From IMG/VR virus record IMGVR_UViG_3300014208_000111, positions 1 through 27,555 of that record: a stretch of DNA of 27,555 nt. One strand, given 5' to 3'. Positions 1-27,555 of the stretch are shown in pieces (positions within the stretch are counted from its first letter, which is position 1; each line of letters begins with the position of its first letter). The translations under genes and the position numbers were made by a program. Source of the stretch: a virus. Lineage: Duplodnaviria; Caudoviricetes. The notes below the pieces were generated by a model. That model had not been told where the DNA came from and ran no database searches. It worked only from the letters and a program-made list of their open reading frames with translations.

Positions 1-312
1 CAGCACGATTTAAATTAAGAGACAATGTATCAGAGGAAGATGAAAATATGGGATGTCTTGAAACAGTATTTGAAGACGGATGCATGATACAGCAAACAAA
101 TCTGAAAAAAATACGAAACACACTGTCTATTGAATTAGAACAATGTGATGTAACATAGGAAGAAAAAACGGGCTTCCTGCCCCTAAAACTAGCGTTAACT
201 TCATCTCTATAATCCCGCCAAGGTTTGATGAATTAACTTTAAACATCAACATCAACATCAACAAAGAAGGACTTAATGGCTTTAAAGTTCTTCTCCACAA
301 AGGAATTATAAC

Positions 313-1065
313 ATGGCTATTGATAAATTTGAAGGTAGTATGTCTAAAGAAGAATCCGGATGTACTATTGTCATTAATCAGACAATGCAGTCAATTTCAG
401 ATCCTTATGTATTGGCAATATATGCGTATTTAATCACCAAGCCGTCTAATTGGCGTATCAATATTACCGAAATAAGAAATCATTTCGGGTTCTGTAAAGA
501 TAAAACATATAGCGTAATTAATAAACTAATAGATATTGGATTACTCGAAAACGAGAAAACGCGTGAAAATGGCAAATTCTCGCGAACTAATTACAAACTT
601 TTATTAAAACCCCTCGCCAGCACTGAACTTCCACCGTGTCCTGTTTTACGGGATACGGTATTACGGGATACGGTGAAACAGGACGCATATAAAACAAAGA
701 AAGATCTTATACAAAACAAAGATAATAATAATATTAGTGATAATCCTTCTTTTGTTAAAACCGAAGAAGTAGTTAATGCGTATCATGAGACACTTCCAGA
801 ATCGCCCAAGATCCGGGTAATCGGTAATCAGATAAGCAATCAAATCAAGCGTATGCAGCAAGATTGGCCTAAGTACGCCAATGGGAAGCAATTCACTTTG
901 GAATCATTCATCAAGTTCTTAACCATTATCCTGACTCGTTATCCTTGGTTTCTGAATAAATACACGACAGATGGCGGAAACATTAGACAAAACAACTTAA
1001 CCAACATCACCAGAGAACAAAACATTGTAAAAATAATTAATGGGGAATTTAGCCAGAATGAATAA
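313..1065 (+). CDS. Phage replication initiator protein (N-terminal winged-HTH)
   Basis: N-terminal HTH-like segment (LAIYAYLITKPSNWRI...INKLIDIGLL), internal direct repeats, and position directly upstream of and overlapping a DnaB-like helicase, as in lambdoid O/P-type modules. Confidence 0.75.
   Translation: MAIDKFEGSMSKEESGCTIVINQTMQSISDPYVLAIYAYLITKPSNWRINITEIRNHFGFCKDKTYSVINKLIDIGLLENEKTRENGKFSRTNYKLLLKPLASTELPPCPVLRDTVLRDTVKQDAYKTKKDLIQNKDNNNISDNPSFVKTEEVVNAYHETLPESPKIRVIGNQISNQIKRMQQDWPKYANGKQFTLESFIKFLTIILTRYPWFLNKYTTDGGNIRQNNLTNITREQNIVKIINGEFSQNE
633..684. repeat. Iteron-like repeats (putative phage ori) inside the initiator gene
   Basis: TTACGGGATACGGT at 646-659 and 661-674, flanked by related inverted/partial copies ACCGTGTCCTGTTT (633-646) and AAACAGGAC (676-684); A-rich tract follows. 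Confidence 0.6.
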
Positions 1066-2410
1066 TAATCGAGAATTGTATAACCAGAAATTATCTGCAT
1101 TGAGTTGGATGGATGTTACGGAATTCACTTCAATTGCTTGTGAAGAAACGTTCCTTGCTCGCTTAATGATGCTGCATAATGCAAAAATGGCTGATATTCA
1201 AGAATCGATGCTTCTTGTTGATGAACAATGTTTCACTAACAGCACCAGGCGAAAAATATTTACTACGATTAAACATCTTTTCAATGCTAATGAGTCATTC
1301 GATACAATAGCAGTCGTTGGAATGCTTCATCCAACCTTAGAGGCTTATGTTTTCCAGATTATCAATGACATTGTGCCGAGTAGTAATATTATTTCTTATG
1401 CCAAACAGCTGCTTGATTACCGGATATTACGCGATCAAATTGAAATACTGCTCAGAACAATACAACATGCAAATAACCATACAACCCCAGCCGAAGCAAT
1501 AAATGAAATTAGAGAAAACTTAATCTCCATTAACAATACGCATCATTCAAACCAAACAAGTATTTTACAAAGCTATGAAGAAATAATTGACCAGTATTTA
1601 AATCAAAGCGATGAAACGATTTTAGAAATTCAAACCGATATTCCTAATTTACCTCCTGTTCCTAACCATGCGTTAATTACTATTGCTGGACGTTCTGGAG
1701 TAGGAAAAACATTTTTCGGCATGTATCTCATGGACAAGTTAATCGATAAACTTCACGGCAAACAAAGCTTATATTTTAATCTTGAGATGGATTCGCTGGT
1801 AATGATCGAACGTCATGCGAATCTTTTAGGCCAATTAGCTCCTACTCAGCGCGAAGTTATTAGAAATTCAGCGCATTTATTATTGCCTAAAAATGTTTCT
1901 CTTATTACTCAACCCATGATCACGATTGAACAAATTGAAACTATTTCGCGACTAGCAGCCCTCAAACAACCCATTGCTGTCATTGTTGTCGATTACATCG
2001 GCCTTATTCAAAGTAAATCGCGATTTGAATCAAAACACTTGGAACAATCCGCTATTGCTAAACGTTTGGCAGCATTAGGATTAGAGTTAAAATGCGTAGT
2101 AATTGCTCTAATTCAGGTAAACCGAGATTATAAAAATAAGCCTATAGGCGATCGCTGTCCAAATACGCATGATGCATCGGAATCAATGGGTACAGTTCAC
2201 AGTTCATCGTGGTGGATCGGAATTGATAGACCTGAAATTGATACTGATGATTCTCAATATCAACATCTATTCATGATTCAAAATCGCAAGAACCGAGGTA
2301 AATCGGGATTTTTCTCTATCAACTTAGATTTTAAAAACGGTCAATTCTTCAAGCGACAACGACCATTTTGTGCTAAATATAAATCTAAACCGCAAGAAAT
2401 AGAATTATAA
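1040..2410 (+). CDS. dnaB: DnaB-like replicative helicase (start may be 1058)
   Basis: Walker A GRSGVGKT, FNLEM, IVVDYIGLI, ALIQVNR and KNRG motifs of DnaB/SF4 helicases; N-terminal DnaB-like helical domain. Confidence 0.9.
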   Translation: MGNLARMNNNRELYNQKLSALSWMDVTEFTSIACEETFLARLMMLHNAKMADIQESMLLVDEQCFTNSTRRKIFTTIKHLFNANESFDTIAVVGMLHPTLEAYVFQIINDIVPSSNIISYAKQLLDYRILRDQIEILLRTIQHANNHTTPAEAINEIRENLISINNTHHSNQTSILQSYEEIIDQYLNQSDETILEIQTDIPNLPPVPNHALITIAGRSGVGKTFFGMYLMDKLIDKLHGKQSLYFNLEMDSLVMIERHANLLGQLAPTQREVIRNSAHLLLPKNVSLITQPMITIEQIETISRLAALKQPIAVIVVDYIGLIQSKSRFESKHLEQSAIAKRLAALGLELKCVVIALIQVNRDYKNKPIGDRCPNTHDASESMGTVHSSSWWIGIDRPEIDTDDSQYQHLFMIQNRKNRGKSGFFSINLDFKNGQFFKRQRPFCAKYKSKPQEIEL

Positions 2411-2531
2411 CCTCTTTCTATAGGGCGAATTTATCTCCAGTTAAATTATCTATTGCAAAATGATGTTAGGTAGCGGGTATGAATAAAAAGCCCTATAACG
2501 CAAATTTAGAGGTTTTAGGGCTATAAGGGAA

Positions 2532-2807
2532 TTAGTTGTTTTCAATCAGTTGGTCAAAGAAGTCGTTCATTTGCGCTTGTATGTTTGCAATGACGGTTTT
2601 AGCGTTGTTTCCTGATTCACTTTTTGAATCATCAATTACTTGCTGGCTTATCATCAATAAATTGCTAACCATGCTGATAATCATCGAGCCAATTGCCCAG
2701 TTAATTGCTGCATTGTGTGCTCCAACATCCATCAACGTGGATTTCATGTTCTTTAGAGTCTCAAGAGAATAATCAAACGCCCCTATAATTGTACGTTTTT
2801 GATTCAT
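2532..2807 (-). CDS. Hypothetical protein
   Basis: Last gene of the leftward operon; 4-bp overlap with the upstream ORF. Confidence 0.6.
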   Translation of the reverse strand: MNQKRTIIGAFDYSLETLKNMKSTLMDVGAHNAAINWAIGSMIISMVSNLLMISQQVIDDSKSESGNNAKTVIANIQAQMNDFFDQLIENN

Positions 2808-3064
2808 TCCATTTCCTCCATTCTATCAAGCGATTCATTAAGCATTATTATGCCGTCAGTCATTGCTGAAATAATGCATTGAACGCTAGTTTTTTTATCA
2901 AGTTGCTCGGCCTTAGAAAACTTTTGCGCACTATCAATCAATAATTTTCCGATAACCAGCGTTAATATTGCACCTGAACCGTTGTTGCTAATTCCGATTG
3001 TGTTAATGTAGGAGCGCATTACGGCCAGGGCTGCTTCGACTGTTAAATTAATTGCCATGTTCAT
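2804..3064 (-). CDS. Hypothetical protein
   Basis: Overlap-coupled ORF in the leftward operon; AAGGA upstream of the second Met. Confidence 0.6.
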   Translation of the reverse strand: MNMAINLTVEAALAVMRSYINTIGISNNGSGAILTLVIGKLLIDSAQKFSKAEQLDKKTSVQCIISAMTDGIIMLNESLDRMEEME

Positions 3065-3311
3065 CCTTATTGTTAAATTTATTTATCCAATTATCTACTT
3101 TTCTATAACTTCCTTTTGCTTCTGGCGGAACTTTAGCACGAACATAACATAATAAATCGTACATATGGTCACGACTCCACATGTCAGCATAGGCATAAGT
3201 CATCATCAAATCATTTGCAAATAATGCGCGGCAAAAAGAACCGGGCGATAATCCCCGGTTAATGTAATTGTCGATGGTGTCCTTTGTCCAATCTGGCAGC
3301 GTAGCAGTCAT
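3048..3311 (-). CDS. Small phage hypothetical protein
   Basis: ATGA overlap with the upstream gene; globular-looking sequence (YINRGLSPGSFCRALFANDL). Confidence 0.7.
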   Translation of the reverse strand: MTATLPDWTKDTIDNYINRGLSPGSFCRALFANDLMMTYAYADMWSRDHMYDLLCYVRAKVPPEAKGSYRKVDNWINKFNNKDEHGN

Positions 3312-3646
3312 TGAATATTATTCCCATATAATCGATATTGTGCATCCCATTCGCCGCCAATTTCTAATAAATCACCGCAGTCGCAACGGTAAACCTCATC
3401 TCGAAATGAATTATTATCTAATTCGCTCCAATCTTCATCTAAGCCCCACCACTCCTTGCAATTGGCGCACTGGATAGCATCAATTTCGTATGCTTCCCCT
3501 TTTTTAAAATAATCTTTTATAGACATAATTTCACGAATAATTTCTTTTTTTCCACGACATGATGAACAATTATATTCAGGGTAATTTATTATTTTTCCAC
3601 TTCCTTTACATGCTTTACATGGCTTAGTGTGAAATTCTCTGTCCAT
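3308..3646 (-). CDS. Zinc-finger protein (DnaJ-type CxxCxGxG repeats)
   Basis: CKACKGSG, CSSCRG, CANC and CDCG motifs. Confidence 0.7.
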   Translation of the reverse strand: MDREFHTKPCKACKGSGKIINYPEYNCSSCRGKKEIIREIMSIKDYFKKGEAYEIDAIQCANCKEWWGLDEDWSELDNNSFRDEVYRCDCGDLLEIGGEWDAQYRLYGNNIQ

Positions 3647-3648
3647 GC

Positions 3649-4203
3649 TTAATTATTCCTTATCAACTTATAAACTGTTGGTCGTGATAGCTCTAATTCT
3701 TGACTGATATGAATTACTGATAAGCCCTGAGAACGCAGATATACTGCACGTTCTGCCTTGGATTCATCGGTGAATCTTCGGCCTAATTTTACCCCGGCTT
3801 TAATTGCTGCGTCCATTCCTTCACGTTGTCTTTGTTTTATCAATGTACGTTCAAATTCAGCGAATGCGCCCATTACTTGCAGCAAGAGTTTATCCATTGC
3901 GTTATTAGTTGCTGAGAAGATTAAGTTTTCTTTATGAAATTTAACTGTAGCCCCTTTATCGGTTAATTGTTGAACAATTTCCTGCAAGTCACGCAAATTC
4001 CGCGCTAAACGGTCAATACTGTGAACGTGAAGCGTGTCACCCTTGCGAATGTGTTTGATGCATTCTTCGAGTTGAGGCCGATTTCTCGTGCCTCCTGATA
4101 ATTTTTCTTCGTACTTGATATCAAGCTCTATACCATCGAGTTGTCTATCAGTATTTTGACCGGAACTTGATACCCGGATATAACCTATATTTGCGCCTAT
4201 CAT
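3649..4203 (-). CDS. Small serine recombinase (resolvase/invertase family)
   Basis: IGYIRVSSSGQNTDRQL catalytic motif, SIDRLARN, FAEFERTLIKQRQREG, GRR and a C-terminal HTH; 184 aa. Confidence 0.95.
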   Translation of the reverse strand: MIGANIGYIRVSSSGQNTDRQLDGIELDIKYEEKLSGGTRNRPQLEECIKHIRKGDTLHVHSIDRLARNLRDLQEIVQQLTDKGATVKFHKENLIFSATNNAMDKLLLQVMGAFAEFERTLIKQRQREGMDAAIKAGVKLGRRFTDESKAERAVYLRSQGLSVIHISQELELSRPTVYKLIRNN

Positions 4204-4448
4204 TGTTTATCCTCAACAAAAGTTAGTGATTCGTTATAAAATTTAGTGTCTTTGTGATCATATCGTTGGTCTGTAACATGTTTAACTAAAAACCCGTGTC
4301 TATATCGCGCCTCTTCTGTCCATGTAACCGAAAGAATGCTATTGTCAGTGTCCCATTCTTCTTGATAAGAAATTGTTTTCCACTCTAAATGTTTCATAAA
4401 ATTAACTCCCATAAATTGATATAACCGCCAGAACCGCGCAGTAAGCAC
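4200..4448 (-). CDS. Hypothetical protein (true start probably the internal MKHLEW)
   Basis: Stop overlaps the resolvase start; GGGAG lies upstream of the internal Met. Confidence 0.55.
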   Translation of the reverse strand: MLTARFWRLYQFMGVNFMKHLEWKTISYQEEWDTDNSILSVTWTEEARYRHGFLVKHVTDQRYDHKDTKFYNESLTFVEDKQ

Positions 4449-4487
4449 ATATAACCAGCATGAACATTATTAAGTCGAATCGTTCCA

Positions 4488-4694
4488 TTATGCTGCCTTA
4501 TCTTTTACTAATAATTCATAGGCCATAATGATATTATCAAGGAATTCGTTGCACTCGCTTACCGTCCATCCATAGGCTTGCTGATAGCGATAAATTGATG
4601 CTTCTCTATTTTCTTGGGCTAATTCAGCCGTTATTTTTATCCATGTATCCGGCTCTTTGAATAGCATGTGTTGAATTGCTGTATCTACGTTCAT
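4488..4694 (-). CDS. Hypothetical protein
   Basis: ORF-track gene with start reassigned to ATG 4694, which follows the CTGTGAGAA leader motif. Confidence 0.65.
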   Translation of the reverse strand: MNVDTAIQHMLFKEPDTWIKITAELAQENREASIYRYQQAYGWTVSECNEFLDNIIMAYELLVKDKAA

Positions 4695-4727
4695 TTTTAG
4701 TGTTCTCACAGTTTGTTAATTAAATTG

Positions 4728-4877
4728 TTATGCGTTGAAATATTTAATAATCATCGGGAATAGAAAGCAGGTCACTACGATTGTTATCAATGCGTTCAAG
4801 CGATTAATAGTTTTCTCGTTAATGCGCTCTAACATTCTGATTCGTACTTCGTGGTCGATATAATCTTCTTTAGTCAT
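4728..4877 (-). CDS. Small coiled-coil/C-terminal TM protein, HEVxxR paralog 3 (49 aa; not in ORF track)
   Basis: Manual translation MTKEDYIDHEVRIRMLERINEKTINRLNALITIVVTCFLFPMIIKYFNA; leader motif upstream. Confidence 0.75.
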   Translation of the reverse strand: MTKEDYIDHEVRIRMLERINEKTINRLNALITIVVTCFLFPMIIKYFNA

Positions 4878-4894
4878 TTTATTCTCACAGGTCG

Positions 4895-5092
4895 TTAAAA
4901 AAACTTAGTTATAATTAGACCGCCAAATAATGCGATCATCGTTCCAACTGTCCATTTGAATTGATCGTGTAATTCTTTGGACAATTCTTTAAATGAGCTT
5001 TTCAATTCATTAAAATTCCTCTCTTGTATCTTGAATTGCTCGCTATGAAGTCTTAATTTAACTTCGTGTTCGATGTACTCGTCTTTAGTCAT
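4895..5092 (-). CDS. Small coiled-coil/C-terminal TM protein, HEVxxR paralog 2
   Basis: MTKDEYIEHEVKLRLHSEQF...WTVGTMIALFGGLIITKFF. Confidence 0.75.
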   Translation of the reverse strand: MTKDEYIEHEVKLRLHSEQFKIQERNFNELKSSFKELSKELHDQFKWTVGTMIALFGGLIITKFF

Positions 5093-5102
5093 GATTAACC
5101 CC

Positions 5103-5291
5103 TTAAGTTAATTTATAGCTATGTAATAAAATAGGCAGTATGAGACTGGTTACTCCAATCCCTAAGATACTGAATAAAAGCCGCTTTATGCCGCGAATGT
5201 CATTGTCAACACGATTAAAATGCTCAGAATGAAGACGCAATTTAACCTCATGCTCGATAAAGTGCTCTTGTGTTTTTGTAAATTCTGTCAT
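5103..5291 (-). CDS. Small coiled-coil/C-terminal TM protein, HEVxxR paralog 1
   Basis: HFIEHEVKLRLHSEHF...LLFSILGIGVTSLILPILL. Confidence 0.75.
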   Translation of the reverse strand: MTEFTKTQEHFIEHEVKLRLHSEHFNRVDNDIRGIKRLLFSILGIGVTSLILPILLHSYKLT

Positions 5292-5303
5292 TTTGGTTTC
5301 CCC

Positions 5304-5633
5304 TTATTTATAAAGCATTTCGTGTAATGTTTTAGCGCAAGAAGTCCAGTAACTGTCTACCTGTTCGCTTTCTTCTTCGTCGGTTACAATGCGACCCGAT
5401 TCATGCTCCAACCATTCAATGATGTCAAAATCCATGTAGGGAATTTGAACGGTACTGCATAAGCCTCTTAACCAGTATTCTAATAATTTATCGATGGATT
5501 TTCTGCTCATATTTTTATTGGGTAAAGCCATTTCATCCTCGAATATAGTTTTTACCATTACAAGACGTTCAATCGTTGTGCCTGTAATTTCTTCATTGAT
5601 GCTATCGAGTATTAATTGTTTATAGTTAGTCAT
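5304..5633 (-). CDS. Hypothetical protein
   Basis: TAATG-coupled to the upstream ORF. Confidence 0.65.
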   Translation of the reverse strand: MTNYKQLILDSINEEITGTTIERLVMVKTIFEDEMALPNKNMSRKSIDKLLEYWLRGLCSTVQIPYMDFDIIEWLEHESGRIVTDEEESEQVDSYWTSCAKTLHEMLYK

Positions 5634-5836
5634 TATTCAATCCCACATTTAGTACAGCGCCATACTTCGCGTTCAGTGTATGTATTTTCAAAATCATGAT
5701 CACAATAGTTATCAATCATTGATTCAAGCTTTGCTATTAGTTTTGGATCGCCACACTCTCCGCAGCATTGCTCAGTCTTTAAAGCCCAGTCTAATAATTG
5801 ACTAAGCTCGTCTAATGTAAAATTGTTCTCGCTCAT
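5633..5836 (-). CDS. Small Cys-rich protein, 'FTxxEL...IDNYCxH' family
   Basis: Shares motifs with 9930..10163 and 11451..11615. Confidence 0.7.
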   Translation of the reverse strand: MSENNFTLDELSQLLDWALKTEQCCGECGDPKLIAKLESMIDNYCDHDFENTYTEREVWRCTKCGIE

Positions 5837-6093
5837 TTCAATACCTCAATAAAATACTCGATAGCGTCACCGTGACCCCGAAAGTTATAATCCCACTTGA
5901 TTAGCCTGTAGTTTTCATCACCCCTAGTATCACCGCAAGTGCACCCACTAATTCCACATAAATCCGAGATTATTCGTTTAAATGTTGTTACTGATATTTT
6001 GTATGCTTTTCGATTAAAAAACTGTTCAGGTTCATTTATTAGATGAACCACACTCGAAGAGTTATGGAAATTATTTGTTAATGTTATTTTCAT
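5833..6093 (-). CDS. Hypothetical protein
   Basis: ATGA overlaps on both sides; LCGISGCTCG motif. Confidence 0.65.
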   Translation of the reverse strand: MKITLTNNFHNSSSVVHLINEPEQFFNRKAYKISVTTFKRIISDLCGISGCTCGDTRGDENYRLIKWDYNFRGHGDAIEYFIEVLK

Positions 6094-6248
6094 GCTAAAA
6101 CCTCTGTAATTTCATACTCGCCACGATTTTCATCATAATCCAACCCTTGATCGTCTAAGTTCCAACATAGAAACTCTTCTGCATCATCGAATGAATCAAA
6201 TTCATGAGGGAAAACCGTATTGTCTGCCCAGCCTTTAATAAGCCACAT
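6090..6248 (-). CDS. Small acidic hypothetical protein
   Basis: Start reassigned to ATG 6248, which follows TAAGGGGTTAATC. Confidence 0.6.
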   Translation of the reverse strand: MWLIKGWADNTVFPHEFDSFDDAEEFLCWNLDDQGLDYDENRGEYEITEVLA

Positions 6249-6258
6249 GATTAACCCC

Positions 6259-6693
6259 TTATTGATTATCAAATACATGATACAATTGACCATTAACCGT
6301 TAACTCTTCCTCACCGCCATCATAGCGGTTAAAGTGGTGTCCATAACCGTCATGGCTCACTAATTGTTCCGCCAGTTCTTTAATGTGGTCGCTTGTCATC
6401 TTCTCGCCTAACTCTTCACATTTATCCGATTGCTGCGCTAGTTCAATCAGGAATTCCGGCCAGCCTGTAGCTTCCGCAATACACCATGAGTTAAAGCAAC
6501 CAAGGATATATTTATCGCCTGATAGTTCATCGACAACTATTTCATCAATAGAATCGGTGTGAATGAATCGAACGCCATCGACTTCAAAGTCTGGATTGTC
6601 GTTGTTAATTTCAAGAGTAACTTCACGCCAGTATGGGCTAGACATTAAATCGTCGCAGAAGGATTTTATTTGTTTTACGGTTGTATAGTTCAT
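6259..6693 (-). CDS. Acidic hypothetical protein
   Basis: 144 aa; leader motif upstream; DGYGHHFNRYDG motif. Confidence 0.7.
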   Translation of the reverse strand: MNYTTVKQIKSFCDDLMSSPYWREVTLEINNDNPDFEVDGVRFIHTDSIDEIVVDELSGDKYILGCFNSWCIAEATGWPEFLIELAQQSDKCEELGEKMTSDHIKELAEQLVSHDGYGHHFNRYDGGEEELTVNGQLYHVFDNQ

Positions 6694-6745
6694 TGCGTTC
6701 TCACAGGTTAGTTAAATTTGATATGTTCTTACTTAGTTAATATTA

Positions 6746-6904
6746 TTATTCTTCTGCGTATAATTGCTTTAAAGCATGGTCAACAATGCGCTCTAAAGTT
6801 TCTCTGGCTTGCCTTGTATTGCCACTCAATAGCTTAGCTATATTGGCCAGTGTATTACCTTCACACTCGATTAAATTCTCATAAGCTGTCTTAGTTGTTC
6901 TCAT
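6746..6904 (-). CDS. Hypothetical protein (52 aa; not in ORF track)
   Basis: Manual translation MRTTKTAYENLIECEGNTLANIAKLLSGNTRQARETLERIVDHALKQLYAEE; leader motif directly upstream. Confidence 0.6.
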   Translation of the reverse strand: MRTTKTAYENLIECEGNTLANIAKLLSGNTRQARETLERIVDHALKQLYAEE

Positions 6905-6929
6905 GTTGTTCTCACAGGGTTAGTTAATA

Positions 6930-7100
6930 TTAATTTTCGATAAAATTAAGCACGCAATTAAACGCAGCAACGATGCCTTGGTACTTCTCATTATCAGGTT
7001 CATTAGCTAATTCAGCTTGCCAGTACTCAAGGCTACTGCCCACGTATCGATGCACTTCTTGGCTAATATCGCCTCTCCCTTCCCAGTCTATTGATTGCAT
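6930..7100 (-). CDS. Hypothetical protein, first gene of the leftward operon
   Basis: Start reassigned to ATG 7100 after the leader motif; the ORF-track ATG at 7133 overlaps the -10 box. Confidence 0.6.
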   Translation of the reverse strand: MQSIDWEGRGDISQEVHRYVGSSLEYWQAELANEPDNEKYQGIVAAFNCVLNFIEN

Positions 7101-7131
7101 GGTGTTCTCACAGTTGTTGTTAATGGTTGTC

Positions 7132-7159
7132 ATTGTACCCTATCTTGTTAGTATGTCAA
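7132..7159 (-). promoter_or_regulatory. Sigma70-type leftward (early) promoter
   Basis: TTGACA (7159-7154), 16-nt spacer, TACAAT (7137-7132). Confidence 0.65.
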
Positions 7160-7166
7160 TAGGTTA

Positions 7167-7186
7167 ATTTACATATTATTGTAAAT
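7167..7186. promoter_or_regulatory. Palindromic operator-like site in the divergent intergenic region
   Basis: ATTTACA-TATTAT-TGTAAAT. Confidence 0.4.
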
Positions 7187-7237
7187 ATAGCAGTGATTGC
7201 GGTACATTATTGATATTAATAATAAGGAGGTTAGTTA

Positions 7238-7513
7238 ATGAGCGAGTTAATGATTAGATGTCCAGCATGTCGCGGTGCAAAGCGTGTGCCTAAACTTGGG
7301 GGAATGCTAGGTGACTGTAACGGCTGCGAAGGTAAGGGAGAGATTAAAGAGATTGATAGACCTAAGCCCGTTATAGTCGAACCTATCGAACCTATTAATG
7401 AGGTCATTGCAGCCGTAGCCGATGCGATACCAACTACAGACGTTATTGAAGATAAGCCAGTTAAGATATCGGCAGCAAATGGACGTACAATATATAAACG
7501 CAAAGCGAAGTAG
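7238..7513 (+). CDS. Small zinc-finger protein
   Basis: Strong RBS AAGGAGG; CPACRG and CNGCEGKG motifs. Confidence 0.75.
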   Translation: MSELMIRCPACRGAKRVPKLGGMLGDCNGCEGKGEIKEIDRPKPVIVEPIEPINEVIAAVADAIPTTDVIEDKPVKISAANGRTIYKRKAK

Positions 7514-7569
7514 TACATTGTGTTAATGTTGTGCTATATCTATATAAAGGAATAAATCGCGAGAATTTT

Positions 7570-7947
7570 ATGGACGGCGAGAGACAGACATTTAATGAGC
7601 ATAGACCAACTAAAGAATTGAGGCAAAGGATATCCGATCTAGCTATTGCTGGAACTCCTAAGTATCTCATTGCTAAAGTGGTTAAGCTCGATGATGATAC
7701 GCTTAATAAGTATTATGCGTATGAGCTAGAATGCGCAAAGACTGAAGCCATTGAACGTATTGCTAAGACTGTATATGTACAAGCGGTTGAGGGCGATAGC
7801 AAAGCTCAGGCGTTATATCTTAAGACTCAAGGCGCAAGCCATGGCTGGGTAGAGAAACAAGTAGTCGAGAACATAGACAGCGCAGAGACTAAAGAACTAC
7901 AATCAAGAGTACAAGCATTAGAGCAAGAACATCAACGAGACTATTAA
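7570..7947 (+). CDS. terS: Probable terminase small subunit
   Basis: HTH (GTPKYLIAKVVKLDDDTLNKYY), then AVEGDSKAQALYLKTQ...GW and a C-terminal coiled coil typical of TerS-like proteins; start reassigned to ATG 7570. Confidence 0.65.
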   Translation: MDGERQTFNEHRPTKELRQRISDLAIAGTPKYLIAKVVKLDDDTLNKYYAYELECAKTEAIERIAKTVYVQAVEGDSKAQALYLKTQGASHGWVEKQVVENIDSAETKELQSRVQALEQEHQRDY

Positions 7948-8389
7948 TAGCCTGACTCTTATGTAAATTAAAGTATACTTTAGTTAACAAGATAGACGCC
8001 ACGAACTATCAATGACTTAGGATGTCAATCAAACTTAAATGATAATTAAATTACAATAGTTAATTAAAGTACTTACACATCACACTCATTGCATGGATGC
8101 ACTAGCCCTATACTGAGCGCAACGGCCTGCCATGTGGGCGCGTGGTGTGCCTCACCCTGTCATGGTTTCAGAGGGGGGTATGCCTCGCCACAGCAGGCGC
8201 ATTGCTAGAGCTGGAGCCTCCCCACCATACTAACCAGGCATATTCCATAACTCATGCTTATATTTTGCCCAATTATTAATTTTGATGCTGCTATATCCCC
8301 CCAGAAATTTTCAAATTATAGTCTGCATAAAAATTCCCTAATATTTTTAAATTACCTCATTTGTTGATACATTATTTTTTTCGAACACA

Positions 8390-8971
8390 TTGGGTAAAAT
8401 TTACAGGAAAATTATGAAAGAAGACTTTAGTTTAGATAGCCTACACTACCATGGTCTGTGTACTGCCATCGAGCACGGAGGAATTCTTTGCTTCAACAAG
8501 AAACATTCTAAAGGATATTGCCATAAGCATTATGATAGAGTTAGAGCGCATGGTTCCGTAGACCTTCCTATCAGACAGCCTAAGAAGTGTAAATTCATTG
8601 ATTGTGATAACCCTCATCATTGCAAGGGATATTGCAAGAAACACTTCAGAAGGAAGCATTATAAGTCCAAAGTAAAATGTTCTGTATATGGATGTGACAA
8701 CCCTAAGCATGGGCAACGTCTGTGTACCACTCACCAATTACGATTGAAAAAGCATGGCGATGTAAATACAGTTCTTAAGAGTGGTTTCGAAAAAGGCTAC
8801 ATTCCACCATGGACAGGTGATGTTCTGCATAAGCATTGTATAGTTCCCGGATGTGATGTGAAGCATGGCGACCAGAAGAGAAATCTGAAGAAGGGGTTAT
8901 GTAATAAGCATTACCTACGATGGCTAAGACATGGTGATTACAATATTACTTTGATCCGTCGGGGAAAGTGA
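8390..8971 (+). CDS. Cys/His-repeat protein (about 4 repeats of C..GC....(KG)xCxKHY.R..RHG)
   Basis: Repeats visible in the translation; similar to repeats often fused to phage HNH endonucleases, but no HNH core is seen; start may be 8414. Confidence 0.7.
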   Translation: MGKIYRKIMKEDFSLDSLHYHGLCTAIEHGGILCFNKKHSKGYCHKHYDRVRAHGSVDLPIRQPKKCKFIDCDNPHHCKGYCKKHFRRKHYKSKVKCSVYGCDNPKHGQRLCTTHQLRLKKHGDVNTVLKSGFEKGYIPPWTGDVLHKHCIVPGCDVKHGDQKRNLKKGLCNKHYLRWLRHGDYNITLIRRGK

Positions 8972-8980
8972 GAGACCATA

Positions 8981-9373
8981 TTGGTGACCTCAACAAAATG
9001 GGTTATTCTCGGCCTATATAACATTAAGGAATATATGACTGTCGACGAACTAAATGAGTTAGTAAAACAGGATATCCAAGCGACTAAAGACTACTCAGAG
9101 TTTATGCAAGAGCAAAGTGAACCCATGCTAACCACTGTAGGCAAAAGTCACATGGAGCATTTACATTTCTTTAACTTAGGATATAAATACGCTATGGAGA
9201 AGATTCAGAGCCTAATTAACGACAGCCAGTCTGACACAATAGAGTTCGACAAACTCCCCAAACTCCCTGAGTGCGGGCATAAGCTTAAGTTAATCCCTGT
9301 TCCCAATGAGCCACGTACTTATAAAGTGGTCTGCCCAGAATGCGATACAGGAACTATGGAGCTAATTGACTAA
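8981..9373 (+). CDS. Hypothetical protein with C-terminal Zn ribbon
   Basis: ECGH...CPEC; start probably the internal MTVDEL, which follows AAGGA. Confidence 0.6.
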   Translation: MVTSTKWVILGLYNIKEYMTVDELNELVKQDIQATKDYSEFMQEQSEPMLTTVGKSHMEHLHFFNLGYKYAMEKIQSLINDSQSDTIEFDKLPKLPECGHKLKLIPVPNEPRTYKVVCPECDTGTMELID

Positions 9374-9557
9374 CATCAATCCCACGCCGTAGTTTATATT
9401 GTTGCTCTTTGCTAACTTTCCTACGCCGAATATAAATATCTTTTGTTTTAAAACATTGCACGCATAGAGCCAATAGCTTTGCTGAATCACCTAACGATTC
9501 ATTAATTTTAAATAATGTCTTACATCCACATGAACCACAGGGATAATAATTAGTCAT
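9354..9557 (-). CDS. Small Zn-finger protein
   Basis: GAGGA RBS; CGSCGC...CVQC; basic C-terminus; fills an otherwise empty gap. Confidence 0.5.
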   Translation of the reverse strand: MTNYYPCGSCGCKTLFKINESLGDSAKLLALCVQCFKTKDIYIRRRKVSKEQQYKLRRGIDVSQLAP

Positions 9558-9608
9558 ACTTCCTCATGAAACAAAAAATGGTATATCCTATGCGATATAT
9601 TTATATTT

Positions 9609-9878
9609 GTGAAATTTACAATGACGTTCGACTTTAAAACAAAACAATACATCGGCTGCATCCCGGTCTATGCCAATCCAAACCACCCAACCGACCAGTC
9701 ACCATGTGTAATATGGGATTGCCCCACCTGCAAGAAACCTATGTGGGTTAGTGAAAAGAAGCGATCCCATGCTGAATCCCATGATAATGTAGAAATTCAT
9801 TGCCTAAAATGTCTTGCTGAAGCAGCATATAAACAAGGTTATGAAGTTGAAATGCAGGATATTGCGAGCTTGAACTAA
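9609..9878 (+). CDS. Zn-binding hypothetical protein
   Basis: CPTC...CLKC. Confidence 0.6.
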   Translation: MKFTMTFDFKTKQYIGCIPVYANPNHPTDQSPCVIWDCPTCKKPMWVSEKKRSHAESHDNVEIHCLKCLAEAAYKQGYEVEMQDIASLN

Positions 9879-9929
9879 CCCAACGACGCAAAGAACAGTT
9901 CGAGAAGATTATTGATGAGATGTTTGGCG

Positions 9930-10163
9930 ATGAATAATTTTACTAAAGAAGAACTGGTGGAACTAGAAAGTAGTTTAATATTTAAGATGGATAGATTCCT
10001 TCCAACTCCTGAAAAACGAACGCATGACTTAGTAGATAAAATCCAATCCCTAATCGACAACTACTGCATACATCAAGACCAAGTAGCAATCGCAGATGAA
10101 AATGGCCATATGGTAGTTCAATGTGGTCGATGTGATACCATTTTATGGCATGAAAAGGACTAA
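9930..10163 (+). CDS. Small Cys-rich protein, 'FTxxEL...IDNYCxH' family
   Basis: MNNFTKEEL...KIQSLIDNYCIH...CGRC. Confidence 0.7.
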   Translation: MNNFTKEELVELESSLIFKMDRFLPTPEKRTHDLVDKIQSLIDNYCIHQDQVAIADENGHMVVQCGRCDTILWHEKD

Positions 10164-10165
10164 AC

Positions 10166-10489
10166 ATGACAAGCATTCTCGATGAAGCAAAATCTATAGT
10201 AAACGGCCAACGCCAAGAAGATTATGGCAGCATTAACGACTCGTTCCAACGTATCGCTGGGCTCTGGTCTGCGTACACCGGATTTACGATCACGAAGTAC
10301 GATGTAGCGAAGATGATGATGCTTTTAAAGATTTCCCGTGCCAAGAACGGCAATCATCGTGACAGCTACGTTGATATTGTCGGGTACGTGGAGTGTGTTG
10401 ATAAGCTGCTGGACTTAGACCATGGCTGCAAAACATTGTTCACTGGAGTCACTACGGGCGAGACTACGCTGCCTTTTCAAGGGACATAA
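10166..10489 (+). CDS. DUF6378-like phage protein
   Basis: SILDEAKSIVNGQRQEDYG..F.RIAGLWSAY...MMLLKISR....DSYVDIVGY pattern. Confidence 0.8.
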   Translation: MTSILDEAKSIVNGQRQEDYGSINDSFQRIAGLWSAYTGFTITKYDVAKMMMLLKISRAKNGNHRDSYVDIVGYVECVDKLLDLDHGCKTLFTGVTTGETTLPFQGT

Positions 10490-10594
10490 CATCATTGTAG
10501 ATTATCCGTGGCATGAGCGATGGTATAAGGACGGCACATGGTTCTATACCATCACCACGCTGCGTTACTGTAACCGTTGTAAGAGGGCATTTAA

Positions 10595-10936
10595 GTGAAT
10601 TATGGTGTGTATAGAATGTATGCAGAAAGCATGAGAATGGTTGCTAAGATGGAAGCCAATCTTGAAGAACATGGTGAAGCTGAGCTAACTCTCCTAGCTG
10701 ACATGAAGTTAAGTCAGACAATTATGGATGAGATGCAACCTGAATATCCAGCGAGATACAAGATGGAGCAAACCATGTTCGAAACCTTCACTCCTGAGCA
10801 GAAAGACTTTATCTGCGCACAGATTGGCTGGTGGTACACCATGTGGAAGGACAGAATGTGGGTAGACGATAAACCTAACCAGCATTGGCTTGGTCGCGGT
10901 AAGGAAGATTTGAAGACTATGATATGTGGAGACTAG
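10595..10936 (+). CDS. Hypothetical protein
   Basis: 113-aa ORF in the co-oriented run. Confidence 0.6.
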   Translation: MNYGVYRMYAESMRMVAKMEANLEEHGEAELTLLADMKLSQTIMDEMQPEYPARYKMEQTMFETFTPEQKDFICAQIGWWYTMWKDRMWVDDKPNQHWLGRGKEDLKTMICGD

Positions 10937-11108
10937 CATGAGCTGTATTACAGAGATTTTGAAGCTAAAGGGCGACAAGGAAGTATTGGTTCCAGAAGGT
11001 GAATGGATTGCGGTTGAAGGCGGCATAATGGCTAAAATCATCCTTCCGCCTATAATAATTATTAATTAATATATATTACTTATTATTACTATTACTGAGG
11101 CCATTCTC

Positions 11109-11288
11109 TGTAGATAACCGCATATAGTCTTTATACAGCGCGACCTTATAGCACACCAAAAGCTGCAAATAAACATGTGAACCTAGTGTGTACAGTTTGT
11201 GACTAACTTTAGACCAGTACTTTATCCAGAGGTTATCCTCAGCTATTATACTGAGTTATGTACAGAAAATGGGGATAACTGTGAAACC
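11109..11288. repeat. Cluster of degenerate DnaA-box-like 9-mers next to an AT-rich tract
   Basis: TGTAGATAA 11109, TGTGAACCT 11176, TGTGTACAG 11187, TGTGACTAA 11198, TTATCCAGA 11222, TTATCCTCA 11233, TTATGTACA 11256, TGGGGATAA 11270. Confidence 0.5.
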
Positions 11289-11454
11289 TATTGAAAACTT
11301 AATCGGCCATATGGTAATTCGTAAAGCGGAATTAGAGCAGCAGATAAAATCTGCTGCCATTCCTAAAGTACTGGATAGCTATGACATTGAACGCATTAGA
11401 GGTCAAATTAAAGAGCTTGAGCATCTTTTGGAGGAAGCATGGGAACTAAGATGA
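11269..11454 (+). CDS. Small coiled-coil hypothetical protein
   Basis: ATGA-coupled to the next ORF. Confidence 0.55.
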   Translation: MGITVKPIENLIGHMVIRKAELEQQIKSAAIPKVLDSYDIERIRGQIKELEHLLEEAWELR

Positions 11455-11615
11455 GCGACTTCACCAAAGATGAACTCGAAGACCTACGTTGTTGCGTAGG
11501 ATGTTATGAAGACTCTTACGGTGACCCATATCATAAGGAGCTTTATGATAAACTGGACGCTATGATTAAGCAGTACGAAAAGGATGACACCAATGACCGA
11601 ACTCCAAGAACTTAA
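11451..11615 (+). CDS. Small protein, 'FTxxEL' family (54 aa; not in ORF track)
   Basis: Manual translation MSDFTKDELEDLRCCVGCYEDSYGDPYHKELYDKLDAMIKQYEKDDTNDRTPRT. Confidence 0.6.
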   Translation: MSDFTKDELEDLRCCVGCYEDSYGDPYHKELYDKLDAMIKQYEKDDTNDRTPRT

Positions 11616-11790
11616 ATCTTACCTGCAATCCAGATACCCAAAAAGCTTTATCCATCTATGGGCCAATGATGATGATACTCATTTCTTTGCAATGCTTGGC
11701 CATCTGTGTCATCACGTAGAGCTCGCTTCTGACAGCATCGGTGGCCTGACGTCTCAATGCGATAATTTCTTCCGAAGAATAGCAACTTAA
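11584..11790 (+). CDS. Hypothetical protein
   Basis: AAGGA upstream of the second Met. Confidence 0.55.
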   Translation: MTPMTELQELKSYLQSRYPKSFIHLWANDDDTHFFAMLGHLCHHVELASDSIGGLTSQCDNFFRRIAT

Positions 11791-11851
11791 CTTGCTTTAT
11801 TAATCTCATTGTTGTTTAATACCCTAAATTGTATTCAATAAAGAGAGCTTA

Positions 11852-12115
11852 ATGGCATCTAATTTTTCAGCATATATGCTTCAATTGCGGCATTGTCGTG
11901 GATTAACTCAATCTGAATTCGCCAAACAAATACATGCATCAAGAACTTTTGTCTGGGATATGGAAAACGATAAACGCTGCATCAGCGTCCACAAGGCTAA
12001 TGAATTTTGTAAAAACCTAGGAATCAATTCAAGGGAACTTATTCAAGTGGCTCTGCAAAATATACTTGATCGCGATAATCTTAAATTTACTGTAACTGTA
12101 CGGGAACAAAAATAA
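11852..12115 (+). CDS. XRE-family HTH transcriptional regulator
   Basis: LRHCRGLTQSEFAKQIHASRTFVWDMENDKR is a canonical HTH_3 pattern. Confidence 0.85.
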   Translation: MASNFSAYMLQLRHCRGLTQSEFAKQIHASRTFVWDMENDKRCISVHKANEFCKNLGINSRELIQVALQNILDRDNLKFTVTVREQK

Positions 12116-12702
12116 TGGCAGGACTCGCTCCAGATAAAGACATTTATGAGCTCTATCATCATTTTAAAAAAATGTTTGAAATGGGAATGCGCATAACAGA
12201 ATATTGCAGAACGTTTGGATTAAACTATAAACGCATATCTAATTCATATTGTCGTACAGTTTATCAAAGAAGAAGTCATCCAAAGGAAGCCGATAGATTA
12301 ATTGAATTATACAAGCTCTTTAAATCGACTGGAGCAAATCGGAAACAATTCGCAGAAGAACATGGCGTCAGTCCAGAGAGGCTAACAGCAATAGGAACTC
12401 ATCTCAATTACATCAAAACATTGAAATTAATTCTTAAAGAAAAAGGCGAGAAATACGATCCAAATTGGTTCATGATTGGACTAGATAACCACCCTAAGAA
12501 AACGCGCGAGCCAGAACCATTTTTCCGCGAAGTAGCGCACAAGGAACCCCAGCAATTGCAGATTCATCACCCTGAGCCTGAAGTCCTGTCACCTAGGAAT
12601 GATATTGAACTTCAAATAAGCAAAGGAGTTCGCGTGTTAATTTCGCCAGAACTCGACTCAATGAAAATAATAAAAATAATTGAACTTTTAAAGGATTTAT
12701 AA
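12115..12702 (+). CDS. IS66 TnpA-like accessory protein with a duplicated HTH
   Basis: Two TnpA-like HTH units (GMRITEYCRTFGLN; GANRKQFAEEHGVS) and a C-terminal IELQISKGVRVLISPELD...IIELL tail like IS66 TnpA; TAATG-coupled to tnpB. Confidence 0.6.
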   Translation: MAGLAPDKDIYELYHHFKKMFEMGMRITEYCRTFGLNYKRISNSYCRTVYQRRSHPKEADRLIELYKLFKSTGANRKQFAEEHGVSPERLTAIGTHLNYIKTLKLILKEKGEKYDPNWFMIGLDNHPKKTREPEPFFREVAHKEPQQLQIHHPEPEVLSPRNDIELQISKGVRVLISPELDSMKIIKIIELLKDL

Positions 12703-13061
12703 TGCTTACACTAGAGAAGAAGAAGATTTATATTGCCGCTCAACCAGTTGATTTTAGAATGTCGATTGACGGCTTATCTTCAATTATTCAGAAAGACCGA
12801 GGAAGCCATATACACGACGGCTCAATATATGTGTTCTATAATGGCAATAAAAATAAAATTAAATGCCTATTCTGGGATAACAACGGCTTCGTTCTCTATT
12901 ATAAGCGGCTAGATAACTGTAAATTCAAATTCAAAATAATGACTAAAAACATGGATTCACTAACTACAGAAGAACTGCATGTACTCCTATCCGGTTACGA
13001 TCCCGCTTTCGTTGAACGCAAACCTCATGTTAGCGAGATGAAGTTATTTGGGAATAAATAG
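12702..13061 (+). CDS. tnpB: IS66-family accessory protein TnpB (Orf2)
   Basis: IYIAAQPVDFRMSIDGL...YVFYN....KIKCLFWDNNGFVLYYKRLD....F...EELHVLLSG matches the IS66 TnpB signature. Confidence 0.9.
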   Translation: MLTLEKKKIYIAAQPVDFRMSIDGLSSIIQKDRGSHIHDGSIYVFYNGNKNKIKCLFWDNNGFVLYYKRLDNCKFKFKIMTKNMDSLTTEELHVLLSGYDPAFVERKPHVSEMKLFGNK

Positions 13062-13080
13062 CTAGAAAAATAAACTAAAA

Positions 13081-13092
13081 TTGCTATACTAA
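13081..13092 (+). promoter_or_regulatory. Extended -10 promoter for the RNA cluster
   Basis: TTGCTATACTAA, with the -10 hexamer ending 7 nt before the first tRNA-like gene; identical 12-mer at 19595-19606. Confidence 0.6.
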
Positions 13093-13097
13093 TTTGC

Positions 13098-13201
13098 GAG
13101 GAAGTAGCTCAAGCAGGTAAGAGCAATAGTTAAGTTGAATCCCTACAGTCCTTCAGCAAAGACTAATAAGGTTGGTGGTTCGAGTCCACCCTTCCTCACC
13201 A
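13098..13201 (+). ncRNA. tRNA-like RNA with an extended anticodon arm (104 nt)
   Basis: Perfect acceptor stem GAGGAAG/CTTCCTC+ACCA, D arm GCTC/GAGC, T arm GGTGG-TTCGAGT-CCACC; the anticodon region is about 27 nt too long. Confidence 0.75.
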
Positions 13202-13205
13202 TCTT

Positions 13206-13311
13206 CAGTCGTAGTGAAGTGCGCAGTGCAGCACGAGGCAATAATGCACCGTTCCGGTTGATCGCCAAGGCCGGATTATGCTCGAAGGTCGTTACTTCGG
13301 GAGGGCTGCCA
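13206..13311 (+). ncRNA. Putative structured RNA ending in CCA
   Basis: CAGTC/GGCTG-CCA end pairing; nested GAAGT/ACTTC, CGAG..TAAT/ATTA..CTCG and CCGG/CCGG helices; lies between tRNA genes. Confidence 0.4.
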
Positions 13312-13358
13312 GAGGGAACTCTGTCTTGCTGTCCTCAGAGAATGGGGCATAACATTTA

Positions 13359-13442
13359 GCTCCAATGGTGGAATGGTATACACAGAGGACTTAAAATCCT
13401 CTCACTTAGGTGATGAAGGTTCAAGTCCTTCTTGGAGCACCA
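13359..13442 (+). tRNA. tRNA-Leu(TAA)
   Basis: GCTCCAA/TTGGAGC-ACCA; anticodon arm GAGGA-CTTAAAA-TCCTC; long variable arm; T loop TTCAAGT. Confidence 0.93.
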
Positions 13443-13446
13443 TTTC

Positions 13447-13532
13447 GGAGAAGACATCTAATTGGTATGATACCCGGCTGTAACCCGGAGGTCGGCTAGC
13501 CCGTCAAGGTTCGAATCCTTGCTTCTCCACCA
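13447..13532 (+). tRNA. tRNA-Tyr(GTA)
   Basis: GGAGAAG/CTTCTCC-ACCA; CCGG-CTGTAAC-CCGG; long variable arm; CAAGG-TTCGAAT-CCTTG. Confidence 0.9.
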
Positions 13533-13543
13533 ATAAGGACATT

Positions 13544-13669
13544 ATGAGATATTTAATTCTAGCCATTATTACAATTGGCATTTCTTATTCCATAGGAAAG
13601 TATCGTTATGACGACTGCAAGAAAGTCGGCCATACAACACTGTATTGTATTTTAAGCATGGGGAAATAA
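13544..13669 (+). CDS. Small membrane-anchored peptide (41 aa; not in ORF track)
   Basis: AAGGA RBS; MRYLILAIITIGISYSIGKYRYDDCKKVGHTTLYCILSMGK; abuts the next start. Confidence 0.55.
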   Translation: MRYLILAIITIGISYSIGKYRYDDCKKVGHTTLYCILSMGK

Positions 13670-14038
13670 ATGACCGAGATATTCGTGTTCGGTAGCAACC
13701 TATTGGGAATCCATAAACGTGGAGCAGCATTGTGCGCACTTAAAGAACATGGAGCTTTACTCGGAAGAGGCTTTGGACGCCAAGGAAATAGCTATGCCAT
13801 CCCGACTAAAGAAACGCCATATAAATCCTTATCACTAATCGACATTAATGTTTATGTAGCCGAATTTATTATTTATGCAAATTTACCCCATATAACTGAA
13901 TTAATCTTCAACGTAACTCCAATCGGCTGTGGTCTAGCCGGATATACTCCAGAAGACATTGCACCCATGTTTTACTATGCTCAAGGCTTAGTTAACGTCA
14001 AATTACCTATAGAATTCACTCAAATTTTACAAAAATAG
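13670..14038 (+). CDS. A1S_2505-family (macro-domain-like) phage protein
   Basis: EIFVFGSNLLGIH..GAA..A...G...G.G.QGNSYAIPTK...VTPIGCGLAGY signature. Confidence 0.8.
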   Translation: MTEIFVFGSNLLGIHKRGAALCALKEHGALLGRGFGRQGNSYAIPTKETPYKSLSLIDINVYVAEFIIYANLPHITELIFNVTPIGCGLAGYTPEDIAPMFYYAQGLVNVKLPIEFTQILQK

Positions 14039-14085
14039 ATCTAAATTCACTATAAATAGCATTACTCTTGTGCTACGTTACAGTT

Positions 14086-14129
14086 GTGACACATTTCTTA
14101 GCTTCCTTGAAATCCTTTGAATGTGTCAC
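14086..14129. promoter_or_regulatory. Inverted repeat in the terL leader
   Basis: GTGACACATT...AATGTGTCAC, 10-bp arms. Confidence 0.45.
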
Positions 14130-14170
14130 GAGTATTGCATGATGCAAATTAGGCAAAGGATTGCCACTCT

Positions 14171-16792
14171 ATGGATAAAACGTTACAAACACGTCTGGAA
14201 CAAGCGGAACTTGCGGCCAAACTAAAGGGTAGTCTATTACTCTTTATTCAGGCGTTTTTTCCGATCCTAACAGGAAGAGACTTTATTGTTTCTAAACCTA
14301 TAGGCCGTGAATCTCACTTTATAACCATCTGTCGCGCTTTAACGAAGTGCACAAGACTCCAAGCCCTTAGATTACTAGTCAATGTTCCTCCGGGGCATGG
14401 CAAGTCAATTATGGTTAGCTTCTGGATTGCATGGTGCTATGCAAAATGGCCTGATTGTAATTTCCTATATATTTCTTATTCAAAAACACTTGCAACGAGC
14501 CATACAGAAAATATCAAACGGATAATGTCTCTTAGTCAGTACAAAACCTTATTTAATGTTCGCTTACGTGAAGACTCACAAGCAAAAGATGCGTTTACAA
14601 CAGAAGCCGGAGGCACAGTTGCTAGTTTTGGTTCCGCAGGGGCGATTACAGGCCGTAACGCCGGGTTACCAGGATTGGATAGATTTAGCGGTGCCGTTTT
14701 ATGTTTTCCTTATGATGAATATGTACAGACAGAAATTGGCGCGATTAAGATTGGAGAAATAGTCGATAAGAAGTTAGATGTTAAAGTCTATTCAGTAAAT
14801 TTGGAAACACGAGAAATTCAATTAAAGCCTATTATAGGTCATTTTCAAAACCCGGGAAGCCCTATAATTGAAGTAGAATTTAATGATGGCGCAATCATAC
14901 GATGTACGCCAGATCATAAAATATGGACTGATAATAGAGGGTGGATTGAGGCTCAGGATTTATTGGCCACTGATGAGCTTTTTACGCCAACGCCAGATGG
15001 TTCTTTGAGGAAAATCCAGTATTTTGGCAACCTTACGCTGAGAGATACTCAAATCTCTCAAAATTTCCAATTGCCGGTTAGTAAGGCGAGTAAATTTGCA
15101 AGCCACAATGCGCTTTCCAACTATTTTTCTAGCCTCTTCAGTTTCAAGAGCACGACTATCTCCGCGTCTTATTTTCTGCACAGTCAAATCAAGTATATTA
15201 AATTTTTTAGCCAATTCTTTCGCACCGAGAGGACTGAAAACGATTTCAATAACGTCTTGGGTAGAAAGTTTGGCACAGGGATGCTTTTCGCCCATAGAAA
15301 AGGTTCCATGATTAATCGAATCTTGAATATTCTCTGCTCTTGTACCATAGCAAAGATTTTCAGGTCTATTGTCGGTTCCAACCCCATTTATATGCCTAAC
15401 ATCATGCCCATCAGGCTGCGCACCGTGGAAAGCCCATGCGACCAATTGATGGGCAAAAACATTTCTCTTAATAGAATCACATGTAATTCTAGTCCAATAA
15501 TATTTCCCAGAGGAATTAAGGGTAAGTTTCTTGATTTTCTGAGGCTCTATGCGGTGACTTCGATTGTCGCCATAATAAATAGTGCGCTGTTCCGAGCGAA
15601 TTCTTCCAAAGCTGGATGCGCTATAAAGTCCATCAAGCCCAGGAATAAGTCTCCACTCTTCATTCGTCATATTGGCCATGTTGATAAATCCTATTGTATT
15701 AACGTCGAAAGCAATCATAACTTCTTTTGCGGAACAAGCGAAGACAATTATACTCTTGTTCAAAACTGCGACGATATGCATAAACCAGACGAAGTTCATT
15801 CGGATTTAGTACGAGAATCAGTAATAACAAATTTCCGAGAAACCATCCAACAACGGCCACGGGGTATCAATGTTCCCATAGTATTCATTGGTCAGCGATT
15901 ACATGAGCAAGACCTGCCCGCCTATTTCATTGCCGGAGAAGACGGGTACGAATGGGACAAGGTAATCTTAAAATCATTGGATGATGCAGGAAATGCGCTT
16001 TATCCAGAAGCCTTCCCCAAAGAGATGCTGCTGATTCGGCAGGAAAAAGACCGATATGTATTTGCGGCACAACATCAACAAGACCCACAACCCGCTGGCG
16101 GTGGTCTATATATGCCAGAAGACTTCCCTCTGTTAGCGGAAGAACCCGAATTCTCAATGACCTTCATCACAGCCGATACAGCTGAGACAGAAGACCCGCG
16201 TAATGACGCTACCGTATTCTCGTTCTGGGGTCTTTACAATATTGAGACGCAAGGACGCAAAACTGGAATTATGGGCCTTCATTGGCTGGCTTGTCGTGAA
16301 ATGCGTGTGGAACCTAAACGCCTTGAAAATGAATTCTTAGATTTTTGGCAAGATTGCGCCCGACACAAACAACCGCCTATGGTCGCTTTCATTGAGAAGA
16401 AATCAACTGGAGTCACCCTATTATCCATCCTCAAGGGTATGCGTGGCCTGAAGGTACGCGAAATCGAACGTACTCGGAAGTCCGGCTCTAAATCACAACG
16501 CTTCATCGATATTCAGCCCTATGTGGCTAGCAAACAAGTATCTCTTCCAGCCCACGGGGTACATACGGAAATGTGCGTCAACCATATGAAACGCATAACC
16601 AATAATGACAGTCATGCTCATGACGATATTGCAGATACCTGCGCGGACGCTGTACGGATTGCATTAATCGATCTCATGCTGATTGGCTATACACATAGAG
16701 ATTCACTATGGAAGCCATCGGCCAGCAAAGCAATTAATCACTTCAATAAATTAACGGAATTAAAACAAAAAGCCTATGAAAAAAGGAATTGA
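14171..16792 (+). CDS. terL: Terminase large subunit, intein-containing precursor (873 aa; about 518 aa after splicing)
   Basis: Walker A NVPPGHGKS, Walker B GAVL|CDD rejoined across the intein, GQRLHEQDL, RNase H-like TADTA...IEKKSTG...HDDIAD; directly upstream of the portal. Confidence 0.95.
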   Translation: MDKTLQTRLEQAELAAKLKGSLLLFIQAFFPILTGRDFIVSKPIGRESHFITICRALTKCTRLQALRLLVNVPPGHGKSIMVSFWIAWCYAKWPDCNFLYISYSKTLATSHTENIKRIMSLSQYKTLFNVRLREDSQAKDAFTTEAGGTVASFGSAGAITGRNAGLPGLDRFSGAVLCFPYDEYVQTEIGAIKIGEIVDKKLDVKVYSVNLETREIQLKPIIGHFQNPGSPIIEVEFNDGAIIRCTPDHKIWTDNRGWIEAQDLLATDELFTPTPDGSLRKIQYFGNLTLRDTQISQNFQLPVSKASKFASHNALSNYFSSLFSFKSTTISASYFLHSQIKYIKFFSQFFRTERTENDFNNVLGRKFGTGMLFAHRKGSMINRILNILCSCTIAKIFRSIVGSNPIYMPNIMPIRLRTVESPCDQLMGKNISLNRITCNSSPIIFPRGIKGKFLDFLRLYAVTSIVAIINSALFRANSSKAGCAIKSIKPRNKSPLFIRHIGHVDKSYCINVESNHNFFCGTSEDNYTLVQNCDDMHKPDEVHSDLVRESVITNFRETIQQRPRGINVPIVFIGQRLHEQDLPAYFIAGEDGYEWDKVILKSLDDAGNALYPEAFPKEMLLIRQEKDRYVFAAQHQQDPQPAGGGLYMPEDFPLLAEEPEFSMTFITADTAETEDPRNDATVFSFWGLYNIETQGRKTGIMGLHWLACREMRVEPKRLENEFLDFWQDCARHKQPPMVAFIEKKSTGVTLLSILKGMRGLKVREIERTRKSGSKSQRFIDIQPYVASKQVSLPAHGVHTEMCVNHMKRITNNDSHAHDDIADTCADAVRIALIDLMLIGYTHRDSLWKPSASKAINHFNKLTELKQKAYEKRN
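14702..15766 (+). mobile_element. Intein (355 aa) in the terminase Walker B motif
   Basis: Block A CFPYDEYVQT, block B IRCTPDHKIWT, GWIEAQDL, block F SYCINVESNHNFF, C-terminal VQN followed by Cys+1. Confidence 0.93.
14960..15679 (-). CDS. NUMOD4-HNH homing endonuclease encoded antisense inside the intein
   Basis: NUMOD4 EEWRLIPGLDGLYSASSFGRIRS; HNH core AHQLVAWAFHG...VRHINGVGTDNRPENLCYGTRAENIQD; GEKHPCAKL and C-terminal HTH repeats; AGGA 9 nt before ATG 15679. Confidence 0.9.
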   Translation of the reverse strand: MANMTNEEWRLIPGLDGLYSASSFGRIRSEQRTIYYGDNRSHRIEPQKIKKLTLNSSGKYYWTRITCDSIKRNVFAHQLVAWAFHGAQPDGHDVRHINGVGTDNRPENLCYGTRAENIQDSINHGTFSMGEKHPCAKLSTQDVIEIVFSPLGAKELAKKFNILDLTVQKIRRGDSRALETEEARKIVGKRIVACKFTRLTNRQLEILRDLSISQRKVAKILDFPQRTIWRWRKKLISGQ

Positions 16793-18924
16793 CTATGGCA
16801 ATAGCACGGAAACACACCAGCCAGCTGGATAAGATAAAGGCTTCTGTAGAACAGGCTTATACCTATTTTAGGCCAAATTATGAACGATATCACCAGTTTA
16901 AACGCTTTGTTTATAAATCAACGCTTACTGAAGACGACATAGCTGTACTGGCTACACTCGGACGCCCGCAAATCGAGTTCAATATGATGGAGGCTTATAT
17001 CTCCAGATTGCGCGGAGAATTTTCCCGCATGGAACCGGGATTCATTGTTCGCGCTCAGGATGGCATAGAGAGTATCGATCCCAGACTATTATCCATTTTA
17101 GAAGCTCATTTTAGGTCAATATTAAATGATTCAGATAATGATGGCTTTAGCTACGATGTCTATACCGATTTGCTGATTGGCGGCTTCTCGGTGGTCGAGG
17201 TTTATACGGATTACATTTCACAAATGTCTATGGATCAACGTATCTGCACTGAACGGGTATTTGACCCAACACTATGCGGATTCGACCCCTTAGCACGTAG
17301 GTCGCATAAAGGAGATGGTAACTTTTGTTTCCAACTATTCCCAAAAGAAGCCGAAGAGGCAGAGAAAGAGTATGGCTCAGACGCTACTAAAGGACTTAAA
17401 TATGCCCGAAGCTTTGCGGGGTTTAATTGGTCATATCGAGCGGCAAGAAAAGATATTGTATTGCTCTGCGATTATTACAAAAAAGACTTTAAGAAAGAGA
17501 AGATAACAAAGCTTTCTAATGGTCGAACAATTTCCGTGAAACATTATGAAGAACTGATGCAACGCTGGGATGAGGCCGGATTCATTGAGCAACCACCGCA
17601 ACCCATCGGAAAAATGCGCGAAACACTTTTAGAGGAAATCACGCGATATCGATTTTCTGGTGTGAATCTAATTGATGTATCTAAAACGAATTACAAGATG
17701 CTTCCACTGGTCTTCTTCGATGGAAACAGCGCAGTACTACGAGACAATAACGACTCCACAGCAGAGCAGATGACACGCCCGTACATCTATAATGTGCGCG
17801 ACGCTCAACGCCTGAAGAACTATGCCGGACAATCACTGGCTAACGAGCTTGAAAACACTGTAGAGCATAAATTCATTGCCTCCGTTGAATCAATCCCAGA
17901 AGATTATATTGATGCCTATATTAATGTCCAGAAACCCGGAACATTGCTCTATAATGCATTCTTAGATGGCGATCCCAACGTAGCTTTAAATCCACCAAGG
18001 GAAATTGTTCGCACCCCAATACCGCCTGAAATCAGCGCAACATTCCAGATGTCGGATAATCTGATTCAAGGAATATTAGGAAGTTATGATGCGGCCCTTG
18101 GGATTCAAAATAATGAACTCTCAGGCGTAGCCATCATGCAGGGCGCAATGCACTCCAATGCAGCCGCTATGCCATACACAGTGGGCTACATGAAAGGACT
18201 TAATCGAGTATGCCAGATTATTTTAGACCTGATTCCTAAGTACTATGTAACGCCAAGAAGCATCCCAATAGTTCATCCTGATGGAAAGCGTTCTTATGAA
18301 GTAATTAATAAGAAAGGCAATCCGTTCATGGATTACAATCCAATGAGCCTTGAAGTTAAAGTTGAAGCTGGCGTGAACTTTGCGGTTCAGAAGCAAATTA
18401 GCCTTGAGACTATAATTCAATTGATGCAAACCTCAGAATCATTTGCAGCCTTCATCAATACTAAAGGACTTGGCATACTTCTTGATAATATTGATATACG
18501 TGGCATCGAAGGATTACGTCAGGCCGCAGCACAATTCATGCAGGAAACGCAGCAAAAACAATCTCAGGCTGAACAGATGGCGCAACAGCAAGCAGCACAA
18601 CAACTCGATCCAAAAGAAGTCATGGCAATGCAAGCTAAAGCGGAAATGGCCAAGGTCGAGCAGAAACGTGAACAGGCTCAGATGCAAGCGCAAGTCGATT
18701 TAACTAAGATTGCAACTGATGATGCCGTTAAAAACAAACAGGCGGATATTGACTATCTGAAAGTGATGGCCGATATTCAAGGGGCAGAAGTGGATGCTGC
18801 AATGAAACAAGAGAAGGTCGATGCTGAAAACGCAAGAACCGCAGTTGATATGGCCCTCGATGTATCTAAGCATCACCATGAAGTAAAGCAAGCAAATAAA
18901 CCCGAACCAAAGAAGAGTAAATAA
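16789..18924 (+). CDS. Portal protein (P22-like)
   Basis: About 710 aa directly after terL; GRPQIEFN and SGVAI motifs; long Q/A-rich C-terminal helix as in the P22 gp1 barrel. Confidence 0.85.
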   Translation: MTMAIARKHTSQLDKIKASVEQAYTYFRPNYERYHQFKRFVYKSTLTEDDIAVLATLGRPQIEFNMMEAYISRLRGEFSRMEPGFIVRAQDGIESIDPRLLSILEAHFRSILNDSDNDGFSYDVYTDLLIGGFSVVEVYTDYISQMSMDQRICTERVFDPTLCGFDPLARRSHKGDGNFCFQLFPKEAEEAEKEYGSDATKGLKYARSFAGFNWSYRAARKDIVLLCDYYKKDFKKEKITKLSNGRTISVKHYEELMQRWDEAGFIEQPPQPIGKMRETLLEEITRYRFSGVNLIDVSKTNYKMLPLVFFDGNSAVLRDNNDSTAEQMTRPYIYNVRDAQRLKNYAGQSLANELENTVEHKFIASVESIPEDYIDAYINVQKPGTLLYNAFLDGDPNVALNPPREIVRTPIPPEISATFQMSDNLIQGILGSYDAALGIQNNELSGVAIMQGAMHSNAAAMPYTVGYMKGLNRVCQIILDLIPKYYVTPRSIPIVHPDGKRSYEVINKKGNPFMDYNPMSLEVKVEAGVNFAVQKQISLETIIQLMQTSESFAAFINTKGLGILLDNIDIRGIEGLRQAAAQFMQETQQKQSQAEQMAQQQAAQQLDPKEVMAMQAKAEMAKVEQKREQAQMQAQVDLTKIATDDAVKNKQADIDYLKVMADIQGAEVDAAMKQEKVDAENARTAVDMALDVSKHHHEVKQANKPEPKKSK

Positions 18925-19112
18925 TGGATGATTTATCAATAGAACAATTAGTCACACCAGAAATTAGAGCAAAAGACAAAATTAGAACCGGAGCCGTAAT
19001 TGGATTTAAGCGATGGCTAAGACTCGAACGCCAGAAGTCGATAGATAGGCTGCCAAATGAGTTTAGAAATCAGGCTAGAGATAATTATGACCATTTTAAT
19101 TATTGTGGGTAA
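18924..19112 (+). CDS. Hypothetical protein
   Basis: TAATG-coupled to the portal. Confidence 0.5.
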   Translation: MDDLSIEQLVTPEIRAKDKIRTGAVIGFKRWLRLERQKSIDRLPNEFRNQARDNYDHFNYCG

Positions 19113-19241
19113 TCATAGTGACGCAGCGATTAAAGAAGAAGAGCCGGAACGGTTGCCGATGTACTTCCTGTGAATATTGGCATCGCAGCAGTTGGTGGAA
19201 AAAAGAATTAATCGAGCGCGACATTAAAAAGGAACTTAAAA

Positions 19242-19391
19242 ATGCCATTAGTGAAAGGGAAGAAAGCCAAGAGTCGTAAGGGATTTAGTGAGAACGTTAA
19301 GCGTGAGATGGAAGCAGGGAAAAAGCAATCACAGGCTGTAGCAATCGCGTACAGTGAAGCTCGTGAGAGCAAGAAACGGAGAAAGAAATGA
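19242..19391 (+). CDS. Small basic phage protein (QAVAIAYS type; not in ORF track)
   Basis: MPLVKGKKAKSRKGFSENVKREMEAGKKQSQAVAIAYSEARESKKRRKK; AAGGA RBS. Confidence 0.8.
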   Translation: MPLVKGKKAKSRKGFSENVKREMEAGKKQSQAVAIAYSEARESKKRRKK

Positions 19392-19552
19392 AGAAAGTTA
19401 AGAATGATAGTGCATCTAAGATGAATAGAGATTTAGCATCAGTTGGTGAATATAAACGCGGAGTTAACCCTAAAAAGGTTAAAAATGATACAGCCGCTAA
19501 GATGAGCAAAGATTTAGAGCAGAAGGGAGAATACAAGAGGAAAAAGAAGTGA
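19388..19552 (+). CDS. Small basic protein with an internal duplication (not in ORF track)
   Basis: KKVKNDSASKMNRDLASVGEYKR / KKVKNDTAAKMSKDLEQKGEYKR; ATGA overlap. Confidence 0.7.
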   Translation: MKKVKNDSASKMNRDLASVGEYKRGVNPKKVKNDTAAKMSKDLEQKGEYKRKKK

Positions 19553-19594
19553 AATTAAACCCTTGGTTAACACCTGTTCCAATTGCCAGAAATA

Positions 19595-19606
19595 TTGCTA
19601 TACTAA
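19595..19606 (+). promoter_or_regulatory. Extended -10 promoter upstream of scaffold/coat
   Basis: TTGCTATACTAA, identical to 13081-13092. Confidence 0.55.
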
Positions 19607-19777
19607 GTTCAAAGCACAAGATGTAGTACTGATTAGGATGATTGGCACTACATGCAGTACCCCAGACTAGACTGGGTTAAGGAATCTAGGCCAAATACGC
19701 AACTATGCGGACAAAATAGTCGGGACTACCACGGATGGTAGGTGATCACGGTCACACCGGAAACAGTGAGGTTTCAA

Positions 19778-20539
19778 ATGGATGCAAAGGATATTGCAGA
19801 AGATTTATTGCAAGAAACTAATGTGGGTGAAGCCGAGGAACCGAAAGGAACCGAGGAAGCACCACCTGAAAAGATGCTTTCTGTTTCCCAAGTGAATGAG
19901 CTGATTAAAAAGGCCAAACGCAAAGGAGAGCAGAAAATGCAAGAGCAACTGGATGCAGCACAGCAACAGATTCAGCAACTTCAGGCGCAACAAGGGCAGC
20001 AACAAGCTCCTGTACAGCAGCAAGAAGCACCACAGCAACAAGGTGTAGACCCGCAGCAAATACAGCAGCAAGTAATGCAACTGATGCAACAGAAGATGCA
20101 GGAAGATGAGCAAAAGAGGCATCAAGAGCAACTTGAAAAGGAAGTGAATGAAGTAGCTCAACAGTATTTCGGTAAGATTTCAGCTGGGAAGGACATGTAT
20201 GATGACTTCGAGGCTATTACCGCTGACTTTGACCCTGCGGCATTCCCACAATTAGTGTATTTAGCAACACAGACGGATAACACTGCGGCCATAATTTATG
20301 AGCTTCAGAAGAATCCCGCTAAGTTAGCTCAACTCTCCGTACTGGTGGATAAATCCCCTAATATGGCAAGAAGCGAGATTAACAAACTTAGCGCGTCAAT
20401 TAAGGCGAATCAGGATGCTAAAAACAACTTGCAAGAAGCGCAAGATCCCTTAAACCGTTTGAAATCTTCCCCAGTGGGAACAGACGGTGGCGCGAAAAAC
20501 GTGCGAGATTATAAATCAGCCTCCTACTTAAAAGGCTAA
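19778..20539 (+). CDS. Scaffolding protein
   Basis: Acidic, Gln-rich coiled coil between portal and coat; start reassigned to ATG 19778 after GAGG. Confidence 0.75.
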   Translation: MDAKDIAEDLLQETNVGEAEEPKGTEEAPPEKMLSVSQVNELIKKAKRKGEQKMQEQLDAAQQQIQQLQAQQGQQQAPVQQQEAPQQQGVDPQQIQQQVMQLMQQKMQEDEQKRHQEQLEKEVNEVAQQYFGKISAGKDMYDDFEAITADFDPAAFPQLVYLATQTDNTAAIIYELQKNPAKLAQLSVLVDKSPNMARSEINKLSASIKANQDAKNNLQEAQDPLNRLKSSPVGTDGGAKNVRDYKSASYLKG

Positions 20540-20597
20540 TCTCACCTAACTGGTCATGTCTGTTCTCTGAATAAGGATATTTATTGGAGAAGAAGAC

Positions 20598-21842
20598 ATG
20601 GCCGTTCCAAATAACATTTTACAACAAGTTCAGACTTACCAAATGTCTAACTTGGCTTACCTGCAAAACTTAAACTGTTTCGTAGCCACTGCTAATACAA
20701 AATTCAAGGATTTCGAAAAACTCACTGCGAATTTAGGCGACACAGTGACTTTTGATTTACCACCTCGCTTTACCGTTGCACAATCTTTAGTTGCTACATT
20801 CCAATCTGCTGACCAACGTGTTGAAAACTTGACCGTTGATAAAGCGATTAACGTATCGTATGCATTCACTGCGCAACAATTCATTTTCAACGTAGAAGAT
20901 TACATGGAGAAGTTCGGTAAATCCGCTGTAATGGAAATGTCAGCAGAGATTGAAGCGGATATTGCTACCGTATGCGTTGAGGCTCCATACCGATTCTATG
21001 GCGATGGAATTACGCAAATTAATTCTTATGGTCAGCTAGCCGCTGGACTCGCAATGTACAGGAACTATGGCGCAGCTAAAGACAACACTAAGTTCTATCT
21101 GTCTGATATTGCCCAATCTGCAATCGTGAATACTGGTTTGAATCAATTCGTACCAAGACGTAACGATGAAGCAGCAAACTCTTGGGATGTTGGTAATTTC
21201 GACCGCGCAGAGTTCTATGTATCTAACTTACTGCCCGTACATATTTCAGGTAACGTGGGTAATGATGGTACTGTACTGACAGTTGTGTCAGTCGTTAAAG
21301 ATGCGAATGATGCGGTAATTCAAATCGTTTTCTCTGGTGCTGGTGCTTCTGATGCTGATGCGGTTAAAGAATTCGACAAGATGCAATTCTCTGACGGCGT
21401 TGGTGCTCTGCCTAATCTTCGTTACTTAACCTTCATTGGTCATAAAGTATCAAGTAACCCTGTACAGTTTAGAGTTACCGCTGATGCCGGCTCTACTGCT
21501 GGCGGTCAAGTTACTGTTGACGTTTATCCTCCGTTGAAAGCTTCTGCTGGTAATACTCGCAACCTGAACTTTGAAATCCAAGTCGGTATGCAAGTAACCG
21601 CATTGCCTTCTCATAGAGCAGGGATGATTACTGCGGGCAATCCTTTGTTTATCGCTATGCCAATGCTTCCAGAAGAAGTTCCGTTCCCTACTGCGAACGA
21701 GACAGACCCTGATACTGCCGTTTCACTGCGTATGTATTACGGAAGTCTGTTTGGGCAGAACCAAAGAGGAATGATTCATGATGCAATATGGGGGAAACGC
21801 GCAGTCCCAGAATATGTGATGTCAGTTATTTTTCCATTATAA
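20598..21842 (+). CDS. Major capsid protein (P22 gp5-like)
   Basis: 414 aa; GDTVTFDLP motif, insertion-domain-like middle, VSLRMYY...DAIWG C-terminus; GGAG RBS; follows the scaffold. Confidence 0.85.
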   Translation: MAVPNNILQQVQTYQMSNLAYLQNLNCFVATANTKFKDFEKLTANLGDTVTFDLPPRFTVAQSLVATFQSADQRVENLTVDKAINVSYAFTAQQFIFNVEDYMEKFGKSAVMEMSAEIEADIATVCVEAPYRFYGDGITQINSYGQLAAGLAMYRNYGAAKDNTKFYLSDIAQSAIVNTGLNQFVPRRNDEAANSWDVGNFDRAEFYVSNLLPVHISGNVGNDGTVLTVVSVVKDANDAVIQIVFSGAGASDADAVKEFDKMQFSDGVGALPNLRYLTFIGHKVSSNPVQFRVTADAGSTAGGQVTVDVYPPLKASAGNTRNLNFEIQVGMQVTALPSHRAGMITAGNPLFIAMPMLPEEVPFPTANETDPDTAVSLRMYYGSLFGQNQRGMIHDAIWGKRAVPEYVMSVIFPL

Positions 21843-21874
21843 TTAAAATAATTACTCGCGATTTATTTCCAAAG

Positions 21875-21909
21875 TTAAGTCTCTATAGTAGAATGTAATA
21901 GAGACTTAA
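21875..21909. repeat. 12-bp inverted repeat upstream of the HNH-like gene
   Basis: TTAAGTCTCTAT-AGTAGAATGTA-ATAGAGACTTAA; the loop contains TAGAAT. Confidence 0.55.
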
Positions 21910-21921
21910 TCAAGGGTAAAC

Positions 21922-22587
21922 ATGAGAAAATTAGAATGTAATAAATGCGGAAAGGAAAAGGAAGGAAGTTATATTTGGGAATCATGGTGCGCTGACTGTT
22001 CGAATGAACGCAGAAAAGTTGCTAAAGCGGCTAAGAGAGCGGCCAAAGATTTGCCTGAATGGGGTTCTGGACGCGATCCTAAATGCAAGACATGTAGAGC
22101 GGTTAAAGAAGAACCATACATGAACGGAAGTCTTTGTAGGCAATGTAAGCTGGAGAAAGCTAAAGCAGATTACATTAAGAAGAAAGCCGAAGAGGGAACG
22201 CCATCACGTCGTTCAGGAAGAAATCCCATTTGCAAATGTGGGGCGACTAAAGAAAATCCTGACAGTGGTTTTTGTAGGCTATGCTCTAATGAGAAGAAAC
22301 GTTTACTACGCGAGAAGAACAAACAAGATCCGGATTGGGTGGCAGCAGAGACTGAAAAGAATATTGCTCGTTATAGAGATGATCTAGAGCAGGACATGAA
22401 ACGCTTATGTCGTAAAGCAACATTCTCCGCTTTAAGAAAAGGAATCTTGAAATATGCTCCTTGCGAAGTTTGCGGTATTGACGACTCATCAGTACAGGCT
22501 CACCATGATGATTATAATAAGCCTTTAGAAGTACGCTGGCTATGCTCTTGGCACCATGCAGAGCACCACAAGAACGAAAAGAAGTAA
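21922..22587 (+). CDS. Cys-rich protein with a C-terminal HNH-like domain
   Basis: Three CxxC...CxxC units, then PCEVCG...QAHHDDYNKPLEVRWLCSWHHAEHH. Confidence 0.7.
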   Translation: MRKLECNKCGKEKEGSYIWESWCADCSNERRKVAKAAKRAAKDLPEWGSGRDPKCKTCRAVKEEPYMNGSLCRQCKLEKAKADYIKKKAEEGTPSRRSGRNPICKCGATKENPDSGFCRLCSNEKKRLLREKNKQDPDWVAAETEKNIARYRDDLEQDMKRLCRKATFSALRKGILKYAPCEVCGIDDSSVQAHHDDYNKPLEVRWLCSWHHAEHHKNEKK

Positions 22588-22634
22588 TATTTTAAGAGGG
22601 GCATGAGGCCTCTCCCCTTAATAAGGATATTAAA

Positions 22635-23438
22635 ATGACAATCTCTACACCTATCGTAAATGCAGGATTCAATTACATTAACGGCTTGAAATTAGCATGG
22701 GTTGATGGAACTCACATGACCGTTTCTGCTGGTTCTTGCCGCAACTCTACAAACGTGAATGACATTAGTGTCGGTTTGGCTCTAAATGTTGCCGCTACTC
22801 AGACTGGCGTATTGCCTGTTGCCGCTGGTACTGGTGCTGTAACGATTAACACCGCTGTTAATGGTGTTGCTGGTTTAGACCAAGGTGCTATGGCTAATGA
22901 CACTTTTTACGCAGTCTTTGCTATTGGCGACAGCTTCGGAGTTAATCCCGGTTCGGCAATGCTTTCAACAAGTGCTACCGCTCCATTGCTTCCTGCTGGC
23001 TATGACATGTTTTTCCGCATAGGTTTTGTTAAATCCAGTGGTGCTGCTGCATTGCTTGCATTCAGACAAGATGGAATCAGTTTAGACCGTTGGATGTGGT
23101 ATGACGCTGCAATTGCAACAGACATCACAGCTGGTGCTTCTGCAACTTATGCTGCTGTTAATGCTACTACTGGCCTTCCTGCCGCCACTCCTACAATGGT
23201 TAATTGGCTATGCACATTCACCCCAACTGCTGCCGCTGACAAATTGGTATTGGTTCCCGGTACTTCTACAGCGACTTTGGGTTATGCATCTGCTGGTGGC
23301 TCTGTAGCTGCTGTTGCAAATACAGTTAACTTAATTTGTCCGACTGATGCACCTTTAACTGATGCGATTGATTACAAAGTGACTGGTAGTGCGGTTGCGA
23401 TTTCTGTTGCAGCTTATTTAGATCAATTGTCAGCATAA
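22635..23438 (+). CDS. Virion structural protein (decoration/fibre-like)
   Basis: Ala/Thr/Gly-rich, beta-type sequence; YINGLKLAW...GSCRNS; highly biased codon use; follows the coat. Confidence 0.6.
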   Translation: MTISTPIVNAGFNYINGLKLAWVDGTHMTVSAGSCRNSTNVNDISVGLALNVAATQTGVLPVAAGTGAVTINTAVNGVAGLDQGAMANDTFYAVFAIGDSFGVNPGSAMLSTSATAPLLPAGYDMFFRIGFVKSSGAAALLAFRQDGISLDRWMWYDAAIATDITAGASATYAAVNATTGLPAATPTMVNWLCTFTPTAAADKLVLVPGTSTATLGYASAGGSVAAVANTVNLICPTDAPLTDAIDYKVTGSAVAISVAAYLDQLSA

Positions 23439-23447
23439 GGATTAGCC

Positions 23448-24152
23448 ATGGCCTATACGACTTTGCAGTTAATAAACTTTGCGTATTATGAATCGCGCAT
23501 TGTTTCACGTGGCTTCGAAACCGTAACAGGCGATCAGGCTAACGATGGCTTAATTTTTCTAAATGACATTATAGCGGATAAGACTGTGGAGAATGGTCTT
23601 ATCCCTTATTACCAAGAGTATGATTTTCCGGCTGTAATTGGTCAGGAGAAGTATTTTATTCCCGATTTGATTGAGGTTGATACCTTTGTATTTTACATCG
23701 ATACGATTCGTTATCAGACTGAAAATAGAGCTCGTAGAGAGTATTTTGGAACATCTCGCGCTGACAACATTCAATCATTGCCCGGAAGTTGGCATATGGA
23801 GCGATGTTTTGGCGGAGCTAATTTATATATTTACTTCAAGCCTAATCAGGCATTCCCATTGACTCTATGGGGCCAGTTTAGACTTCAGCAAGTAGTTATT
23901 AATCAGGATTTATCATTAACGCTTGATAGGTTTTACATTAACTATTTGAAGTTCAATTTAGCGGTACGGCTTTGCGATGAATTCAATTATACGGTTCCTC
24001 CGGGCGTTGCTAAACAATTTGCTAAATATGAAGACAGCATCAGCAAGAAATCAGGCCCAATGGATTTACGCCTAATTAAGATGTCCAGTCTACAGAGACG
24101 TGGCGGAATTAATTACGGCATCGTGAATCTTGGTCACGGCTGGGTGACCTAA
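23448..24152 (+). CDS. Head-to-tail adaptor / head completion protein (P22 gp4-like)
   Basis: TTLQLINFAY...DGLIFLND..., LKFNLAVRLCDEF...P pattern; gene position. Confidence 0.65.
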   Translation: MAYTTLQLINFAYYESRIVSRGFETVTGDQANDGLIFLNDIIADKTVENGLIPYYQEYDFPAVIGQEKYFIPDLIEVDTFVFYIDTIRYQTENRARREYFGTSRADNIQSLPGSWHMERCFGGANLYIYFKPNQAFPLTLWGQFRLQQVVINQDLSLTLDRFYINYLKFNLAVRLCDEFNYTVPPGVAKQFAKYEDSISKKSGPMDLRLIKMSSLQRRGGINYGIVNLGHGWVT

Positions 24153-24153
24153 T

Positions 24154-25722
24154 ATGATAATGACACCGAACGCAAAACCGATACCAGTACGAATCGTAGG
24201 TTCATCGATATTCGGTCGTCATCCTATTATCTCTGATGAACGCACATGGAACATGTATGTCAGTGACAATTGGTTATTAAACTTCCCCGGTTATCGTCAA
24301 TCAATTGATTTTCAAACTACACCGGGAGAGGGGCGTGGACTTTTTCATTCTACTCGTGGCGGCTTCATGCTCGCTGTCATTAACAGTATTGTTTATAAAG
24401 TAGACAGTAATTTAGGATTTACAGATTTATTTCACATAGATACTTCAGTTGGCGAAGTATTCATTGACGAGAATTTAAGTTCTCAAATTGTATTGGTCGA
24501 TGGAACTGACGCTTATATTTATAATTACACCACCGGAACTAATGGCAAGCTGACACTGCCCTTCAGACCTAATTACATCACTTACCAGAACACTCATTTT
24601 ATCTTTGGTAATGGTGATATAACAGTTAATGGTTCACAGTGGTACGTTTATAAATCAGGATTCGTTCCTCCTGCGACTACTCCGTTGACGCTGACTTTAG
24701 TTCAAACATTATTATTACAAACTAAGCCTGATTTTGCTAAGGCTGCCATTCGCATACCCTCTCACGGTAATAACCTTTTAGTTTTAGGTTCCACTGTTGC
24801 TGAAATTTGGACGGATATTGGCGGATTGCAGGTTTACCAACGTAACTCCGCTATTAACATCGATTATGGCGTTGCCAGCGTATCTACAATTGCCGCAAGC
24901 GATACTATGGTTGCTTGGCTTGGCATTAACGAGAAGTCTTCTCCTGCGATCATGTACATGGCGGGCGGTCAGGCTAATCGTATTTCTACTGATGGAATCG
25001 ATTATTTATTAAAACTTGTGCGTCATCCCGATCAATCAACGGCTATATTCTATCGCCAAGATGGACACGTGTTTTACATACTCACGTTCTTTCATGAAGA
25101 CGATAATTTAACCATTATGTATGATTTCACAACAGAGAAGTTTTTTGACCTGACGGATTGGGATTTCACGTACCATCCTGCACGCCAGATGACTTACTTC
25201 AATAATGAAATTTACTTTATATCATTGAAGCAAGAAAAGCTGATGCTAATCAGTTCCGATATTACTAGCATCTCACCAAGCCCTCAAGAGAATTACGAGA
25301 TACCACGAATTCGCAAGTGCGATACCTTCCGATTACCGGGTGCCGAACGCTTCATTGTTAACCAATTCAGCTTTACTGTAGAGAATGGAGTCGAACAGGA
25401 TGTTGATTTTCAATACGAGTGCGACGGCTTTATATTGGGCGAATCAAGCGGAGCAATAATGTATGCCGAAGACGACTTGCCCTTATTATTAGAAGGCGGA
25501 AATTGTCAGGTATATCGACCAAGGATTGACGTAACCATCTCCAAGAACGGTGGTGAAACCTATAGTAACGTCAATAGCTACTACATGCATGCGACAGGGA
25601 AATATAATAATCAGCCTCGATTTAATGGGTTAGGTGAGGCAAACCAATTTACAGTACAGATGCGCTTCTGGGGATTTGGTGCTGTTGTAATACAGGACGG
25701 TCAATTGGAGGTGTATCAATGA
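24154..25722 (+). CDS. Packaged-DNA stabilisation / tail hub protein (P22 gp10-like)
   Basis: 522 aa beta-propeller-like; ISTDGID, YRQDGHVFYILTF and SKNGGETY motifs. Confidence 0.8.
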   Translation: MIMTPNAKPIPVRIVGSSIFGRHPIISDERTWNMYVSDNWLLNFPGYRQSIDFQTTPGEGRGLFHSTRGGFMLAVINSIVYKVDSNLGFTDLFHIDTSVGEVFIDENLSSQIVLVDGTDAYIYNYTTGTNGKLTLPFRPNYITYQNTHFIFGNGDITVNGSQWYVYKSGFVPPATTPLTLTLVQTLLLQTKPDFAKAAIRIPSHGNNLLVLGSTVAEIWTDIGGLQVYQRNSAINIDYGVASVSTIAASDTMVAWLGINEKSSPAIMYMAGGQANRISTDGIDYLLKLVRHPDQSTAIFYRQDGHVFYILTFFHEDDNLTIMYDFTTEKFFDLTDWDFTYHPARQMTYFNNEIYFISLKQEKLMLISSDITSISPSPQENYEIPRIRKCDTFRLPGAERFIVNQFSFTVENGVEQDVDFQYECDGFILGESSGAIMYAEDDLPLLLEGGNCQVYRPRIDVTISKNGGETYSNVNSYYMHATGKYNNQPRFNGLGEANQFTVQMRFWGFGAVVIQDGQLEVYQ

Positions 25723-25991
25723 TTATTCCTTCATTTGCAAATGTACAATTTGTTGAAGAAAACGGCTATCTTACTAGTCCGATGCAGATGTACAATGATG
25801 AATTAAATCGAATCCTGCGTAATGGATTATCTGACGATGGCTGGACTGTACCTAATTTAACTGCGGCACAGATAACACAGATTTCTCCAGAGATGCCAGC
25901 GGGTACATTGTGGTTTAATACTGATTTAAAGAAACTTGTAGTGAAAACGGATTTCAATACAAATACTATAGAAGTTATACAAAGCGTATAA
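25719..25991 (+). CDS. Small tail-associated hypothetical protein
   Basis: ATGA overlap; GTLWFNTD motif. Confidence 0.6.
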   Translation: MIIPSFANVQFVEENGYLTSPMQMYNDELNRILRNGLSDDGWTVPNLTAAQITQISPEMPAGTLWFNTDLKKLVVKTDFNTNTIEVIQSV

Positions 25992-26000
25992 GGATATACC

Positions 26001-26654
26001 ATGAGCATATTAAGCGATTTATTCGGCGGCGGGAAAAATCCAGCAGATGCAGCATCGCCTTATTTGAACCAAATACCGGGAGTGGGCCATGATGCCTATG
26101 ATTCCTATATAAATAAAGGCAGAGAAGCAGGAAACCGTACTGGAAGCGCCTATGAAGGACTTATGAGCGATCCCACCGGATTCATTAATAAGCTCATGGA
26201 AAATTATCAGACTTCAGCAGGTTATGGGGCAAAGAAAGATGAACTGACAAGCCTCATGGGTAATACTGCGGCATCAGGAGGATTTGCTGGTTCACCTTTC
26301 GATCAAGGGCAACAAGCTAAAGGCGTAAATGACCTTTTATCCCAAGACATGCAGCAATATTTGCAGAACGCTTTTGGCGCATACAAGACTGGACTTGAAG
26401 GCGAGCAGGGAGTGGCCAATCAAGGATTCCAAGCATCTGGGAATTTAGCCGATATCTTAGGCGGTAACTTAAACCAGCAAGCAAATTTAGGATTCCAAGG
26501 CCAGCAACAGAAGAATTCCAATAAGACAGCAATAATTGGTCAATTGATTAAAGCTCTGGGGATTGGAGGCGGCCTTGCAGCTACAGGAGGAGTTGGAGGG
26601 ATTGGCGCATTGCTAGGCGGCGGCTTCGGCTCAGGCATGTTTGGCGGAGGTTAA
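26001..26654 (+). CDS. DNA ejection (pilot) protein, P22 gp7-like
   Basis: Gly/Gln/Ala-rich; NTAASGGFAGS; hydrophobic Gly-rich tail; position after tail genes. Confidence 0.6.
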   Translation: MSILSDLFGGGKNPADAASPYLNQIPGVGHDAYDSYINKGREAGNRTGSAYEGLMSDPTGFINKLMENYQTSAGYGAKKDELTSLMGNTAASGGFAGSPFDQGQQAKGVNDLLSQDMQQYLQNAFGAYKTGLEGEQGVANQGFQASGNLADILGGNLNQQANLGFQGQQQKNSNKTAIIGQLIKALGIGGGLAATGGVGGIGALLGGGFGSGMFGGG

Positions 26655-26655
26655 T

Positions 26656-27555
26656 ATGGCTATTACCAATTGGAACAATTTTATTGCGGCTGGAACTCAA
26701 GAGTCTCCAATGACTAATCTTTTGGAAAATGCATTCAAAGGTTATCAAATGGGGCGTGCTCCTGCGCAGATGGATGAAGAACAGAAGCAGCGACAGTTGG
26801 CTAATCAATTGAAACAACTTGAAGCCGAGCATAAGCCTAAAGAATTTGAATTGAGCGACCAACATCAGGCTTTAGCTAATTCACTACAGCAATTGGCTGT
26901 AAAACATATGCCTAAGCAATATGAACAACAAGAACGTCTTGCGGAAGCAAATATAGCTAAGGCTAATAGACCAGCGGCATTGAAAGGTGCTTTAGCTAAT
27001 GCTCAGGCAGCGAGGAACCAGTATCCAGAAGGATCGAGAGAATGGAACGAAGCCAATGATTATATTAAAAAACTAAATACACCCAAATCAGGAATTCAAT
27101 TAAGTAGTTCTCCTGATGGCGGAATTCAAGTTTCTATTGGTGGCGAAAAAGGAGAACAGGCAACTATTCCGGGATTCCCAGCAATGAAGCGAGGCGAAGT
27201 AGCCATGTATGATAAACAAGGAAAACCAGTTGCTATCGGTAAGCCATTAACTGAAAAACAGCAGAAAGAAGAAAGCGGTCGATTAGCGTTTAATATTTAT
27301 CATGATTTTCTAATTAATGCACAAAAACCATATTCGGGTAAAGGTTCAACCGCTCAATTCGAATCGGATATTGCAGCTTACGCAGCAGATCCAGCCGCTA
27401 AAAAACGCATTGATGATTTACTTGCTGCCGATAAATTATTATTCAGTACAACAGTAAAGGAAGATGCAACATTAGGCGGTGCTAATACCAATAAAGTTTA
27501 TAATCAGTTAATGAAATCATTAACTACTTCAGAAGTTTATCCTCTCCTTAAAGAG
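26656..27555 (+). CDS. Probable DNA ejection/internal virion protein (runs off the window end)
   Basis: GGAGG RBS; MAITNWNNFIAAGTQESPMTNLLENAFKGYQMG...; frame appears open to the window end; helical Q/A/E-rich. Confidence 0.6.
   Translation, partial: MAITNWNNFIAAGTQESPMTNLLENAFKGYQMGRAPAQMDEEQKQRQLANQLKQLEAEHKPKEFELSDQHQALANSLQQLAVKHMPKQYEQQERLAEANIAKANRPAALKGALANAQAARNQYPEGSREWNEANDYIKKLNTPKSGIQLSSSPDGGIQVSIGGEKGEQATIPGFPAMKRGEVAMYDKQGKPVAIGKPLTEKQQKEESGRLAFNIYHDFLINAQKPYSGKGSTAQFESDIAAYAADPAAKKRIDDLLAADKLLFSTTVKEDATLGGANTNKVYNQLMKSLTTSEVYPLLKE

Follow-up and report, generated by a model that had tools for sequence, protein, structure and literature searches.

The large terminase (TerL) gene of the Caudoviricetes virus record IMGVR_UViG_3300014208_000111 is interrupted at its Walker B site by an intein predicted to splice itself out, and the reverse strand of the same interval carries an HNH endonuclease gene that is under selection, probably has its own transcript and likely nicks intein-free terL, whereupon repair would copy the element into it. 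The probability of this reading is put at about 0.8. The features are located in Table 1 by their positions in the window, i.e., the whole 27,555-nt stretch analysed. The layout is repeated in 32 other members, and in all 33 members read the two frames are codon-aligned. An assembly inversion is excluded by this recurrence and by two Logan contigs that cover positions 13800–17200 unbroken with 0 differences (either may be the window's own source).

Table 1. Positions of the TerL gene, its intein and the antisense nuclease gene in the window.
Feature	Position	Strand	Basis or remark
TerL ORF, 873 aa	14171–16792	+	ORF calling
TerL N-extein, ATPase up to Walker B strand	14171–14701	+	PHROG terminase large subunit, E 1.8e-73
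Intein, 355 aa, Cys1 to Asn355	14702–15766	+	Pfam PF14890; alignment with 21 relatives
N-terminal splicing domain, about residues 1–95, blocks A and B	14702–14986	+	pLDDT 87–95; Foldseek, solved inteins, E 5e-7
In-frame linker, residues 97–313, predicted unstructured	14990–15640	+	pLDDT <50; + frame dN/dS ~0.9
C-terminal splicing domain: blocks F and G with the strand preceding F	15641–15766	+	alignment of relatives; pLDDT
TerL C-extein; first residues Cys+1, then Walker B Asp-Asp	15767–16792	+	
NUMOD4-HNH-HTH-HTH endonuclease gene, 239 aa	14960–15679	-	codon-aligned antisense to TerL
Shine-Dalgarno-like AGGA, from the Lys-Ser-Tyr codons of block F	15689–15692	-	9 nt before ATG
Candidate -10 hexamer, TATGAT; Asn-His-Asn of block F read in antisense	15714–15719	-	function inferred
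Candidate -35 hexamer, 3/6 matches	15737–15742	-	17-nt spacer
Downstream extein tract, 60 nt, candidate co-conversion tract	15767–15826	+	Cys+1, Met+4 and synonymous codons common to intein-bearing alleles

The intein is of the Cys-Asn/Cys type. Its splicing blocks, judged intact from the letters alone, were borne out by a Pfam Intein_splicing match (E 2.3e-11), by Cys1 (invariant, 22/22 in the family alignment), by block B Thr69 and His72, also invariant in the 22-member alignment, and by the C-terminal Asn355 followed by Cys at +1; across the 22 members the splicing residues are invariant or near-invariant. The penultimate residue is Gln in the window and Ser in 24 of the 33 members, not His. 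In the AlphaFold2 model the two splicing halves reach pLDDT 87–95 (10-residue means) and resemble solved inteins (Foldseek), with a Hint fold for the N-half at an rmsd of 1.4–1.7 across about 95 columns. The in-frame middle, residues 97–313, stays below pLDDT 50 with no recognisable structure, and a Pfam search of the + frame matched no nuclease family, in agreement with its earlier description as a junk linker devoid of LAGLIDADG or HNH motifs. Class 3 inteins lack an N-terminal nucleophile and carry a Trp-Cys-Thr triplet. This class was ruled out, as Cys1 is present and, of the triplet positions, only the block F Cys is there, the other two being Ile and Val. The window intein has the sequence and fold features of class 1, and splicing itself is predicted; it would remove the intein together with the linker and leave a TerL of 518 aa (873 − 355).

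Profile searches of both strands, which the earlier note had proposed, placed the intein on the plus strand and NUMOD4 (E 5e-9) and HNH_3 (E 4e-14, both Pfam) on the minus strand, confirming the complete NUMOD4-HNH-HTH endonuclease described there at 15679–14960, with HTH_23 (E 1.2e-4) below the Pfam cut-off. The sole PDB profile match of the protein is I-HmuI (PDB 1U3E, E 1e-17), which is also the sole Foldseek match of the predicted structure under E 0.001 (7e-6). As in both I-HmuI and I-BasI, which are nicking enzymes, a NUMOD4 and an HNH core are combined, and the equivalents of His75 and Asn96 of I-HmuI are invariant. Asp74 of I-HmuI is a metal ligand. By counting on the profile alignment with I-HmuI, Arg (20) or Cys (1) occupies its position in the 21 intein-borne proteins, out of 29 examined, that matched the motif, and Arg does so in 17/29 motif-matched free-standing relatives as well; an Asp three residues past the Asn96 equivalent is kept in 21/21 motif-matched intein-borne proteins. 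Unlike I-HmuI and I-BasI, the present nuclease is carried by an intein instead of a group I intron, has a longer C-terminus with two predicted HTH units and likely targets terL. Its start codon, ATG, lies opposite the CAT codon of intein His326, and its first 13–14 codons overlap the folded C-terminal strand of the intein. The gene does not stop exactly at the end of the N-domain, as had been thought: the stop is Leu87 read in antisense, which takes the gene several codons into the confidently folded N-domain, and in other members the stop falls at intein residue 73–90. The minus frame stays open back to an ATG at 15799 (279-aa ORF), which was rejected as the start since stops close the extension in most members.

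Over the HNH overlap, purifying selection acts on the minus frame, and the plus-frame linker shows stop avoidance only, as the earlier note expected. Between the window and one relative (L001), the HNH frame has dS 2.52 and dN 0.22 (dN/dS ~0.09), and the opposite TerL frame has dS 0.42 and dN 0.38 (~0.9); in the intein N-domain, the TerL frame returns to ~0.08. pN/pS was lower in the HNH frame than in the TerL frame in 13/14 pairs, which are not independent, and the values for the unsaturated pairs were 0.10 vs 1.63 and 0.10 vs 2.87. The window HNH gene contains 0 TTA, CTA or TCA codons, where codon usage in the other genes of the window predicts 12.8 (P ~8e-8). In 33 members the TerL frame stays open where 209 forbidden codons would be expected over all, L290 being the sole member with a stop in it. 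Free-standing relatives (n = 5) use the three codons normally (15, 3, 14, 14 and 19 observed vs 12.4, 6.9, 10.9, 9.6 and 15.0 expected). The codon-aligned register may persist because TTA, CTA and TCA all have synonyms.

The antisense-HNH TerL intein is an old, widespread family in distantly related terminases and not a one-off. Among 80 loci of HNH relatives, 26 lie inside a TerL intein, and the aligned antisense frame has 0 stops in 26/26. For a locus search with the intein, a 10-member alignment was used, the 22-member one being too diverse. At least five neighbouring insertion registers around Walker B are occupied, in non-actinobacterial phages. The element is intact in BUCT618, a cultured coliphage in GenBank with one annotated TerL, in whose record the HNH gene is unannotated. 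A search of 81 phage records and of 19 matching E. coli genomes turned up no close intein-free partner of BUCT618 (the best reached ~67% across 47% of the gene), and a literature search for this phage found no paper.

That the HNH is a separately started gene, as claimed earlier, is supported by its start and by its ribosome site. The start codon lies opposite an intein His codon that is CAT in 33/33 members, compared with 146/259 His codons in exteins and 14/23 in block B; the block F His is also CAT in 17/17, so the bias is not peculiar to the HNH start. In two members (L281 and L284), the start has shifted to a different His codon. The AGGA assigned earlier as the gene's own ribosome-binding site is present, and the site exceeds its synonymous mean in 18/21 members; in the window copy the excess is not significant (p 0.08). 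The candidate -35 hexamer shows 5–6 of 6 matches in several relatives, with a mean of 3.7 in family members vs 2.7 in 44 unrelated inteins. Over 28 members the promoter score was 228 vs a synonymous null of 197 ± 4.8, with 26/28 above their own mean; the relatedness of the members makes such family totals overstate significance, for promoter and ribosome site alike. Control inteins are slightly over their null too (308 vs 295 ± 5.8; TATGAT spelled by 21/37), the candidate promoter of the window copy is not above its own null (p 0.59), and a promoter scan of 14000–16800 gave 4 sites vs 6.6 expected, the candidate being absent from the list. No RNA run carrying the locus was listed among the sequencing runs, and runs X3 and X4 held short unrelated pieces only. 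A promoter spelled by the block F–G codons is likely, albeit weak in the window copy. The codons of the C-terminal splicing domain would then spell promoter, ribosome site and start codon, making the element a self-contained cassette, with an antisense transcript as the likely source of the HNH.

Free-standing HNH relatives stand head-to-head with intein-free terL. Such terL-adjacent nucleases are nested among the intein-borne proteins at two places, which suggests more than one switch of the nuclease between a free and an intein-borne state. A packaging-associated HNH of the HK97 gp74 type was rejected, since its architecture differs and such a neighbour occurs in 0 of 91 empty loci found with terL queries (79 with at least 800 nt upstream). 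A survey of alleles at the Walker B site, also suggested beforehand, yielded the empty and antisense-HNH alleles; the mini-inteins proved to be decay products. Indeed, all three short members read as DNA keep antisense HNH relics, which identifies these three as losses, and one member (L193) retains an open 120-codon antisense HTH-only ORF, its nuclease gone. Two further short forms (P0011 and P0019) are known from protein sequence only. The proposed invasion of a mini-intein by the HNH gene thus gained no support: a pristine pre-invasion mini-intein was looked for and not found, and the invasion step is presumed.

The patchy distribution foreseen for the intein was recovered in a wider tree of 45 TerLs, where 12 are intein-bearing and 10 changes are needed, 7 of them forced by starred branches; monophyly of the intein-bearing TerLs is rejected (AU p 1.7e-5). 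The splicing domains are 60% identical while the exteins are 30–31% identical. Synonymous divergence between the window and L001 is 0.85–0.88 in the exteins, 0.60 in the N-domain and 0.25 in the first 20 downstream codons, and between L130 and L131 it is 0.69–0.74 vs 0.34 in the HNH. This polyphyly, the lower synonymous divergence of the intein block, the five or more registers and the decay relics, expected once homing stops, argue against an alternative in which the intein of this lineage still splices but has ceased to home, is inherited vertically, is lost by recombination with intein-free phages, and keeps its HNH for, e.g., marker exclusion (nicking competing phages) or regulation. The trees do not show homing within the window's own clade: neither grouping the 5 intein-bearing alleles (AU p 0.057) nor grouping the 18 empties (AU p 0.068) is rejected, so a single origin is compatible with the data there, and splicing-domain and extein identities match (90/89, 84/89, 79/81 and 74/80). 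The HTH-only ORF of L193 and the persistence of free-standing relatives without an intein also fit this alternative, which we regard as quite improbable. Highly improbable is the removal of the insert as RNA, like a group I intron, or a TerL frame open by chance in a defective phage. Group I introns are known to carry I-HmuI-like nucleases (PMC3017599) and L290 has its TerL-frame stop; on the other side stand the near-invariant splicing residues, the N-domain dN/dS, the open TerL frame in the family and an isolated phage, BUCT618, that carries the element in its only annotated TerL.

Cys at +1 occurs in 33/33 members and in 2/94 intein-free alleles (L048 and L117). The simply joined terL junction, put forward earlier as the cleavage target, is therefore not the natural empty allele, as 92/94 empties lack this Cys, and its likely source is downstream co-conversion during homing. 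The I-HmuI nick lies 3 nt downstream of that enzyme's insertion site (PMC3017599); a nick likewise placed just downstream of the insertion point here would let co-conversion bring in the Cys+1 that nearly all empties lack. Met or Leu at +4 accompanies the intein, and Ala or Ser at +4 is found in 57/89 plain empties, 0/12 intein-bearing alleles and 0/5 alleles adjoining a free-standing relative; the changed codon would be imported as well and may protect the occupied allele. Empty alleles of the L002, L007 and L009 type carry Ile at +1 and Ser at +4. The shared 60-nt tract comes from three alleles, two of them close, and the upstream bins from -60 to -40 are also raised, so constraint instead of co-conversion is possible for it. 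This narrow base, and the two empties with Cys+1, leave room for the view that only rare alleles already holding the Cys were invaded, the downstream tract being conserved for other reasons and nothing imported. We consider that view unlikely: Cys alleles are 2/94, yet occupied alleles arise at 7–10 places on the tree, several are sister to non-Cys empties (e.g., L069, L100, L102 and L061), and Met or Leu at +4 travels with the intein.

The two-strand layout, thought possibly unreported, is already known for other nucleases. Antisense LAGLIDADG inteins are reported in Synechocystis DnaX and Chloroflexus (Gorbalenya 1998), and antisense LAGLIDADG or VSR-like inteins, TerL inteins included, in actinobacteriophages (Gosselin, Arsenault, Gogarten, bioRxiv 10.1101/2025.01.02.630785). 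The latter share with the present family a contiguous intein, an opposite-strand nuclease ORF between the splicing blocks, an in-frame region without structure, hosts that include terminase, a patchy distribution and a proposed origin from a free-standing nuclease gene. In contrast, that preprint lists HNH in frame only and places the second ORF typically outside the splicing domain, whereas here a NUMOD4-HNH gene begins within that domain, which also contains its ribosome site, its first codons and its likely promoter. A further difference is that one old family, from non-actinobacterial phages, occupies five adjoining registers at Walker B, and another is the near absence of Cys+1 from empty alleles. 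No antisense HNH intein was found in print, in a search of the literature outside subscription journals, and the preprint's supplements could list more cases. Mycobacteriophage TerL inteins, including TerL1-e, also sit at the Walker B site of the ATPase domain; they splice, and two cut intein-free terL (PMC5050341). There, cutting was associated with a nuclease domain in the intein protein itself, unlike here, and TerL1-e is discussed among class 3 inteins, whereas the window intein begins with Cys. The ShiLan domain (PMC11855218) is likewise an HNH concealed in a second frame of a phage gene whose own frame stays open, but it is presented as out of frame and not as antisense, and lacks the splicing domain whose blocks are present here. 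Fractured genes (Dassa 2009, PMC2677866) also place a separate nuclease gene between intein halves; they are divided between two ORFs, and their nucleases are of the GIY-YIG or Vsr-like kind, whereas the window host ORF is intact at 873 aa.

A broader interpretation, offered tentatively and at somewhat less than even odds, is that of a mobile element coded on two strands, complete in itself and able to create the site where it lands. Splicing-domain codons would double as promoter, ribosome site, start and nuclease N-terminus, a downstream nick would force the import of Cys+1 and a protective +4 codon, and the repeated movement of the nuclease between free and intein-borne states would be a natural record of collaborative homing. 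Forced import would allow the element to colonise terminases without the nucleophile and to have slid to five Walker B registers. Antisense-nuclease inteins have been thought extremely rare, and here they are the normal state of a widespread phage family missed by annotation. The finding bears on how inteins acquire nucleases, on how a nested opposite-strand gene is expressed, and on whether a pre-existing Cys, Ser or Thr is needed at the target. No bench tests of antisense-nuclease inteins are reported in the literature found, and since a cultured E. coli phage carries the element, all three points are directly testable. The family also provides a clean example from nature of an antisense overlap maintained over a long time, with selection acting on one frame for its protein and on the other for openness only.

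The window is a phage contig with genes for replication, terminase, portal, scaffold and capsid, and the antisense-HNH intein in its terminase large subunit (TerL) is real and well supported. Both splicing halves of the intein are confidently predicted and are matched by solved inteins, and its residues 97–313 are predicted to be unstructured (pLDDT < 50). As the earlier note had proposed, a family search of both strands found no match for the in-frame middle and a NUMOD4-HNH-HTH gene (hereafter HNH) on the minus strand. The structure model of its product is confident (mean pLDDT 81.8), and both profile and fold searches of the PDB gave a single significant match, I-HmuI (1U3E). Against an assembly inversion, also raised in that note, two Logan contigs cover the stretch without a break, although they are possibly the window's own source.

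Features of the window and of homologous loci (L numbers)
Locus	Feature	Coordinates	Strand	Remarks
Window	Resolvase/DNA invertase gene	3649–4203	−	
Window	HNH gene	8390–8971	+	PHROG 5351
Window	tRNA-Leu(UAA), tRNA-Tyr	13359–13532	+	Upstream of terL; tRNA-Leu(UAA) reads TTA, frequent in the phage's genes, missing from HNH
Window	TerL	14171–16792	+	ORF interrupted by intein
Window	Intein, 355 aa	14702–15766	+	Inside TerL, directly before Walker B Asp-Asp
Window	HNH, 239 aa	15679–14960	−	NUMOD4, HNH_3, weak HTH match
Window	TATAAT	15747–15752	−	Perfect; upstream of candidate promoter; window copy only, L001 differs
Window	Endonuclease gene	21922–22587	+	PHROG 2340; directly after major head gene
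L001	ORF upstream of terL	3259–3609	+	Presumably resembles IS66 accessory protein
L006	Close TerL	4001–6517	+	Empty at Walker B; second intein-like insert in nuclease domain
L006	Inner HNH_3 gene	5662–6312	+	Same-strand, out-of-frame (E 1e-12); middle of that insert
L249/L251	HNH_3 ORF	2785–3405		Same-strand, out-of-frame, in another intein
L257	HNH_3 ORF	2632–3276		As L249/L251
L193	HTH ORF, 120 aa	1830–2192	−	Open, start intact
L290	TAA in linker	879–881		TerL frame

Because the HNH and TerL frames are codon-aligned, a TerL stop would read TTA, CTA or TCA in HNH. None occurs in the window HNH (12.8 expected); in five free-standing HNH relatives their frequency is close to expectation (lower in L115). 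Comparing the HNH segment of the window with that of its homologue L001 gives 72% identity for the HNH translation and 43% for the TerL translation, with dN/dS values of ~0.09 in the HNH frame, where dS is near saturation, and 0.9 in the TerL frame. Across pairs, pN/pS is lower in the HNH frame in 13 of 14, the exception being a near-identical pair. The expectation of purifying selection in the minus frame only is thus borne out.

The intein-region search returned 21 proteins, apparently terminases except one, and the HNH-alignment search returned 80 viral loci. In 26 of the latter the gene sits in a TerL intein, always antisense and codon-aligned; seven (five distinct) adjoin an intein-free terL, and 47 lie elsewhere, three of these G+C-rich, intein-less and open in the antisense frame. 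Three scans (80, 80 and 19 loci) with a 10-member intein alignment added further members. Once duplicates, decayed copies, L290 and the truncated locus L352 had been set aside, 33 members were read; some of them are closely related, and L291 is truncated at the start. Manual junction reading, with the starts of L130, L131 and L141 shifted by hand, gave five intein registers: Cys+1 followed by 0, 1, 2 or 3 residues to Asp-Asp, or ~14 residues upstream. The cultured member Escherichia phage BUCT618 (OM735461.1) carries a 323-aa intein with an unannotated antisense NUMOD4-HNH of 223 aa, in the sole annotated TerL among 60 features.

The scans also met many loci (L206, L209–L213, L215, L218 and others) where the N-domain is followed by an immediate stop and the C-domain lies in a later ORF; these are likely split inteins or fractured genes. 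Pfam called no intein in the L006 insert, which has counterparts in proteins P0005, P0012 and P0016, and one of the L249, L251 and L257 inteins sits in a T4-type terminase.

HNH starts at an ATG that is the reverse complement of an intein His codon preceding block F, a C-terminal splicing motif. This codon is CAT in 33/33 members, the His being chosen as the nearest within nine codons with the codon itself left free; elsewhere CAT makes up 146/259 His codons in exteins and 14/23 in block B. L281 and L284 lack the usual His, and their HNH ORF begins at another His codon. Codons upstream of the ATG pair with the anti-Shine-Dalgarno motif above the synonymous mean in 18 of 21 members. Read backwards, Asn-His-Asn of block F gives TATGAT, a candidate −10, and TTGACA, TTGACT or TTGACC, a candidate −35, lies 17 nt upstream in several members. 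The summed promoter score of 28 members (five close copies and three decayed members excluded) is 228 against a synonymous null of 197 ± 4.8, totals inflated by relatedness; 44 unrelated inteins score 308 against 295 ± 5.8. Since the latter equal the members at −10 and have one match fewer at −35, the candidate −10 appears to be largely a by-product of block F, whereas the candidate −35 looks to be under selection across the family. The window copy's own −35 is weak (p 0.59).

Among 96 distinct empty (intein-free) alleles, 94 were read at the first C-extein position (+1): Ile 56, Leu 20, Met 11, Val 5 and Cys 2. All 33 members have Cys there. Over the 20 codons downstream of the intein, synonymous identity is 16/19 (window–L001) and 16/18 (window–L273), with 38–55% in the flanks, and among 125 comparable pairs of empties, two are at 0.8 or above downstream. 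Ala/Ser at +4 is found in 57/89 plain empties vs 0/12 intein-bearing alleles (Fisher p 2e-5) and 0/5 alleles beside a free-standing relative (p 0.008), both uncorrected for kinship; Ala at +4 does occur in members from other TerL families. The I-HmuI nick lies 3 nt downstream of the insertion site, and occupied alleles are nicked as well (PMC3017599). Homing co-converts flanks (PMC2988022). We infer that HNH nicks downstream of the insertion point and that repair imports Cys+1; the +4 codon would be imported with it and would protect the occupied allele. The simply joined junction, the cleavage target of the earlier note, would therefore not be the natural substrate, Cys+1 being present in 2/94 empties.

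In a tree of 45 related TerLs (37 columns around the insertion site removed), the distribution of the intein over 12 of them requires 10 changes; monophyly of these 12 is rejected. Splicing domains are up to 60% identical where exteins are 30–31%, and for window–L001, window–L273 and L130–L131 the exteins show more synonymous divergence than the intein block. Within the window clade (n = 23), neither grouping of alleles was rejected, and intein and extein protein identities track each other; thus, the mobility evidence stops short of recent homing by the window copy.

Free-standing HNH genes lie head-to-head with empty terL in L114, L115/116, L117, L123/124 and L134. In a quick HNH tree (66 rows), L114 and L115 cluster with the window, L001 and L113 (SH-aLRT 96), and the others with L291 (91); intein-borne and terL-adjacent HNHs form one weakly supported group (70), with L151 outside. 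The terL-adjacent genes may be either forerunners of the intein-borne ones or escapees from them. A decay series, as expected, is formed by L193, L203, L354, L141 and L290. L193, like L275–L277, has lost NUMOD4 and HNH and keeps the HTH ORF, NUMOD4 relics persist in L203 and L354, and L141 lacks part of the nuclease core. Where L290 has its stop, the near-identical L204 carries a sense codon, and the differences in the HNH frame are both conservative; no clear restart was seen after the stop. The L290 allele may be dead or on its way to a split intein, or the stop may be an artefact of low coverage. The mini-intein allele sought at this site did not appear: the short forms read at the DNA level carry antisense HNH relics, and no relic-free one was seen among them.

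Related work covers the ShiLan domain (Arsenault et al., PMC11855218), fractured genes (Dassa et al. 2009, PMC2677866) and mycobacteriophage TerL inteins (Kelley et al., PMC5050341). Literature searches outside subscription journals found no antisense HNH intein. In the portions available, Gosselin et al. list HNH in inteins in frame only, describe full inteins whose antisense nuclease is LAGLIDADG or VSR-like, with terminase among the hosts, and cite Gorbalenya 1998 for antisense-nuclease inteins. Judged from its sequence, the window element would work like these published antisense-nuclease inteins, with an I-HmuI-like nuclease.
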